Shown: positions 1 to 64,000 of the stretch, in pieces
Position numbering within the stretch: position 1 is the first letter of the stretch
Layout of the letters: each line of letters begins with the position of its first letter
Source: Clostridia bacterium
Lineage (GTDB): Bacteria > Bacillota > Clostridia > Lutisporales > Lutisporaceae
Direction: 5' to 3'
NCBI GenBank assembly: GCA_017994115.1
Contig: JAGOLK010000004.1
Span: 213-64,212, forward strand
Length of the DNA: 64,000 bases
The notes under the pieces: generated by a model
The model's input: the letters and a program-made list of their open reading frames with translations, nothing else
Told to the model about the DNA's origin: nothing
The model's database searches: none
Program-made: the position numbers and the translations under genes

Positions 1-9569: not shown

Positions 9570-10262
9570 TTATCCCTCTGTTATATTCCATTTATACCCC
9601 ATTCCCCTTAGTGTCACCAGGAATGAAGGATGTTTCGGATTTTCTTCAATTTTCTCCCGCAGCCTGCTTATATAAACATTCAGGGTATTGTCATCAATAA
9701 AGCTCTCATGAGAATCCCACAATTCCTGCATTATCTGATCTCTGGACATAACCCTCCTGGGATTTTTCATGAACAGGCACAGCAATTTATATTCGGCTGA
9801 TGTAAGCTCCATATCCTTTCCGTTTTTTAATGCCCTGCCTTCCAAAAGCTTAACCACAATCCCGTTTGAGCTTAGTTCAGTCTTGCTGCTCTCTGTACTG
9901 CTGCGCCGCAATATGGCATTTATCCTGGATATTAACTCATTTAGCTTGAAGGGCTTGGATATATAGTCATCTCCGCCCAGATCCAGCCCCATTACAACAT
10001 TTACCTCTTCATCGGAGGCTGTCAGAAAAATAATCGGGACAGCGGATTGCTGCCTTATACTTTTGCATATGTCAAAGCCGCTTCCGTCCGGAAGCATCAA
10101 ATCCAGTATAATCAATTGATATTCATTTAGACTGAAAATTTCCCCGGCCTCTTTCACAGTCCTTGCAACAGTTACATCAAAATCATGCTTGGAAAGTGAG
10201 AACTTCAGGCCTTCAATCAAGCTTAAATCATCTTCGACCAATAGTATTCTTCTCATGCTCAT
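9570..10262 (-). CDS. OmpR/PhoB-family response regulator
   Basis: A receiver domain (ILLVEDD, ILDLMLPDGSG) with a C-terminal winged-helix domain (VYISRLREKI, TLRGMGY). Confidence 0.92.
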   Translation of the reverse strand: MSMRRILLVEDDLSLIEGLKFSLSKHDFDVTVARTVKEAGEIFSLNEYQLIILDLMLPDGSGFDICKSIRQQSAVPIIFLTASDEEVNVVMGLDLGGDDYISKPFKLNELISRINAILRRSSTESSKTELSSNGIVVKLLEGRALKNGKDMELTSAEYKLLCLFMKNPRRVMSRDQIMQELWDSHESFIDDNTLNVYISRLREKIEENPKHPSFLVTLRGMGYKWNITEG

Positions 10263-10454
10263 TCCCCCATCTCCAATACCTTTTAAAAATCAATATGATT
10301 GTTAAATCTTTTTCACAGCATCTATATTAGTATAACATTTCCATATACTTCTGGTAAACAAACTGCCGGCAAATAGAGAAAAGCAGTAATGAAAAAGAAA
10401 AGGAGTATCGCTGACTACTTATCAAGTAGCTGCAACACTCCCTTTTGCTCCATA

Positions 10455-10625
10455 TTATCTTCTGAAGTCTCTGCTGTTGTTTCTCTGTGCTTTTTTTGCT
10501 TTTCTGCAGTCAGGGCATCTCTGAGGTTCGTTTTCGAAACCTTTTTCCTTATAAAAAGCCTGCTCGCCTTCTGTGAATACAAATACTGTTCCACAGTCCT
10601 TGCAAGTCAAATTCTTATCAGCCAT
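10455..10625 (-). CDS. Small zinc-ribbon protein (56 aa, CxxC...CxxC, zf-trcl-like)
   Basis: My own translation is MADKNLTCKDCGTVFVFTEGEQAFYKEKGFENEPQRCPDCRKAKKAQRNNSRDFRR. A consensus RBS (AGGAGGT) lies 7 nt upstream of the ATG. The gene is absent from the ORF track because it is under 60 aa. Confidence 0.7.
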   Translation of the reverse strand: MADKNLTCKDCGTVFVFTEGEQAFYKEKGFENEPQRCPDCRKAKKAQRNNSRDFRR

Positions 10626-10733
10626 TTTTTTACCTCCTATTATTTATTAGGATTTAACAACTTTCAAACATTATACATTCTCCTGATAAACAAAAGGAAA
10701 TGGTTTTAATATCGTTAAATCACCGGTTATATA

Positions 10734-10762
10734 AGTATATCACCGGTACCATTTAATGTCAA
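10734..10762 (-). promoter_or_regulatory. Sigma-A type promoter upstream of the zinc-ribbon gene
   Basis: On the minus strand: TTGACA, a 17 nt spacer, then TATACT preceded by TGA (extended -10). Confidence 0.5.
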
Positions 10763-10963
10763 CAGTTATTTATTGCGCAAAAACGCCAATGTGAACTGGG
10801 CATAGAATATCTCCTTATAAAGTCAATAATTTACAATTATTATTTGATAAACAGATTAATTTATGCTGATGATTCTAATGCTTCTTTTTTTGGGATAACT
10901 TGATTTTCATGACCCTCCTGCATATATTTTAATGATTGAATTATGCTTAAATGAGGTCGTGAA

Positions 10964-12052
10964 ATGTATAAAGGCTTAAAAATATTTACACTGTTTTTTC
11001 TTATTATATTTTTGTGTTCATATATCACATACAGTATTGAACCGGCAGAAACAACATCAAATCCTGCTTCCCCTTCACCTGCTCCTGCGTCTGCACCTGA
11101 TCCTGCAGCTGAATCCCTTCCCGTGCCGGAGTCCCCTGCGGAGGCAGTACCTTCACCTGCCCCCGAGCAGCAGGAGGCTGAACAGCCTGATGAAGCTCAA
11201 CAGCAAGCTGCTTCGGACTTCAATAAAGAAGTTGAAGAAATTATAATAAAACGGATTAATTCATATTATAAAAACGGGGGCAGGGGAACCATAGGAATAT
11301 ATATCAAGGAACTGAACACCGGTTTTGAATATGCTTTCAACGGGGAAAAAACAAATCCGGACAATCCTAAAGAAGGGTACTTCAATTCCGCCTCCACCTG
11401 CAAGCTTTTATCAGCGGCAGTAATGTACTACATGAACAGCTGCGGGGAATTGGAGCTTGACAAGGTCTATACCGATGAAACCACTAAAAGCAAATACAAT
11501 CTAAAATATCTATTATCCAGAATGATAAGCCATTCCGTAAATGATTATTTCAATATTACCCTTCGCCATTTGGGTTCTGAAAAGATAAATGAGATCCTTA
11601 CGAAGCTGGGCACAAGATACAGCATTGTATACAGCGAAATAATGCCTGCCCAAGGCACCTCTGCCAAAAATAACATCAAGAGATACGGGATTTCGAAGTC
11701 TCCCAGAACCACCCCAAAGGATCTTGGGCATGTGCTTGAACTGTTGTACCGGGGCGAGACCTTCGGAGCGGACAATGACAAGCTATTCCTGGAAGCTCTT
11801 CTGAACAATATATATTCAAACAGGCTGCCTGCAGGTGTAGGCTACAAATCTCCTGTCGCACACAAGACAGGCACCAGCCCGGATGAAGGAGTCTATAACG
11901 ACGCCGGGATAATATTCCTCAGTGATAACCCCTATATAATGGTGGTAATGAGCAAGGACAGCGGCTCAAGCATACAATCCCTATACAGAACCATAACCGG
12001 AGAGATATATGAATTCATGAAAAAGAGGGCTGAAACCCAGTCCTCTTCTTAA
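10964..12052 (+). CDS. Membrane-anchored serine hydrolase, class A beta-lactamase-related
   Basis: An N-terminal transmembrane helix is followed by a Pro/Ala/Glu-rich linker, an SxxK motif (SASTCK) and a KTG motif (HKTGTS). Confidence 0.7.
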   Translation: MYKGLKIFTLFFLIIFLCSYITYSIEPAETTSNPASPSPAPASAPDPAAESLPVPESPAEAVPSPAPEQQEAEQPDEAQQQAASDFNKEVEEIIIKRINSYYKNGGRGTIGIYIKELNTGFEYAFNGEKTNPDNPKEGYFNSASTCKLLSAAVMYYMNSCGELELDKVYTDETTKSKYNLKYLLSRMISHSVNDYFNITLRHLGSEKINEILTKLGTRYSIVYSEIMPAQGTSAKNNIKRYGISKSPRTTPKDLGHVLELLYRGETFGADNDKLFLEALLNNIYSNRLPAGVGYKSPVAHKTGTSPDEGVYNDAGIIFLSDNPYIMVVMSKDSGSSIQSLYRTITGEIYEFMKKRAETQSSS

Positions 12053-13959
12053 AACAATACTCTGTTATCTCCGATACGCTTGGTAATCTTATTCTGATCA
12101 AAATAATCCAGGAGTGCCATAGCATATTTTCTGCTGGTGCCCAGCAGATCCCTGAATTGGCCAAGCTGTATCGAACCGTTGTCTTTTATATACTTCCTTA
12201 AAAGCCCTGCCGCTTCATTATAAGCATCCTTTGAAAACGCAATATCCTCATCCAGCTTCACAAGCTCCCCCATCTCAATCAGAGCAATGTATACCTCCTG
12301 GCACTGGTTTATGTTCAAACGGTTTGCTGCCGCCAGTTCTGAAAGCCTGGGAGGATTGAACCGGTTCTTTTTATATTCCTGCAGGATAGTACCTCTAATA
12401 TGCTCCTGCTGTTTGTTGAATTGCACCTTAAAACCGCTTAGTGCGGCATATTGATTCTCAAGCCTGATAATTCCGCCGTCTTCAAAATATCCGAAAACCA
12501 TATCAGCCAGTCTTGGCTTCATACCTTCAAAAACCTTGGTTCGAAGCTCTTCCTTTGATATTCCGCTTTTCAGCGGATTTCTCCTGTGATATGACTCCAG
12601 CAGCTCTGTAAGCTTGGTCTCCACATCCCTCAGATACTTTGCATGAAGTATATAAGTCTCGTCTCCAAGCCTGAATTCGGTAATAAGCTTTTTCTCCAGA
12701 AGCTCTGCAGCTATTTTGTCATAAAGCTCGGCAGTCATGTTTCCTGCTGCCTTTAATACCGTTTTCTTTTCGGGAAATTTATCGCTGTTCTGTATCAGGT
12801 ACCTCTCGACTACCTCGGTTGGATTGCCCTGCTCTTTAATCTTCAGCTCATCTATTACTTCCTCTTTAAAGCGCTTTCTCTTGGGAGGATTAGGGTCCAG
12901 CACTGTCCCTCCTCCTATGGTAAGCATTGGAGAATATGTCCTGATAACAAAACGGTCTCCCTTCATGCAGGTAGTCTCCTCCTCCAGCCTGAGCTGCACG
13001 AATGCACTCTCCCCAGGCTTCAATTCTTCCCTGTCCAGAAGCACTACTCTGCACATTATCTCAGAGGTTCCGTGATAAAATCTTAACCTATCCCTATTGT
13101 CAATAGTTTTATCCGCATTCTTCAATATTTCCAGCCTTGCATCCAGCATCATTGTAGGTTCCATACACCCGGGCTGTGCTAAAATATCTCCCCTTCGGAT
13201 TTCATCAAGCTTTATATTTGCGATATTTATAGCCACTCGCTGTCCTGCGTATGCAGTCTTTACATTTTTTTCATGTACCTGTATGGAACGTACTCTTGTC
13301 TCAGTTTTGCGGGGATATATCTCAATCCTGTCCCCCTCATTTATGCTGCCCGAAATAAGCGTACCTGTCACTACAGTACCAAAGCCTGTTATGGTGAAGG
13401 CTCTGTCTACGGGAAGCCTGAATACCTTATAAGCATCCTTCTCTTCCACAATTTCTGTCACCGAATCTATCTCCGCAATAAGCTCCTTCAGCCCTTCACC
13501 GCTAATTGACGATACAGGTATTATACTTGCATCTTCAAGGAAAGTGCCTGCAGTCTCTTCCCTGACCTGTTCAATTATCATTTCCAGCCATTCCGGGTCT
13601 ACCATGTCCTTTTTTGTAAGCGCTATGATGCCCTTCTTCACCTGCAGCAGTGAAAGTATGTTGAGATGCTCCCTGGTCTGAGGCATTACACCCTCATCTG
13701 CAGCTATCACAAGTATGACTGCATCAATTCCTCCGGCACCTGCAAGCATGTTTTTGATAAACCTCTCATGGCCGGGAACGTCAATAATTCCGGCTCTTCT
13801 CCCGCTTGGAAGGTCAAAGTATGTAAAGCCCAGCTCAATGGATATTCCTCTTTCCTTTTCTTCTTTCAGCCTGTCAGTATCCCTTCCCGTCAAAGCTTTT
13901 ATGAGAGTTGTCTTCCCATGGTCAATATGCCCTGCTGTTCCTATTATCACATTCTTCAA
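12049..13959 (-). CDS. selB: Selenocysteine-specific translation elongation factor
   Basis: The GTPase N-terminus is [13 protein letters not shown] with DVPGHERF and a long C-terminal winged-helix extension. It overlaps selA by 4 nt. Confidence 0.9.
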
Positions 13960-15404
13960 GCCTGACCCTCGCCTTCCCTCAATTTACTTCCGGATTGCTG
14001 GGTAAACGCCCATAACATTGCATTTTCCACAACCTTATATTCATCATCCATTATTGTCCTGATGTCAAGCAGCAGCCTATCCCTGGCTATCCTTGCTATC
14101 ACCGGAGTCTTGTATGCCCTCAGCTTTTCTTCCAGTCCCGTCAGGGATACTGCCTTTGGCTTTATTGCAACAACCTTTGTAGGCATTTTATGCAAAGGCA
14201 TTGAGCCTCCGCCCACTTCGGAAAACTCATCCTCAATTCCTATTGCTGCCATATCACCTATGGATTTTTTCAGCCTTACACCAAGGCGCCTGGCTTTTTT
14301 GCCCAACTCTTCGCCATCATAGGTAAGCATTCGAAGTACAGGAATTTCTGCTAAAGCAAGCTCTTTATCCGTATAAAGCTTCAGAGTCCCTTCAAGAGCA
14401 GCTAAAGTAAGCTTGTCAATCCTCATTGCTCTTGTAAGAGGATTCTTCTTCATCTTGTCTATATATTCCCTCTTGCCTACAATTATACCGGCTTGAGGGC
14501 CTCCAAGCATTTTATCTCCGCTGAAGGTCACCACATCCATGCCTGCTTTGACAGCCTGCTGCACTGTCGGCTCGTAGGGCAGTCCGTACTCTGTCAGCTC
14601 CATAAGAAGCCCGCTTCCCAGGTCTTCTATTACAGGAAGCCCCAGTTTCCTGCCTAAAACCACCAATTCCTCCGACTCCACCTGGCTCGTAAAGCCCAGT
14701 ATCCTGTAATTGCTCGTATGTACCTTCATAAGAGCTGCAGTATTCTCATTAACTGCGCTTTCATAGTCTTCAAGATGTGTCTTATTGGTAGTACCCACCT
14801 CAACCAGGGCGGCTCCGCTTTGCTTCATTACGTCAGGCACCCTGAAGGAGCCTCCTATTTCAACAAGCTGCCCTCTGGACACCACTACCTCCCGGCCTTT
14901 GGCCATAGTGCTCAGAACAAGCATTACCGCCGCAGCATTGTTGTTTACCGCCATTGCTGCCTCCGCCCCTGTCAGCTTGCATATCAGCTCTTCCACATGA
15001 GAGTATCTCGAGCCCCTCTCTCCCGCTTCCAAGTCCATCTCCAGGTTGGAATACCTTGAAGCGATATTCCACAGGGTATCCTTCAGCCTGCTGCTGAGGG
15101 GTGATCTTCCCAAATTTGTATGAAGCACAACCCCTGTTGCATTGACAACATTGACAAGATTATTCCTCATCATATTATGGATTTTTTCTATTATACCCTT
15201 CATAATATCGGAGCCGTTTACTGCATCCAATTCTTCGTCTTTTTTAGCGGACATGACATACTTTCTGTATTCCCCCAGGTATTCCCTTATACCTTCCACC
15301 ACGGCAGTTCTTGAATACAGTACGGCCAGCCTTTCAAGCTCCTTATCTTTCATCAGTTCGTCAACGGAGGGTATGCTGCTCAATATGCTCTTTTTATCAA
15401 TCAT
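13956..15404 (-). CDS. selA: L-seryl-tRNA(Sec) selenium transferase
   Basis: A 482 aa PLP enzyme with SelA-type motifs ([27 protein letters not shown]). It lies between selD and selB. Confidence 0.9.
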
Positions 15405-15465
15405 ATTTTTACCTCCAAAATCAGATTCGAAATACCAGCGTTACCCCAATCCTCGCAGCTCGTAT

Positions 15466-16512
15466 CTATATTACCTCTATTGAATATTTACCCTTTGTTT
15501 TTACTTTTCCTATTATGTTGAAATCTGTTTTATTGTTTTTTCGAAGTTCCTCCATCAGTTTCTCACTGTTTTCTTCAGGCACTGATATAAGAAGTCCGCC
15601 CGAAGTTTGAGGATCGTACATAATATCCTTGATTTCCTGCTTTATGCTTTTATCAAATCGGACATGTTCTCCTATATATCCTTCATTATTGTATGCACCT
15701 GCAGGAATTATTCCCATTTTTGCAAGTTCAATGCTTTCCTTAATAATGGGAATATAATCCGACCATATTTCCAGGGAAACATTGCTTGCTTCAGCCATTT
15801 CGTAACCATGCCCCAAAAGGCCGAAGCCTGTTATATCAGTGCAGCCGTTTATGCCAACCTTCATCATTGCCTCACAGGCATCCTTATTAAGGTACGACAT
15901 AACATCCACTGCCTTTTTATATACTCCTTCATCAGTAAGATCCGCTTTTATTGCAGTATTCAATATGCCAATGCCCAGGGGCTTTGTAAGTATAAGCATA
16001 TCCCCGGGCTTTGCCCCGGAATTGGCGGTTACCTTACCGGGATGCACCATTCCCATAACGGAAAGGCCGAATTTCGGTTCATCATCTTCTACGGAATGCC
16101 CTCCGACAACTATTGCGCCGGCTTCTTTAACCTTGTCCGCTCCGCCCTTAAGGATTTCTTTCAGAATATCAATAGGCAAACAAGTGGGAAAGCATACTAT
16201 ATTCATTGCAGTAACAGGCCTTCCGCCCATAGCATATATGTCACTTAAAGAGTTTGCCGCTGCAATCTGTCCAAAGGTATATGGGTCATCTACAATAGGA
16301 GTAAAAAAATCCATAGTCAAAATCACAGCTTTATCTTCATCTATCTTATATACGGCAGCATCATCGGAGGTATCAATACCTACTATCAAGTTTTCATCGT
16401 AAAACTTTGGCAGCTGGCACAGAACCTGTGCCAGGGTCTCCGGACCTATCTTGGCAGCTCAGCCTGAGCTTTTGGTCATTTGTGTAAGCCTTGTTTTGTT
16501 TTTGCTATCCAT
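15466..16512 (-). CDS. selD: Selenide, water dikinase (selenophosphate synthetase) containing selenocysteine at codon 18
   Basis: The ORF track starts at 16389. Reading upstream in frame gives [44 protein letters not shown]. The TGA lies at 16459-16461, the position of the catalytic Cys/Sec of SelD. RBS GGAGG lies upstream of the ATG at 16512. Confidence 0.85.
16414..16434 (-). promoter_or_regulatory. Candidate SECIS hairpin for the selD UGA codon
   Basis: On the mRNA, CUGGCACAG GUU CUGUGCCAG forms a perfect 9-bp stem with a GUU loop. It starts 24 nt after the UGA. Confidence 0.45.
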
Positions 16513-16559
16513 AATGCCGCCTCCTTTCAACTTTCCAGCTATATTTCAATTTCCACACT

Positions 16560-16568
16560 ATTATAACA
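16560..16568 (-). promoter_or_regulatory. Possible extended -10 promoter element for selD
   Basis: On the minus strand, TGTTATAAT lies about 45 nt upstream of the selD ATG. No good -35 element is present. Confidence 0.3.
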
Positions 16569-16601
16569 TATATTCCAAGAATTTTTGACTAAATGTTTTA
16601 T

Positions 16602-16866
16602 CTGTAGGATGCATAATCCCCCGCAAGAGCTTGTATAGTATATCGAGGCACACGGATTATGATTTTGACAAGCCTAAACTGATATGCCTTTGGAAAAGTT
16701 CTGCCGGTGTCAAAAGGCCCTCCATGGCCCGAGACACCTAAGCCGGCCTCCTACCGGCTTCACGAACTTTTTACCAAAGCCATATCAGAGGCCTGTTGCC
16801 AAAATGCATAAAAGTGTGTCCTGCTATACTATACAAGCTCTTGCTTGGTTATGCATCATCCTACAG
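16602..16866. repeat. Long imperfect palindrome (265 nt), element 1 of a head-to-head pair; either a structured RNA or a MITE-like element
   Basis: CTGTAGGATG pairs with CATCCTACAG. A perfect 20-bp stem joins 16623-16642 to 16825-16844, and there are further 15-bp and 8-bp stems. The apex carries two hairpins with loops CTCCAT and CCTCCTA. The element has no ORF. Confidence 0.6.
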
Positions 16867-16874
16867 AGCACTAG

Positions 16875-17068
16875 CCTTGTATAACAGTGAGCACTTATTG
16901 GCTTTGGGCAACAGAATCGAGAGAAGATACGCAGTAAAATCCGTGGGATTTACGTGAGGTAAATCCAGCACATACCAACAGGAGGTTGGGTTTATGTGCG
17001 TCAGGATTTTACAAGTATCAAGCTCTGATTCTGTCCAAAGCTAATATCGTGCGAGTCGGTATACAAGG
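16875..17068. repeat. Long imperfect palindrome (194 nt), element 2, related to the reverse complement of element 1
   Basis: CCTTGTATA pairs with TATACAAGG, with nested stems inside. The apex carries two hairpins (16946-16966 with loop GTGAG, and 16968-16999 with loop AGGAG). It shares the blocks CTTGTATA, GGCTTTGG and GGCAACAG with element 1. Confidence 0.6.
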
Positions 17069-17118
17069 TTATTGCTCTGGGAGTATGACTGCAAACTTAT
17101 AGTTATGTCGCATCTTTC

Positions 17119-17733
17119 CTATTCTACCGTTATTTTATCCTTCATGCCGTTGAACTTGGCTTCGCCTATACCTCTTACCTTCTTAATATCCTCAATTGTA
17201 TTGAAGGGCCCTTTCTGTTCCCTGTATTCTATGATTGCTTTTGCTGTAGCCGGACCGACTCCCTCAAGAGTATCCAGCTCTTTTTCACCTGCTGTATTAA
17301 TATTTATCTTCCCCGGCTTGTTAACTGCCGCACTCTTGACCGTATTGACCCCCGGAATTGTCTTTCCTGTGTCTTGAGGGCTTTCACCCTTCTTTGGGAT
17401 GTATATCGCATCTTCATCAGCAAGTCTGTATGCAAGATTAACAGCCTCCAAATCAGCTTCCTCAACAGCTCCCCCCACCAGCCTAATAGCCTCATCAAGC
17501 CGGGTTCCCTCAATGACCGTTACTACTCCGGGATTCTTGACAAAACCGAAGATATATACGGATATTTCTGCGGGCTTTGTCTCAGCCTTTGTTTCCGCCT
17601 GATCCGGAACAGCCTCAGCAAGGCTTATCTCCGTGGCCTTTTGCTGTCTTATATAAATAGTACCGCTTATAATGACCAGAACAAGTATTGCAAATGCAAG
17701 TATTGATTTTTGTGTCCTTGTAATATAAAGCAT
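17119..17733 (-). CDS. comEA: ComEA family DNA-binding competence protein
   Basis: An N-terminal transmembrane anchor, an SLBB-like region and a C-terminal helix-hairpin-helix (ININTAGEKELDTLEGVGPATAKAIIEYR). Confidence 0.8.
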   Translation of the reverse strand: MLYITRTQKSILAFAILVLVIISGTIYIRQQKATEISLAEAVPDQAETKAETKPAEISVYIFGFVKNPGVVTVIEGTRLDEAIRLVGGAVEEADLEAVNLAYRLADEDAIYIPKKGESPQDTGKTIPGVNTVKSAAVNKPGKININTAGEKELDTLEGVGPATAKAIIEYREQKGPFNTIEDIKKVRGIGEAKFNGMKDKITVE

Positions 17734-18067
17734 CTTGAACCTTTACCCTCCTTCATCTCACTGATAATATACATATTTCTGCATTTTCTATATATTTCCT
17801 TCTTTTCCATGTAACATTATTTATTTCATATATTTCCACCGGAATTATTCAAAAAACCTTTACCAAAGGGGTGCCATCGGCAAGCTTTTTTGATATACTA
17901 GTGATTGTTAACACAACAACATTTGGGTTTTTCACTGTATTAACAATCACAACATCTATTCAGTGCCTCGCATGCTCAAGAAGTGATATGCTTACGAGGC
18001 ACATAATGATTGTTGGCACAAGACTCATTCAATTTATGGGATAAACATAATTCACAAGGAGAAATGG

Positions 18068-19288
18068 ATGAAAAGATTAATTGCATATATTATGGTATTA
18101 ATTATGATGATGCCTTTTGTAAGGGTTTATGGAGATGTGCCCGAGGTTACCGCTCCATCAGCCATTATGATAGATGCCGAGACAGGGAAGGTCCTTTACG
18201 AAAAAAACGCGGATGAGAAGCGTTATCCGGCAAGTACCACAAAAGTGATGACAGGGCTTCTGGCAGTTGAGTACGGGAAGCTGGACGAAATAGTCACTAT
18301 AGGCACGAATCCTCCCCTTGTTGAAATTGGAAGCAGTCAGATTTACCTTGTACCGGGGGAGCAGCTGACCATGGAGCAGCTGCTTTATGCCTTGATGCTG
18401 GAATCTGCCAATGATGCCGCCATAGCCATAGCAGAGCACATTTCAGGCTCTGTGGAGGAATTTGCAAAACTTATGAACAGCAGAGCCAGGGAACTGGGTG
18501 CCGCAAGCACAAACTTTGTCAATCCCAACGGCTTGCACAATGATAATCATTATACGACTGCAAGGGATCTTGCTATGATTGCAAAGTACGCAATGACTTT
18601 GGATAAGTTCCGGGATGTGGTCAAAGAAGTTAACTATACCATTCCGAAGACAAATAAACAGGAGGAAAGGAACTATATAACAAACTCCAACAAACTTATA
18701 TGGAAAATATACGATAAATTCAGATATGAGTATGCCACAGGCATCAAGACAGGCTATACCACCAAAGCAAAACAGTGTCTGGTAGGCGGGGCAAAAAAAG
18801 GAGACCTGGAGCTGATATCCGTAGTAATGGGTGCCGAAGGGCAAAACATGTACAGCGACACTATAGCCCTTTTTGAATATGGTTTTTCCAACTTTCAGAA
18901 GGTGCAAATACTGAAAAAGGATCAGATAGTTACTACTGTGCCAATAAAAGAAGGTCAGGAAAAAATAAATCTCCTTGCCGCTGAGGATTTCTCAATGGTG
19001 CTTTCCGAATCTGAAAAAGAGAATATTACGACAGAAATTGCGACCAGGGCTGGGTTGAGGGAACCTATCGAAAAAGGTGAGGTATTGGGAGAAATGATTG
19101 TTTTTGCAGACGGAAAGGAAGTAAAAAAGATAGAACTCTTTTCCTCTGTTGCAGTCGAAGCTATTAAGAAGCCAAGCTTGTGGTGGCTTTGGCTCGTTGC
19201 AGGTTTTCTGCTGTATCGGACAATAGTCACCATATACAAGGTAAGACGCAGAAAAAAATACAGAAATGTCACATATATAAAAAGATAA
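18068..19288 (+). CDS. D-alanyl-D-alanine carboxypeptidase (peptidase S11, PBP5-like)
   Basis: A signal/anchor sequence, the SxxK motif PASTTK, the SxN motif SANDAA, a KTG motif, and a C-terminal transmembrane helix. RBS is AAGGAG. Confidence 0.85.
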   Translation: MKRLIAYIMVLIMMMPFVRVYGDVPEVTAPSAIMIDAETGKVLYEKNADEKRYPASTTKVMTGLLAVEYGKLDEIVTIGTNPPLVEIGSSQIYLVPGEQLTMEQLLYALMLESANDAAIAIAEHISGSVEEFAKLMNSRARELGAASTNFVNPNGLHNDNHYTTARDLAMIAKYAMTLDKFRDVVKEVNYTIPKTNKQEERNYITNSNKLIWKIYDKFRYEYATGIKTGYTTKAKQCLVGGAKKGDLELISVVMGAEGQNMYSDTIALFEYGFSNFQKVQILKKDQIVTTVPIKEGQEKINLLAAEDFSMVLSESEKENITTEIATRAGLREPIEKGEVLGEMIVFADGKEVKKIELFSSVAVEAIKKPSLWWLWLVAGFLLYRTIVTIYKVRRRKKYRNVTYIKR

Positions 19289-19290
19289 AG

Positions 19291-19321
19291 AAAAAAATGC
19301 GTCTCGCGACGCATTTTTTTC
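19291..19321. terminator. Bidirectional terminator between the dac gene and ridA
   Basis: AAAAAAATGCGTC TCGC GACGCATTTTTTT. Confidence 0.75.
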
Positions 19322-19704
19322 TATCCAATAAACGCTATTGCTTCAATTTCTATAAGTGCATCCTTCGGCAGCCTTGCAACCTCCACACAGGATCTTCCCG
19401 GATGCTTCTCAGTAAAATACTGTCCATAAATTTCATTGATTTTTGAAAAATCATTCATATCCTTAATAAATACTGTAGTCTTGAGTACATTCTCCAAACT
19501 GCTCCCTGAAGCTTCAAGGACAGCCTTGAGATTCTCAAGGCACTGTTTGGCCTGAGCCTGGATACCCCCCTCGGGAAATACACCTGTACCGGGATCAATT
19601 CCTATCGCACCTGAAGTAAATATCATGTTCCCATACTTTACAGCCTGGGAATACGGGCCTATAGCCCCCGGTGCCTTTTCAGTACTGATGATTTCTTTTG
19701 TCAT
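19321..19704 (-). CDS. ridA: RidA family protein (YjgF/L-PSP, enamine/imine deaminase)
   Basis: The 127 aa translation is [12 protein letters not shown] ... [22 protein letters not shown]. Confidence 0.9.
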
Positions 19705-19725
19705 TATATATCCCTTCCTTCATTA

Positions 19726-20394
19726 TTAATCATTTACTCTCGTCTCATCCAGATAATTATAAATAGTATATCTTGATACGCAAAGAACCTTGGCAACATA
19801 GTCGATGGCTCCTTTTATCAGGAATACTCCCTTTTCGTCCAGAATCTGAACTATATTCACCTTTTCCTCCTTTGATATGAAGGCAACCGGCTTCCCGACA
19901 GATTCCAATGCCTTATTCACTATACTGCTCAGCATCTCATTTACCGTGTTTCCAAAACATTCGTCTTCTTCGCTGAAATCCGTTTCTTCAATTATATTGG
20001 TCAGATTATTAATAATGTTTCTGGCTATTGTAAGCTCTGAAATATCATAATTGATGCACAGAAAACCAATCAGCTTCCCATTTTCATCCTTTATAAACAA
20101 TGACGAGGATTTCAGAAGCCTGCCGTCCCTTGTCTTCTTTCTACAGTTTACTATAGGCTTGTCAAATTGTCCGCTGCGCAATGTAGCCAAACCATATTCA
20201 GTCATAGGGCTTCCGATGCTTCTTCCGGTTATGTGTCCGTTGGCTATCGCAATAACAGAGCTTTGCGGATTTCTGATATCATGCAGTAAAACTTCACAAT
20301 TTTTTCCAAATGTATTTGCTATCCCATCTACCAGCGGTATGATTCCTTTAAGTATGGGATGCAGATCCTTACTCATACTAACACCCCTAAACAA
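19726..20394 (-). CDS. YheO-like PAS domain / HTH transcriptional regulator
   Basis: The N-terminal pattern is IANTFGKNCEVLLHD and the C-terminal HTH is VAKVLCVSRYTIYNYL. The start may be the internal Met at MSKDL. Confidence 0.7.
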   Translation of the reverse strand: MFRGVSMSKDLHPILKGIIPLVDGIANTFGKNCEVLLHDIRNPQSSVIAIANGHITGRSIGSPMTEYGLATLRSGQFDKPIVNCRKKTRDGRLLKSSSLFIKDENGKLIGFLCINYDISELTIARNIINNLTNIIEETDFSEEDECFGNTVNEMLSSIVNKALESVGKPVAFISKEEKVNIVQILDEKGVFLIKGAIDYVAKVLCVSRYTIYNYLDETRVND

Positions 20395-20408
20395 AATAAA
20401 ATTATCAT

Positions 20409-20768
20409 CTATTCATTATCCACAAGAACCGTTTTTGCATCCACCCAGAGTCTTTCAAGATTATAGAATTGTCTTTCTTCATCATGGAACAAGTGGACTA
20501 TTATATTTCCGTAATCAAGCAATATCCATCTGCCGTTTCTGAATCCTTCCTTATGATGCATTTCATAACCTGCAAGTTCCATTTTTTCTTCCAGTTCATC
20601 GCTCATTGCCTGTACTTGTGTTGTAGAGCTTCCTGCAGCAATTACAAAGTAGTCTGATATAGTAGTAAGCTCATGAATATCCAATAGCCTTATATCTTTT
20701 GCCTTCTTGCCCTTCAAGAGTTCGATGGCTTTATTTGCCATTTCCGTTGATACTGAGAACAAATGCAC
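20409..20768 (-). CDS. rsfS: Ribosome silencing factor
   Basis: An iojap/RsfS pattern (DYFVIAAGSSTTQVQA, WILLDYGNIIVHLF). The start is uncertain: either TTG at 20762 or ATG at 20741. Confidence 0.85.
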   Translation of the reverse strand: MHLFSVSTEMANKAIELLKGKKAKDIRLLDIHELTTISDYFVIAAGSSTTQVQAMSDELEEKMELAGYEMHHKEGFRNGRWILLDYGNIIVHLFHDEERQFYNLERLWVDAKTVLVDNE

Positions 20769-20837
20769 CCCTCCGTTTATCTCTATTATCTTACAATGTT
20801 ATATCACATTTATAACCATTGTCAATATTAACTTATG

Positions 20838-21815
20838 TCATCTTAAGCCAATACCGCTTTCTGTCCCCTCCGGAGCATTATCATTATCTGCCGGCAGCAA
20901 TTCCGTCTCCTCTGCAGGTTCCTCTACTCCGAGGCCTATCCGTATCTGCTGCATCATCTCCTTGAGCTTGGCCTCATCATGTAAAAAGTATGAGACTTTG
21001 TTTATGTATCCGTCGCTGCCCGGAAGCGTATAAAAACTCACATTCTCCATTTTTATATCTTTAATATGTATAGCATAATGTGCTATATCACTGCTTTCAA
21101 GATTGGTCTTAATGCATTTGGACATTGCATCGGCGATGGTAAGTGCTTTTGGTATCATCTTGGGGCTTATAAGCTTGTCGATGAATGCCTTGATAAGTTG
21201 CTGCTGGGCTCTAATCCTTCCAAGATCCTGGTCGGGATATCCCGATCTGAATCTGGCAAATTTTACTGCATCCTTACCGTTGAGCACTTGCAAACCCGGT
21301 TTTAAGTGAATATACAAGTCCTGAACAGGATCCTCATAATCCATGCCCGGGGGTACCTTTACCGATACTCCTCCCAATATATCTATTATCCTTTCGGCTC
21401 CTTTAAAAGTTACCTTAACATAATGGTGTATGGGAATATCCAGAAGATTACCCACAGTCCGCATGGCAAGAGCAGTGCCTTCTTTTTTTGCAGCTGCTGC
21501 ATTTATCTTGTCAATGCCGTATCCCGGAATCTCAACCCTGGTATCTCTTGGTATGGAAAGCAATGCAATTTTTTGGTTTTCCTTATTATAGCTGACCACA
21601 ATCATAGTATCCGATCTTGCTTCGTCAATACCCATTACCAATGTGTTTATTATTACATCCTCTTTTGAGTCTTCGGGCTCAAGGTCGGGATTATCTTCAA
21701 TAGTCTTGACAAAGTGTTCATCAGTCATGTTTGACTTATATTTATAATATACTCCTCCGATTATTGCAAAAAAAACTATAAACGATGCCAAAAAAATTAT
21801 TATATATTTTTTCAA
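20838..21815 (-). CDS. LytR-CpsA-Psr (LCP) family cell-envelope-associated protein
   Basis: An N-terminal transmembrane helix followed by an LCP core (SDTMIVVSY, LSIPRDT). Confidence 0.85.
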   Translation of the reverse strand: MKKYIIIFLASFIVFFAIIGGVYYKYKSNMTDEHFVKTIEDNPDLEPEDSKEDVIINTLVMGIDEARSDTMIVVSYNKENQKIALLSIPRDTRVEIPGYGIDKINAAAAKKEGTALAMRTVGNLLDIPIHHYVKVTFKGAERIIDILGGVSVKVPPGMDYEDPVQDLYIHLKPGLQVLNGKDAVKFARFRSGYPDQDLGRIRAQQQLIKAFIDKLISPKMIPKALTIADAMSKCIKTNLESSDIAHYAIHIKDIKMENVSFYTLPGSDGYINKVSYFLHDEAKLKEMMQQIRIGLGVEEPAEETELLPADNDNAPEGTESGIGLR

Positions 21816-21865
21816 GCTTGTAAACCTCGTTTTCTTAATATTTCACGCCAGACACAGCGATATTT

Positions 21866-22477
21866 CTATCTGCTGCTGTCATGGCACTGCATTCCATGCT
21901 TTCCAACTTCTTTAAGCACATGATTTCTGGCAAGTATTGTATCAATATGCACAAATCCGTTTTTTGACAATATGTACAGGATAGACGAATTAAAAGCCAG
22001 AAGCAGAGCTTTGTCCAGGTTCTTGAAGGCTAGTCCCCTCAGTTCTGCCACTCCCGGAAAATTCCTTGCGGGTTCGATAAAATCCGAAAGGTAGATTATT
22101 TTTTCAAGAAGTGACATATTCTCTTTGCCGGTTGTATGATATCTTACAGCGCTTAATATCTCCTTATCATCAATAGCGAAAACTTTTCTGCAAATATGTA
22201 CTGCAGCAGGGCCGTGCAACAGCTCCCCAATATTCAGAATCAGTTCATCCGCCTCAATACCTTCTTCCTTAAGGCATTTCAGTTGAAGGGGCTTTTCAAG
22301 GTCCCTGGCACAATCATGCACCAAACCTGCAATTTCTGCCTTGACAGCATCATATTCATAAAATTCGGCAAGCTTCTTAGCTGTTTTACTCACATTAACA
22401 GAATGTATATATCTCTTTGAAGATATGGTCTTTTCAAGATGCTCCATTATTGAGTTCAAATCCAGCAAATAATTCAC
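21866..22477 (-). CDS. yqeK: HD-domain bis(5'-nucleosyl)-tetraphosphatase YqeK
   Basis: An HD motif (GLVHDCAR) in a protein that overlaps nadD, as in other Firmicutes. Confidence 0.8.
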
Positions 22478-23109
22478 TCCTTGTAAAGTCCGTTTTTATG
22501 TATATATGCTTCCACCTCTTCCGGGAGAAGATATTTTACAGGCTTTCCGTTCTTTATCCTTTCTCTGATATCTGTAGAGGATATTTCAAGTAATGGAACT
22601 TCAAGGCATATAATTTCTCCATCATATTTAGACGAAATTTCCGCTATCTTTTGTTCCAGCTTCCAAATATCAAATCCGGGCCTGGTAACAGCAATAAATT
22701 TGCAGAGAGTCAAAAGCTCACCTATCTTGTACCACGTCAGCAGCTCCAGCACTGCATCGGCTCCCGTAATAAAATATATCTCGGGAGCTTCGCCATATAT
22801 GCTTCTCAGTTCCTCCATTGTATCAAAAGTATATGTAATCCCGGCCTTATCCACTTCCAGGCGGGACACTTCAAACCCGGAGTTCGAAGAAGTTGCGAGA
22901 GCTGTCATACGGTACCTGTGCTCTGCATCGCTTATCTTTTGTGACTGCTTATGGGGAGGGTTTCCCGCAGGCATGAATATGACCTTGCAGAGCCCAAATT
23001 CTACTCTTGCCGCCTCGGCTGCCGCAAGGTGTCCGTAATGAATCGGGTCAAAGGTGCCTCCCATAATCCCAATCCTGCTTTGCCCATTGTCAACTGCATC
23101 CTCGTACAT
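22474..23109 (-). CDS. nadD: Nicotinate-nucleotide adenylyltransferase
   Basis: [14 protein letters not shown] (the HxGH motif) and an ISSTDIR motif. Confidence 0.9.
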
Positions 23110-23168
23110 AAAAATACCTCTGTATTTTTTTATGAATTATGTTCATTATACAATAATATACAGAGTTT

Positions 23169-24470
23169 TTAAAGTTTTTCCATTAATTTCCGGCGGATAT
23201 CTTCAACAACATCCGCAGCTTTACTGCCATTATAAACTGTGAAATCACTGTACTCCTTGTACAAATCATACCTTTCGGCATGCATCTGCAGCAGCCGGTC
23301 TCTCCCTCCTGCCAGCAGCGGCCTCGTGCTTGTATCAATGTCATTCATAATATCAGATATATCCCTGTCAATAAATATAATAATTCCGTTTTTTTTCAGG
23401 CTTTTCATATTTACGGCTCTTTTTACCACACCGCCTCCGGTTGAAATTACTAAAGCCTTTTCCTTCTCCAGCGCAAGCACCGCCTTAGTTTCCAAATTGC
23501 GAAAGTGCTCTTCCCCCTGCCGGAACAGCTCATTAATAGTACATCCCTCTTGTTTTTCAATCAGATCATCGATATCTATGAACTTTCTCCCAAGCTTTTC
23601 TGCAAGCAGCTTTCCTATAGATGTCTTGCCGCAGCCCGACAGTCCTATCAATACTATATTCTTGCTTGTGTCGCTATAGAGCATTTTTTTTATATGCCGG
23701 TAAATACTATCCACCTGTTGACTTGAAAGTCCGATTCCATTCCAGATTTCCTGGGCTGCAACAGCCTGTCCCACAAGCATGTAAAGCCCGTTTACCGCTT
23801 TCAGCCCGTTTTCTTCAGCCTGCTTTAAAAACATTGTTCTTTCCGGATTATATATCAAATCTACCGCTGTACCAAACTGCTTAAATATTCCGTAAGGAAC
23901 CGGTGATACATCCATCTTGGGGTACATTCCGCAGGGAGTGCAATTTATTATAATGTCCCCCTTCAGGCTTTCTGTTTCATCATAGCCGACAGCCCCATCA
24001 CCGGGATTTCTGCTTACATATGTGATGCCTTTTACTCCATTATCCATGAGATACTGCGCTGCTGCCTTTGAAACCCCGCCGGTGCCCAGTATTACCGCAG
24101 TTTTATTTTTTACCTCTATACGGCTTCTTGCAAGCAGCATCCCAAAGCCGCTGTAATCGGTATTATACCCTGTGAGTATACCATTAACCAGTGAAATTGT
24201 ATTTACCGCACCGATTTTTTCAGCTTCTTCCGAAATCACATCAAGGTAAGGCATAATCTTTATTTTATATGGTACAGTGACATTCAAACCTTTGATGCCC
24301 TGCTCCTTGTACTTCAGGAGCGCAGGCTTCAGTTCCTCTTCCTTCAGCTCAAAAAGCCTGTATTCTCCTTCTATTCCCAGCATTTTGAATATTTCGCAGT
24401 GTATTTGCGGAGAAAAACTGTGTCTTAAGCTTTCTCCGATTAATCCGAAAACATTATTCATCATCCGCAT
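23169..24470 (-). CDS. aroE-aroK: Fused shikimate dehydrogenase / shikimate kinase
   Basis: The N-terminal part is AroE (FGLIGESLRHSFSP, GTGGVSKAA). The C-terminal part is AroK (IVLIGLSGCGKTSIGKLLAEKL, STGGGVV). I placed the start at MRMMNN, which overlaps the pheA stop; the ORF track starts at 24515. Confidence 0.8.
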   Translation of the reverse strand: MRMMNNVFGLIGESLRHSFSPQIHCEIFKMLGIEGEYRLFELKEEELKPALLKYKEQGIKGLNVTVPYKIKIMPYLDVISEEAEKIGAVNTISLVNGILTGYNTDYSGFGMLLARSRIEVKNKTAVILGTGGVSKAAAQYLMDNGVKGITYVSRNPGDGAVGYDETESLKGDIIINCTPCGMYPKMDVSPVPYGIFKQFGTAVDLIYNPERTMFLKQAEENGLKAVNGLYMLVGQAVAAQEIWNGIGLSSQQVDSIYRHIKKMLYSDTSKNIVLIGLSGCGKTSIGKLLAEKLGRKFIDIDDLIEKQEGCTINELFRQGEEHFRNLETKAVLALEKEKALVISTGGGVVKRAVNMKSLKKNGIIIFIDRDISDIMNDIDTSTRPLLAGGRDRLLQMHAERYDLYKEYSDFTVYNGSKAADVVEDIRRKLMEKL

Positions 24471-25603
24471 CCAACCTCGCTTACATAATTGCCCAGCAAT
24501 CTGAAATATGAACATTCCTTCTCCATATCCGCCAGAATGCCTCTTATACCTTCCTCATTTACGTTTCCGCTGAAATCTGTGTAAAAGAAATATTCCCATG
24601 CCTTATCTTCCAAAGGCCTGGATTCAATTTTCATCAAATTGCAATTACCCTCCGCAAAGTACCTTAGTATTCCATAAAGGCTTCCCGGCTTATGGGGCAC
24701 ACTGAATACTATGCTGATTTTATCAGCCTTTTCATTATCAAGCTTTCCTTTGCTTATAATTACAAATCTGGTGCTGTTGTTCCTGTGATCCTGTATACCC
24801 CGGCTGATTACACATAAGCCATATACTGATGCTGCCTTCACACCTGCAATACATGCTTTGGATTTCAAGCCTTCCTTCGCAATGTACTCTGCGCTTCCTG
24901 CGGTATCAAAATAGGGTATCTGCTTCCATTCTGGGTATTGTGAAAGATAACGGCTGCACTGAATCAAACCCTGCCGGTGACTGTAAACCTCCTTAATATC
25001 AGATAGCTTTGCACCTTCCACTGCAAGTAAGCTGTGCTCCACCCTCAGGCATTTTTCGCCTGCGATATAAAATTCATATTCTCTAAGTAAATCGTATACA
25101 TCATTAATACTGCCGGAGGTGGTATTTTCTATCGGCAGTATGCCATACTGTATTTCCCCTTTTGAAAGAGCTTCAAAAACATCCCTGAAGCTGTGATAGC
25201 TCAAGGCCTCGACCCCTTCCCCAAAATATTCAAGCCCCGCCTGATAGCTATAGCATCCCGGCACCCCTTGATAGCCTATTGCCATGTTCGTATTGAGGTT
25301 TTCTATCTTGGAAAGTTCCTGCTTTCTGCTTATTATATCTCCTTGAAGCCTCCTGCTCAAAAACATCAGGTTCTCCAAAAACTGCTCGATATACTTTATA
25401 TCAAAATCGACTCTGATTCCATTGACAAACCTGTCAATAATGTCTTTTTCCCTTGCCGGATCATATATCTTCATGTTTTTCCCTGATTTGTACTCCCCGA
25501 CCTTTTTGGCAAGTGCCATTCTTTCTATAAACAGCTTCACAAGCTTTTCATCAGTTTCATTTATCTTCTGTCTTAAGATTTCAAGTTCATCCAATACAAA
25601 CAC
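24461..25603 (-). CDS. pheA: Bifunctional chorismate mutase / prephenate dehydratase
   Basis: An N-terminal chorismate mutase helix bundle (LRQKINETDEKLVKLFIERM), a prephenate dehydratase domain with a TRF motif (NSTRFV), and a C-terminal ACT domain (ESRP). Confidence 0.85.
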   Translation of the reverse strand: MFVLDELEILRQKINETDEKLVKLFIERMALAKKVGEYKSGKNMKIYDPAREKDIIDRFVNGIRVDFDIKYIEQFLENLMFLSRRLQGDIISRKQELSKIENLNTNMAIGYQGVPGCYSYQAGLEYFGEGVEALSYHSFRDVFEALSKGEIQYGILPIENTTSGSINDVYDLLREYEFYIAGEKCLRVEHSLLAVEGAKLSDIKEVYSHRQGLIQCSRYLSQYPEWKQIPYFDTAGSAEYIAKEGLKSKACIAGVKAASVYGLCVISRGIQDHRNNSTRFVIISKGKLDNEKADKISIVFSVPHKPGSLYGILRYFAEGNCNLMKIESRPLEDKAWEYFFYTDFSGNVNEEGIRGILADMEKECSYFRLLGNYVSEVGCG

Positions 25604-25616
25604 ACCCTCTATTCAT

Positions 25617-26705
25617 TCATTTTCCCTGACTAACCATAATAAGATCTAAAAGTGCCATAGCAGTAACTGCCTCTATTACAGGCACTGCTCTCGGCACAAT
25701 GCACGGATCATGCCTTCCCTGTACTTCCAATTCAACGTTTTCTTTCTTCTCAATATCTATGGACCGCTGCCGCCTGCCAATTGAGGCCGCAGGCTTTATT
25801 GCGGTCCGAAATATTATCGGCATTCCGCCGGTTATGCCTCCAAGTATTCCCCCATTGTTGTTGCTGTGGGTTTTTACTTCCTCTCCATCCATATAATACT
25901 CATCATTTGCCTCGGAACCCATAAGCTTTGATATATCAAAACCCGCTCCGAATTCCAGGCCTTTTACTCCCGGAATGGAAAATATGAGATGAGCTAAAGT
26001 GCTTTCTACTGAATCAAAAAAAGGTTCTCCGATTCCCGGCTTCACGCCTAGTACTGCAGTTTCCACAACGCCGCCTACCGAGTCCTTTTGTTCCTTTGCC
26101 CGGGCAATAACCTCTTTCATAAGAGCTTCGCTTTTTGCATCCAATACGGGAAAAGCCTTGCCCGCCAATATTTTTAATGTGCCTGAGTCAACGATGACAG
26201 GGTTGAAAGGCCTGTCCTGCTCTTCTCCTATGCTCCTTATGTGACTGCCTATGGTAATTCCCCTGCTTTCAAGAAGCTGTTTGCATATAGCTCCTGCAAA
26301 AACCAGCGGGGCAGTGAGCCTTCCGGAAAAATGCCCTCCGCCTCTATAGTCATTGAAGCCGCCATGTTTCACATAAGCCGTGTAGTCACTGTGAGAAGGC
26401 CTCATTACATTTTTCAGCTCTGCATAATCTTCGGATTTTTTATCTGTGTTATATATCACTGCACATAAAGGTGCCCCTGTAGTTCTGCCCTCAAAAAAGC
26501 CGCTTAATATTTCAAATTCGTCCTCTTCCTTGCGCGGCGTGGAGAACTCATTATTCCCCGGAGCCCGCCTTTGCATTTCCTTTCTTATATAGTCAAGATC
26601 CAGAAGGATTCCGGCTTTCAAGCCGTCGATATTTATTCCTATTGCTTTACCGTGGGATTCTCCGAATATTGATATTTTCAAATTGTTACCCCATATACCG
26701 CTCAT
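25617..26705 (-). CDS. aroC: Chorismate synthase
   Basis: GESHG, RPSHSDYT, GRHDPC. Confidence 0.95.
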   Translation of the reverse strand: MSGIWGNNLKISIFGESHGKAIGINIDGLKAGILLDLDYIRKEMQRRAPGNNEFSTPRKEEDEFEILSGFFEGRTTGAPLCAVIYNTDKKSEDYAELKNVMRPSHSDYTAYVKHGGFNDYRGGGHFSGRLTAPLVFAGAICKQLLESRGITIGSHIRSIGEEQDRPFNPVIVDSGTLKILAGKAFPVLDAKSEALMKEVIARAKEQKDSVGGVVETAVLGVKPGIGEPFFDSVESTLAHLIFSIPGVKGLEFGAGFDISKLMGSEANDEYYMDGEEVKTHSNNNGGILGGITGGMPIIFRTAIKPAASIGRRQRSIDIEKKENVELEVQGRHDPCIVPRAVPVIEAVTAMALLDLIMVSQGK

Positions 26706-27963
26706 CGATTTTCCCCCCCAATGCTTTATAATCTACCCAGAAATCGGGATAAGACTTTTTCACACAAGAAGCATTGCTTATGATAACCGGCTCTTCGCAC
26801 CTTGTGGCTGCTATTGCCAGTGCCATTGCAATCCTATGGTCATTCCAGCTTTCAACTCTTCCGCCCCGAAGCCTTTTCCTGCCGTCAATAACCAGGCTGT
26901 CTTGCAATTCCGTAATACACGCTCCCAGTTTGCCAAGCTCGCTGCTTACAGCCTTCAGCCTGTCGGATTCCTTCAAACGCAGCCGGCCGGCATTTACTAT
27001 TTCAGTCCTTCCCTCACTCAGTGCCCCCAGTACTGCCAATATCGGGACCAAATCCGGACACTGGGAGGCGTCGATAACTGTTCCTCTTGTATCAGCCGGA
27101 AGCGCTTTGATAGCATCAGATTTTACAAATATTCCGCCTCCCATTTCGCCAATTATGTCCATCATTACTCTGTCACCCTGCATGGAATCCATATCAAGGC
27201 CCTTGCATACCACCTCCGACCCTAATACTCCCGCTGTCAGCCAGAAAGCAGCCTGGGAAAAATCTCCGGGAACGGTATAATCCGTCGCTCTGTACTTCTG
27301 CCTTCCTTTTATTATAAAAGTCCCGTAATCGTGGTTTTCTATATGTATTGAAAAGTCCTTCAGAACCTTCAGTGTCATATCTATGTAAGGCTTTGACTCC
27401 GGCTCGGTGGTTACCGTTATCCGTGAATCACCCTCTAAAAGCGGCAGCGCAAACATCAAGCCGCTAATGAACTGAGAGCTGATATTCCCTTCCAGTTGAA
27501 ACTCTCCGGGAACCAGCCTGCCATTAATGTGAAGAGGAAGCTTTCCGGCCTCGGTTTCGTATTTTATCCCCTGCTTCTCAAAAATATTATAGTAAGGCAC
27601 CAAGGGCCTTTCAACCAGTCTTCCTTCCCCGTAAAAAGTAACGGGTTCACCCGTCAAGGCTGCAATGGGTATAATAAACCTTAAGGTAGAACCTGATTCA
27701 TGACAGTTTATCCCGGTGTTTTTCAGCTTATGTACGGCGCTCCCCTTTATCCTCAGTGAGGCATCCTCTTTTTCAATCGTTATACCGAAGCTTCTCATCG
27801 CTTCCAAAGTCGCTTCAATATCCTGCGAAATCCCAACATTATTTATCGTACTAATTCCTTCCGAGAGTCCGGCGCATATCACCGCCCTATGGCTTATGCT
27901 TTTTGAAGCCGGTACGAAAACCTCACCGGCAAGGCTGCCGGGATATATTATCACTTCATTCAT
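26686..27963 (-). CDS. aroA: 3-phosphoshikimate 1-carboxyvinyltransferase (EPSP synthase)
   Basis: PASKSISHRA, LKESDR, NDHRIAMA. Confidence 0.95.
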   Translation of the reverse strand: MNEVIIYPGSLAGEVFVPASKSISHRAVICAGLSEGISTINNVGISQDIEATLEAMRSFGITIEKEDASLRIKGSAVHKLKNTGINCHESGSTLRFIIPIAALTGEPVTFYGEGRLVERPLVPYYNIFEKQGIKYETEAGKLPLHINGRLVPGEFQLEGNISSQFISGLMFALPLLEGDSRITVTTEPESKPYIDMTLKVLKDFSIHIENHDYGTFIIKGRQKYRATDYTVPGDFSQAAFWLTAGVLGSEVVCKGLDMDSMQGDRVMMDIIGEMGGGIFVKSDAIKALPADTRGTVIDASQCPDLVPILAVLGALSEGRTEIVNAGRLRLKESDRLKAVSSELGKLGACITELQDSLVIDGRKRLRGGRVESWNDHRIAMALAIAATRCEEPVIISNASCVKKSYPDFWVDYKALGGKIDERYMG

Positions 27964-29060
27964 TCACTTATCCCCCTTGCAGTTCCCGTTGTATCAAGAA
28001 AGCTTTCAAGTTCTTCGGACTTTGCTTTCGTGATAAAGGCAGTTCCCAGTTTATTTAACAGAACAAGCCTTATACTATCACCACTGAACTTTTTATCCCG
28101 CCTCATAACGTTTATCAGCTCTTTTTTATTTGCAACAGGGATTTCATAAGGCAATCCAAATTTCTTTAATATCTCCGTCAAAGCTTTTGCAGTACCGCGT
28201 TCTGTTAATCCCATCTCCTCGCTCCGTTTTGTAATTTCCGCCATACCCATTGCAACAGCTTCACCATGGGTGTACTTCTCATAATTATAATATTGTTCTA
28301 CTGCATGGCCAAAGGTATGACCGAAATTAAGAAGCATTCTTTCCCCTCTGTCCAGTTCATCCGCTTCCACTACTGCTCTTTTTATCGAACAGCAGGTGCA
28401 TACCAATTCATCCATATCGGCAATACATTGCTGCAGGTTTTCATAATCTGAAAGCCTGTCAAAGAGGCCCTTGTCCTTTATGCATCCGTATTTGATTACT
28501 TCAGCCATACCGTCTCTCAAATACCTGTCTTCCAGTGTATTCAGAAATAAAGTATCAATAAATACAATTTCAGGGTGATAAAAGCTTCCCACCAGGTTTT
28601 TCCCGAAGGGCAGGTCAATTGCAGTTTTACCGCCTACGCTGCTGTCCACTTGTGCCAGTAATGTTGTCGGGAGTTGAATATATGATATGCCCCTTAAATA
28701 GGTAGCTGCGGCAAACCCCGCCAAATCGCCTGCAACCCCGCCGCCAAACGCAATAATGATATCTCCCCTGTCTACGCTGAAGCCGGCAAGATCCTCATAT
28801 ATCCCCGAAAGGACTTGCAGGGATTTGCTTTTTTCACCCGGCTTAAAGGATATAAGCCTGCACTTCAGCCCTGCCTCAACTATACCTCTATACAATGATG
28901 CTCCGTAAAGCTTATTTACATTATCATCGGTAACTATTACAGCATTTTTGCCCCTATATCTCTCTGAAAGATATTTATAAAGCTCTTGCCGAATATTTTT
29001 GCCGATTTGGATATTATATTTTTTACTGCTGCTTTTTATTGAAACCTCTATAGCCATCAT
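27960..29060 (-). CDS. aroB: 3-dehydroquinate synthase
   Basis: GGGVAGDLAGFAAATYLRGI, GKNLVG, FGHTFGHA. Confidence 0.9.
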   Translation of the reverse strand: MMAIEVSIKSSSKKYNIQIGKNIRQELYKYLSERYRGKNAVIVTDDNVNKLYGASLYRGIVEAGLKCRLISFKPGEKSKSLQVLSGIYEDLAGFSVDRGDIIIAFGGGVAGDLAGFAAATYLRGISYIQLPTTLLAQVDSSVGGKTAIDLPFGKNLVGSFYHPEIVFIDTLFLNTLEDRYLRDGMAEVIKYGCIKDKGLFDRLSDYENLQQCIADMDELVCTCCSIKRAVVEADELDRGERMLLNFGHTFGHAVEQYYNYEKYTHGEAVAMGMAEITKRSEEMGLTERGTAKALTEILKKFGLPYEIPVANKKELINVMRRDKKFSGDSIRLVLLNKLGTAFITKAKSEELESFLDTTGTARGISE

Positions 29061-29936
29061 CTATATAATCTCCCTTTTACCTTTAATAGCATTGTCGAAC
29101 AGTATTTGAAGGCTGCTTTCATCCTGTGCTTTTATAGCATCTTTTAATTTATGAAGCATGTCCTCCATATCTTCTATTCTATCAATAATATTCAAATTAT
29201 TCATCCTGAGAATTTGAGTCCAAAGTTCCTTATTCAATGCCGCCACTCTGGTGGCATCCTTGAAGCTGCGCCCGGTAAAAGGGCTTATGCCCTTCTCCCT
29301 CATCATCAGGTTTGCAAATGAGATGGCAACTATATGCGGAAGCTGGCTTGTAAAGGATATCAAACGGTCATGAGCCTCTGCTCCTATCCTGGTCAAGCAC
29401 TTGCATCCTATTGAAGCTGCCAGCTTTTCCACAGCCATTATCCCGCTTTCGCTATTGCTTTCATGGGGTGTGATAATGTAGTTAGTATCAAAAAAGAGTT
29501 CCCGGGATGCGGCTTCAAAACCTTGAAACTCATTTCCTGCCATTGGATGTCCCCCGACAAACTCCACATCCGGCCGCAAGCTTTTCTTTGCAGCTTCAAT
29601 TACCGGCTGCTTGATACTGCAAGTATCGGTAACTATTGTTCCCGGCCTGAAATATTCGGCATAATTCTTAATAAATTCAATTGCTTCCTGTGGATACAGA
29701 GCAATTATTACCATATCGGATTTGCATAATATTTCTTCGGCATTGGAAGCACCCTCGTCTATTACTCCGCAGCCGGCTGCTTTGTTCAATACGCTCTCAT
29801 CAATATCTATGCCGTATATTCTTACGGCACTATGCTTTCTCAGTGCCATGGCAAAAGAACCGCCTATCAATCCCAAGCCAACTACTGCAATATTACTTCT
29901 AAAGTCACCCTCTTCCAATTTAATTCCTCCAATCAT
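29061..29936 (-). CDS. tyrA: Prephenate dehydrogenase
   Basis: A Rossmann fold (VVGLGLIGGS) and GGHPMAG. Confidence 0.85.
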   Translation of the reverse strand: MIGGIKLEEGDFRSNIAVVGLGLIGGSFAMALRKHSAVRIYGIDIDESVLNKAAGCGVIDEGASNAEEILCKSDMVIIALYPQEAIEFIKNYAEYFRPGTIVTDTCSIKQPVIEAAKKSLRPDVEFVGGHPMAGNEFQGFEAASRELFFDTNYIITPHESNSESGIMAVEKLAASIGCKCLTRIGAEAHDRLISFTSQLPHIVAISFANLMMREKGISPFTGRSFKDATRVAALNKELWTQILRMNNLNIIDRIEDMEDMLHKLKDAIKAQDESSLQILFDNAIKGKREII

Positions 29937-29986
29937 CGTAACACTTAACTGATACCATTTCCAGTATTTTCTTTATGGCCTGCCCT

Positions 29987-31000
29987 TTAATTAGTCTTTT
30001 TCAGCGAGTCTGCCATTAATGTTATATCTTTCATCATTGCCCTGAACCTTTCCGGCTTAATGGATTGCTGCCCGTCACACTTGGCATTTGCAGGATCACT
30101 GTGCACTTCTACCATAATTCCGTCAGCCCCCGCAACAACCGCTGCTTTTGCAAGAGGTTCAACCATCCACCACAAACCTGTCGCATGGCTTGGATCAACT
30201 ATTACAGGCAAATGGCTGAGTTTCTTGATTGCCAGAATGGCACTAATGTCCAAAGTATTTCTTGTATAGGTCTCAAAGGTCCTTATGCCTCTTTCACAAA
30301 GTATTACATTGCTGTTCCCCTCAGACATGATATATTCTGCTGACATTAGCAGCTCTTCTATTGTTGCAGACAGTCCGCGCTTCAAAAGTATGGGCTTTGC
30401 TGTCTTTCCAAGCTCCTTAAGAAGCTCAAAGTTCTGCATGTTTCTTGCGCCAACCTGTATTACGTCCACATCTTCTACGAATCTCTCTATCATATCTACT
30501 GACATTATTTCCGTGACAATCGGAAGGCCGGTCTCCTTCTTTGCAAGTTTCAAAAGCTCAAGTCCCTCTAGCTTCATACCCTGGAAGCTGTACGGTGATG
30601 TCCTGGGCTTGAATGCGCCTCCTCTTAAGAAGCCCGCCCCGCACTCCTTCACGTCCTTCGCCAATTCCAATATCTGCTCTTCGCTTTCCACCGAGCAAGG
30701 TCCTGCTATTACAGCCAGCTCTTGTCCGCCTATGGTCTTGTCGCCTACCTGTATCACCGAGTTGTCCTTATGAAACATTCTGTTTGAAAGCTTGTATCTC
30801 TGTTGAATCTTCATGACCGCTTCCACGCTTTCATTTGCTTCGATTTCACTTATGTCTATACCGGTAGTATCTCCGATAATTCCAAGTACACAATAATCCC
30901 TGCCCTTTATTACACTTACCTTGAGATCTCCCGTTTCTATCCTTTCTCTAAGTTTTTCGATTTCTTCATCTGAGGCATTTTCTCTCATTACTATCACCAT
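29987..31000 (-). CDS. aroF: 3-deoxy-7-phosphoheptulonate (DAHP) synthase, type I-beta, with an N-terminal ferredoxin-like regulatory domain
   Basis: GPCSVES, KPRTSPYSFQG, DPSHATG. An N-terminal extension of about 70 aa resembles the Thermotoga-type regulatory domain. Confidence 0.9.
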   Translation of the reverse strand: MVIVMRENASDEEIEKLRERIETGDLKVSVIKGRDYCVLGIIGDTTGIDISEIEANESVEAVMKIQQRYKLSNRMFHKDNSVIQVGDKTIGGQELAVIAGPCSVESEEQILELAKDVKECGAGFLRGGAFKPRTSPYSFQGMKLEGLELLKLAKKETGLPIVTEIMSVDMIERFVEDVDVIQVGARNMQNFELLKELGKTAKPILLKRGLSATIEELLMSAEYIMSEGNSNVILCERGIRTFETYTRNTLDISAILAIKKLSHLPVIVDPSHATGLWWMVEPLAKAAVVAGADGIMVEVHSDPANAKCDGQQSIKPERFRAMMKDITLMADSLKKTN

Positions 31001-31020
31001 ATTTACCCTCCTTTATTTTT

Positions 31021-31052
31021 ATAAAAAAATAAGGCTCTAATGAGCCTTATTT
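31021..31052 (-). terminator. Intrinsic terminator / attenuator immediately upstream of the aroF RBS
   Basis: On the minus strand, AAAUAAGGCUC AUUA GAGCCUUAUUU is followed by a U-run. The aroF RBS (AAAGGAGGG) follows within about 15 nt, leaving no room for a separate promoter. Confidence 0.65.
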
Positions 31053-31086
31053 GAATCGATGCTATTTCATATGAATAAAGGTTTAC

Positions 31087-31233
31087 TTACAATAATTGTT
31101 TAAATTCTTCCAACTCATTAGGAAAAGGAATATATTCTTTTTTGCATGCATAATAACCGGCGCTAAAGTAATAGCCCAGGTTATAGCTAAAGTAATATAT
31201 TCCGCTTATTCCCTTCCCTAATAAATTGTTCAT
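31087..31233 (-). CDS. Candidate Tyr/Phe-rich leader peptide of the aro operon (48 aa; alternative in-frame starts at 31248 and 31254)
   Basis: My own translation is MNNLLGKGISGIYYFSYNLGYYFSAGYYACKKEYIPFPNELEEFKQLL. It has 8 Tyr and 4 Phe. A GGAG lies 9 nt upstream of this ATG. The ORF sits between a consensus promoter and the terminator. Confidence 0.4.
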   Translation of the reverse strand: MNNLLGKGISGIYYFSYNLGYYFSAGYYACKKEYIPFPNELEEFKQLL

Positions 31234-31282
31234 TGCATAAATCTCCATACTCATATGATTTGAACCAAATGTATTTCTGTTG

Positions 31283-31310
31283 ATTATAACATATGCGCCA
31301 AATATGTCAA
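31283..31310 (-). promoter_or_regulatory. Near-consensus sigma-A promoter of the aro operon leader
   Basis: On the minus strand: TTGACA, a 16 nt spacer, then TGT TATAAT (extended -10). Confidence 0.65.
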
Positions 31311-31363
31311 CTGTTATTTTCTTATTCAGAGTTTACATAAATACGATTTCCGCAAAACATAAT

Positions 31364-31447
31364 CTATTGAAATAATGGAGCAATAATTGTCAGCAGAAAG
31401 GCTATGATAACTAATATACTGATTACCGCAACCACTTTCCTTTTCAC
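31364..31447 (-). CDS. Possible 27 aa hydrophobic micropeptide
   Basis: GTG start after GGGGGTGG. Translation is (M)KRKVVAVISILVIIAFLLTIIAPLFQ. There is no other support. Confidence 0.2.
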   Translation of the reverse strand: MKRKVVAVISILVIIAFLLTIIAPLFQ

Positions 31448-31489
31448 AAAACCACCCCCGCAATTCATAAACTCCGTTCCGCCATTATG

Positions 31490-31514
31490 TTCAAAAGGCA
31501 GACTTATGTCTGCC
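31490..31514 (-). terminator. Terminator after the obg-distal small ORF
   Basis: On the minus strand, GGCAGAC AUAA GUCUGCC is followed by UUUUGAAC. Confidence 0.55.
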
Positions 31515-31521
31515 GTTATCT

Positions 31522-31707
31522 TTATACTTCTATTTCTTTTCTGAGCTTGCGCCGATGAGTTTCGTATCCAGGATCACCCTTTTTCCATCCCTTTCTGCTC
31601 TTTTCGATATTGGCAACAAAACTCTCGTTAATAATGATTTCGTTTTTTGCCAGGCAGAAATATGTGGCGGTGTTCTGTTTACAATTTTCGCAATGCATGC
31701 AGTTCAT
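31522..31707 (-). CDS. Small Cys-rich hypothetical protein (61 aa)
   Basis: An ORF directly downstream of obg. The N-terminus CMHCENC...C suggests a metal-binding knuckle. I do not recognise the family. Confidence 0.45.
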   Translation of the reverse strand: MNCMHCENCKQNTATYFCLAKNEIIINESFVANIEKSRKGWKKGDPGYETHRRKLRKEIEV

Positions 31708-31731
31708 ATTCTACAATTGACCTCCAGTTCT

Positions 31732-33006
31732 TCATTCAAAATACTCAAATTCCAAATCCAGCATCCTAATTGTATCACCGTCTTTAACACCTAACTGTCT
31801 CAGCTCATCAACGATACCCCTCTTTCTAAGTACCTTTTGAAAGTACTTGATAGAGTCATTATCATCCAGGTTAACTGATGCAAGCAATTGTTCAATCAGC
31901 TTCCCTTCCACGATAAATACTCCATTTTCCTTTCTGGCAGTAAATGGCTTATCCTCTGTATTAATATGATACATCAAATCTGCGATTTCTTCAACCGGTT
32001 CTTCATCTTTTGTACTTTCAAGCAAGTTAAAAACTCTATCCATAAGCGGTGCAATACCATCCCTGGTTGCCGCCGAAATTGCAAACACCTCATATCCCCT
32101 CCTGCCCAGTTCTTCTGCTACCCTGGCATAATTCTCCCTCGCGGCAGGAATATCCATCTTGTTGCAGGCAACAACCTGCGGCTTGTTCGCAAGCTTCTCG
32201 CTGTACAGCCTCAATTCCTCGTTAATTTTATCAAAATCCTCCAAAGGATCTCTTCCCTCAAGTCCCGAAGCGTCCAGCAGATGTATCAGCACTTTTGTCC
32301 TTTCTACATGCCTCAAAAAATCATGTCCCAATCCCACTCCGCTGTGGGCTCCTTCGATAAGTCCGGGAATATCGGCAATCACAAAGCTTCTGGCTTCTCC
32401 CAGATCCACTACCCCCAAATTAGGTACAAGAGTTGTAAAATGATAATTCGCAATTTTGGGTTTTGCAGAAGTCACTATAGAAAGAAATGTTGATTTTCCT
32501 ACATTCGGAAATCCTATAAGCCCAACATCGGCCAAAAGCTTCAGCTCCAGCTCAATCCATCTTTCCATTCCCGGCTCCCCCGGCTGGGCAAACCTGGGCG
32601 CTTGCCTTGTGGGAGTGGCAAAATGCTGATTCCCTTTTCCGCCCCTACCTCCAAAAGCAACAATCACCTTGTCCCCGGGATTCTTCAAATCTCCAAGGAG
32701 GGTTCCGGATTCGGCATCCCTGAGAATGGTGCCTGCAGGTACCTTTATGTACAGATCATCAGCACTTTTGCCGGATGAATTATTGGTTCCTCCCATTTCT
32801 CCGTTTTCGGCAATATGCTTTCTCTTATATCTGAAATCCATCAGGGTTCTCAAGTTTTCGTCTACTATGAAGACTATATCTCCCCCTTTTCCTCCGTCCC
32901 CTCCGTCCGGTCCGCCATTTGGCACATACTTCTCCCTGCGGAAGGATACCCTGCCGTCTCCTCCGTTTCCCGCTTTCACATATACTTTTGCCTTGTCTAC
33001 AAACAT
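31732..33006 (-). CDS. obg: GTPase Obg/CgtA
   Basis: A Gly-rich Obg fold (GGDGGKGGD), G1 motif GFPNVGKST, DIPGLIEGA, NKMD, and a C-terminal OCT domain. Confidence 0.95.
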   Translation of the reverse strand: MFVDKAKVYVKAGNGGDGRVSFRREKYVPNGGPDGGDGGKGGDIVFIVDENLRTLMDFRYKRKHIAENGEMGGTNNSSGKSADDLYIKVPAGTILRDAESGTLLGDLKNPGDKVIVAFGGRGGKGNQHFATPTRQAPRFAQPGEPGMERWIELELKLLADVGLIGFPNVGKSTFLSIVTSAKPKIANYHFTTLVPNLGVVDLGEARSFVIADIPGLIEGAHSGVGLGHDFLRHVERTKVLIHLLDASGLEGRDPLEDFDKINEELRLYSEKLANKPQVVACNKMDIPAARENYARVAEELGRRGYEVFAISAATRDGIAPLMDRVFNLLESTKDEEPVEEIADLMYHINTEDKPFTARKENGVFIVEGKLIEQLLASVNLDDNDSIKYFQKVLRKRGIVDELRQLGVKDGDTIRMLDLEFEYFE

Positions 33007-33007
33007 A

Positions 33008-33694
33008 TTATTCTCCTTTGTTGACCTTGGAAATATTCATAATGAAGGTTGTTCCATCCCCAAGCATTTTTCCGTCAAGCTTAACGTCGCTGCAGTACTC
33101 CATTATCTTATCAAATCCCAAAACACCTCTTGATGCTTTCTTCCAATAAATCACCTTCTCGGGAAAGATAAAATCAACAGGCCCGGACAGCCCTTCCCTT
33201 ATCTCCTTGCAGTAAATTTCCGTCAGAAATCCTTCCGAACTTTCTTTCAGGTTATATATAATATGGGCATTTTTCATACCCTTTTCATCAAGAACATATA
33301 AAAAGCCCATTATCACATGGTCTACAACATATACAACAGGAACCTCGTCAAGGATCCTTACAGCAGGATCAAAGCTTACCTCAACGCTGACCTCAAGCTT
33401 AAGATCGGCGCTCTCCGCTTCTTTTACCTTATTGTAAAGTAAATCGGCCAGTTTTATACATTTACAGTTATAAAGCCTGCCTATGTTCTCCATCCGCCTG
33501 CAGTATTCAGAAATGTGTTCCAACACCTTGTCCGGCTTCTTCAGCTGAGTATAGCCGTACAATACTTGAAGCAGATTGAAAAAGTCGTGGCGCTGTTCGC
33601 TTAAATGCTCTTTAAGACTCTCTATATAACGCTCCTTCTCCGACTCAATGTCAGGAACATCATCTATTCCGCTATTCTTTATGCTCATATTCAT
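33008..33694 (-). CDS. Spo0B-like phosphotransferase domain protein
   Basis: QRHDFFNLLQVLYGYTQL resembles the B. subtilis Spo0B His30 region (RHDWMNKLQLIKG). The gene sits between rpmA and obg, exactly as spo0B does. Confidence 0.55.
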   Translation of the reverse strand: MNMSIKNSGIDDVPDIESEKERYIESLKEHLSEQRHDFFNLLQVLYGYTQLKKPDKVLEHISEYCRRMENIGRLYNCKCIKLADLLYNKVKEAESADLKLEVSVEVSFDPAVRILDEVPVVYVVDHVIMGFLYVLDEKGMKNAHIIYNLKESSEGFLTEIYCKEIREGLSGPVDFIFPEKVIYWKKASRGVLGFDKIMEYCSDVKLDGKMLGDGTTFIMNISKVNKGE

Positions 33695-33763
33695 CTCATC
33701 TCCTATACTGCAAAAATGTTAAAAAAGGTACAGCCTGGCCGTACCTTCAGTAATTTTATGCTA

Positions 33764-34045
33764 TTATTGCACCGGATACACACTTGCCTGCTTCTTGTCT
33801 CTGCCTTTACGTTCAAATTTAACAACACCCTCAATAAGCGCAAATAATGTGTCATCCTTACCAATCCCCACATTTATGCCAGGATGGATTTTTGTCCCTC
33901 TCTGCCTTACTATTATATTTCCGGCAAGCACAGACTGTCCGTCCGCCTTTTTTGTTCCCAGTCTCTGTGCATGGGAGTCTCTGCCGTTTCTTGAGCTGCC
34001 CACACCTTTTTTATGTGCAAACAACTGAAGGTTCATCTTGAACAT
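33764..34045 (-). CDS. rpmA: 50S ribosomal protein L27 (with an N-terminal propeptide)
   Basis: In [24 protein letters not shown], the LQLFA/HKKG junction is the Prp cleavage context. Confidence 0.95.
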
Positions 34046-34047
34046 AT

Positions 34048-34389
34048 CTACACCTCCTCTTCAACTATATCAATGTGTCTCTTATAACTATCCTTAATAC
34101 TCTTAAATCCTTCATACATGGTCTCAAGTATCGCATCACACATTATACGCTTTCTGTCCGATCCGGCATCGGTAATACTGCAATCAAGGTATCCCTCCTC
34201 AATCTTGTAGTGCACCTCCGCCTCGGCAACCTTCAGCAGCCCCAGGAGAGCCGTTTGGCCAAGGGCAGAAACCGCACTGCAGACTATATCGGTGCCATGA
34301 GTACCGTAGCCTGAATGCCCTGATATCTTGAAACCCTTTATTTTACCCTCTCGGGCCTTGTAGATCACAATCTTAATCAAAAAAGACAA
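34048..34389 (-). CDS. prp: Ribosomal-processing cysteine protease Prp (YsxB family)
   Basis: A 113 aa protein between rplU and rpmA, with GHSGYG ... [10 protein letters not shown] motifs. Confidence 0.85.
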
Positions 34390-34409
34390 CTCCGTTGCTT
34401 TTTTCGCTT

Positions 34410-34721
34410 TTATGCGTTTATTTTTTCGATTTTAACCTTTGTAAATGGCTGTCTGTGACCCTGCTTCCTCCTATAATCCTTCTTCGGCTTATATTTGAAT
34501 ACAATTACCTTCTTTGCTTTGCCATTCCCAACAACTGTTCCTTCGACCTTTGCACCTGCAACTACAGGATTCCCGACCTGAAGCTCACCGTTATCTCCTA
34601 CAGCAAGTACTTCCTCAAATACAACCTTTTCACCGGATTCCACATCAAGCTTTTCTACCGTAAGTACATCACCGGCTTTAACCATATATTGCTTACCGCC
34701 GGTCTTTATTATTGCATACAC
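34410..34721 (-). CDS. rplU: 50S ribosomal protein L21
   Basis: A GTG start 9 nt after GAGGAGG gives (M)[11 protein letters not shown]. The ORF track extends it 37 codons upstream. Confidence 0.93.
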
Positions 34722-34815
34722 TAGGCTACACCTCCTCATAAATAAGTCTCGCCGAATTCCAGGCATCCTCATTGCATCAGAGAATTTAAACCCGATTCGT
34801 GCGGATACGCCTACG
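34722..34815 (-). promoter_or_regulatory. Structured 5' leader of rplU-prp-rpmA (possible L21-leader-type element)
   Basis: A leader of about 95 nt lies between the promoter and the rplU start and contains GC-rich pairing segments (GGCGUAGGCGUAUCCGCAC). Firmicute rplU operons commonly carry an autoregulatory leader. I could not confirm the family. Confidence 0.35.
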
Positions 34816-34822
34816 CCAGTAT

Positions 34823-34851
34823 ATGATATCACACAGCAAATTTTTTGTCAA
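34823..34851 (-). promoter_or_regulatory. Sigma-A promoter of the rplU operon
   Basis: On the minus strand: TTGACA, a 17 nt spacer, then TGA TATCAT. It overlaps the end of the rng gene. Confidence 0.55.
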
Positions 34852-36375
34852 TTAAATTTCCCTGCAGCCTTTTTTGCGAAGCTCCGTAATTTCCGACATG
34901 CCTATTCCTTTCACAATATAGCCTTCCCTGTGAAGCTCTGCCGAAGTCCTGACAAATACAGGTTTATTAAAACTCTTACCCAACTCAAACATGTCCTCGT
35001 CTATATAATAGTTTATCAATTCTTCCACATCCGGATGAATCTCAAGAAAAGCTGCCATGGCACCGGTACTAAAAAACAAGCTGTTTACTTCCTTCTCAAT
35101 TTTCTTGACAATTGTCTCACTGGACAAAATCCTTCCCTCTCCTTTGCAGTAAGGGCATGGTGCCATCAGTATCTTTTCTATGCGCTGCCTCACCTTTTTT
35201 CGGGTCATTTCAACCAGGCCCAGCTGAGTTATTCCAAGTACGTTGGTTCTTGTCCTGTCTTTTTTCAATGCGTTTTTTAGAGCCTCAAGAACCGTACTTT
35301 CGTGGATTTCATCCGCCATGTCAATGAAATCAATTATTATGATGCCTCCTATATCTCTTAAGCGCAGCTGCTTTGCTATCTCTTTTGCTGCCTCAATATT
35401 TGTCTTCAGCACTGTATCCTTCAAGTCCACCGTACCGACATACTTTCCTGTATTCACATCTATTGATGTAAGTGCTTCAGTCTGGTCTATGACTATGTAT
35501 CCTCCGCATTTAAGCCAGACCTTGCGATTGATTATCCTGCTTATCTGAGGCTCTGCCTGATAATATTCAAATATATCATAGTTTTTATTGTAATATTCAA
35601 CTTTGTTTTTAAAATGTGATGAAATAATTGTTACAAGTTCCCGAACCTTCTCATAGTGTTCCTTATTGTTGATTACAAGCCTGTCAATATCTTTGGTGAA
35701 CATGTCTCTGACAGTCCTGTATATTATGCTCATATCCTTATGTACAATTCTTGGGGCGGCACCGGTTTTTTGCTTTTGTTTTATATTATCCCAAAGCTTC
35801 AATAAAAAATTTATATCATTGCTTAAATCCGCTTCGGTGCAATCCTCTGCAGCAGTTCTGATTATCAGTCCCATTCCCTTGGGTTTCAGCTCTTCTGCCA
35901 GCTTTTTCAGCTTTTCCCTGATTTCTTCATCCTCTATGCGCCTTGATATTCCTATGTATTCAACAGTGGGCATCAATACAGCGTATCTCCCAGGCAGAGT
36001 AATATGTGTTGTTACTCTGGCTCCTTTTGAATCTATAGGCTCCTTCATAACCTGAACCATTATTTCCTGTCCGGCTTTAAGAAGCTCATCTATTTGATAA
36101 TCCTTATATTGTGCAGAACTGACATACTCCTCATCCTCATCAAAATAAGTATTTGGAAGCGCATCCTTTACATATAAAAATGCATTCTTATCCAAACCAA
36201 TATTGATAAAGGCGGCCTGCATTCCGGGAAGCACATTTTCCACCCTTCCCTTGTATATATTTCCGGTAATCCTTTCATCGCTCTGCCTTTCAATATATAT
36301 CTCCGTCAGTTCCTTGTTTTCCAGCAAAGCAACACGGGTTTGCCTGGAACCGACATCAATAATAATCTCTTTCAT
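34852..36375 (-). CDS. rng: Rne/Rng family ribonuclease (RNase G-like)
   Basis: An S1 domain (GNIYKGRVENVLPGMQAAFINIG), a DNase I-like core and a Zn-link CPxC (CPYCKGEG). Confidence 0.85.
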   Translation of the reverse strand: MKEIIIDVGSRQTRVALLENKELTEIYIERQSDERITGNIYKGRVENVLPGMQAAFINIGLDKNAFLYVKDALPNTYFDEDEEYVSSAQYKDYQIDELLKAGQEIMVQVMKEPIDSKGARVTTHITLPGRYAVLMPTVEYIGISRRIEDEEIREKLKKLAEELKPKGMGLIIRTAAEDCTEADLSNDINFLLKLWDNIKQKQKTGAAPRIVHKDMSIIYRTVRDMFTKDIDRLVINNKEHYEKVRELVTIISSHFKNKVEYYNKNYDIFEYYQAEPQISRIINRKVWLKCGGYIVIDQTEALTSIDVNTGKYVGTVDLKDTVLKTNIEAAKEIAKQLRLRDIGGIIIIDFIDMADEIHESTVLEALKNALKKDRTRTNVLGITQLGLVEMTRKKVRQRIEKILMAPCPYCKGEGRILSSETIVKKIEKEVNSLFFSTGAMAAFLEIHPDVEELINYYIDEDMFELGKSFNKPVFVRTSAELHREGYIVKGIGMSEITELRKKGCREI

Positions 36376-36410
36376 AAATCGCGCTCCTTCATCCTTCGAT
36401 TCATGGTTTT

Positions 36411-37124
36411 TTATGCTTGTGTGTTTTCATATTCAAGCAAATCCAAAAGCTTGCCGTTTTTCAACCCATATACTTGTTCCCTGTTTATCCTGATGCTTTG
36501 AATATCATATCCCGTAAATTCCTTAAAGGCCTTAATTAATAATTCGGGTTTAAGGTTCCCCCTGCTTCCGCTGAGAAGAAGACAGTCAATTGTGTACATA
36601 TCTTCTTTCGACTCAATCAGATTCATACTAACTAACAGGGGTTTTATATCAATCTCTTTGAGTTCAAAGCCCTTCTTGGGCTGTTCCTTCATTATCTTTA
36701 TTTCCTTTTGTGCTGCAAATTCTTCAATTTTCTTTGTCAGCTCATCAGAAGATACGTTTTCTATAAAAATTCTGATGAGATATCTTGAATGAGAGACAAC
36801 CGACATGGCACTCTTGTAGTTTTCCCTCATCTCAATACCGTCCAATATCCTTATTCCATCCGGCAGCGAGCCATTCAGGCGCCTCTGTATCTCCCTGACA
36901 TCCATTGGCTCCGCAAGCTTTAAATCCACATATTCGGCATTGCTGGTGACACCCAGGGATAATGGGGCCCCAAAGGAAATCTCCATGTGAGGATTGAAAC
37001 CGCTGCTGTAGGATATGGGTATGCCTGTTCTTCTCAATGCCCTTTGAAATACTCTCATCAAATCCAGGTGGGATATATATTTCACTTCACTGCCCTTGGT
37101 GAATTTCAGTCTTATGTACATCAT
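36411..37124 (-). CDS. Radical SAM-associated protein (DUF2344 / TIGR03936-like)
   Basis: A 237 aa protein beginning KFTKGSEVKYISHLDLMRVFQRALRR. It overlaps the upstream radical SAM gene by 4 nt. Confidence 0.7.
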   Translation of the reverse strand: MMYIRLKFTKGSEVKYISHLDLMRVFQRALRRTGIPISYSSGFNPHMEISFGAPLSLGVTSNAEYVDLKLAEPMDVREIQRRLNGSLPDGIRILDGIEMRENYKSAMSVVSHSRYLIRIFIENVSSDELTKKIEEFAAQKEIKIMKEQPKKGFELKEIDIKPLLVSMNLIESKEDMYTIDCLLLSGSRGNLKPELLIKAFKEFTGYDIQSIRINREQVYGLKNGKLLDLLEYENTQA

Positions 37125-38977
37125 TTGCAGACACCGCCTTCCTGAAGCAGATTAATACCGCAGCCGGTGCAGGCAGTCCTGCAATCTCTCGTCAATTCTC
37201 CCTTAAGGGATTTCTTGTACTCTCCCCTCAAATACTTCTTAGTCACTCCGACATCAATATGATCCCAAGGAAGTACTTCATCCAGCTCTCTTCGCCTTAT
37301 GGCATAAAAATCCGGATCAACTCCCGTATCTTTAAAAGCCTGCATCCAGGCATCAAAATCAAAATACTGGTCCCAGCCGTCAAATTTGCATCCCAGTTCC
37401 CATGCTCTTATGAGTACATCACAGAGCCTCCTGTCTCCCCGTGCAAATACCGCTTCCATGTAGCTGACGTAAGGCTCATGCCAGTTAAAGGTGATCTGCT
37501 TTTTCTTAATAGCCTTTTGCAGGTACTTCTGCTTTTCTATGAGAGTATTGATGGGATCCTGAGGCTCCCACTGAAAGGGAGTAAAAGGCTTGGGAACAAA
37601 GGAGGAAGCACTTGCGGTTACATTAAGGCCCTTTCCCCTTTTCTCCTTCGGTACCTGGTAATACCTGTCCACTACCTTGAATGTCAAATCTGCGATACCC
37701 TGAATGTCTTCCATTGTCTCTCCGGGCAGGCCTATCATATAATACAGCTTGACGCTGCTGTAGCCTGTTTCAAATGCAGCACCCACGGAGTTAAGCAGAT
37801 CCTCTTCGTCTACACCTTTGTTTATCACATTCCGCATTCTCTGAGTACCGGCTTCAGGTGCAAAAGTAAGGCCGCTCTTTCTTACTTTCTGAACCTCCTG
37901 GACCAGCTTTAGGGAAAAAGAATCGATTCGAAGAGAGGGAAGAGACAATCCGATTCTGCTGCTCTTATATCTTGAAACCAGCCGTTCCACCAATTCATTA
38001 AGCCTTGAGAAATCACTGGTTGACAAGGAGGACAATGAAATCTCCTCATAGCCGGAACTCTGTATCAACCTGTCCGCTATTTCCAACAACTCCTCCACTT
38101 CTCTCTCCCTTACCGGCCTGTAAATCATGCCAGCCTGGCAAAAACGGCAGCCTCTTGTGCAGCCTCTGAATATTTCAAGCATTATCCTGTCATGTACAAT
38201 ATCAATGAAGGGCACTACTATTTTGTCAGGGAAATATGAGCCCTTCAGGTTCTTTATCACCCTTTTCCTGACTTTTCCGGGGATATCCTCTTTTATTGGC
38301 TTTATTGACTTTATGGTTGAATCTTCATTATATTCAACGTTATAAAACTTCGGTACATATACTCCTCTGACAGTGGCTGCCATCTTCAAAAACTCTTCTC
38401 TGGTGCCTTTTGAACTCTTCCACTTCCTGTAATGCTCCATGACCTCCAGCAGCTGCTCCTCACCTTCCCCAAGCATGAAGAAATCCACAATGTCATAAAG
38501 AGGTTCGGGATTATATGCACAAGGCCCTCCGGCAACAACAAAAGGATGGCTTTCATTTCTTCCACCGGATCTTATGGGTATTCCGGCCAGGTCCAACATG
38601 TTCACAATGTTTGTATAGCTCATCTCATATTGAAGGGTAAAACCCACAAAATCAAAGCTGTCGATAAAATCCCTGCTCTCCAGCCCAAAAAGCTTTATGC
38701 CGGTTTTTCTCATCACTTCTTCCATATCGGGCCATGGGGCAAAAACCCTCTCACAGAAAATATCCTGCTGATCATTCAACAGGTGATACAATATCTTCAT
38801 CCCAAGGTGCGACATGCCAACCTCATATACATCGGGAAAGCAGAATGCGAATCTTATATCAACCGTTTCAGGATTCTTATGTATGCTGTTCCACTCCGTT
38901 CCAATATATCTTCCCGGCTTTTCCACCTTGGATAGCAATTCCTCATATATGAACTCCTTAGTGTTATCGTATTTCAT
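37121..38977 (-). CDS. B12-binding-domain radical SAM protein (TIGR03960-like)
   Basis: The CxxxCxxC motif CTRGCRFCQ follows an N-terminal B12-binding-like domain. Confidence 0.8.
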   Translation of the reverse strand: MKYDNTKEFIYEELLSKVEKPGRYIGTEWNSIHKNPETVDIRFAFCFPDVYEVGMSHLGMKILYHLLNDQQDIFCERVFAPWPDMEEVMRKTGIKLFGLESRDFIDSFDFVGFTLQYEMSYTNIVNMLDLAGIPIRSGGRNESHPFVVAGGPCAYNPEPLYDIVDFFMLGEGEEQLLEVMEHYRKWKSSKGTREEFLKMAATVRGVYVPKFYNVEYNEDSTIKSIKPIKEDIPGKVRKRVIKNLKGSYFPDKIVVPFIDIVHDRIMLEIFRGCTRGCRFCQAGMIYRPVREREVEELLEIADRLIQSSGYEEISLSSLSTSDFSRLNELVERLVSRYKSSRIGLSLPSLRIDSFSLKLVQEVQKVRKSGLTFAPEAGTQRMRNVINKGVDEEDLLNSVGAAFETGYSSVKLYYMIGLPGETMEDIQGIADLTFKVVDRYYQVPKEKRGKGLNVTASASSFVPKPFTPFQWEPQDPINTLIEKQKYLQKAIKKKQITFNWHEPYVSYMEAVFARGDRRLCDVLIRAWELGCKFDGWDQYFDFDAWMQAFKDTGVDPDFYAIRRRELDEVLPWDHIDVGVTKKYLRGEYKKSLKGELTRDCRTACTGCGINLLQEGGVCK

Positions 38978-39153
38978 TCGTTCCTCCTATAATTTAAGTA
39001 CACAGCTAAAAAATGCAACATATGCAGCGGCAAACATTATATATTTTTTACCGAGTTTTCAGTGGAATTCAGTGTTTTCATTGTTATCCACAATCTCGTA
39101 ACCTAATTTATATTATTACATAATTGCAGTATAAAATTCTACTGAAAGTTTAT

Positions 39154-40008
39154 CTATCCATTAATTATTTGTGTAATTCTTCCATCATATCCGTATTGAA
39201 GAAGGCCTTTTATGATTTCTTCTTCACTCAGAATCCTTTTAGACCTGCCTTTTGCATCCACTACTTCCACGCAGCATTGGGTCGCAGGGCTGAATTTGTT
39301 CACTGCCTGTCTTATCAGGTTATCCTCCTGTACTTTTATAAACCTTTTTCTTATTTCTCCCCGGGCTATCATTGCATTCTTGGTGTTATTCCCCGTAAAC
39401 AAGTAATAATACGAGCTGTTTTTCTCTTCCTTTAAAGCACCAATATATATAAATACAGCTGCAATTATAAGCGCCCCGCTTTTGCTTCCGGATGCAAGCA
39501 TGTAAATGTTGAACCCCAGAAGCAGAAGAGCTGCTATCTTGCCTGCTGACGATAAAATCTTTGTTGCCTGCCTGTATCCCATCAGGAAGCAAAGCAGATT
39601 CCTTGCAATCTTGCCTCCATCCAGCGGAATTACAGGCAAAAGGTTGAACAGGCAAATAATCAGGTTATATCTGCAGGCTGATTCCAATACCCCTGAATAC
39701 TCCCTGAAAAAACTGAATGTCAATGACAATACAAAGCTGGTGACAGGCCCTGCAGCTGAAACCACAGCTTCTGCAGCCCCTCCCAGCTTTGATAATTCTT
39801 CCATTCTGGCTATGCCTCCGTAGGGCATAAGCTCAACTTCATACACCTCAATTCTTAGTTTTTTTGCCGTCAATACATGTCCGAATTCGTGGAGCAATAC
39901 ACTGGCAAACATTATCAAGGACTGCTGCAGCCAGCCGATAATGCAGCTCACAAATAAAAAAAGGATAAAAAAAACATTTAGTTTTATCCTCACAGTCTGA
40001 GCCCCCAA
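39154..40008 (-). CDS. spoIVFB: Site-2 (M50) metalloprotease, SpoIVFB-like, with a C-terminal CBS domain
   Basis: HEFGH and NLLPVIPLDGG motifs. The gene follows an M23 protein downstream of minCDE, matching the B. subtilis spoIVF locus. Confidence 0.75.
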   Translation of the reverse strand: MGAQTVRIKLNVFFILFLFVSCIIGWLQQSLIMFASVLLHEFGHVLTAKKLRIEVYEVELMPYGGIARMEELSKLGGAAEAVVSAAGPVTSFVLSLTFSFFREYSGVLESACRYNLIICLFNLLPVIPLDGGKIARNLLCFLMGYRQATKILSSAGKIAALLLLGFNIYMLASGSKSGALIIAAVFIYIGALKEEKNSSYYYLFTGNNTKNAMIARGEIRKRFIKVQEDNLIRQAVNKFSPATQCCVEVVDAKGRSKRILSEEEIIKGLLQYGYDGRITQIING

Positions 40009-40026
40009 TGTCGCCGGTTATACTGT

Positions 40027-40761
40027 TCACTGCACTTCCATCAGCATTTCCATTGGGCTGACAGGCTTACCTGCCTCTTGTATCTCAAAATGCAGATGAG
40101 GCCCCGAGGTAATACCCGTGTCCCCTGTCTCCCCTATTATTTCTCCCTGCTGAACCTTTTGTCCCTCTTTAACAGTTATCTTATAGCAGTGGGCATATAT
40201 CACATCATATTTGCCGCTCCTTATACTTACATACTTTCCGTTTGTTTCATCCTCTCCAACTGTTGTTACCGTTCCTGCCGCAGAAGACTTAATAGGTGTG
40301 CCGATTGCTGCATCTATATCTATTCCGGTATGCATTCTCACTGTCTTGAACACCGGGTGGATTCTTTCACCGTATTCTGATGTTATTTCCCCTTCCACAG
40401 GAAATATAAAGCTTGGACTGTCTTCAAAGCTTTCTATTCCGACTTGGGCAACCCCAAGGTTCTCCTTTGCCTCCGGTACAATATTCCCAATATTTCTGAA
40501 TGTCCCCAATACCTTTGAAAAATCCATATTCCAGTTTATCGTTGTTCTTATGCCGTCAGATATCGTGTTTGCAATGCCAATATTAATATTATTCACTAAC
40601 AGTACTGCCGCTATAGCTGCAAGAGATATAAAGGACTGCATCAGAAGCCTGTCTCCGAAATTCCTTTCACCATACCGCCTTGTTTTGAAGGCCGCACCGA
40701 ATTTTCTATATTCCTTTACGTACCTTGGCCTGGGAGTATTCTCAAAATTATTGTTGTCCAT
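40027..40761 (-). CDS. M23/LytM family metallopeptidase at the SpoIVFA position
   Basis: One transmembrane helix, then the LytM motifs HTGIDI and GPHLHFE. Confidence 0.7.
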   Translation of the reverse strand: MDNNNFENTPRPRYVKEYRKFGAAFKTRRYGERNFGDRLLMQSFISLAAIAAVLLVNNINIGIANTISDGIRTTINWNMDFSKVLGTFRNIGNIVPEAKENLGVAQVGIESFEDSPSFIFPVEGEITSEYGERIHPVFKTVRMHTGIDIDAAIGTPIKSSAAGTVTTVGEDETNGKYVSIRSGKYDVIYAHCYKITVKEGQKVQQGEIIGETGDTGITSGPHLHFEIQEAGKPVSPMEMLMEVQ

Positions 40762-40829
40762 ATATTCTTTCCCCCATAGTTCTCTATAAATTAGTATATT
40801 TATATTTATATTCCAATGGAATTATGTCC

Positions 40830-40884
40830 AAAAAAATAAAAAAAGGGATATCGACTACTCGTTGAGTAATGTGCGATATCCCCC
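40830..40884 (-). terminator. Terminator after minE
   Basis: On the minus strand, GGGAUAUCG ... CGAUAUCCC is followed by UUUUUUU. Confidence 0.7.
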
Positions 40885-40889
40885 TGTTT

Positions 40890-41171
40890 CTAAATATTCA
40901 CATTGCCTTTCATTCTTTTTATCGGTATATTGGCAACCAATGCGGGTACCGTTGAATCATCAATCTCCCTTTTTGTTCTGGTAAGCTTGATTTCAAGCCC
41001 TGCTTCGTCTATTTCCATATAATCTGATATTACCTTAATGAGTTCTCCCTTTATCATTTCAAGAAATTGAGGAGATACATTGGCCCTGTCATGGATCAAT
41101 ACCAATTTTAATCTTTCCTTGGCTATATCCTTACTGCTTGTACTTCTGTTAAACCACTTGAACAAATCCAT
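40890..41171 (-). CDS. minE: Cell division topological specificity factor MinE
   Basis: 93 aa, KERLKLVLIHDR pattern. Confidence 0.9.
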   Translation of the reverse strand: MDLFKWFNRSTSSKDIAKERLKLVLIHDRANVSPQFLEMIKGELIKVISDYMEIDEAGLEIKLTRTKREIDDSTVPALVANIPIKRMKGNVNI

Positions 41172-41186
41172 AACTCACACCTCCTC

Positions 41187-41993
41187 TTACTGCTTTTTCT
41201 TATTCAATCCGAAAAGTTTTGCCACCCTCTTGAAAAAACCGTCCTCCGATTCAAGATTCATAAAAGGAATATCTTCTCCCAGTACTCTCCTTACAATATT
41301 CCTATAGGCTTGTCCCGCCAAGGACTGTTCTATTGCAATGGCAGGCTCTCCTCTGTTGGTAGAAACGACAATCAAATCATCATCCGGAACCACCCCTAAA
41401 AGATCAATGGCGAGTATATCTATCATGTCATCAATGTTCATCATATCTCCGCGTTTGACCATATCCATCTTGATCCTGTTTATAATAAGCATTGGGTTCC
41501 TTAATCCGCTTGCTTCCAGAAGCCCGATAATCCTATCCGCATCTCTGACAGCCGATACCTCAGGGGTTGTAACTACTATTGCCTTATTTGCACCTGCTAT
41601 TGCATTCTTGAAGCCCTGCTCGATACCTGCGGGGCAATCCAATATTACGTAATCAAATTCTTCCGCAAGATCTCCGGTGAGTTTTTGCATCTGTTCGGGA
41701 TTAACAGCATTCTTGTCTTTTGTTTGCGCTGCCGGAAGCAGGTACAGGTTGGGAAACCGCTTGTCCTTTATCAGTGCCTGTCTCTGTCTGCAAACACCCT
41801 CTACAACATCAACAAGATCATAAACTATTCTGTTTTCCAAGCCCATCACAACGTCCAGATTCCTGAGTCCTATATCTGCATCAACCAGAACGACGCTCTT
41901 CCCTTTAAGAGCCAAACCGGTGCCTATATTAGCCGTAGTAGTTGTTTTCCCGACTCCGCCTTTCCCTGATGTAACAACGATCACTTCACCCAT
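41187..41993 (-). CDS. minD: Septum site-determining ATPase MinD
   Basis: A deviant Walker A (SGKGGVGKTT) and a C-terminal amphipathic helix. Confidence 0.95.
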   Translation of the reverse strand: MGEVIVVTSGKGGVGKTTTTANIGTGLALKGKSVVLVDADIGLRNLDVVMGLENRIVYDLVDVVEGVCRQRQALIKDKRFPNLYLLPAAQTKDKNAVNPEQMQKLTGDLAEEFDYVILDCPAGIEQGFKNAIAGANKAIVVTTPEVSAVRDADRIIGLLEASGLRNPMLIINRIKMDMVKRGDMMNIDDMIDILAIDLLGVVPDDDLIVVSTNRGEPAIAIEQSLAGQAYRNIVRRVLGEDIPFMNLESEDGFFKRVAKLFGLNKKKQ

Positions 41994-42044
41994 TATATTA
42001 CCTCCATAATTTATTGTATCAGCATATTTATATGGTATACTCTA

Positions 42045-42707
42045 TCATTTCTTCAAATATGGCTCAACAACTATCATTCCTTGTTTGACCAATGCAATCT
42101 CAGGATTATCCGACTTGCTGCCCATTCCATCCGGAGATCTTGTTATTATATCTCCTATTCTCAGCTGAGAAGGCTGCATTTTATATGCGACAATGAATGC
42201 CCCATAGTCGCCGTTGGCTCCTGCCTGAATAATCCCTCTTACGGTTCCCATTACAATAACAGATCCGGCTGCTTTGATGTGAGCTCCGGGATTCACATCC
42301 CCAATCACCACAACGTCTCCTTTATATTGAATTAACTGGCCCGACCTGAGTGTTGCCCTGACTATCAGCGCTTCTCCCTTATGCACATTATCAAAAGGAA
42401 GCTGTTCCAGTATTTCCGGCTTTTTGCTCACGGGATGCTCTTCCTGTACAGGATAGTCCTTTTCGTTATAGCTTCCTATTACTGTCATGCCATATTCCTG
42501 CTCCATGATTTCCTTAAGCTCATCAAACTCATCCTGAGTAAGTTTCTTTCCCTTGAAGTTCATAATATTTGCGCCTTCAAAAAAACGCTTGGAGGGTTTG
42601 ATTTTCTTTTCTAAATTGTATTTTATGGTATTCAAATCCATTTCTTCTTTGAGTATTATATATAATCCGTCTTTCGTACCTTTGAATATCACTGCATTTT
42701 CTGCCAT
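42045..42707 (-). CDS. minC: Septum site-determining protein MinC
   Basis: The start is at MAENAVIFKG, 7 nt after AGGGGG. The C-terminal beta-helix repeats are GDVNPGAHIKAAGSVIVMG. Confidence 0.85.
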   Translation of the reverse strand: MAENAVIFKGTKDGLYIILKEEMDLNTIKYNLEKKIKPSKRFFEGANIMNFKGKKLTQDEFDELKEIMEQEYGMTVIGSYNEKDYPVQEEHPVSKKPEILEQLPFDNVHKGEALIVRATLRSGQLIQYKGDVVVIGDVNPGAHIKAAGSVIVMGTVRGIIQAGANGDYGAFIVAYKMQPSQLRIGDIITRSPDGMGSKSDNPEIALVKQGMIVVEPYLKK

Positions 42708-42806
42708 GGCAGTACCCCCTGATTCCGGATATATCGTCTTATATGCATAGTCTAATATTTCTTCATAATTGCGATAAATCCTTCTTTCCAATGAAAAAAT
42801 GCATCC

Positions 42807-45248
42807 CTACGGCACTATTTCATTGTCAATATGCATATTATCCTTAGTCTCCTCAGGTGCCAGGTAAGCTTCAATTATTTCCCTGGCAACCGGTGCGGGA
42901 TAGTTTCCGTGGCCACCCTGGGTTATCATCACCACAACGGCAATCTCGGGTTTTTCATAGGGAGCAAAGGCGGCAAACCACGCATGGGCATCATAACCTT
43001 TTCCTACTTCTGCAGTTCCCGTTTTGCCTGATATTATAACCTTGCTGCCTATGAAAGCACTTCTCGCTGTTCCGCCGGCTTCATTGGTAACAGCATACAT
43101 TCCCCTCTTTATCGCTTCAAGACTGGCGGGGGAAATATCTATCTTCTCCACTGCTTCCGGCTGTTTTTCCAGCTTTACGTTGCCATCATAGTCTATGACC
43201 TTATCTACCAGGTAAGGTTTATACCTTGTACCTCCATTCACTATAGACGCAACAGCGTTTGCAAGCTGAAGAGGAGTAACACCGTTCATTCCCTGTCCGA
43301 TTGTTGCGTTCAGCACATCTCCGGGCTGATACTTGCTGTCCCTTATATATCTCCACACCCGTTCAATCGCCTTTGAATCATTAATACCAAGTTCTTTGAG
43401 TTTTGACCTTACTTTGGCTTCTCCCGGATTATTATCCAAGTATCCTTTTATTTCATCACGGACATTCTTATCATTTATCTTCAGATTATTTACAAGATAG
43501 TTGTCAAGATATCTCCTGAACAGATCTTTTTTATATGTCGGACCTTCTACAGTTCCCTTATACTCTGAGAGCAGCTCTATACCTGTTTTCTCGCCTAAGC
43601 CGAATTTCTTCGCATATTCTTCAAATACTTCTCCTCCCATTCTTCTGCCTACCTCGAAGAAGAAATAGTTACATGAATTCTTAATTGCCTGGGATACATT
43701 CTGGCTGTAATGGGGAATACCCGTGGATTTAAATATTGAACAGGACGGAGATACCCCGGGTATAGCTGTATAATAGCCTTTATCGTATATCGTTTCCGAA
43801 GGAGTTATTACCTTGCTTTCCAATCCCGCCACTGCACTAACCAGCTTCATGGTTGATCCGGGGGAAAGGATCGATGAAATTGCATTATTCATCAGCGGCT
43901 TAGGTGCATACACATCCTTGCTTTTGGGCTGCAGGCTCTTCCAATCCTCACTGCTGATTCCTGCCGCAAACAGATTCGGATCAAATCTGGGTTCACTTGC
44001 CAGGGCAAGAATCTTTCCCGTATTCACATCTATTGCTACCGCAGCTCCGGAGGTTGCATTAGGATATGGCTTATCCTTCACTATACCTTTTCTTATATTC
44101 TCCATAGTCTTTGCCAGGGAATCCTCAGCTGTTTTCTGAAGCTTGGCGTCAATGGTCAGAAAAACCGTATCACCGGGAACAGGATCTATTTCATTTATTG
44201 TATTTATCAGCGTCCCGTTTACATCTACCTCTATCTGCCTGGAACCATCCTTACCCTTAAGATATTCTTCCATGGAATTCTCTATGCCGGACTTTCCAAT
44301 CAGGTCCTGGGGAGTGTATCCTTTACTTGACAACTCCTCAAGCTCACTTCCAATCATACCCATATAGCCGATAATGTGGCTGGCAAAATCCCTTCCCGCA
44401 TATGATCTGATGGGCTTCTGGATTATCTCCACACCGGGAAGAAAAATCTTGCTCTCTTCTATCTTGGCCCTTGTTTCCATCTTGATATTTGCGGCTATTT
44501 CTACCGGTTCATATGCTTTATATCTGTTCTGTCCAACCAGATACTTGACTGCCAGAATCTTTTTTGCCTTTTCATCATCATAGATATCTCTGGGGATTTT
44601 ATATTTGCTGCAAAGTACATCAAATATCTCAGACGCACTTTTCTCAGGCCCGAAGCCATGGCTTTGCTTCCATTTTATCTCAGACTTCCGGAAAGAAAAT
44701 TCAAACTCATTGATGTCAAAAGGCAGTTCTACGCTTTTTTCATCCCTCAGGATTTCATAAGCTTCAAGATCAATGGTATCTGCCGGAATGCCATAATCCA
44801 ATCTAAGCTTCATAAAAGCGTCCTTTGCAGATGCACTTTCCGGAATACCGTACTTCTTCTTCCAGTTGATTTCATCATCCTGATAAGAAAACCTTATGGG
44901 ATTAATGAGTATTGGTATTTCATCCTTATAGGTATCGCCGTTCTGTTCAATTATATTAATTACAGACAGCGCAATATCGTTCAATGTATCCTGGGGTACA
45001 TCCGTTTTCATTATATTAACGGAATAGCTCTGCTTGTTTCCTGCAATAAGCCGTCCGAATTTGTCTACAATATGCCCTCTGGGTGCAGTTACTGAAATAT
45101 TCCTTGTCCTCAAGGTCTCAGACTTTTTCCGGTAATATTCTCCTTTTACCAGCTGCAAGTCTGCCAGTCTGAATGCCATAACCAAAAAAACCAAGACTGT
45201 TACCGCCCTGATGATATCAAGCCTATTACTAAAATATTTCTTAAACAT
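42807..45248 (-). CDS. mrdA: Penicillin-binding protein 2 (class B transpeptidase) of the mre cluster
   Basis: SxxK is PGSTMK and SxN is SCN. The KTG triad is GKTGTA. The start is probably MFKKYF (45248). The protein is long because of an internally duplicated segment. Confidence 0.85.
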   Translation of the reverse strand: MFKKYFSNRLDIIRAVTVLVFLVMAFRLADLQLVKGEYYRKKSETLRTRNISVTAPRGHIVDKFGRLIAGNKQSYSVNIMKTDVPQDTLNDIALSVINIIEQNGDTYKDEIPILINPIRFSYQDDEINWKKKYGIPESASAKDAFMKLRLDYGIPADTIDLEAYEILRDEKSVELPFDINEFEFSFRKSEIKWKQSHGFGPEKSASEIFDVLCSKYKIPRDIYDDEKAKKILAVKYLVGQNRYKAYEPVEIAANIKMETRAKIEESKIFLPGVEIIQKPIRSYAGRDFASHIIGYMGMIGSELEELSSKGYTPQDLIGKSGIENSMEEYLKGKDGSRQIEVDVNGTLINTINEIDPVPGDTVFLTIDAKLQKTAEDSLAKTMENIRKGIVKDKPYPNATSGAAVAIDVNTGKILALASEPRFDPNLFAAGISSEDWKSLQPKSKDVYAPKPLMNNAISSILSPGSTMKLVSAVAGLESKVITPSETIYDKGYYTAIPGVSPSCSIFKSTGIPHYSQNVSQAIKNSCNYFFFEVGRRMGGEVFEEYAKKFGLGEKTGIELLSEYKGTVEGPTYKKDLFRRYLDNYLVNNLKINDKNVRDEIKGYLDNNPGEAKVRSKLKELGINDSKAIERVWRYIRDSKYQPGDVLNATIGQGMNGVTPLQLANAVASIVNGGTRYKPYLVDKVIDYDGNVKLEKQPEAVEKIDISPASLEAIKRGMYAVTNEAGGTARSAFIGSKVIISGKTGTAEVGKGYDAHAWFAAFAPYEKPEIAVVVMITQGGHGNYPAPVAREIIEAYLAPEETKDNMHIDNEIVP

Positions 45249-45293
45249 ATTACCATCTACTCCCCATAACCTGCATCTCATGTCCGGTGTCTA

Positions 45294-45812
45294 TCAGTAT
45301 ATCCTTCTGTCCATGAAAGAGGTTTCGTCCAACTTATAAATAAACCTGTAAACTATCGAACCCACTATAGCATTATATAATGCCTGAGGCAGAATCACCT
45401 GCAGCAGCATATATATGTATGAGTTCCCTGCGCTTGGAAAATCATTGGAAAAATATGAAACAAGCAAAAAGCTATGCTGAAGAATGATAATTGCAATAAG
45501 GTTAAAAATGAAAGGAGGTATAAAACTGTCCTTAAATACTTTTTCATGAGCTTGTCCTATTATATACCCGGTCACCATATAAGACAGGGCGTTGATGCCT
45601 ATGACTCTGGCATACATAATATCTATCAGTAATCCTATTCCAAGGCCTGTAAAAGCGCCGAAGGCGCTTCCCCTCATAATTGCATATGCTACGATAATCA
45701 TTATTGAAAAGTCCGGCTTTATCCCATTAATACGGGTATATTGAAATAATGTCGATTCTAGTATGACATTAAAAACAGCCAGTATACAAATAACCGCTAT
45801 TCTCACAAGCAA
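45294..45812 (-). CDS. mreD: Rod shape-determining protein MreD
   Basis: A 172 aa polytopic membrane protein downstream of mreC. Confidence 0.8.
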   Translation of the reverse strand: MLVRIAVICILAVFNVILESTLFQYTRINGIKPDFSIMIIVAYAIMRGSAFGAFTGLGIGLLIDIMYARVIGINALSYMVTGYIIGQAHEKVFKDSFIPPFIFNLIAIIILQHSFLLVSYFSNDFPSAGNSYIYMLLQVILPQALYNAIVGSIVYRFIYKLDETSFMDRRIY

Positions 45813-45823
45813 TCCCTCACATT

Positions 45824-46633
45824 TTACTTGGAGGCTTTGATTACAAATACCTCTTCAAGCCTTTTAAAGTCAACTGATGGCTCGATAATTACCACCTTCT
45901 GCAGCTTTTTTTCCTGTTTCTCCACGCTCTTCACTTTGCCTATATGCAGGCCCTTTGGCAAAGTGCTGTACTCCGAAGTAATAATATCGTCACCTTTGAC
46001 TATGTCCGCCTCAAGCTCCATTATTGCTATAACATCAGAGTCCGCACTGCCTGATACAATTCCCATATCCCTTGTCCTGTTCACAATTATGCTAATAGAG
46101 CTTCTTTCATCAATAATAGCCATAAGCTTTGAATAATTTGCACCTGTCTCAATAATTTTTCCTACGAGATAACCATGGCCTACTATTACGGCATCATTGA
46201 CTTGAATTCCATCCCTGGACCCTTTATTAATCGTATATACATCATACCAGTTTCCGGGATCTCTTCCGGTAACATTGGCTCCAATATATTCAAACTGAGT
46301 ATTTGTATCCTTGAATTCCAAAAGGCTCCGCAGCCTGCCGTTTTCCAATGCCATTTGTATAAGCTGCCTGTTTTGCTCTTTCAGCTTCTCGACCTCCGCC
46401 TTAAGATTTTCATTTTCCGTTTTAAGGTTTTTCAAATCGTATAAGCTCTTGAAGGTATTCTTAAAAAACTCCCCCGAAGAGTAGAATACACTCTGAACAG
46501 GAGTTATTATTCTTCCAAAAATACCATCAATCACACCCGGTCTTGTCCTACCTTGAGATGTAACAGCAATTAATGATATTAATAGTATTGATATTAATAC
46601 AACAGAAATAAGGAGCTTATTCCTAATTTTCAT
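45824..46633 (-). CDS. mreC: Rod shape-determining protein MreC
   Basis: A transmembrane helix, a coiled coil (LKTENENLKAEVEKLKEQN) and a beta-barrel domain. Confidence 0.9.
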   Translation of the reverse strand: MKIRNKLLISVVLISILLISLIAVTSQGRTRPGVIDGIFGRIITPVQSVFYSSGEFFKNTFKSLYDLKNLKTENENLKAEVEKLKEQNRQLIQMALENGRLRSLLEFKDTNTQFEYIGANVTGRDPGNWYDVYTINKGSRDGIQVNDAVIVGHGYLVGKIIETGANYSKLMAIIDERSSISIIVNRTRDMGIVSGSADSDVIAIMELEADIVKGDDIITSEYSTLPKGLHIGKVKSVEKQEKKLQKVVIIEPSVDFKRLEEVFVIKASK

Positions 46634-46655
46634 ATTTTTAAAACCTCACAAAACC

Positions 46656-47684
46656 TTATCTCCTGTGCTTCCCGGAATATGATTTGCTTATTTCGTCATA
46701 TTGCTCCAAAGCTTTGCCCGTTCCAATTGCCACACAATCCAACGGATTCTCGGCTACCTGCACCGGCATTCCTGTTTCGTGCTTCACCAGAATATCCAAT
46801 CCGTGCAGAAGCGCTCCTCCACCGGAAAGCATTATCCCTCTGTCCATTATATCAGCAGCCAGCTCAGGAGGCGTCTTCTCCAGAGTACTCTTAATGCCGT
46901 CCAGAATTATTGCAATGGGCTCTCTTAAAGCTTCAAGAATTTCCTCGCTTGTAACCTTTATTGTTTTGGGCAAACCCGTGATCAAGTCCCTTCCTTTAAT
47001 GTCCATTGAACCTTCTGATGTATTAGGATATGCAGACCCGATTGCAATTTTTATCTCCTCGCCGGTACGCTCTCCAATTGCCAAATTATACATCCTCTTT
47101 ATATAATGTACAATTGCTTCATCCTGTTTGTCTCCAGCCGCCCTTATGGATTTGCTCGTTACAATCCCTCCCAGGGAAATCACAGCTATTTCGGTAGTAC
47201 CTCCGCCCATATTGACTATCATGCTTCCCGTTGGCTCTCCAACTGGTAAACCGGCTCCAATTGCTGCTGCCATCGGCTCTTCAATAAGTCTTGCAATACG
47301 TGCGCCTGCCTGCATTGCTGCTTCTTCAACAGCTCTTCTTTCTACTTCTGTAATACCTGAAGGAACACTTACAAGAACCCTGGGCTTTCCTACCGGGGAA
47401 CCTGCATAGGCTCTTCCTATGAAGTACTTTATCATTCTGTGGGTAACGTTGAAATCGGCAATTACCCCATCCCTCATAGGCCTTATTGCTACAATATTGC
47501 CGGGGGTTCTGCCAATCATTTTTTTTGCTTCGTCTCCTACAGCCATTACAGCATTGGTATCAAGCTTCATAGCAACAACAGACGGCTCTCTTACAACAAT
47601 TCCTTTACCCCTCACATACACCAGTGTATTTGCGGTGCCCAAATCTATACCAATATCCTTTGACAAAAAATTAAACAAGCCCAT
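46656..47684 (-). CDS. mreB: Rod shape-determining actin homologue MreB
   Basis: The start is [20 protein letters not shown], after AAGGAGG. The ORF track begins 22 codons upstream. Confidence 0.95.
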
Positions 47685-47826
47685 AATATATGTCCTCCTT
47701 AACAAAATACACACATCAACTGTACAACGGATTTTACTGTATAAAGGCAAAAATAGTTATATAAACCTTTTATATATGTTTTACAAATGGAAAACAAGTT
47801 ATTCACTTTTAACACCCGAAAAAACA

Positions 47827-48516
47827 CTAGAACAGTCCTTTTTCTTTCATGCTGATATATTTGCCGTCTCCTATGATAATATGGTCAACCAATTCAATAC
47901 CGATAAGCTTCCCGGCTTCAGCAATCCTTGCGGTTATTGATATGTCTTCGCTGCTGGGAGACGGGTCACCGCTGGGATGATTATGCACCATGATTATACT
48001 GGCGCTTGATTTCCTTATCGCCGGGTTAAAAACCTCCCGCGGATGCACAATGGAAGCATTCAAGCTTCCTACTGAAATTTCCTCCACTGATATCAGATTG
48101 CATTTCACATTAAGCAATACAAGCTTCATGTGTTCCTTCTTGAGATATCTCATCTCTTCCATAAGCAAGCCTGCAACATCCTGGGGGCATTTCAGCGGCT
48201 TGTCCGCGCCGGGCTCAAAAGCTGCCAGGCGTTTGCCCAGCTCTATCGCTGCCTTGATCTGGGCAGCTTTTGCTTTCCCGATTCCATTGATAGAACTCAG
48301 CTGTTCCACATTACTGTCTGCCAGGTATCTCAGCCCCTGTTCCTGTACCAGTATTCTATGGGCCAAAGATATTGCACTTTCCTCCTTGGTCCCGGTCCGG
48401 AGCAATATGGCCAGAAGCTCTGCATTGGAAAGTACTGAAGCCCCGTGTCTTGCGAGGCGCTCTCTGGGCCTTTCCTCCTCCGGAAGATTTTTTATTGTGG
48501 CATGGCCTTTCCGCAT
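47827..48516 (-). CDS. radC: RadC family (JAMM/MPN) protein
   Basis: A helix-hairpin-helix region and the JAMM motif HNHPSGDPSPS. Confidence 0.85.
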   Translation of the reverse strand: MRKGHATIKNLPEEERPRERLARHGASVLSNAELLAILLRTGTKEESAISLAHRILVQEQGLRYLADSNVEQLSSINGIGKAKAAQIKAAIELGKRLAAFEPGADKPLKCPQDVAGLLMEEMRYLKKEHMKLVLLNVKCNLISVEEISVGSLNASIVHPREVFNPAIRKSSASIIMVHNHPSGDPSPSSEDISITARIAEAGKLIGIELVDHIIIGDGKYISMKEKGLF

Positions 48517-48572
48517 CCTTTACTCCTCCAGGGTATAATTAAATCCTCCAGGGTATTATCAAATCATGCAGG

Positions 48573-49142
48573 CTAAATAAGCATCACTCCGAAGTGCTCC
48601 AGCATCTTTCTCAGCCGGAATATCGGAAGCCCTACGACATTGAAATAATCACCCTGAATTCCTTCAACAAATAGTGAACCCAATCCCTGTATAGCATATG
48701 CTCCTGCTTTGTCTTCAGGTTCACCGGTGTTTATGTATGCTGTTATCTCATCCCTGCTCAATTCCTTGATTTTTACCTTTGTGCTCTCATGCTCAGTCAG
48801 GCTTTCTCCTGTTGCAGTATTTATAATGCTGATGCCTGATATCACAAGGTGCTGCTTCCCGCTAAGCTTTGTCAGCATGCAGAAAGCTTCCTCCCTGTTT
48901 CTTGGCTTTCCCATTATTTCATCACAATATACAATTGTGTCTGAACCGATTACCAATGCATCTCCCTTTATAGACTTCGCCACATCCTTTGCTTTCATAT
49001 AAGCAAAATGTTCAACCAGTTTTGAAGCCGGCAATTCTACTGTACTTTCTTCAAAGCTTGATGGTATGACCTCAAACTTAATGCCTGTCTGAGACAGCAG
49101 TTCTTTCCGCCTTGGGGAATTTGAAGCCAGTATTATTCTCAT
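48573..49142 (-). CDS. maf: Maf-like nucleoside triphosphate pyrophosphatase
   Basis: The start is MRIILASNSPRRKELL, after AGGTGAG, with GAYAIQG near the C-terminus. Confidence 0.85.
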   Translation of the reverse strand: MRIILASNSPRRKELLSQTGIKFEVIPSSFEESTVELPASKLVEHFAYMKAKDVAKSIKGDALVIGSDTIVYCDEIMGKPRNREEAFCMLTKLSGKQHLVISGISIINTATGESLTEHESTKVKIKELSRDEITAYINTGEPEDKAGAYAIQGLGSLFVEGIQGDYFNVVGLPIFRLRKMLEHFGVMLI

Positions 49143-49170
49143 TAATCTCACCTGTACAATATGTTTTACA

Positions 49171-49455
49171 CTAGAGCCTTCTGTATATATAAATTGCAAT
49201 CACAATTCCCAGTATGCTGAACATATTTATATTGAAGTCAAGACCAAAGGTAAGTCTTAGTACGTGGAAATTCCACTCATGGGCGGAAACCCCCAGGTTG
49301 TATCCATACTTAAGTATCGGAAAATATTTCCCCAGCAGTTCACCCAAAAAACCGCCCACGACCAATCCGCATACAACCATCAGAAGCATTATCCACCCGC
49401 TTCTGCCGCTTTCTCTCCTCAACACATTCATCTCCTTTATAATTAACTTCTGCAT
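49171..49455 (-). CDS. Small membrane protein (DUF4321-like), start uncertain
   Basis: A two-transmembrane-helix protein upstream of maf, an arrangement common in Clostridia. Candidate starts lie between 49455 and 49425. Confidence 0.55.
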   Translation of the reverse strand: MQKLIIKEMNVLRRESGRSGWIMLLMVVCGLVVGGFLGELLGKYFPILKYGYNLGVSAHEWNFHVLRLTFGLDFNINMFSILGIVIAIYIYRRL

Positions 49456-49589
49456 ATGTCAGCAATACGTGAATTCCTTATGTTTTAGTTTAACATTTTA
49501 AATACCGGACTTCAACTTTTTTGGAATTCATTTGACATCTAATATCGACATTTTATATAATTCGTACAGCTAAGAAAAAAAATGGGGTA

Positions 49590-49628
49590 AAAAAGAATGC
49601 AAAGCAAAGGCCGCCATTTATGGCGACC
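49590..49628 (-). terminator. Terminator after rnfB
   Basis: On the minus strand, GGUCGCCAU AA AUGGCGGCC is followed by a U-rich tail. Confidence 0.6.
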
Positions 49629-49647
49629 CTATTTATGCATTATTCTT

Positions 49648-50634
49648 TTATTTCATTTCAATGGCATCCTTGGGGCACTTGGCAAAGCATTGACCGCAGC
49701 CTACGCATTTATCATCCAGCACCTTATGCTTACCCTTCAGTTCTCCCTCAATTGCCTCAAAATTGCAATTCTTCGAACAGATTGTACAGCCTATGCATTT
49801 GTCTTCAATAATAAAGGCTTTTTTTCTGTCTGCAAAGTTGGCATATATGGTTTTTGTAGGACATACTTCAGCGCACATCATACAATTGACACACTTGCTG
49901 TAATCTATCTTCGCAACATTGTTTTCAACCTTTATTGCATCAAATTTGCATGCTTTCACACATTTTTGGCAAGCAATGCAGCCGACTTTGCAGGCTTGCA
50001 TCGTAGCTTTGCCTTTATCCTGATTCCTGCAAAGCACTCTTACCTTCTTTGATACAGGAACCAGTTCGATAATCCCCTTAGGGCATACCGCTATGCACTT
50101 TTTGCAGGCAGTACATTTTTCTTCATCAACTACAGCAATACCGTTAACTATATGAATAGCATCAAAGGGACATTCCCTTACACAGGTGCCAAGTCCGGTA
50201 CAGCCATACCGGCAGCTTTTGGAACCCCCTGCAAGCATTTCTGCCGCCTTGCAATCCTTTATACCCTGATATTCATACTTTTCTGCTGCATTGTTACTGT
50301 CACCGCAGCAGATTACTCTTGCTACCTGACGTTCAGCGGAACTTGCTTCAACGCCCATAATCACCGCAAGTTTTGCTGCAAGCTCAGCTCCTCCTACAGG
50401 GCATTGGGAAATCGGCGCATTTCCGCTTGCAATAGCCTCGGCCAATGCATCGCAGCCGGCAAACCCGCATCCGCCGCAGTTGGCACCAGGTAAAACATCT
50501 CTGACTTCTGTAACCTTGGGATTAACCTCAACAGCAAACTTCTGTGATGCATAAGCCAGTACTATGCCGAAAAAAACTGCCAGACCTCCCAGTACTATTA
50601 CAGGCAAGCCTATACTATTAAACAAGGTAATCAC
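49648..50634 (-). CDS. rnfB: Rnf complex subunit B (polyferredoxin type)
   Basis: An N-terminal transmembrane helix, a CxxCGxxGC cluster, then multiple CxxCxxCxxxCP 4Fe-4S motifs. Confidence 0.85.
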   Translation of the reverse strand: MITLFNSIGLPVIVLGGLAVFFGIVLAYASQKFAVEVNPKVTEVRDVLPGANCGGCGFAGCDALAEAIASGNAPISQCPVGGAELAAKLAVIMGVEASSAERQVARVICCGDSNNAAEKYEYQGIKDCKAAEMLAGGSKSCRYGCTGLGTCVRECPFDAIHIVNGIAVVDEEKCTACKKCIAVCPKGIIELVPVSKKVRVLCRNQDKGKATMQACKVGCIACQKCVKACKFDAIKVENNVAKIDYSKCVNCMMCAEVCPTKTIYANFADRKKAFIIEDKCIGCTICSKNCNFEAIEGELKGKHKVLDDKCVGCGQCFAKCPKDAIEMK

Positions 50635-50657
50635 CTCTACTTTCTTCTAAACTAATA

Positions 50658-51242
50658 CTAAAGCAGTCCGCTGAATAAACCGCTGAATCCAAGAAAGGCT
50701 ATGGAGAATAAGCTGGCCGCTATCATTGCTATCGGGAACCCATCAAGAGCTTTTGGTGTAGGCGCCAAATCAAGTCTTTCCCTGACACCGGCAAAAAGTA
50801 TAATAGCAAGTGCAAAACCCAGGCCTCCGCCTACTCCGTTAATCAATGACTCAATCAGATTATAGCTTTTATTTATATTCAGTATAGCAACACCCAGCAC
50901 TGCACAGTTGGTGGTAATAAGCGGCAAATATATGCCCAATGCCTGATATAGCGTGGGGCTTGTCTTCTTAATTACCATTTCAACAAACTGTACAAGGCCT
51001 GCTATAACAAGTATAAAAGCTATAGTCTGCAAATATCCTATACCCATAGGATCAAGTATAAATATCTGTACTGCCCAGCATATTACTGATGCCAAGCCCA
51101 TTACAAAAGTAACAGCCACACTCATTCCTACCGCTGTATCTATCTTCTTCGACACCCCCAAGAACGGGCATATACCCAAGAACTGGGAGAGGATAAAGTT
51201 GTTTATAAATATCGCACTGACCAGAATTAATGCTATTTTCAT
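50658..51242 (-). CDS. rnfA: Rnf complex subunit A
   Basis: A 194 aa RnfA/NqrE-type membrane protein. Confidence 0.9.
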   Translation of the reverse strand: MKIALILVSAIFINNFILSQFLGICPFLGVSKKIDTAVGMSVAVTFVMGLASVICWAVQIFILDPMGIGYLQTIAFILVIAGLVQFVEMVIKKTSPTLYQALGIYLPLITTNCAVLGVAILNINKSYNLIESLINGVGGGLGFALAIILFAGVRERLDLAPTPKALDGFPIAMIAASLFSIAFLGFSGLFSGLL

Positions 51243-51256
51243 CTGTATCTCCCTCC

Positions 51257-51853
51257 TTAACCCTTTCTCAGACTGGTGATTTTGTTAAATGCAGCAATTG
51301 TAAGTCCAAATACAAGGAAGCCCCCCGGAGGCAGTATCGCTATCAAAGCCGGTTCAAAACCTGCACCGAAAAGCTGTATTCCGAAGAATGTACCTGCACC
51401 CACTACTTCTCTGATTGCGCTTATTATTGTGATAGCTACTGTAAATCCGAGTCCCATTCCTAAACCATCCATAATGGAATTCAAAGGCGGATTCTTAACC
51501 GCAAAGGCTTCCGCCCTTGCAATGATTATACAGTTAACAACAATAAGAGGAATATATAGCCCCAGGGATTTATCCAGTGCAGGTGAATATGCCTGTATGA
51601 CCATCTGCACTATCGTAGTAAACGTAGCGATTACTATAACAAATATAGGAATCCTGACCTCATTGGGTGTTGCCTTTTTAATAAGCGATATTATAAGGTT
51701 AGAACCTACAAGAACTGCAGTTGCAGCTATTCCCATACCTATACCGTTAAACACGGCTGTGGTAATTGCAAGAGTAGGGCATGTTCCGAGTACCAACCTA
51801 AATGTCGGATTCTCTTTTATTAAACCATTATTAAAATCCTTCCAAAGATTCAT
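51257..51853 (-). CDS. rnfE: Rnf complex subunit E
   Basis: A 198 aa RnfE/NqrD-type membrane protein (LGTCPTLA). Confidence 0.9.
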   Translation of the reverse strand: MNLWKDFNNGLIKENPTFRLVLGTCPTLAITTAVFNGIGMGIAATAVLVGSNLIISLIKKATPNEVRIPIFVIVIATFTTIVQMVIQAYSPALDKSLGLYIPLIVVNCIIIARAEAFAVKNPPLNSIMDGLGMGLGFTVAITIISAIREVVGAGTFFGIQLFGAGFEPALIAILPPGGFLVFGLTIAAFNKITSLRKG

Positions 51854-51880
51854 TTTTTCACCTCCAAATTTTTTTAGTAA

Positions 51881-52465
51881 TTACTTACCTGACAATTCCC
51901 TTGCCGCATCCAAGGCTTGGTTAACTCCTTCAGCTACTGCCTTTGATGTAATTGTCGCACCTGATATTGCGGCAATTTCATTATCCTTTGGAGTACCGCT
52001 CTTTATAACATTGATTGGGCTCTCCCATGTCTTACCGCTGAACTGTTCCTGGAACTTTGGAGTCTCTGATTTTTTCCCAAGTCCCGGAGTTTCAGTATTG
52101 TTTCCGACCTTAATTCCCTGCAGGCTGCCATCGGTAGTTATGCCTACTACTACATCTATAGCCCCGCCGTAACCCTTTGGCGCTGCTTGGACTGCATAAC
52201 CCACAACATTTCCTCCGGCCTTGGCGACATATATTGCTTTTATATAGTTATACTTTTCATTAGATGCAATTGTTGAAAATGTGCTGTCATCCAGTTTCTC
52301 AAATTCATCAGCCTCCGGAAGCACGGCTTTTTTTGCTTCGTTATTTGCTATTATCTGTTGTTCCTGGATTCTTTCAAAAGTTGCCGCATTCGTAAAACCT
52401 AAGGCCGCAGCAGCAACAGCGCATACTATAAACAGTATGCCGGCCAGTCTAATATAGTCACGCAC
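51881..52465 (-). CDS. rnfG: Rnf complex subunit G (FMN-binding)
   Basis: An N-terminal anchor and an FMN-attachment region (ISGATITS). Confidence 0.85.
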   Translation of the reverse strand: MRDYIRLAGILFIVCAVAAAALGFTNAATFERIQEQQIIANNEAKKAVLPEADEFEKLDDSTFSTIASNEKYNYIKAIYVAKAGGNVVGYAVQAAPKGYGGAIDVVVGITTDGSLQGIKVGNNTETPGLGKKSETPKFQEQFSGKTWESPINVIKSGTPKDNEIAAISGATITSKAVAEGVNQALDAARELSGK

Positions 52466-53411
52466 TTTTCTTCACCTCCCCGAATTTTCTGGGCATTGTA
52501 TATTTGTCAATAAGAGGTGTTGCAACATTCATGATAAGTATTGAATAAGATACTCCTTCCGGATAGCCTCCATAGAATCTTATTAATGAAGTCAGAAAAC
52601 CGCAGCCGATGGCAAAAATTATCTGGCCCTTTGGAGACATCGGAGACGTTGAATAATCCGTAGCCATGAATATCGCACCGAGGAATAGTCCTCCGGCTAA
52701 TATATTATAAATCATTGTATCCGCATCAAAACCGCCGAACAAGAATGAAAGTACCGCCACTGTTGCTATATATACCAACGGTATTCTGTAGCTGATTACT
52801 CTTCTGTACAAAAGATAAGCTCCCCCGATAATAAGCGCCAGCACAGATGTTTCACCGATACATCCGCCTATATTGCCGATAAACATGTCCCATAAACCGG
52901 GAAGTGCTTGTCCAGCTGCTTCACCGCCTTTTAAAATTGCAAGGGGTGTTGCTGTTGAAACGGCGTCCGCACCGGGTGCAACCCAGCCCGTCATTCTTAC
53001 AGGCCATGAAGCGAGAAGCATCGCTCTCGCCGCCAAAGCAGGGTTTATAAAATTATAGCCCAATCCTCCAAAGCACTGCTTGGCTATAGCTATTGCAAAT
53101 ATCGAGCCAACGGCAACCATCCAAAGAGGAAGTGTAACAGGCACGTTGAAAGCAATTAGTATACCGGTAACTACAGCACTCAAATCATTAACGGTAACAG
53201 GCTTTCCCAATATCTTCTGCATAACGGCTTCAGTTGCCACAGCAAAAGCCACAGCAACAGCCGTAAGAGTTAATGCGTTTAATCCAAAGTAAAATACACC
53301 GGCCAAAAGCGCAGGCATAAGTGCAATTATCACATCCAGCATAATCTTCTGGGTGGTCTCTCCGGATCTTATATGCGGTGATGATGATACTAAAAATCTG
53401 CTATTTTCCAT
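52458..53411 (-). CDS. rnfD: Rnf complex subunit D
   Basis: An NqrB/RnfD-type membrane protein. The start is at MENSRF, after GGGAGGGG. Confidence 0.9.
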   Translation of the reverse strand: MENSRFLVSSSPHIRSGETTQKIMLDVIIALMPALLAGVFYFGLNALTLTAVAVAFAVATEAVMQKILGKPVTVNDLSAVVTGILIAFNVPVTLPLWMVAVGSIFAIAIAKQCFGGLGYNFINPALAARAMLLASWPVRMTGWVAPGADAVSTATPLAILKGGEAAGQALPGLWDMFIGNIGGCIGETSVLALIIGGAYLLYRRVISYRIPLVYIATVAVLSFLFGGFDADTMIYNILAGGLFLGAIFMATDYSTSPMSPKGQIIFAIGCGFLTSLIRFYGGYPEGVSYSILIMNVATPLIDKYTMPRKFGEVKKSA

Positions 53412-53425
53412 TTCTTCCCCTCCCA

Positions 53426-54772
53426 TCACTTAGACTGGGCTTTTTTACGCCTAGCCAGTATTTCGCGTTTTGATACCCTAATTGAATCAACAAGAGGCCT
53501 CTTAGCAGGGCATACAAAAGAACAGGATCCGCATTCAATACAATCCATAGCATTTAACGCTTCAGCCTCATCATGCCTGTTGGCAAGCGAGTACATGCTT
53601 ATATTCACAGGCATAAGGTTTATCGGACATGTTTCAACACATTTGCCGCACTTTATGCAGTTGGAAGGTTCAGGCAGCCTTGCTTCCTCTTCAGAAAGCA
53701 CCAGTATACCGGATGTGCCCTTTATTGCCGGTATATCCAGTGAAAACTGGGTTATACCCATCATTGGCCCCCCTGCAATAACCTTCCCAACCTTGCCCTT
53801 AAGCCCTCCGCATTGTTCTATTATATCCTTGAAAGATGTTCCTATCTTGACTAAAAGATTCTTGGGGTTATTTACCCCTGCTCCTGTAACAGTCACTATC
53901 CTTTCTATCAAAGGCATACCTGTCTTTATAGCTGTTGCAACTGCCGCCGCAGTTCCTACGTTGTTAACTACAACTCCGGCATCAGCCGGCAGCCCCCCGG
54001 AGGGAACCTCTCGGCCGGTGCATGCATAAATAAGCTGCTTTTCAGCCCCTTGAGGATATTTGGTCTTAAGTGCCACTACTTCAATATCCTCAATTCCCCT
54101 GGCTGCTTCATAAACCTTCTCTATTGCATCAGGCTTGTTAGTCTCTATACCAATGTATCCTTTTTTAACTCCCAGGGCTTTCATCAGTGCCTGCAGCCCA
54201 AATACCACATTTTCAGGATGTTCAAGCATCAGCCTGTGGTCTGAAGTCAGATAAGGTTCACATTCAGCACCGTTTAATATTACTGTATCCACATTTTTGT
54301 CCGGCGGCGGAGCAAGCTTGACATGGGTTGGGAAAGTAGCTCCTCCCATACCGACTATACCTGCTTCTTTTATTATGTTCTTTATATCCTCAGCTGAAAG
54401 ATTTGAAATATCTCCTTTGGGAACCACCTGATCCGAAGTGGTGTTCTGCATGTCATTCTCAATTACTATGCAGGGCACAGCCATTCCTCCCGAATACAGC
54501 CTCGGCTCTACTGCTGCAACCTTTCCCGATACACTGGAATGCACCGGGACTGATACAAATCCTTTAGCCTCCCCTATTTTCTGTCCTACCTTCACCTCAT
54601 CACCGACCTGCACAATAGGCTCACAAGGAGCACCTATATGCTGCTGCATGGGGATTACAACAACCTTAGGTTCATTGGCTCTCTCTATCGGCAGGCTTTC
54701 AGTTGCCTTCTTACTGTGTGGTGGATGGGTTCCGCCCTTAAATGTCAGTGTTCTTATATTCAATTTGCTCAC
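53426..54772 (-). CDS. rnfC: Rnf complex subunit C
   Basis: An NADH/FMN-binding fold (GMGGATFPT) and two C-terminal 4Fe-4S motifs (CIKCGKCVETCP, CIECGSCSFVCP). Confidence 0.9.
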   Translation of the reverse strand: MSKLNIRTLTFKGGTHPPHSKKATESLPIERANEPKVVVIPMQQHIGAPCEPIVQVGDEVKVGQKIGEAKGFVSVPVHSSVSGKVAAVEPRLYSGGMAVPCIVIENDMQNTTSDQVVPKGDISNLSAEDIKNIIKEAGIVGMGGATFPTHVKLAPPPDKNVDTVILNGAECEPYLTSDHRLMLEHPENVVFGLQALMKALGVKKGYIGIETNKPDAIEKVYEAARGIEDIEVVALKTKYPQGAEKQLIYACTGREVPSGGLPADAGVVVNNVGTAAAVATAIKTGMPLIERIVTVTGAGVNNPKNLLVKIGTSFKDIIEQCGGLKGKVGKVIAGGPMMGITQFSLDIPAIKGTSGILVLSEEEARLPEPSNCIKCGKCVETCPINLMPVNISMYSLANRHDEAEALNAMDCIECGSCSFVCPAKRPLVDSIRVSKREILARRKKAQSK

Positions 54773-54964
54773 CCCTTAATTTATATAAATAAGTAAATCC
54801 CAGCATTGAGACCTAATAAACTCACAATTAGTATCTATTCGACGCGTGTATACAAAATCCTTTAGCTATATTTTTTTTTGCTCGATATTCTTTTAACATT
54901 TTCTGAATATGTTCTTCCGCTAATATTATTCACCAATCCGGCAATACTATTTCTGAGGTGAAGA

Positions 54965-55099
54965 ATGCCTGGTGAACACCAGACATATTATAATATAGCA
55001 AAGCTGGTTGAAAAGTCAAAGGAAATTTGTCGAGAAAATTCCAAGGAATATATGATTATTGATATTGATGAAAAAGGCCGCCTCAGCGTTTTCAACTAA
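54965..55099 (+). CDS. Possible 44 aa hypothetical protein
   Basis: The ATG lies 5 nt after GAGGTG. Translation is MPGEHQTYYNIAKLVEKSKEICRENSKEYMIIDIDEKGRLSVFN. The 3' end lies inside the opposing terminator. There is no family recognition. Confidence 0.25.
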   Translation: MPGEHQTYYNIAKLVEKSKEICRENSKEYMIIDIDEKGRLSVFN

Positions 55100-55106
55100 G
55101 ACAGCC
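55068..55106 (-). terminator. Terminator after the NuoF-like gene
   Basis: On the minus strand, GGCUGUCUUAG UUGAAAACG CUGAGGCGGCC forms an 11-bp stem that needs three G-U pairs. It is valid only on the minus strand and is followed by UUUUU. Confidence 0.6.
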
Positions 55107-55138
55107 TTTTTGAAGCTTTTTTGTTTTTTAACTTTTCT

Positions 55139-56932
55139 CTATTTCCTTATTATTGCCTTGAATGGGCACTTCTGCATACAAACTCCGCATTTTATGCACT
55201 TGCTGGAATCAATGGTATAGGGAGTCTTTGGCTGGCCTGAGATACACTGCTGCGGACAATTTTTGGCACATATTCCGCAACCCTTGCACTTATCGGCTAT
55301 AATAAAGTAATTCAGCAGTTCCTTACATACTCCCGCCGGACATTTCTTATCCTTAATGTGTGCTTCATACTCGTTTCTGAAATATTTTATTGTTGAAAGT
55401 ACAGGGTTCGGAGCTGTCTGTCCCAATCCGCAGAGAGCCGAATTCTTGATGTTTTTTGCAAGATTTTCAAGCTTATCTATATCGCCTTCTTCACCTTTGC
55501 CTTCAGTTATTCTCTCGAGGATTTCCAGCATTCTCTTGGTACCTTCACGGCACGGCGTGCACTTTCCGCAGGATTCATCAACTATGAAATCCATGAAGAA
55601 CCTTGCAATATCAACCATACAATTGTCTTCATCCATAACAATCATACCGCCGGAGCCTATAATGGAACCTAATGCAGCAAGACTTTCATAGTCAATAGGT
55701 GAGTCAAGGTGTTCTTCAGGAATACAACCGCCTGAAGGGCCGCCTGTCTGAACAGCTTTGAATTTCTTTCCGTTGGGGCAGCCTCCGCCTATTTCATATA
55801 TTACATCTCTCAATGTTGTTCCCATAGGTATTTCAACAAGACCTGTATTGTTTATTTTGCCGCCAAGTGCGAATACTTTTGTGCCCTTGGATTTTTCCGT
55901 ACCCATGCTGGCAAACCATTCAGGCCCTTTGTTGAATATTACAGGTATGTTTGCATAGGTTTCAACATTGTTAAGTATTGTAGGCTTTGCAAACAATCCT
56001 TTATTTGCAGGGAACGGAGGCCTTGGCCTTGGCATACCTCTCTGTCCTTCAATCGAAGCTATAAGAGCTGTTTCTTCGCCGCATACAAAGGCTCCTGCTC
56101 CAAGCCTCAGCTCAATATCAAATTTAAAACTTGTTCCCATTATATTATCTCCAAGCAGACCATACTGCCTTGCCTGGCCTATTGCTATTCCGAGACGTTT
56201 AACAGCTATCGGATATTCCGCCCTGCAGTAAATATACCCTTGGCTGGCACCAATAGCATAACCGGCAATAGTCATAGCTTCAAGTATTGAGTGAGGATCT
56301 CCTTCCAGAACGCTTCTGTCCATGAACGCACCCGGGTCTCCTTCGTCAGCATTGCAAAGAACATATTTCTGGTCATTTACTGATTTTGATGCAAAATCCC
56401 ACTTCATTCCGGTAGGGAAGCCGGCACCGCCTCTTCCTCTAAGCCCGGATTTCTTAACTACATCAATTACTTCCGCCGGTGTCATTTCCGTAAGTACCTT
56501 TTGAAGAGCCTTGTAACCGTCAAAAGCTATATATTCATCTATGTTCTCCGGGTTAATTATACCGCAGTTCCTTAATGCAACTCTAACCTGCTTCTTGAAG
56601 AAATCAACTTCTTCAAGTGCTTTCAGCCTGTTTTCTTCAACTGACTCTGCATAAAGCAGCCTCTTCACAACTCTGCCCTTTACCAGATGCTCCTTTACAA
56701 TTTCCTCTACATCTTCAGGTTTAACCATACTGTAGAAAGAAGCTTCCGGATAAACAATAACTACCGGGCCCAGTGCACAAAGTCCAAAACAGCCTGTTCT
56801 TTCCACAACAACTTCTTTTTCAAGCCCATGCTTCTTTATTTCATCTTCAAAGTTCTTTGCTATCTGTTCAGAATTTGAGGAAGTACAGCCAGTACCTCTG
56901 CAAATCATGACATGAGAACGATACATCTCCAT
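55139..56932 (-). CDS. NuoF-like NADH-binding flavoprotein (HydB/HndC type)
   Basis: An N-terminal thioredoxin-like 2Fe-2S domain, an FMN/NADH site (GRGGAGFPTGMKW), a SLBB domain, a 4Fe-4S site (CGKCTPCREG) and two C-terminal ferredoxin motifs. Confidence 0.85.
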   Translation of the reverse strand: MEMYRSHVMICRGTGCTSSNSEQIAKNFEDEIKKHGLEKEVVVERTGCFGLCALGPVVIVYPEASFYSMVKPEDVEEIVKEHLVKGRVVKRLLYAESVEENRLKALEEVDFFKKQVRVALRNCGIINPENIDEYIAFDGYKALQKVLTEMTPAEVIDVVKKSGLRGRGGAGFPTGMKWDFASKSVNDQKYVLCNADEGDPGAFMDRSVLEGDPHSILEAMTIAGYAIGASQGYIYCRAEYPIAVKRLGIAIGQARQYGLLGDNIMGTSFKFDIELRLGAGAFVCGEETALIASIEGQRGMPRPRPPFPANKGLFAKPTILNNVETYANIPVIFNKGPEWFASMGTEKSKGTKVFALGGKINNTGLVEIPMGTTLRDVIYEIGGGCPNGKKFKAVQTGGPSGGCIPEEHLDSPIDYESLAALGSIIGSGGMIVMDEDNCMVDIARFFMDFIVDESCGKCTPCREGTKRMLEILERITEGKGEEGDIDKLENLAKNIKNSALCGLGQTAPNPVLSTIKYFRNEYEAHIKDKKCPAGVCKELLNYFIIADKCKGCGICAKNCPQQCISGQPKTPYTIDSSKCIKCGVCMQKCPFKAIIRK

Positions 56933-56985
56933 TAATATTACCTCCTACAGATTACTATATTCCTTTCTGTCCCTCAAGCCTTCCT

Positions 56986-57354
56986 TTATTTACTTTCAGC
57001 ACCGATTGTATATCCCTCAACAACCTTGCCCTTCATAATATGTTCATTGACTATTCTAATGGCCTTTGATGGATTTACCTTAACATAAGTAACCTTCTCC
57101 TCGCCGGGTTTATATACTTCTACTATAGGCTCAAGCCTGCACATGCCTATACAGCCTGTCTGGGCAACTACCACATCCGACAGATCGTGTTTTTTTATTT
57201 CGTCCATTATTGTCAGAAGTACCGGTCTTGCTCCTGCAGCAATACCGCAGGTTGCCATACCGACAACTATTCTGGTGCCGGATCTATCTTTTCTGATATT
57301 GATCGTATCCAGGGTTTTCTTTCTGATTTCTTCCAATTCCTGAATTGTTTTCAT
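56986..57354 (-). CDS. Thioredoxin-like [2Fe-2S] ferredoxin domain protein (HndB/HydD-like)
   Basis: The start is MKTIQELEEIRKK, 6 nt after GGAGGTG. Cys residues are in MATCGIAAG and GCIGMC. Confidence 0.75.
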   Translation of the reverse strand: MKTIQELEEIRKKTLDTINIRKDRSGTRIVVGMATCGIAAGARPVLLTIMDEIKKHDLSDVVVAQTGCIGMCRLEPIVEVYKPGEEKVTYVKVNPSKAIRIVNEHIMKGKVVEGYTIGAESK

Positions 57355-57355
57355 C

Positions 57356-57919
57356 TTACACACCTCCGCGTATATTCTTTAAACCTTCATTAATATAATC
57401 CTTAATCCACATCAGAACCTCGGGTTCCCCCAAGTTAACATCATTACCCAAAGCAGTTCTGATCTCCCTTGTATCCAGGCAAAAATCCCTTCCATCAACA
57501 ATGTGCCTGTATACAAAATCAACAACTCTATTAACATCAGATCCTGCAAGAATTAGACTCAACATGGTTTCAGCCATATTTCCCATTGGAGCCCTGTCTA
57601 TATGGCTATGTTTGAATACAGCTGTAAGCTGCGTTCCCACATTTTTTTCCGATTCTATGACAAGATCCCCTTCACATCTCCTGCATGCTGCCTGCATAAG
57701 AGGTATCCCCAATCCTACCTTTCTGCTTGTCCTTGTAGTTACAAAGGGATCCATTACCTTCACAAGAAAATCCTTATCCATTCCCTTACCGTTGTCATTT
57801 ATACAGATAGTTAGTCGATCCGCTTTTGTATCTTCTTCCACTGAAATCTCCACAAGGCTGGCTCCTGCTGAAATCGAATTCTGGGACAAATCAAGGATAT
57901 GCAGTGATAAATCCTTCAT
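57356..57919 (-). CDS. Stand-alone GHKL (histidine kinase-like) ATPase domain protein
   Basis: HILDLSQNSISAG, DNGKGM, GLGIPL. No DHp/His-box region is present. Confidence 0.7.
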   Translation of the reverse strand: MKDLSLHILDLSQNSISAGASLVEISVEEDTKADRLTICINDNGKGMDKDFLVKVMDPFVTTRTSRKVGLGIPLMQAACRRCEGDLVIESEKNVGTQLTAVFKHSHIDRAPMGNMAETMLSLILAGSDVNRVVDFVYRHIVDGRDFCLDTREIRTALGNDVNLGEPEVLMWIKDYINEGLKNIRGGV

Positions 57920-57926
57920 CCTGATA

Positions 57927-58397
57927 TTAATACTTCTTCACAATATCCGGGATATCATCCGGAACCAATTTGCCGTATACATCTTCACCAATCATCATTA
58001 CCGGAGCAAGGCCACAGCAGCCCAGGCATCTGGTTGCCTCAAGAGTAAACTTTCCATCCGATGTCGTACCCCCGGTTTTTACATTCAGCTCTTCTTCAAG
58101 TCTTTCAAGTACCCCTTTGGAGTTCTTAACATAGCAGGCTGTTCCGAGACATACGCTTATTGTGTGCTTGCCTCTCGGAGTCAAGGTGAACCTTGAATAA
58201 AAAGTAGCTACGCCGAATATTTCAGCTACCGGAATGTTTAATACTTCTGATATCCTCTTCATTACTTCCTCAGGAATATATCCGAATAATTCCTGTGCTT
58301 CATGAAGAATTGGTATTAAAGCACCCTTCTGATCCTTATGCTCCAGGATAACGTCCTCCAATTTCTCCATGTTTTCCTTCATTGCTGCGTCAGACAT
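57927..58397 (-). CDS. NuoE-like [2Fe-2S] subunit (HydC/HndA type)
   Basis: The Cys pattern is CLGTACYV ... CLGCCGLAP. RBS is GAAGGAGGG. Confidence 0.85.
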   Translation of the reverse strand: MSDAAMKENMEKLEDVILEHKDQKGALIPILHEAQELFGYIPEEVMKRISEVLNIPVAEIFGVATFYSRFTLTPRGKHTISVCLGTACYVKNSKGVLERLEEELNVKTGGTTSDGKFTLEATRCLGCCGLAPVMMIGEDVYGKLVPDDIPDIVKKY

Positions 58398-58685
58398 TAA
58401 AGAGTTCCCTCCTTCAAATATTTATAATTGGAAATAGTAACAACTTATATTGAATACACGGATTCAATAAAATTTAGGTTGTTGTTTCGTGAACTTTTGC
58501 CTTCTTTTTATTTGTTTTTCACGAAAATAACTATTGATATAAATTTGTCAATTACGTCCTACAATATTGTATCACATATTAGATATTTTTTTAACAAATA
58601 TTTTAATATTTTTTCTTTTTCCTGTTTGTTTTTTCTGAAACTGTATATAATAATTGGTTTGGAGTATTTTTTTATTTAAAGTTTT

Positions 58686-59402
58686 TTATTGTTTGGGGTC
58701 CAGCTTGCTGAAAAGCTCACTGACCGTCAGGCAATCCAGCTCAATAAAAAAATCCCTTTCGCTTATATCTTCAAGATAATGAGCGTCAGAGGAAATTATA
58801 TAATTGAATCTGCTAAGAAAAGGATACTTTTTAAAAGCTGCATCCGGAGTGCATCTTTTTGATATTTCCACTGTTTTGACCTTAAGATCCGGAGGAATGA
58901 AGCCAAGATTGGTTATGATACTGAAACCCTGTCTGTCCACATGAGCGGGTATACACACCCCTCCAAGCCCTCTGGTCAATATGAACACATCATTGACTGA
59001 GAGTATTGTGGAAGACAGAAGCAGCTTATGCTCTTTTCCTATTATTTCATCTGAACTGTTAAAAATCAGTTGACGTCCGAAAATTTCTTCGTTGTTCTCT
59101 ATATCCGGTAAGGAATTATAAACAATCTCCGCGAATTTCATTGCTCCTTCCATTCTTTTAAAAAGGCACAATAAATGAACTTCCTCTTTTGTCTGAACCT
59201 CCATTCCCGGAATAACCATCAATCCGTTCTCTTTTGCTGCTTCCATAACGGCAGGAAGATTGCTGCAGGAATTGTGATCTGTAACCGCTATGATATCGAG
59301 CCCTTTCAACAAGGCCATATTTACAATGTTGCATGGTGTCATATCCTCATCACCGCACGGTGATAATGCGGAGTGTATGTGAAAATCCACCGCAAATTCC
59401 AT
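58686..59402 (-). CDS. PHP (polymerase/histidinol phosphatase) domain protein
   Basis: The start is MEFAVDFHIHSALSPCG, and VTDHNS is present. Confidence 0.7.
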   Translation of the reverse strand: MEFAVDFHIHSALSPCGDEDMTPCNIVNMALLKGLDIIAVTDHNSCSNLPAVMEAAKENGLMVIPGMEVQTKEEVHLLCLFKRMEGAMKFAEIVYNSLPDIENNEEIFGRQLIFNSSDEIIGKEHKLLLSSTILSVNDVFILTRGLGGVCIPAHVDRQGFSIITNLGFIPPDLKVKTVEISKRCTPDAAFKKYPFLSRFNYIISSDAHYLEDISERDFFIELDCLTVSELFSKLDPKQ

Positions 59403-59403
59403 A

Positions 59404-59739
59404 CTACTCAATTCCCATCCTGTATAGTTCTTTTGCAATCCCATATGCGCTTAAGCCCGACAGGTACACAGGCACTCCCTCATCCTCCGCTTTTCGGAGA
59501 GTATCCTCCTCAACCTCCACGCCTTCGGGTATAATGATACAGCCCAGTTCAAGCAAAGTTGCCACTGCGACGATATTTGCATGAGTCTGCACGGTTATCC
59601 ATGCGTCTCCTTTACTGGCATGAGCCATAGCCCAGCTTAAAAGATCACATATATAAACTCCGGTAAGCTCCCTGCTGGTTCCGGCCTCTCCTGCCAACAG
59701 CTTCAATCCAATTTTTTCTCCGGCATCTCTTACTAACAT
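59404..59739 (-). CDS. DRTGG domain protein
   Basis: A 111 aa small single-domain protein, paralogous in architecture to 61513-61863. Confidence 0.6.
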   Translation of the reverse strand: MLVRDAGEKIGLKLLAGEAGTSRELTGVYICDLLSWAMAHASKGDAWITVQTHANIVAVATLLELGCIIIPEGVEVEEDTLRKAEDEGVPVYLSGLSAYGIAKELYRMGIE

Positions 59740-59750
59740 GTTAACCCTCC

Positions 59751-61031
59751 CTATAATTGCGGTTTTTCTTTATTGAAACTTTTCATGGTTTTGACTATGC
59801 AAACTGCATTCCGGTTTTCACCCTTCACTATGTCCTCTGCAAATGCCTTGCAGGTTGGAGCCCCGCAGACACCGCAGTCTATTCCCGGCAAGTCCTTCAG
59901 CATTTCCTTTATCTTTTCCATTTTCTTAATGGATTTGCCGATATCATCATCCAGACGCATTACAGCTATGGGCTCAATGGCTTCAGTCAATCGGATGAAT
60001 CCGCTCTTATACATTTCTATTTGTTTCTTAATCTCTTCCTCACCGGGATTTGAATCCGGAAGCCCTTTTGCAAGGGTTTTCATGCGTCTCTTGGCTATAA
60101 AAGGGTTCTCTATTGTAAGAGGCCCTCCCACACAACCTCCGACACAGGCCATTCCCTCAAAAAACTCCAATCCCTCAAGCTTATCCATTTCAATTTCTTC
60201 CAGAATTTTAATAACCTCATGTATTCCATCTACGGCAAGGTAATTTTTTATACCCAAAGGCTCTCCCTGTCCTCCTATTATCGGCCATAACAAAGATTCC
60301 TTTGTACTCCTGGTCAGATCCTCCGCATTGCTGCCTAAATTTCTCAGCATCATGCCATATACATCCTTCATTGACAGTACACCATCGATGTAGGACTTTT
60401 TTATGCCTATGGGGTGTTTTACGCTTGTCATTCTGGCTGTGCAGGGAGAAATATAGATTACTCCTATCTCCTCCATGGAAAAACCTGTCTTTCTGACAGC
60501 CTCAGTCTTTGCAAGGCGTGCCGCTATCTCAACCGGCGTTTCTATATCCACAATATTAGGCAGCAGTTCAGGGAATCTAATCTGTATAAGCCTGAGGGCA
60601 GCAGGGCAACTAGAATTGATTATAGGGCGTTTTCTCTCAGGATTCTTGAGAATGTGGTTTTTTAATACATTGGTTATTATCTCTGTCCCAACAGATGCCT
60701 CGAAGATTTCATCGAAGCCTATCTTCTTTACGGCCGTAAGCATTTCATTGATTTCGACATTGCCTCGGAATTGCCCATACAGCACCAGAGACGGTACAGC
60801 AATAGTATATTTATAATTCTTTAATATTTCTTTACTGTCTGTGACAGCATTCTTGGCATGATTGGGGCATATTCTTATGCATTCACCGCAGTCAATGCAT
60901 TTTTCACCTATAATACAGGCTTTCCCTTCTTTCAGCCTTATAGCCTCTGTCGGACATACCTTCAAACAGCTTGTACAACCGACGCATCTATCTGCATCAA
61001 GCACAACCGAATGGAAGTGCTTCTCTTTCAT
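59751..61031 (-). CDS. [FeFe]-hydrogenase-like protein with divergent H-cluster motifs (putative sensory type)
   Basis: An N-terminal 2x[4Fe-4S] domain (CVGCTSCLKVCP, CIDCGECIRICP). The H-domain motifs are SSCP (in place of TSCCP), SPCTAR (in place of MPCxxK) and EGMACVGGCVGGP. There is a C-terminal CGVCGAPTC cluster. The start is probably the ATG at 61031, after AAGGTGA. Confidence 0.75.
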   Translation of the reverse strand: MKEKHFHSVVLDADRCVGCTSCLKVCPTEAIRLKEGKACIIGEKCIDCGECIRICPNHAKNAVTDSKEILKNYKYTIAVPSLVLYGQFRGNVEINEMLTAVKKIGFDEIFEASVGTEIITNVLKNHILKNPERKRPIINSSCPAALRLIQIRFPELLPNIVDIETPVEIAARLAKTEAVRKTGFSMEEIGVIYISPCTARMTSVKHPIGIKKSYIDGVLSMKDVYGMMLRNLGSNAEDLTRSTKESLLWPIIGGQGEPLGIKNYLAVDGIHEVIKILEEIEMDKLEGLEFFEGMACVGGCVGGPLTIENPFIAKRRMKTLAKGLPDSNPGEEEIKKQIEMYKSGFIRLTEAIEPIAVMRLDDDIGKSIKKMEKIKEMLKDLPGIDCGVCGAPTCKAFAEDIVKGENRNAVCIVKTMKSFNKEKPQL

Positions 61032-61032
61032 T

Positions 61033-61473
61033 TTATTCACCTTGCTCACCTGCTTTCAAATCTACTTCAATAACAATTTGAGTACCTGTTCCTTCTGAAG
61101 AAGTCACATAAAATCTGTCTGAGCATCTTTTCATATTGGGCAAACCCATGCCGGCTCCAAAGCCCATTTCCCTTACTCTATCGGTAGCCGTTGAATAACC
61201 TTCCTTCATTGCCAGTTCTACGTCAGCTATGCCCGGCCCCCTGTCACTTGCTATTATCCTGATAACCCCAGGGGTAATCTCCAACACAATCTGACCCCCG
61301 GTAGAATGTATGACAATATTCATTTCCGCTTCGTAAGCGGCAATGGAAATCTTTCTTATAATACTTGAGTCGATACCCAATTCCCTCAATATTTTCTTTA
61401 CTTTGCTTGACGTTTCTCCCGCTCTGACAAAATCATCTTTTTCCACATTGAATATATACTTTATATCTTCCAT
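61033..61473 (-). CDS. RsbW/SpoIIAB-like GHKL serine kinase (anti-sigma regulatory factor family)
   Basis: The start is MEDIKYIF, 8 nt after GGAGGA, with AYEAEMNIVIHS and DRGPGI motifs. Confidence 0.65.
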   Translation of the reverse strand: MEDIKYIFNVEKDDFVRAGETSSKVKKILRELGIDSSIIRKISIAAYEAEMNIVIHSTGGQIVLEITPGVIRIIASDRGPGIADVELAMKEGYSTATDRVREMGFGAGMGLPNMKRCSDRFYVTSSEGTGTQIVIEVDLKAGEQGE

Positions 61474-61512
61474 TAGGTAATTCCTCCAAATAGGCAGCCA
61501 AAATCCGGCCAA

Positions 61513-61863
61513 TCAATCGATACTTACACCTTCCAGCCCGTTGCTGTAAAGCTTGCCAGAAGCAGTATACATAGTATCCCTGGTCAACAGCAAAGCAATG
61601 CCCTTCTCAATAGCCAAGTCAACTATATCCTCGCCGGGTTTTTTCCCCCTGACAAAAACTATTGCGCTTAGGTCTGCCATTTCCGCAGTTCTTACCACCT
61701 GCTGGTTGGTTAGTCCGGTAAGGAGTAGGGTTTTGCCCTTTACAAAAGCTAATACGTCGCTCATAAGATCAGATCCGAAAGCATATGAAACCTCGTTTTC
61801 CAACAGATCGTCTCCGCACAGCACTTCTGCATTCAATACTTCTTTAACCTCACATATTTTCAT
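61513..61863 (-). CDS. DRTGG domain protein
   Basis: A 116 aa protein containing LLLTGLTNQQVVRTAEM. It is the first gene of the cluster. Confidence 0.6.
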   Translation of the reverse strand: MKICEVKEVLNAEVLCGDDLLENEVSYAFGSDLMSDVLAFVKGKTLLLTGLTNQQVVRTAEMADLSAIVFVRGKKPGEDIVDLAIEKGIALLLTRDTMYTASGKLYSNGLEGVSID

Positions 61864-61983
61864 ATATAAACCCCCTTAAGAGAACCATGTATGATGGTAT
61901 ACTTACAATATATATTTATTATACAATATAAAAAGCATAAAATCGACAATAAATTAACAAAGTCTTTCCGTTTCTTCTTTTTA

Positions 61984-62012
61984 TTGATATGCCCTTTTAT
62001 TTGTACTAAAAT
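61984..62012 (+). promoter_or_regulatory. Sigma-A promoter of the lytic transglycosylase gene
   Basis: TTGATA, a 17 nt spacer, then TAAAAT, about 15-25 nt upstream of the RBS AGGAGG. Confidence 0.5.
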
Positions 62013-62026
62013 AGAACCAACAGGAG

Positions 62027-62575
62027 GTGATTGAATTGTCTTCCATCTTATCCGGCATTCTTCGACAAAAGCTGTTAGAAATACAAAATCAGCTTCCTCC
62101 CTATGTCAAGATAATAAAGGACGACCCTCCAAGCTTTGAGAACGTACTTAACAAGGAGATCAATGAGCAATCCGATGTTCAAAATAATTACAGCGGAGAT
62201 TACAGCCATTTAATTAAAGCTGCTGCGAAAAAATATAATATCAACGAAAATTTAATAACCGCCGTTATGAAAGCAGAATCCGGCTTTGACCCTAATGCAG
62301 TATCAAGGGCAGGGGCAATGGGCCTGATGCAGCTTATGCCTGAAACCGCAGAAGCCTTGGGAATACATAACGCTTTTGACCCGCAGGAAAATATAGAAGG
62401 AGGCGTCAGATATCTTAAGGATATGCTGACAGAGTTTGGCGGTAATCTGGAGCTTGCTCTTGCAGCATACAATGCAGGCCCCAATGCTGTTAAGAAGTAC
62501 GGCGGGATACCGCCTTATGAAGAGACTCAGAACTATGTGAGAAAAGTAATGTCAAGCCTTAAAAACAAAACATGA
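62027..62575 (+). CDS. Lytic transglycosylase (SLT domain) protein
   Basis: AESGFDPNAVSRAGAMGLMQLMP and AYNAGP motifs. The start may be the TTG at 62036. Confidence 0.8.
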   Translation: MIELSSILSGILRQKLLEIQNQLPPYVKIIKDDPPSFENVLNKEINEQSDVQNNYSGDYSHLIKAAAKKYNINENLITAVMKAESGFDPNAVSRAGAMGLMQLMPETAEALGIHNAFDPQENIEGGVRYLKDMLTEFGGNLELALAAYNAGPNAVKKYGGIPPYEETQNYVRKVMSSLKNKT

Positions 62576-62577
62576 AA

Positions 62578-62634
62578 GAGACACGGGGACGTTTCACGTG
62601 TCTCTTTGAGACAGGCGAAACGTCCCCATGTCTC
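62578..62634. terminator. Long nested palindrome, bidirectional terminator between convergent genes
   Basis: GAGACAC GGGGACGTTTC ac GTGTCTC ttt GAGACAG gc GAAACGTCCCC ATGTCTC. Confidence 0.7.
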
Positions 62635-63168
62635 TTACAGCATTTCCCTTTTCATTATTATAAAATCCTCTGCAAGGGCATTGAGCTTAATATACTGTTC
62701 GATAGTCCTGAAGTAGCTGAATTCAAGCTTCTGCCAAAAACACCTCCCAACACTGTTTCCGGCAATTATTCCTATATAAATTCTCTTTACATCATAGCTC
62801 TTATTCAGCATGTTTATCAATGCTTCAGCAGCCTTGGTCCCAATTCCCAGTCTCTGATACCGGTTATCCACAAGAATTGAAGATATCCATGCTTCCTCGC
62901 TGTTTTCATAATCGATCCTTCCTTTTATTACACCAACCAGCTGCATGCCATCTTCTTTTTCAAGAAAAATACCGGTAAAGAATTCATGGCTGTTGACAAG
63001 CACTTCCAGATATTTTTCATTTATATCCCTCAGGGACATTCTTCTGTCTATGCCTGTTGCATATATGTTCTGATCATTCTGGTTATACAGATTAAGGACA
63101 GCCTTCAGATCCTCCTTGGTAATGTCCCTGAATATCAGATTATCTAATTTATTATTAAGAGTAAGCAT
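62635..63168 (-). CDS. GNAT family N-acetyltransferase
   Basis: An acetyl-CoA binding motif (RYQRLGIGTKAAEAL). Confidence 0.8.
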   Translation of the reverse strand: MLTLNNKLDNLIFRDITKEDLKAVLNLYNQNDQNIYATGIDRRMSLRDINEKYLEVLVNSHEFFTGIFLEKEDGMQLVGVIKGRIDYENSEEAWISSILVDNRYQRLGIGTKAAEALINMLNKSYDVKRIYIGIIAGNSVGRCFWQKLEFSYFRTIEQYIKLNALAEDFIIMKREML

Positions 63169-63446
63169 TTTTTCACCCGCATATCATATGTTTCGCAGCA
63201 AACATCTTCTGTCAAATTCAAATATCGCAAAACACTTTCTTTGATTTATACATCTTTTTGATTACTGAAATATATTCTACAAAACATAATAAATTCCTCT
63301 TTTAATTATTACTACAGCATTGCAATAAGCTAATTCCAGACGTTTCCATATGATTTAAACTAATTGCTTTACATTATCGTGATTTAATATATAATCTAAT
63401 TAATAGGAATATTCTACTAACCAATTTACTTGAGGCAGGTGATTTA

Positions 63447-64000
63447 ATGGCAGAAATAAGAATAATGAGGACTTCTGATTGTAAGCCGGGGATGGTATTG
63501 GCTTCTGACATCATAAACGACTATGGTGCAGTGATACTTTACCAGAACTCAATATTGGATGAATACTCCATAAGCAAATTGATGAAGCTGGGTTTGAATT
63601 TTGTCAAGATTTACAAGGATTATGAATTCAAAGAAAAGAAGCACGCTGTCATTGAGGCCCAATACAACAACAACCTTGAGGAATTTAAAGAAATAATCTG
63701 GGATATAAGCTGCGGAAAAACATTGGAAATGGAACGGGTAAGCGAAGTGTCAAGAAGCATCAGCAGCAATTTTGACTCGATACACGATCTTGTCTCATGC
63801 CTCAGTAAGGTCAGATCAATTAGTGAATATACCTACGCCCACAGTCTGAATGTATCACTTTTATGCTCCCTGCTGGGCTCCTGGCTGAACTTGGGGCATA
63901 AGCACATTGAGCAGCTTTCTTATTGCGGGATATTGCATGACATCGGGAAATCAAAAATGCCTCCTGAAATACTCAACAAACCTGATACACTTACTGAAGA
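63447..64000 (+). CDS. HD-GYP domain protein (partial; continues past the window end)
   Basis: YAHSLNVS ... GILHDIGKSKMP is the start of an HD-GYP/HD domain. The 3' end is truncated by the window. Confidence 0.7.
   Translation, partial: MAEIRIMRTSDCKPGMVLASDIINDYGAVILYQNSILDEYSISKLMKLGLNFVKIYKDYEFKEKKHAVIEAQYNNNLEEFKEIIWDISCGKTLEMERVSEVSRSISSNFDSIHDLVSCLSKVRSISEYTYAHSLNVSLLCSLLGSWLNLGHKHIEQLSYCGILHDIGKSKMPPEILNKPDTLTE

Follow-up and report, generated by a model that had tools for sequence, protein, structure and literature searches.

The window analysed here is a 64,000-nt stretch of contig JAGOLK010000004.1 from a Clostridia bacterium of the Lutisporaceae, and within it the genes comEA and selD lie on the minus strand on either side of a spacer with two long hairpins. 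Both hairpins had been reported in an initial annotation, which put the spacer at ~590 nt; the hairpins are there, and the spacer measures 606 nt (16513-17118). The genes and the inferred promoter of selD are as follows.

17119-17733, minus strand: comEA, with SLBB and HHH_3 domains
15466-16512, minus strand: selD, with AIRS domains and an in-frame UGA at 16459-16461
16560-16568, minus strand: inferred selD promoter, an extended -10 box (TGTTATAAT) read by eye

The promoter box sits downstream of both hairpin elements and is kept in relatives that lack them. A scan of the spacer for consensus promoters and terminators gave nothing above shuffled expectation, and the inferred selD -10 box is not listed by it either. 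At the other end of the spacer, the comEA stop codon (17119-17121) is overlapped and abutted by sequence with homology to repeats elsewhere.

Folding and relatedness of the two elements

Mechanical repeat finding returned a perfect 11-nt terminal stem (16601-16611 with 16857-16867), 49-nt arms that start from 16623 and 16844 in element 1 (E1), and 20-nt arms at 16864-16883 and 17060-17079 in element 2 (E2). The E2 hairpin is thus present as annotated, with wider limits, since it reaches 16864-17079 and not only 16875-17068. E1 folds at -133.4 kcal/mol on the plus strand (z -15.2) and -145.7 kcal/mol on the minus strand (z -13.6), and E2 at -91.7 kcal/mol on the plus strand (z -11.0) and -80.1 kcal/mol on the minus strand (z -9.7). 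None of 200 dinucleotide shuffles was as stable as E1 or E2 on either strand, and with z from -9.7 to -15.2 both are far more stable than chance hairpins. Each folded tip is a three-way junction with two apical hairpins (16706-16738 and 16740-16760 in E1, 16946-16966 and 16968-16999 in E2), and both this layout and the apical loop sequences agree with the initial annotation. In every complete copy that we folded, the strand that carries GGA in its loops folds better than its complement by 2-20 kcal/mol, with a mean advantage of -8 kcal/mol for copies of E1 (arm B below) and -11 kcal/mol for copies of E2 (arm A below).

The two elements had also been described as inverted copies of one family. 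We built a pattern from their shared blocks (CTTGTATA-N6-16-CACTT-N5-9-TTKGGCAACAG, with 24 specified bases), and it matched only the minus strand of E1 and the plus strand of E2, as expected of inverted relatives; there were no matches in 100 shuffles.

Copies in other genomes

A scan with this pattern, which covered one genome per species, returned 45 matches at 39 loci, all of them in three uncultured Clostridia genomes. The family is therefore multi-copy, with at least 23 loci in Bacillota AMR_MDS_4744, 9 in Bacillota UR.bin184 and 7 in a Lutisporaceae bin, and its lineage is that of uncultured Clostridia related to Lutisporaceae. From the 64-kb window only 16599-17123 matches the 39 loci, at 89-99% identity, and in an all-against-all comparison of the loci the repeated part came to only 300-620 nt each, without a common ORF. 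Nor did we find, in the neighbourhood of the 39 copies, a transposase or any other ORF that recurs.

Each of the 24 copies whose setting could be analysed lies between genes. The neighbouring genes may be tandem, convergent or divergent, a stop or start codon is often only a few bases away, and there is no orientation bias with respect to those genes (in tandem settings, five are co-directional and seven antisense). BLAST searches with E1 and E2 against phage and plasmid collections gave no match, and neither did a pattern scan of viral contigs. Elements from different species are 93-97% identical; this similarity could reflect constraint instead of recent spread.

Kinship of E1 with the TwoAYGGAY motif

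At gathering scores, no Rfam family matches anything in the whole window. Below that level, the minus strand of E1 (16662-16802) aligns with the full model (positions 1-168) of TwoAYGGAY (RF01731), an RNA motif of Weinberg et al. 2010 (PMC2864571). With 32.3 bits (E = 0.003-0.005), the window copy stays below the gathering score of 43. Two sister copies that are 91-94% identical to E1 (L038 and L048) score 45.7 and 43.1 bits against the same model. Because the match spans the full model and the sister copies lie above threshold, sequence comparison shows E1 to be a diverged member of TwoAYGGAY. E2 has no match in Rfam even at E <= 10 and, judged by its shared blocks and layout, is a related arm that lies outside Rfam recognition. 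The initial annotation had placed neither element in a known RNA family; that holds for E2, whereas E1 has a sub-threshold match that its sister copies carry above threshold. Relaxed-threshold matches (E <= 10) to RNase P, drz-agam-1 and BASRCI337 were set aside as noise.

The two-hairpin architecture with an enclosing stem is present in E1, and its loops keep GGA without an exact AYGGAY. Across 17 sequences, window E1 included, 36 of 43 consensus pairs have changed on both sides, and the structure is thus supported by compensating changes. Within the family, stems change in a compensating manner, for example from GGCC/GGCC to GGTC/GACC and from CCAAC/GTTGG to CCTAC/GTAGG.

Anatomy of the composite copy

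Repeat homology in the window runs from 16599 to 17123 as one stretch. E1 and E2 had been annotated as separate units 8 nt apart, a description that we revise: they form a single composite copy as its two arms, which meet at a TGCA. Neither the outer stem beside comEA nor the composite make-up of the copy had been noticed in the initial annotation. The parts of the copy are the following.

16614-16851, minus strand: arm B (E1), a long hairpin with a TwoAYGGAY-type three-way junction at its tip, from the folds and ten aligned copies
16856-17089, plus strand: arm A (E2 with its own outer stem, GTCATCC.../...GGAGTATGAC), from the folds and 14 copies
16852-16855: TGCA junction of arms A and B; the same TGCA occurs in solo-A, solo-B and A-B copies
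16610-16613: second TGCA, at the other boundary of arm B
17090-17123, minus strand: comEA-proximal half of the outer stem (consensus AGAAGAATAATGCGACATAACTATAAGTTTGCA), from about 50 element-end matches among the 67 listed
16601-16609: TCTGTAGGA, which apparently repeats 16859-16867 (TCCTACAGA, where arm A ends) in inverted form
16825-16844: right-hand side of the perfect 20-bp stem; in the arm B sense (minus strand), 16623-16638 of the window is CTATACAAGCTCTTGC

Arm B of the window was aligned with other complete copies, ten distinct ones in all, and is 89-99% identical to copies in three other genomes; on the minus strand its loops are UAGGAG and AUGGAG. Arm A has the layout of arm B in inverted orientation, and its loops on the plus strand are GUGAG and CAGGAGG. 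In all 14 distinct complete copies of arm A, exactly 194 nt separate the CCTTGTATA and TATACAAGG blocks.

Read along the minus strand of the window, a full composite consists of an outer-stem half (AGAAGAATAATGCGACATAACTATAAGTTTGCA), arm A, arm B and the other outer-stem half (AACTTCAGATATGTCGCATTATTCTTCT); in this order arm A is the antisense of E2 and arm B is E1 in the TwoAYGGAY sense. Copies with arm A alone, with arm B alone, with A-B and with a third arm, arm C, have common termini. The A-B arrangement is found in the window and at L019, L023, L027, L030, L043 and L051. Arm C, which is less palindromic, occurs at seven loci, and at one of them (L036) it matches the Rfam motif Clostridiales-2 with 67 bits against a threshold of 58.6. 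None of the fetched loci carries an outer-stem hairpin without arms. Together, these alignments show a modular family in which an outer stem holds arm A, arm B or arm C. Other small repeats are nested inside some copies.

Compared with normal A-B composites such as L027, the window copy looks partly rearranged. Its comEA-proximal outer-stem half occupies 17090-17118, and homology continues to 17123 across the comEA stop codon. The distal half is missing here and is complete in two strain variants (L004 and L059). Where it normally stands, the window has TCTGTAGGA, which would have created the 'terminal stem' found by repeat searching. The perfect 20-bp stem of arm B is likewise peculiar to the window. 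All nine other complete B copies have a 3-nt mismatch block at this place (CTATACTGTCTCTTGC in eight, CTATACTGCCTCTTGC in L045), and the window stem is perfect because this block reads AAG instead of the TGT of eight copies or the TGC of one. Judged from these alignments, the corrected 3-nt block and the 9-nt inverted duplication look like marks of arm-to-arm copying.

No clean target-site duplication could be demonstrated at any copy. The TGCA on both sides of the arms is its own reverse complement, and in variant copies TGTA faces TACA as in a stem, not as in a direct repeat, so that a target-site duplication here is indistinguishable from stem pairing.

Empty sites and strain differences

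Relatives whose ComEA is 68-80% identical to that of the window have comEA directly upstream of selD-selA-selB with no element between (L012-L016, L057 and L058), and their element-free spacers are ~130-200 nt long. In these relatives comEA is followed by an ordinary terminator, which the insertion probably replaced in the window, and selD has the same extended -10 promoter. In a sister with 89% ComEA identity (L011), E2 is followed by the start of E1 and then by the contig end. Two further strains (L059 and L004; ComEA 96-100% identical) carry E2 alone, then the complete outer stem and different downstream genes. These two could be assembly chimeras at the repeat.

Orthologous sites thus occur in three states, namely empty, with arm A alone, and with A-B (the window, and L011 as far as its contig end). 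Filled and empty sites are compared here between relatives, with no exactly matched pair from a single strain, and this counts against the reading as a mobile repeat. Of ten metagenome contigs with this ComEA, six end 35-158 nt past comEA, at or inside the element, which is the expected effect of a multi-copy repeat on assembly.

TwoAYGGAY elements of the human gut

We asked what surrounds canonical TwoAYGGAY cores. In Agathobacter rectalis, a TwoAYGGAY match of 159 bits forms the tip of a ~270-nt hairpin whose outer 46 bp are perfectly paired. A scan of metagenomes with a canonical core pattern returned at least 120 human-gut loci. Of the 102 cores scored among the matches listed, 93 are part of hairpins that span 206-340 nt (mostly 233-290 nt), as against the 168 nt of the Rfam model. 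The TwoAYGGAY consensus found nothing in E. coli genomes or phages and gave one match in plasmids.

The matches listed form 16 clusters, across which the inner ~170 nt is conserved, whereas the outer 40-50 nt per arm is unalignable between clusters; within each of these listed elements, the outer arms are almost perfectly complementary. The largest cluster among them comprises 34 elements that are at least 85% identical over their whole length, and these have 17 distinct left flanks. Across the listed clusters with at least 85% identity, we counted 58 distinct double changes against 114 single ones. At such divergence, the doubles lie far above the expectation for independent mutation, and this fits templated correction from arm to arm.

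Discussion

The window copy is a composite, partly rearranged, lineage-specific insertion and not a regulator built for comEA or selD. We consider it reasonably probable, at about 65%, that it belongs to a non-autonomous mobile hairpin repeat that is recognised by its structure, with 16599-17123 as one composite copy behind comEA. The suggestion of a MITE-like palindromic repeat in the initial annotation is borne out to this extent: the family is multi-copy in three genomes, the elements are all that its loci have in common, empty sites exist, and strains differ in their arms. Its dispersal as a repeat, its insertion at this site, its modularity and its kinship with TwoAYGGAY are read directly from these comparisons.

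In this lineage, the composite copy was inserted between comEA and selD immediately after the comEA stop codon, with the promoter of selD left in place downstream. We envisage that the unit spreads as DNA. A mobilising enzyme would presumably recognise a folded single strand or a cruciform through the conserved three-way junction and GGA loops, and not through the sequence of the stems. Template switching or conversion would copy one arm of a hairpin from its partner and so keep the two complementary. As a side effect, the ~75-90-bp stems of the two hairpins would probably form a barrier at the 3' end of comEA transcripts. Two further findings must be set beside this reading. No IS200 TnpA or Transposase_31 homologue was found in the fetched DNA (the window and the 39 loci). 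In addition, the conserved part of the element is its tip and the variable part its termini, the reverse of ordinary MITEs, which also counts against a mobile repeat.

The loops themselves raise another explanation, in which transcribed GGA loops titrate CsrA or another RNA-binding protein, or place neighbouring genes under its control. TwoAYGGAY, described in 2010, is still an orphan RNA motif, and the published idea of its function is the RMfam prediction that it is a CsrA sponge (PMC4333381). Arm B loops (AGGAG, AUGGAG, AUGGAC and AUGGAU) sit on short hairpins and have the shape of CsrA sites, as do the short hairpin loops of arm A (CAGGAGG, CAGGACG and CAGGAUG), and the loops persist where compensating changes have altered the stems. 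The stems point the same way. One-sided stem transitions in the Lutisporaceae-type arms give G.U on the GGA-loop strand at 17 sites against an A.C mismatch at 5 (p = 0.017), an asymmetry that suggests selection on one folded strand and fits either an RNA function or a strand-specific intermediate of single-stranded DNA. However, canonical elements among the matches listed have no significant bias of this kind (46 against 34, p = 0.22). The two arms present GGA on opposite strands, so that a transcript has at most two GGA loops; one loop of arm A is GUGAG, and the sister strain L011 has no GGA in arm A, where its loop reads ACGAUG. Nor do the copies resemble the dedicated gene of a Csr/Rsm sponge, being dispersed, in both orientations relative to their neighbours, and with no promoter or terminator found conserved alongside the element. 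Moreover, a perfect stem of 40-50 bp would be a substrate for RNase III, and neither csrA nor fliW was found in the fetched DNA (the window and loci), which makes up a small sample. On this balance, we regard a sponge or target of CsrA as unlikely. The two elements could also be a pair of structured sRNAs, as proposed at the outset.

A structure specific to this locus, which would terminate or stabilise the comEA mRNA or control selD, had likewise been proposed. The elements do take up the spacer, on the strand that encodes both genes, the window has no other terminator after comEA, and the relatives without elements do have an ordinary one at that place. Those relatives nevertheless keep the gene pair, its order and the selD promoter without any element, and the same sequences stand beside unrelated genes at 39 other loci, so any terminator role here is a by-product of insertion. 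We consider locus-specific regulation largely refuted as the primary explanation and very improbable overall; a local role, for example as a barrier at the 3' end of comEA, is probably incidental. It is also improbable, if less so, that the hairpins are the surviving ends of a larger element, arranged as hairpin, Transposase_31 gene and hairpin as in gut Lachnospiraceae, from which the gene was lost. This idea comes from one canonical subfamily in which, among the matches listed, 12 of 12 elements adjoin a Transposase_31 gene (PF04754, E = 5.7e-6). At L134, two hairpins in the same orientation flank such a gene, which is YhgA/Rpn-like, and at most other loci with a Transposase_31 gene the homology of the unit stops at the outer edges of the hairpins. 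Against this, none of 81 elements in the other 15 subfamilies among the matches listed adjoins Transposase_31, the gene was not found in the window or at the 39 related loci, and the outer arms differ between subfamilies, so that solo elements did not arise from the unit by simple deletion. On some contigs the hairpin-Transposase_31-hairpin unit is repeated in arrays. Canonical TwoAYGGAY has no universal neighbour protein among the matches listed, Transposase_31 being confined to one subfamily, and we treat this link as a lead and not as an explanation.

A bolder version of the mobile hairpin repeat, which we offer as speculative and rather doubtful, is that TwoAYGGAY-type elements, both window arms included, form a distinct class of mobile hairpin DNA whose conserved apical three-way junction is recognised and whose outer arms can vary because each is re-copied from the other, so that the stems are hypervariable yet nearly perfect, and in which one subfamily may keep its enzyme, a YhgA/Rpn-like PD-(D/E)XK Transposase_31, between two hairpins. 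If so, Transposase_31, long an orphan family of 'putative transposases', would have its first defined ends.

For TwoAYGGAY, the Rfam model covers only the tip of a ~230-290-nt hairpin. Such hairpins are scattered over many contexts, with dozens of loci in Lutisporaceae-like genomes, and they are modules in mosaics with other arms, among them one that holds a second orphan motif, Clostridiales-2. The question shifts accordingly from which gene the RNA regulates to what moves the hairpin and why its tip is conserved. Caution is also called for with covariation in motifs of this type, as it may stem from arm-to-arm copying of DNA and not from selection on RNA. Locally, an assembly-breaking and polymorphic comEA-selD spacer is explained. 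The description of TwoAYGGAY as the tip of a dispersed hairpin with hypervariable, self-matching arms that forms mosaics with orphan motifs may be new; a preprint (10.64898/2026.09.22.753630) may overlap with or contradict it.

Comparison with known repeat and RNA families

Bacterial MITEs and foldback repeats include the Correia elements of Neisseria, RUP of S. pneumoniae and bcr1 of the B. cereus group. The present family resembles them in being small, non-coding, multi-copy, intergenic and bounded by inverted repeats, in its presence/absence polymorphism, in breaking metagenome assemblies, and in the small repeats nested in some of its copies. In contrast to MITEs, it conserves its centre and varies its termini between subfamilies, it is a hairpin over its whole length instead of short terminal repeats around unrelated DNA, no clean target-site duplication could be demonstrated for it, and no autonomous partner was found in the fetched DNA of the 39 loci.

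With the BIME/REP sequences of enterobacteria and the BOX elements of pneumococci, the family shares palindromic modules in alternating orientation and an extragenic position, often directly behind stop codons. Its units of ~200-240 nt differ from the 20-60 nt of those repeats. REP/BIME sequences of the REPIN-RAYT type have palindromes of 20-40 nt and are accompanied by a RAYT gene of their own. We rejected membership in that class on unit length and on the finding that the fetched DNA holds no RAYT or IS200-like gene. CsrB/RsmZ sponge RNAs likewise present GGA in hairpin loops. Unlike the family described here, with its dozens of dispersed copies and one or two GGA loops per strand, these sponges are transcribed, with many GGA sites apiece, from a dedicated gene or a small number of such genes, each under its own promoter and followed by its own terminator.

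TwoAYGGAY itself differs from the window copy in that the window loops end in G instead of a pyrimidine. The Rfam model and the published descriptions of the motif cover the tip only; these descriptions do not mention long outer arms, many copies per genome, or mosaics with other arms. The likeness to arm B is otherwise close. Both have an enclosing stem, a short first hairpin, an AG linker and a longer second hairpin, with GGA-based loops on both hairpins that in some sister copies are exactly AUGGAC or AUGGAU. The hosts belong to a Clostridia lineage, and the arm B hairpin, at ~265 nt, has the length of canonical gut elements.

Sequences flanking the comEA copy of the repeat

We compared the comEA 3' region of the window with two loci, L004 and L059, whose ComEA proteins are 96-100% identical. 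At both loci arm A is followed by a complete outer stem, and the sequence then continues into genes that are absent from the 64-kb window: one for a 127-aa protein and one for a PG_binding_1 protein in L004 (2734 onward), and one for a 352-aa protein on the opposite strand in L059 (~1850 onward). These differing continuations reflect either repeat-mediated rearrangement or assembly chimeras formed at the repeat.

Three relatives that lack the element retain TAGAAGAATG or TAGAAAAATGCAACG...TGCAAAAC immediately behind comEA, similar to the outer-stem terminus of the repeat family, AGAAGAATAATGCGAC...TGCA.

L058 905-960, also L057 and L012: outer-stem-like sequence directly 3' of the comEA stop codon

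It may be an outer stem that has become degenerate and "empty", or else a preferred target; the resemblance may also be due to chance.

On the other side of the repeat, selD contains an in-frame UGA codon (window 16459-16461, minus strand), and ORF callers shorten the gene to 307 aa (15466-16389). With this UGA in the motif ...MTKSSG*AAKIGPE, SelD is itself a selenoprotein.

Genomic neighbors of canonical TwoAYGGAY elements

Human-gut metagenomes contain units in which two TwoAYGGAY hairpins flank an antisense gene for a YhgA/Rpn-like Transposase_31 protein, present singly or in arrays.

L134 ~100-2040, reverse strand: hairpin - Transposase_31 - hairpin
L137 6976-11678: unit or array of the same type
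L096, L103, L136, L170: further units or arrays of this type

Homology between loci ends at the outer hairpin edges of these units. Among the gut matches listed, Transposase_31 adjoins only one TwoAYGGAY subfamily (12 of 12, compared with 0 of 81 others). Some canonical gut elements have a YoeB-like toxin and RelB/DinJ-like antitoxin pair 450-700 nt upstream, which was found at 8 of the listed loci in 2 contexts and is too context-bound for an association.

Agathobacter rectalis also has a canonical element, with a hemerythrin gene on one side and a GGDEF gene on the other.

L056 4947-5216 (NZ_CP143948.1, ~74450-74720): canonical TwoAYGGAY, 159 bits

A perfect 46-bp inverted repeat encloses this element, for which the record carries no annotation.

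Additional modules of the repeat family

The arms can themselves host other repeats. Arm A or B copies in L026, L037 and L042 contain a small, GC-rich palindromic repeat (GGACACGGGGAAACGTCCCC...), at times in tandem, that takes the place of part of the host hairpin. An ordinary tmRNA gene (125 bits; L046 121-447, minus strand) lies ~3.8 kb from one repeat copy.

Some repeats carry a third arm of ~230 nt, arm C.

L036 2559-2639, minus strand: Rfam Clostridiales-2 (RF02937) match within the third arm

The arm is likewise found in L018, L020, L025, L031, L033 and L037. The L036 match is full-length and scores 67 bits against 58.6. Dispersed repeats may therefore include a second orphan "sRNA" motif, Clostridiales-2, among their modules as well.

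Follow-up and report, generated by a model that had tools for sequence, protein, structure and literature searches.

A Tyr/Phe-rich leader reading frame and a probable ribosome-mediated attenuator in front of the aroF operon of Clostridia

The aroF operon and its leader

The window, i.e., the whole stretch of 64,000 nucleotides that was analyzed, carries on its minus strand, to which all coordinates given here refer, an aromatic amino acid biosynthetic operon with the gene order aroF-tyrA-aroB-aroA-aroC-pheA-aroEK (Table 1). The pheA gene codes for a chorismate mutase fused to a prephenate dehydratase, and the last gene of the operon is an aroE-aroK fusion (both according to Pfam). The operon includes both tyrA and pheA, and the codons enriched in the short open reading frame (ORF) of its leader, those for Tyr and Phe, correspond to the end products of the operon.

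Transcription of the leader is served by the top-scoring promoter site of the region, the parts of which are TTGACA (31310-31305), TG (31291-31290) and TATAAT (31288-31283); the same promoter is kept in L083-L085, L087, L088 and L090 (L numbers are our own designations). The leader of 276 nt folds with a predicted energy of -73.1 kcal/mol (z = -5.7), a value that was reached by none of 200 shuffled sequences. Its ORF encodes the peptide MNNLLGKGISGIYYFSYNLGYYFSAGYYACKKEYIPFPNELEEFKQLL, in which Tyr or Phe is specified by 12 of the 48 codons, and a direct repeat of 12 nt, TATTACTTTAGC, is present twice (family D3). The GGAG motif in front of the ORF is found at the same distance in most relatives (alignments A1 and A2). 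There are two further in-frame ATG codons upstream of the one at 31233 (at 31254 and 31248), and the frame in this upstream portion is inconsistently kept among relatives. The leader ends in an intrinsic terminator, the stem of which pairs 31052-31042 with 31037-31027 around a loop of 4 nt and is followed by a U-tract that extends to about 31021.

Table 1. Features of the aroF operon and of its leader in the window
Feature	Coordinates	Strand	Remarks
Sigma-70-type promoter, TTGACA / 16 nt / TGnTATAAT	31283..31310	(-)	Score 12/12, extended -10
Shine-Dalgarno sequence GGAG of the leader ORF	31243..31246	(-)	9 nt 5' of ATG 31233; read from the sequence
Leader ORF, 48 codons + stop	31087..31233	(-)	8 Tyr + 4 Phe
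Segment 1, codons 2-9, CAAUUUAUUAGGGAAGGGAAUA; 5' strand of the putative anti-antiterminator helix	31207..31228	(-)	Inverted repeat I1
Regulatory codon cluster (putative), codons 13-28, YYFSYNLGYYFSAGYY	31150..31197	(-)	Tyr/Phe codons; 9 aromatic codons of 16
Inner hairpin, AACCUGGGCUA with UAGCGCCGGUU	31155..31182	(-)	Inverted repeat I6; -10.2 kcal/mol
Segment 2, UAUUCCUUUUCCUAAUGAGUUG; alternative partner of segment 1 or of the terminator 5' arm + loop	31111..31132	(-)	Inverted repeats I1, I11
Segment 3 core, GGCUCAUUAG, terminator 5' arm + loop; predicted antiterminator partner of AAUGAGUU	31037..31046	(-)	Invariant CTCATT
Intrinsic terminator, 11-bp stem + AUUA loop + U-tract	31020..31052	(-)	-13.8 kcal/mol
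aroF (DAHP synthase with N-terminal ferredoxin-like domain) and its RBS GGAGG (31011-31007)	29987..31011	(-)	ATG at 31000
Remaining operon: tyrA, aroB, aroA, aroC, pheA, aroE-aroK	23169..29936	(-)	Pfam + ORF layout

An earlier note on this DNA had already described the promoter, the Shine-Dalgarno sequence, the 48-codon ORF with its eight Tyr and four Phe codons, the 12-nt repeat, the terminator and the aroF operon, and each of these elements was confirmed at the position reported there. It had also described the U-tract of the terminator as running almost directly into the aroF RBS; this layout is specific to the window lineage and L090, and about 70-150 nt separate the two elements in other relatives.

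Distribution and conservation of the leader ORF

In a six-frame scan of the window, chance ORFs contained up to eight aromatic residues per 16, compared with the nine present in the leader ORF. Chance ORFs that are nearly as aromatic thus exist within the window itself, and the significance of the leader ORF must therefore come from comparative data. A second small aromatic ORF of the window (5100-5279) was dismissed, as it lies out of frame within a gene for an 804-aa protein. The numbers from the six-frame scan, and the ease with which AU-rich sequences form weak pairings, speak for a reading in which the leader ORF is an AT-rich chance product that lies beside an ordinary promoter and terminator and has no regulatory role. 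The comparative data bear directly on this reading.

For this comparison, aroF loci were gathered from representative genomes (first set, 78 upstream regions) and from metagenomes, yielding 149 loci in total, and these were searched for short ORFs that start with ATG and contain at least seven Tyr, Phe or Trp residues per 16. Such an ORF is present in 49 of the 78 aroF upstream regions of the first set versus none of the 78 when the reverse strand is read, and a content of at least eight aromatic residues was attained by only 0.45% of shuffled sequences. When both sets are considered, 84 of the 149 aroF loci of Clostridia possess an aromatic-rich short ORF, and this leader ORF is hence the commonest arrangement before aroF among the Clostridia sampled. 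In the first set, 51 out of 53 of these ORFs have a hairpin with a run of T residues between them and aroF. The core motif of T-boxes is found at none of the 84 loci with an aromatic-rich ORF; ten other loci are positive for it.

A search with the peptide recovered five clusters (P0001-P0005) with 69-100% identity, all of them encoded directly upstream of a DAHP synthase gene, and gene callers had predicted a protein from the ORF in several assemblies, including L168. C. botulinum, C. perfringens, C. butyricum and C. tyrobutyricum all possess this leader as well. The upstream ORF of L012 appeared atypical.

The evolution of the leader can be followed in a set of 15 close relatives that includes sequences from C. 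magnum, C. thailandense and C. tyrobutyricum. In all 15, the frame is open over 43-57 codons and specifies 11-19 aromatic residues, while the other two frames contain two to nine stop codons. Tyr and Phe codons replace each other among these relatives, TAT alternates with TAC and TTT with TTC, and each indel observed inside the codon cluster spans a multiple of three nucleotides. Several relatives carry UGG (Trp) at one fixed position, which is occupied by CUG in the window's clade. Much of the 5' and 3' parts of the ORF is kept at the level of the nucleotide sequence and not at that of the peptide. Apart from a Shine-Dalgarno sequence, a start codon, an open frame dense in Tyr, Phe and Trp codons and a terminator 3' of it, distant leaders have almost no sequence in common. 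The ORF, its reading frame and its aromatic run, the conservation of which the earlier note had named as a check on its proposal, are consequently kept in orthologous leaders, with Tyr/Phe interchange and synonymous changes.

Against the reading of the leader ORF as a product of chance stand its conservation in the 15 close and in dozens of distant aroF leaders, the complete lack of such ORFs on the reverse strand of the 78 upstream regions, and the fact that three helices of the leader covary (see below). Together, these comparative data effectively refute the chance reading, to which we attach next to no probability.

Competing helices, the inner hairpin and searches for known families

Segments 1 and 2 form a helix of 22 bp (-26.8 kcal/mol as a duplex) that is part of the minimum-energy fold of the leader. 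This helix is 85% paired across the 15 sequences, with compensatory changes that include a double compensation in L088 (U-A to C-G and A-U to G-C). A pairing of 10 bp around the codon cluster that had been noticed before, GGAAUAUAUU:AAUAUAUUCC, is real; it belongs to inverted repeat I3 and extends the helix of segments 1 and 2 in several relatives. In the same 15-sequence alignment, the terminator is 93% paired with five compensatory pairs, and its outer stem varies. The termination conformation as a whole is 87.7% paired with nine compensatory pairs, and none of 500 shuffled alignments matched its pairing, its number of compensatory pairs or its covariation score.

The longest invariant runs of the leader alignment are ATGAGT, located within the ORF, and CTCATT, located in the inner part of the 5' arm and in the loop of the terminator. 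They contain a reverse-complementary pair, ATGAG and CTCAT, that forms the core of a predicted antiterminator in which AAUGAGUU (31119-31112) pairs with GGCUCAUU (31046-31039); 96% of the cells of this helix are paired in the 15 sequences. An unvarying loop-proximal CUCAUU is unusual for the loop of a terminator, and its sequence conservation points to a second pairing partner. The AAUGAG sequence is read in another frame by C. tyrobutyricum, C. botulinum and C. butyricum (L004, L167, L169), where it specifies Leu-Met-Ser versus Asn-Glu; since its frame differs among species, AAUGAG is conserved as RNA and not as peptide. The antiterminator core is invariant and displays no covariation of its own, and it is supported by its conservation and its complementarity. 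This pairing replaces the antiterminator that had initially been put forward, CCUUUAUU:AAUAAGG, which was dropped as weak and not conserved: it amounts to -2.9 kcal/mol, is 68% paired and lies in a poorly alignable region. Another candidate pairing, that of the region behind the stop codon with the aroF RBS (I2), was rejected as well, as it is not conserved in L090 or in other relatives.

The predicted switch between these structures was examined by folding 18 leaders both free and with the 5' part masked, which mimics a stalled ribosome, and with the RNA cut before the 3' arm of the terminator. In 16 of the 18, the free leader forms the helix of segments 1 and 2 together with the terminator, and the masked and cut leader forms AAUGAG:CUCAUU; the switch was absent for C. 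botulinum and C. butyricum in this simple fold test. The terminator is still preferred in the masked fold when its 3' arm is present. As the antiterminator duplex (-12.4 kcal/mol) falls slightly short of the terminator (-13.8 kcal/mol) in stability, anti-termination must be kinetic. Distant leaders, from Lachnospiraceae, Oscillospiraceae and others, mostly follow the same logic with unrelated sequences. The folding analysis, another check named at the outset, thus supports the existence of mutually exclusive terminator and antiterminator structures that are conserved among the relatives.

Within the codon cluster lies an additional inner hairpin, the arms of which (31182-31172 and 31165-31155) enclose a loop that bears Tyr-Tyr-Phe codons, with the Ser-Ala-Gly codons forming the 3' arm. 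In 23 leaders of several families, this hairpin is 82% paired, four of its nine pairs are compensatory, and its covariation score was attained in none of 500 shuffles; 21 of the 23 sequences retain a G-G mismatch at its center. The Ala and Gly codons covary, at their synonymous third positions, with the bases to which they pair in the hairpin. A peptide motif, G-Y-Y-F-S-A-G-[YF]-F-x-C-K, can be recognized across lineages, and the recurrence of its G-Y-Y-F-S-A-G portion is accounted for by the covarying hairpin, so that a function of the peptide need not be invoked. As to the role of the inner hairpin, we can only guess that it acts as an RNA polymerase pause or synchronizing hairpin. A second input behind the hairpin or the motif, either a TnaC-like stall that is assisted by the nascent peptide or by a ligand and senses free aromatic amino acids, or an RNA element that binds a small molecule or a protein, strikes us as improbable; if it were true, the attenuator would integrate the supply of the free amino acid with that of the charged tRNA.

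The recurrence of this motif across lineages, and the calling of the ORF as a protein-coding gene in several assemblies, might be taken to mean that the ORF encodes a functional small, hydrophobic and aromatic-rich protein that is co-transcribed with aroF or terminated before it, the terminator then merely marking the end of a small gene. The length of the ORF, its C-terminus and even its frame over AAUGAG vary, however, and the Ser-Ala-Gly codons are explained by the covarying RNA hairpin. Furthermore, the ORF is always found immediately upstream of aroF, the residues enriched in it are the end products of the operon, and the leader peptides belong to no Pfam or NCBIfam family. We therefore judge a small protein of this kind to be very unlikely.

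The leader was compared with the 4227 families of Rfam 15, and no match was obtained at the gathering threshold, either for the leader or elsewhere in the window, nor any credible one at E<=10; the best sub-threshold matches, SpF36 and gltS, are terminator look-alikes far below the gathering score. The leaders of seven relatives gave no Rfam match either, and the leader-peptide models of Rfam 15 (Phe, Trp, His, Leu, Thr and leu/phe) matched neither the window leader nor those of the seven relatives. There was no covariance-model match to the T-box family (RF00230), and the specifier, the T-box sequence and the core motif are absent from the leader. The same search found genuine T-boxes (95-115 bits, Rfam) directly upstream of aroF in L013, L018, L021 and L047; these loci are a positive control for the lack of a match in the window. 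The covariance-model check that had been suggested for the leader hence revealed neither a T-box nor a riboswitch there, with T-boxes being detected before other aroF genes. In TRAP-regulated leaders such as that of the trp operon of B. subtilis, 9-11 GAG/UAG triplets follow each other at a spacing of 2-3 nt; no run of five or more such triplets occurs in the 276-nt leader.

These searches bear on the proposal that the leader is a structured RNA, i.e., a riboswitch or another element that binds a ligand, a tRNA or a protein, in which the helix of segments 1 and 2 and the inner hairpin are the sensor and the ORF is incidental or secondary. The unusually strong folding of the leader (z = -5.7), the covariation of the inner hairpin across families with its nearly invariant G-G mismatch, and the conservation of large parts of the 5' and 3' regions of the ORF as nucleotides instead of peptide would all fit such an RNA, and a 'riboswitch' candidate without an assigned type has been reported upstream of aroFBC-tyrA in Enterococcus faecium (PMC4448216). 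However, distant leaders have little in common beyond the Shine-Dalgarno sequence, the start codon, the aromatic-packed frame and the terminator, the aromatic enrichment is specific to one strand and one frame, the indels in the codon cluster preserve this frame, and neither an Rfam family nor a T-box motif nor a TRAP-like triplet array was found. In our view, a structured RNA of this type has only a slim chance of being the correct explanation.

Proposed attenuation mechanism and its relation to known systems

Based on the sequence elements, their conservation and covariation, and the predicted fold switch, all of which the analysis shows, we suggest that the leader is probably a ribosome-mediated (leader-peptide) transcription attenuator, through which the promoter of the aroF-tyrA-aroB-aroA-aroC-pheA-aroEK operon would be informed about how much charged tRNA-Tyr and tRNA-Phe is available. 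The parts of the model that we infer are the translation of the ORF, the stalling of the ribosome, the timing of the kinetic competition and the dominant amino acid. Transcription would start about 7 nt past the -10 box, and a ribosome would initiate at the AUG codon at 31233. When Tyr and Phe are ample, this ribosome would cross codons 13-28 and then segment 2; with segment 2 lying beneath the ribosome or taken back into the helix with segment 1, the terminator (31052-31027) would form and transcription would stop before aroF. A shortage of charged tRNA-Tyr or tRNA-Phe would make the ribosome stall within the Tyr/Phe cluster that lies immediately downstream of segment 1, where it would occlude or sterically block segment 1, melt the inner hairpin and free segment 2. 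As the 5' arm and the loop of the terminator emerge, AAUGAGUU would pair with GGCUCAUU, the terminator would be blocked, and the operon would be transcribed. Without translation, segments 1 and 2 would pair with each other, and termination would be the default.

The regulatory codons sit between segments 1 and 2 and thus outside of segment 1. The footprint of a ribosome stalled at Y13-F15 is predicted to reach segment 1, and the proposed occlusion from later codons is a steric argument. Two of the aromatic codons, Y34 and F37, lie within segment 2, and stalling at either of them would favor termination. The core claim of the earlier note, namely that a Tyr/Phe leader-peptide attenuator and not a T-box, TRAP or a protein regulator operates here, is supported by the conserved ORF, by the mutually exclusive folds and by the lack of a covariance-model match.

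In textbook attenuation, as it is known from the pheL-pheA and trpL-trp systems of E. coli, an anti-antiterminator, an antiterminator and a terminator compete, the leader peptide contains codons for the end product, and termination is the default without translation. The clostridial leader resembles pheL and trpL in its four-segment logic, in its codons for the end products and in its predicted default termination, but it has no sequence or Rfam relationship to them. Moreover, its regulatory codons are located in the loop that the helix of segments 1 and 2 closes and not within segment 1, two amino acids would be read (three in the relatives that bear UGG), and one leader would govern the entire common pathway together with tyrA and pheA. 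T-boxes sense uncharged tRNA directly through RNA-RNA contacts, and translation is not needed. They share with the clostridial leader the position and the output, i.e., read-through of a terminator when charged tRNA is low, yet the leader possesses neither a specifier nor a T-box sequence, and T-box and leader ORF never occur together at any one of the 149 aroF loci.

The aromatic amino acid genes of Firmicutes are usually viewed as being controlled by T-boxes, by TRAP or by protein repressors. The assessment that ribosome-mediated attenuation would be unusual in this phylum is partly right and was overstated, as leader-peptide attenuators have been shown or predicted for the ilv-leu operon of S. 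aureus, for several his operons and for aroF of Acholeplasma. In S. aureus, ilv-leu is preceded by a Leu-rich leader peptide (PMC5794164), and His leaders have been predicted in the B. cereus group, the Peptostreptococcaceae and the Erysipelotrichales (PMC9413887). These systems of low-GC Gram-positive bacteria are ribosome-mediated as well; they concern other amino acids and operons, and none of them is an aromatic one in Clostridia.

Two known leaders are likewise found upstream of aroF. In C. glutamicum, the leader peptide aroR (Phe-Tyr-Phe) is encoded directly upstream of aroF, and stalling raises the transcription of the operon (PMC11802643, summarizing Neshat et al. 2014); the system responds to a limitation for Phe and not to one for Tyr (PMC11802643). 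Like aroR-aroF, the clostridial arrangement places a leader peptide with Phe/Tyr codons directly before the DAHP synthase gene aroF. When compared by description, the actinobacterial leader has a Phe-Tyr-Phe triplet, whereas a 16-codon cluster with nine aromatic codons is present here, and the conserved extra hairpin inside the codon cluster is a feature of the clostridial leader. The second is uORFC-13-1, a computational candidate uORF that has been reported exclusively upstream of aroF, in Acholeplasma and in unassigned environmental sequences (24 representatives; PMC8632094, Brewer et al. 2021). It comprises a promoter, an RBS, a start codon, a Phe-coding U-run with 'at least one' Phe, a further base-paired element and an adjacent intrinsic terminator (PMC8632094), a qualitative description that matches the clostridial leader in a comparison made by description only.

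A full-text literature search, largely limited to papers outside the subscription journals, yielded no account of a leader peptide before aroF in Clostridia. While the mechanism is that of the textbooks, the clostridial leader family appears to be undescribed and widespread; the advance is incremental and not conceptually new because the mechanism itself is well established. A transcriptome study of C. difficile reported an unexplained premature termination in the 5' UTR of aroF (PMC8237595); among the 120 best homologues retrieved for the AroF protein of Peptoclostridium, none is that of C. difficile.

If confirmed, the attenuator would represent a widespread and hitherto unannotated regulatory family that should be considered in genome annotation, and it would offer a candidate explanation for orphan cases of premature termination, such as that in the aroF 5' UTR of C. 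difficile, given a similar uORF there. It would also provide an expression switch responsive to amino acids for the engineering of Clostridia that make aromatic products.

Leader types upstream of aroF

Among the aroF loci of other genomes and metagenomes that constitute the sample L001-L166, an aromatic upstream ORF (uORF) precedes the gene at 84 loci versus 10 with a T-box motif, and not a single locus carries both; the two types of element are thus mutually exclusive within this sample. Fifty-five of its loci possess neither, and some of these contain weaker aromatic ORFs. Signals at other aroF loci have been described in the literature: a premature termination event, left unexplained, in the aroF 5' UTR of C. 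difficile 630 (PMC8237595), and a 'gbs2033-type riboswitch candidate' upstream of the aroFBC-tyrA genes of E. faecium (PMC4448216). Either of these might represent a leader-peptide attenuator of a similar general sort.

The region surrounding the leader in close relatives

The AroF protein of the closest relative, L001, is 98% identical to that of the window, which is devoid of the GC-rich insertion found in L001. This insertion, possibly a small mobile or repeat element, contains many palindromes and a second terminator-like hairpin. A compact terminator-to-RBS layout is common to the window and L090, a relative at 86% identity. The AroF match in L090 (L090:689-1498) begins only from query residue 62, and a different N-terminus is opened by an ATG downstream of the leader terminator; the ferredoxin-like regulatory domain may be absent or replaced in this protein. 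In the window, the segment directly 3' of the leader stop codon can pair with the U-tract/aroF RBS stretch (inverted repeat I2), a pairing that L090 and other relatives do not keep. Upstream of its promoter, L090 also carries the 3' end of the small hydrophobic ORF that the window has between obg and the aroF promoter.

Features in and around the aroF leader
Feature	Position	Strand	Remarks
Insertion	L001:2815-2985		roughly 150 nt; between leader terminator and aroF RBS
I2 pairing	window 31010-31026 with 31065-31081	-	17 nt, 82% complementary
Small hydrophobic ORF	window 31326-31463	-	peptide …VKRKVVAVISILVIIAFLLTIIAPLFQ; between obg and aroF promoter
Inner hairpin	window 31155-31182	-	inside Tyr/Phe cluster; alignment A3

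The inner hairpin and the adjacent Trp codon

In the leader alignment A3 (23 sequences), the inner hairpin is kept, with covariation, in leaders from Clostridiaceae, Lachnospiraceae and Oscillospiraceae, and its central G-G mismatch is retained in 21 of the 23 sequences; it could serve as a pause hairpin or as a binding site. Directly before the Gly codon of this hairpin, many relatives (including L002-L005, L007 and L088) have a UGG (Trp) codon at a fixed position. The window's clade reads CUG there (Leu; window 31179-31177, minus strand), so this lineage may no longer sense Trp.

What the first reader, a model, noticed from the sequence alone, without database searches (positions are those of the whole stretch)
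55139..61863. Sensory-type [FeFe]-hydrogenase-like gene with kinase-like, DRTGG and PHP partners and a NuoE/NuoF module, but no catalytic HydA
Nine co-oriented genes form two tightly packed groups. The first group is DRTGG, an RsbW-like GHKL kinase, a 426 aa hydrogenase-like protein, a second DRTGG and a PHP protein. After a 288 nt AT-rich gap comes the second group: NuoE-like, a stand-alone GHKL ATPase, a 2Fe-2S ferredoxin and NuoF-like.

In known bifurcating hydrogenase operons the NuoE, (kinase-like), ferredoxin and NuoF genes are followed by hydA. An example is the HydABCD cluster of Thermoanaerobacter. Here an intrinsic terminator (55068-55106) follows the NuoF-like gene, and the next genes are rnfCDGEAB.

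The only H-domain protein has SSCP instead of TSCCP, so the proton-relay Cys is replaced by Ser. It also has SPCTAR instead of MPCxxK and carries an extra C-terminal CxxCxxxxC cluster. These are features associated with regulatory rather than catalytic hydrogenases.

The combination suggests an H2- or redox-sensing signalling module working by partner-switching or phosphorylation, coupled to a flavin-based NADH/ferredoxin module next to Rnf. As far as I know its function has not been established.
Basis: partly seen in the sequence, partly recalled or inferred. Interest (0 to 1): 0.6.

Follow-up and report, generated by a model that had tools for sequence, protein, structure and literature searches.

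The report
Group D hydrogen-sensor cassette, hydA elsewhere
This is a normal copy of a very widespread but mechanistically unsolved gene cassette built around a putative hydrogen-sensing iron hydrogenase; here its usual neighbour, the catalytic hydrogenase gene, has moved to another contig, and the genes that build the hydrogenase cofactor were not found in this genome or in half of the relatives searched.

Summary
In detail: all nine minus-strand genes, the 288-nt gap, the terminator and the motifs are as described.

The 426-aa protein meets the sequence definition of a Group D (M2e, TamHydS-type) putative sensory [FeFe]-hydrogenase. The set DRTGG-GHKL-HydS-DRTGG-PHP is a conserved cassette, with each partner present in 77-96% of 80 related loci. 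Fusions in other genomes join HydS to DRTGG2 and DRTGG1 to the kinase-like ATPase, which names them as likely signalling partners. This scan has noted the cassette before in at least 272 other genomes.

"No catalytic HydA" holds only for this locus. An A3-type HydA lies on another contig, next to a HylA/HytE-like Fe-S protein and a selenocysteine formate dehydrogenase. The window's NuoE/NuoF pair is the only one found in the assembly, so it is probably their shared NADH/ferredoxin module. The order NuoF-terminator-rnfC recurs in the five closest relatives with enough flank.

The unexpected result is that HydE, HydF and HydG were found in none of 13 of the 26 genomes searched (this one included) and all three in the other 13. 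Twelve of the 13 without them still carry hydrogenase genes, and HydS keeps its cluster cysteines.

The parts
61513..61863 (-). DRTGG1, a 116-aa single-domain DRTGG protein and first gene of the cassette.
   Evidence: Pfam DRTGG, E 1.9e-9. The AlphaFold model has pLDDT 91.5 and matches AF1212 (PDB 2ioj, the Pfam DRTGG structure) at TM 0.83. It is present upstream of HydS in 66 of 71 loci with enough flank. It is fused to the GHKL1 homologue in L023, L030 and L071.
61033..61473 (-). GHKL1, a small RsbW/SpoIIAB-like GHKL ATPase or Ser-kinase-like protein. The ORF runs up to 61512.
   Evidence: HATPase_c and HATPase_c_2 hits, and TIGR01925 SpoIIAB at E 1.2e-12 but below that model's cut-off. The N box (YE.E.N.vIH), G1 box (D.GpGI) and G2 box (GFGAGMGLpN) are at least 80-95% conserved across 77 homologues. 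It is present in 68 of 71 loci.
59751..61031 (-). Group D (M2e, TamHydS-type) putative sensory [FeFe]-hydrogenase, 426 aa.
   Evidence: 2x Fer4 + PF02906 + PF04060 and no PAS domain. The four H-cluster Cys positions are kept. The C299 position is Ser and the M353 position is Ser. A C-terminal Cx2Cx4Cx16C motif is present. These match the M2e definition in PMC8163306. In the protein database 7871 homologues score E <= 1e-10.
59404..59739 (-). DRTGG2, a 111-aa paralogue of DRTGG1, starting 11 nt after the HydS stop.
   Evidence: hhalign of A2 against A3 gives probability 99.6% over the full length, with a shared invariant D-[LM]-[LM]-S motif at residues 32-35. It is fused to the C-terminus of HydS homologues in P0175 (523 aa) and P0251 (537 aa). 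It was detected in 61 of 79 loci.
58686..59402 (-). PHP-family phosphoesterase, about 238 aa, last gene of the cassette.
   Evidence: Pfam PHP, E 2.4e-11. All metal-ligand motifs (D.H.H, tDHN, E, H, paH, SDAH) are conserved in 71 homologues. It is present in 69 of 79 loci.
58398..58685 (-). AT-rich 288-nt spacer holding the promoter of the second unit. It contains an extended -10 element, TGaTACAAT, at about 58566-58574, and a 20-bp palindrome, ATTGACAAATTTATATCAAT, at 58533-58552.
   Evidence: Both elements are conserved in an alignment of the window with L013-L018, which share down to 60% HydS identity. The pattern ATTGAYA-N6-TRTCAAT has a single exact match in the 64-kb window. No Rfam family matches this region.
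57927..58397 (-). NuoE/HoxE/HydC-like [2Fe-2S] subunit.
   Evidence: PF01257, E 6.8e-53, and NF005747 HoxE, E 1.3e-52.
57356..57919 (-). GHKL2, a stand-alone histidine-kinase-type ATPase domain with no DHp/His domain.
   Evidence: HATPase_c, E 2.9e-14. The N, G1 and G2 boxes are conserved in 50 homologues. It follows the cassette even where NuoE/NuoF are not detected downstream within the fetched flank (L027, L029, L040, L047, L059).
56986..57363 (-). Small thioredoxin-like [2Fe-2S] ferredoxin, in the position of HydD.
   Evidence: NF041612 2Fe-2S ferredoxin, E 1.9e-11. Conserved GM.TCGIaAGARpV and TGCiG.C motifs.
55139..56932 (-). NuoF/HydB-like FMN- and NADH-binding subunit with an N-terminal 2Fe-2S domain and a C-terminal 2x[4Fe-4S] domain.
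   Evidence: PF01512, PF10589, SLBB and Fer4 hits, and TIGR01959 at E 2.6e-156. It is the only NuoF-type gene found in the assembly apart from RnfC.
55071..55111 (-). Intrinsic terminator after nuoF.
   Evidence: A 17-bp stem, -23.1 kcal/mol, z = -5.9, followed by UUUUU.
49648..54772 (-). rnfCDGEAB (ferredoxin:NAD+ oxidoreductase), the next transcription unit. It is context, not part of the cassette.
   Evidence: Pfam RnfC_N/Complex1_51K, NQR2_RnfD_RnfE, FMN_bind, Rnf-Nqr x2 and FeS+Fer4. A sigma-70-like promoter, TTGACT-16-TATATT with a TG, lies at 55019-54992.

Best explanation
The region holds two adjacent operons.

Operon 1 (61863 to 58686) is the widespread Group D HydS cassette: DRTGG1, a SpoIIAB/RsbW-like GHKL ATPase or kinase, the M2e hydrogenase paralogue HydS, DRTGG2, and a PHP phosphoesterase.

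Operon 2 (58397 to 55139) encodes HydC(NuoE), GHKL2, a 2Fe-2S ferredoxin and HydB(NuoF). This is the NADH/ferredoxin half of a HydABC-type flavin-based bifurcating enzyme. In this lineage its catalytic partners are encoded elsewhere. An A3-type HydA, a HylA/HytE-like Fe-S protein and a selenocysteine FdhA lie together on contig C36. The NuoE/NuoF pair probably serves both a hydrogenase and a formate dehydrogenase, as in the HytA-E/FdhA and HylABC-FdhF2 complexes.

Inferred mechanism. HydS registers H2, or the redox state of its clusters. The signal passes to DRTGG2, which sits where the PAS domain sits in Group C sensors and is fused to HydS in some genomes. DRTGG2 pairs with its paralogue DRTGG1, which is fused to the kinase-like GHKL1 in other genomes. 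GHKL1 then changes the phosphorylation or nucleotide state of a target, and the PHP enzyme resets it. The output tunes the neighbouring NADH/ferredoxin-dependent enzyme, possibly through GHKL2.

What is shown: the gene identities, the conserved order, the fusions and the location of hydA. What is inferred: the sensing, the order of steps and the target.
For: - Identity: Pfam and NCBIfam hits. The M2e sequence criteria of PMC8163306 are met.
- Cassette conservation in 80 loci at 42-96% HydS identity: GHKL1 68/71, DRTGG1 66/71, PHP 69/79, DRTGG2 61/79. Downstream, 24 of 58 loci carry NuoE/NuoF plus HydA.
- Tight packing: spacers of 0-11 nt within operon 1.
- Catalytic motifs of GHKL1 and PHP are conserved.
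- The DRTGG fold is confirmed, and DRTGG1 and DRTGG2 are paralogues.
- Fusions: DRTGG1-GHKL1 in L023, L030 and L071, and HydS-DRTGG2 in P0175 and P0251.
- Catalytic partners: HydA, HylA-like and FdhA (Sec at U352) lie on C36. The same cluster occurs in G001, G002, G006, G003 and G010.
- The only NuoF-type gene in the assembly is the window's.
- NuoF is followed directly by RnfC in L013 and L015-L018.
- The Hyt and Hyl complexes are described in PMC5861303.
Against: - No experiment links any cassette protein to HydS. PMC13104023 (2026) states that the interaction partners are still unknown, and that the C-terminal cluster is not reduced by H2.
- No conserved transcription factor or sigma factor lies next to the cassette, so the output is undefined.
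- In 27 of 58 loci the cassette has no NuoF within 9 kb downstream.
- HydE, HydF and HydG were not found in this genome. If that absence is real, HydS cannot carry a normal H-cluster, which undermines H2 sensing here.
- The assembly is only 81% complete, so 'only NuoF' and 'hydA only on C36' are provisional.
Confidence: 0.6

Rival explanations
1. This is an H-cluster-independent sensor, or there is an unknown maturation route. This lineage truly lacks HydE, HydF and HydG. Either HydS (and HydA and the group B enzyme) works with only its [4Fe-4S] clusters, for example as a ferredoxin or NADH redox-state sensor, or the [2Fe] subcluster is built by an unrecognised pathway.
For: - HydE, HydF and HydG were all absent in G000.
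- All three were absent together in the same 12 of 25 relatives and present together in the other 13.
- Twelve of the 13 maturase-less genomes (G000 included) still have PF02906 genes. These include genomes that are 95-100% complete in 10-20 contigs (G002, G019, G023).
- G019 and G023 carry the whole cassette plus NuoE/NuoF and HydA.
- HydS keeps all four H-cluster Cys and the C-terminal motif in genomes both with and without maturases.
- In several relatives that have maturases, the three genes lie on different contigs, so joint loss through binning is unlikely.
- The same paradox is published for archaea, with an alternative pathway proposed (PMC11216029).
Against: - G000 is 81% complete.
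- Within the genus the hydE-hydG-hydF genes form one cluster that often sits on short contigs (G004 C592, L117-L119), so a single binning loss could remove all three.
- Conserved cysteines fit equally well with a normally matured enzyme.
Confidence: 0.3
2. HydS is the catalytic partner. The 426-aa protein is itself the low-activity hydrogenase subunit that docks on NuoE/NuoF at this locus, making an NADH-linked hydrogenase without HydA.
For: - It is co-oriented and adjacent to NuoE/NuoF with no hydA between.
- TamHydS does turn over H2 slowly.
- It has two N-terminal [4Fe-4S] clusters that could relay electrons.
Against: - It lacks the NuoG-like 2Fe-2S / 4Fe-4S N-terminal module (Fer2_4, NADH-G_4Fe-4S_3) that HydA, HylA and FdhA all have.
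- Elsewhere the cassette usually coexists with a true HydA after NuoF (24 of 58 loci), or occurs with no NuoF at all (27 of 58 loci).
- A separate promoter and a 288-nt gap split the two units.
- The genome has an A3-type HydA.
Confidence: 0.08
3. The hydA-less layout is an assembly or binning artefact, or the genes are decaying remnants.
For: The genome is a MAG of 127 contigs. Scaffold C36 has a run of about 100 N at the 3' end of hydA.
Against: - The same NuoF-to-rnfC junction occurs in five independent MAGs at 60-96% HydS identity.
- The same HydA-HylA-FdhA cluster occurs in five relatives.
- All nine ORFs are intact with conserved catalytic motifs.
Confidence: 0.03

Closest known systems
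TamHydS, the Group D (M2e) putative sensory [FeFe]-hydrogenase of Thermoanaerobacter mathranii (PMC8163306; PMC13104023)
   Same: - Domain plan: 2x[4Fe-4S], H-domain, C-terminal Cx2Cx4Cx16C cluster, no PAS domain.
- The proton-relay Cys is lost and M353 is replaced by a hydroxyl residue.
[quoted passage not shown]
   Different: - Identity to the Thermoanaerobacterales homologues fetched here (L020, L025) is only about 49-51%.
- Position 299 is Ser here and Ala in most others. K358 is Arg. M497 is kept.
- hydA does not follow nuoF here.
- No maturases were found in this genome.
Group C (M2f) HydS / HfsB systems (Thermotoga maritima HydS, Ruminococcus albus HydS, Thermoanaerobacterium hfsABCD; PMC5707799)
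   Same: An H-domain paralogue with a C-terminal 4-Cys cluster, thought to sense H2 and to signal through kinase and phosphatase partners.
   Different: Group C proteins carry a fused PAS domain and pair with Ser/Thr kinases and PP2C phosphatases. Here there is no PAS domain. A DRTGG protein occupies that position, and the phosphoesterase is of the PHP type.
Electron-bifurcating HydABC(D) hydrogenases (T. maritima, A. woodii PDB 7q4v, T. kivui PDB 8a6t)
   Same: - NuoE-like, NuoF-like and small 2Fe-2S ferredoxin subunits, with a GHKL gene embedded.
- The genome's HydA scores 684 bits against A. woodii HydA1 and has the same TSCSPGW motif.
   Different: hydA is unlinked from hydB and hydC. It sits with FDH genes on another contig, and rnf directly follows nuoF.
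HytA-E/FdhA (Clostridium autoethanogenum) and HylABC-FdhF2 (C. acidurici) complexes (PMC5861303)
   Same: A NuoE/NuoF-type module shared with a HydA or HylA-like Fe-S subunit and a selenocysteine formate dehydrogenase.
   Different: Here the NuoE/NuoF genes and the HydA/HylA/FdhA genes are in two separate loci. Complex formation is inferred, not shown.
RsbW/SpoIIAB partner-switching modules
   Same: A small GHKL protein with an intact ATP-binding site, whose best NCBIfam match is SpoIIAB.
   Different: There is no STAS antagonist, no PP2C phosphatase and no linked sigma factor. The score is far below the SpoIIAB cut-off.
Archaeal and protist [FeFe]-hydrogenases without HydEFG (PMC11216029)
   Same: Hydrogenase genes with intact H-cluster ligands occur in genomes lacking all three maturases.
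   Different: Here it occurs in Bacillota, within a genus where other species do have hydEFG. As far as I found, this has not been described for this group.

Membership tests
Group D (M2e) [FeFe]-hydrogenase | H-domain with the four H-cluster cysteine ligands | tested here: met
   PF02906 at 117 bits. The Cys in SSCP, SPC and ACVGGC are conserved in 13-16 homologues.
Group D (M2e) [FeFe]-hydrogenase | Two N-terminal [4Fe-4S] motifs and a C-terminal Cx2Cx4Cx16C motif | tested here: met
   CxxCxxCxxxCP occurs twice, at residues 16-27 and 45-56. C386, C389, C394 and C411 are invariant in A1. PF04060 hit. The definition is taken from PMC8163306.
Group D (M2e) [FeFe]-hydrogenase | No PAS domain (this separates it from Group C / M2f) | tested here: met
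   There is no PAS hit at E <= 0.01, and the protein ends 15 residues after the last Cys.
Group D (M2e) [FeFe]-hydrogenase | Proton-relay Cys299 not conserved, and M353 replaced by Ser or Thr | tested here: met
   NSSCP gives Ser at position 299, with Thr or Ala in relatives. (S/T)PC gives Ser or Thr at position 353 in all 16 sequences.
Group D (M2e) [FeFe]-hydrogenase | Falls in the TamHydS clade in a phylogeny with Group A-G references (HydDB) | not tested
Group D (M2e) [FeFe]-hydrogenase | Binds an H-cluster and shows slow, high-affinity H2 turnover | not testable with these tools
   This is biochemical. In addition, HydEFG were not found in this genome.
Electron-bifurcating HydABC hydrogenase operon | HydB (NuoF-like, FMN) and HydC (NuoE-like) subunits | tested here: met
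Electron-bifurcating HydABC hydrogenase operon | hydA encoded with hydB and hydC | tested here: not met
   A terminator and rnfC follow nuoF. hydA is on contig C36.
Electron-bifurcating HydABC hydrogenase operon | HydE, HydF and HydG maturases present in the genome | tested here: not met
   No match over the cut-off to TIGR03956, TIGR03918 or TIGR03955 in the 81%-complete assembly. The same result holds in 12 of 25 relatives.
RsbW/SpoIIAB partner-switching system | Anti-sigma Ser kinase meeting the family model | tested here: inconclusive
   TIGR01925 scores 47.9 bits against a cut-off of 135. The ATP-binding boxes are conserved.
RsbW/SpoIIAB partner-switching system | STAS-domain antagonist, PP2C phosphatase and a cognate sigma factor | tested here: not met
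   The partners are DRTGG (fold confirmed) and PHP. No further gene family is conserved around the cassette in 80 loci; the largest cluster covers 9 loci.
Group C (M2f) HydS/HfsB | C-terminal PAS domain | tested here: not met
DRTGG domain family (PF07085) | DRTGG fold | tested here: met
   The model has pLDDT 91.5. Foldseek gives TM 0.83 to 2ioj (AF1212) and 0.77 to the DRTGG domain of CBS-pyrophosphatase (3l2b). HPr kinase N-terminal domains come next.

The most novel reading that the evidence does not exclude
In this Bacillota lineage the Group D sensor cassette, together with an A3-type HydA and a group B hydrogenase, is retained under selection in genomes that have lost all three H-cluster maturases. 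Either these proteins work without the [2Fe] subcluster, with HydS acting as an Fe-S or redox sensor rather than an H2 sensor, or bacteria have an unrecognised H-cluster assembly route like the one proposed for archaea.
Probability: 0.4. Interest if true: 0.75.

Novelty: new member of a known kind. Interest (0 to 1): 0.42.

Why it matters
How Group D 'sensory' hydrogenases signal is an open question. The 2026 TamHydS paper lists the interaction partners as unknown. This locus adds no new kind of system. The comparison does give concrete candidates that can be cloned and tested: HydS with DRTGG2, and DRTGG1 with the kinase-like ATPase, both supported by natural fusions, with the PHP enzyme as the reset step.

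The split layout shows that the NuoE/NuoF module need not be encoded with its catalytic subunit, and that it may serve both a hydrogenase and a formate dehydrogenase.

The most consequential point, if it survives a closed genome, is that the sensor is kept in species without HydEFG. That would either change what these 'H2 sensors' are thought to sense, or extend the alternative-maturation problem from archaea to Clostridia-type bacteria.

Tried and rejected
- HydA motif. The C36 HydA has TSCSPGW instead of TSCCP, and I suspected it was degenerate. I rejected this because the functional A. woodii HydA1 (PDB 7q4v) and the HydA of maturase-positive relatives have the same motif.
- Rex operator. 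The pattern TTGTKAA-N4-TTMACAA with up to 3 mismatches gave 18 hits against 16 expected. All had 3 mismatches. Weak half-site matches lie at 58580-58597 and 61943-61960. This is no evidence for Rex control here.
They are present only in the window and L013, and partly in L014. They are not conserved across L015-L018.
- Riboswitch or RNA element. There were no Rfam matches at E <= 1 in 54700-62300.
- A conserved extra neighbour (sigma factor, transcription factor). Clustering 655 unassigned ORFs from 80 loci gave no family present in more than 9 loci.
- STAS-like fold for DRTGG. Rejected, because it is a bona fide DRTGG / HPr-kinase-N-like fold.
- Independent check of maturase absence by name. 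The HydG scan recovered only CAZNMO01 among the six closest assemblies.
- hfsABCD as the same system. Rejected, because that is the PAS-containing Group C system.

Full report
**1. Observation**

ORF listing and translation show nine co-oriented minus-strand genes between 61863 and 55139. Pfam and NCBIfam scans assign them as follows.
- DRTGG (116 aa).
- A small GHKL ATPase whose best NCBIfam match is SpoIIAB, far below that model's cut-off.
- A 426-aa protein with two ferredoxin-type [4Fe-4S] motifs, an Fe_hyd_lg_C H-domain and a C-terminal PF04060 Fe-S motif.
- A second DRTGG (111 aa).
- A PHP phosphoesterase.
- After a 288-nt AT-rich gap: a NuoE/HoxE-like protein, a stand-alone HATPase_c protein, a thioredoxin-like 2Fe-2S ferredoxin and a 597-aa NuoF-like protein.

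Spacers inside the first group are 0-11 nt. The hairpin after nuoF folds at -23.1 kcal/mol (z = -5.9) and is followed by a U run. A promoter-like site and rnfCDGEAB follow. The only corrections are the likely start codons of the GHKL1 and PHP genes.

**2. What the H-domain protein is**

Land et al. 2020 (PMC8163306) define the M2e / Group D subclass by these features:
- two N-terminal [4Fe-4S] motifs;
- a C-terminal Cx2Cx4Cx16C motif;
- no PAS domain;
- loss of the proton-relay Cys299;
- replacement of Met353 by Ser or Thr;
- a location upstream of a bifurcating Group A hydrogenase, next to a histidine-kinase-like ATPase.

The window protein meets every sequence criterion. The four H-cluster Cys positions are retained. 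No Group C or D structure exists in the PDB; the best matches are Group A enzymes at E about 1e-23. I could not run a reference phylogeny.

The family is very large. The protein database holds 7871 proteins at E <= 1e-10. [quoted passage not shown]

**3. The cassette and its likely wiring**

I scored six-frame ORFs of 80 related loci (42-96% HydS identity) against the window's proteins. Where enough flank was available, the counts were:
- GHKL1 in 68 of 71 loci;
- DRTGG1 in 66 of 71;
- PHP in 69 of 79;
- DRTGG2 in 61 of 79.

All were in the same order and orientation. No other gene family is conserved around the cassette; the largest cluster covers 9 loci. There is therefore no linked sigma factor or transcription factor.

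GHKL1 keeps its N, G1 and G2 ATP-binding boxes, and PHP keeps all its metal ligands. DRTGG1 and DRTGG2 are full-length paralogues (hhalign probability 99.6%) with an invariant D-[LM]-[LM]-S motif at the same position. The DRTGG1 model (pLDDT 91.5) is a genuine DRTGG fold. It matches AF1212 at TM 0.83, then the DRTGG domain of CBS-pyrophosphatase, then HPr-kinase N-terminal domains. It is not a STAS fold.

Two kinds of natural fusion occur.
- DRTGG1-GHKL1 as single ORFs in L023, L030 (Tepidanaerobacter) and L071.
- HydS-DRTGG2 in P0175 and P0251, where DRTGG directly follows the C-terminal Fe-S motif.

That is the position the PAS domain occupies in Group C sensors. My working model is HydS to DRTGG2, then DRTGG2 pairing with DRTGG1, then GHKL1, with PHP as the reset enzyme. 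Only the gene facts and the fusions are shown. The interactions and the chemistry are inferred.

GHKL2 follows the cassette even where NuoE/NuoF are not detected downstream within the fetched flank (L027, L029, L040, L047, L059). It may therefore belong to the signalling set.

Earlier notes of this scan describe the same cassette in at least 272 other genomes and also cite fusions. I reproduced the fusion evidence independently.

**4. Where the catalytic subunit is**

Downstream of the cassette, the 58 loci with enough flank divide as follows:
- 24 have NuoE-GHKL2-Fdx-NuoF-HydA;
- 27 have no NuoF within 9 kb;
- 5 have NuoF followed by RnfC with no HydA. These are the window's closest relatives, L013 and L015-L018, at 60-96% HydS identity;
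- 2 have other arrangements.

The layout is therefore a lineage trait, not an assembly error.

The window's assembly is a MAG of 1.97 Mb in 127 contigs, 81% complete. It has three H-domain genes.
- HydS, in the window.
- A 480-aa TSCCCP-type enzyme on C6, of group B2 type.
- An M3-type HydA on C36.

The C36 HydA scores 684 bits against the bifurcating A. woodii HydA1 and shares its TSCSPGW motif. It is followed by a 304-aa HylA/HytE-like Fe-S protein and an 892-aa FdhA. The FdhA has an in-frame TGA (U352) at the canonical selenocysteine position. The same cluster occurs in G001, G002, G006, G003 and G010.

The only NuoF-type gene in the assembly, apart from RnfC, is the window's. The simplest reading is that NuoE/NuoF act in trans with HydA and/or HylA-FdhA. 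This resembles the HytA-E/FdhA and HylABC-FdhF2 complexes (PMC5861303).

**5. The maturases**

TIGR03956 (HydE), TIGR03918 (HydF) and TIGR03955 (HydG) gave no match over the cut-off in G000. Across G000 and 25 relatives, the three are all present in the same 13 genomes and all absent in the same 13.

Twelve of the 13 maturase-less genomes still carry PF02906 genes. Among them:
- G002 is 95% complete in 20 contigs;
- G019 is 97% complete in 10 contigs, with the full cassette-NuoE/NuoF-HydA operon;
- G023 is 100% complete in 20 contigs.

All 12 other genomes of the genus, like G000, have HydS. In G012 (99% complete) it is the only H-domain gene found. The HydS cluster ligands are conserved whether or not maturases are present.

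Caveats:
- within the genus, hydE-hydG-hydF form one cluster that often lies on short contigs, so a single binning loss is possible;
- G000 is incomplete;

The same paradox is published for archaea (PMC11216029). I found no note of it for this cassette, either in the scan's earlier findings or in the literature searches I ran.

**6. Regulation signals**

No Rfam family matches the region. A Rex-box search gave no more hits than chance. Alignment of the nuoE upstream regions of the window and L013-L018 shows two conserved elements: an extended -10 (TGaTACAAT) and, just downstream, a 20-bp palindrome ATTGAYA-N6-TRTCAAT (window 58533-58552). The palindrome has a single exact match in the window.

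**7. Verdict**

This is a correct observation of a known, widespread and mechanistically unsolved cassette: a new member of a known kind. Two features are local to this lineage. hydA is unlinked and sits with formate dehydrogenase genes, while rnf abuts nuoF. HydEFG are apparently absent. The second feature is the only part a specialist would find surprising, and it still needs a closed genome.

Noticed in passing
Own genome contig C36 (locus L004:6344-11819): The cluster holds hydA (A3/M3 type), a 304-aa HylA/HytE-like Fe-S protein and a selenocysteine FdhA (TGA at residue 352 in HCARLUHAP). MoaB- and MoaC-like molybdopterin-synthesis genes lie upstream. A run of about 100 N interrupts the 3' end of hydA.
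   Followed up: partly
Own genome contig C6 (locus L005:960-2402): A 480-aa [FeFe]-hydrogenase with a TSCCCP motif (three adjacent Cys, group B2 type) and APC in place of MPC. It stands alone, next to a PLP-dependent enzyme gene.
   Followed up: no
G000 and relatives G001-G025 (whole genomes): HydE, HydF and HydG are either all present or all absent (13 genomes each way). Within the genus, the maturase-less species have the smaller genomes (1.8-3.3 Mb against 3.6-4.8 Mb) and fewer H-domain genes, but all keep HydS.
   Followed up: partly
window 58533-58552: A 20-bp palindrome, ATTGACAAATTTATATCAAT, lies just downstream of a conserved extended -10 in front of nuoE. It is conserved in all six closest relatives and is a candidate operator for an unidentified regulator.
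   Followed up: partly
window 58450-58526: The inverted repeats noted earlier (TTGAATCCGTGTATTCAA and TTTCGTGAA...TTCACGAAA) lie in a segment present only in the window and L013, and partly in L014. This looks like a lineage-specific insertion in the leader.
   Followed up: partly
L050, L062, L063, L078 (Syntrophorhabdus / 'delta' MAGs): The cassette is followed by GHKL2-Fdx-NuoE-NuoF-HydA and then a second NuoE-NuoF-HylA set. L050 and L062 also have a divergent HydA-NuoF-NuoE unit upstream.
   Followed up: no
L022:10001-21257: In this MAG the cassette and NuoE/NuoF are followed directly by an FdhA gene rather than hydA. Here the NuoE/NuoF-FDH link is present within a single locus.
   Followed up: no
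window 61900-61970: The promoter region of the cassette contains a block conserved in L013, L014 and L016 (CTTTGTTAATTTATTGTCGATTTTATGC...TTGTATAAT). It shares a TTTGTTAA element with the nuoE promoter.
   Followed up: no
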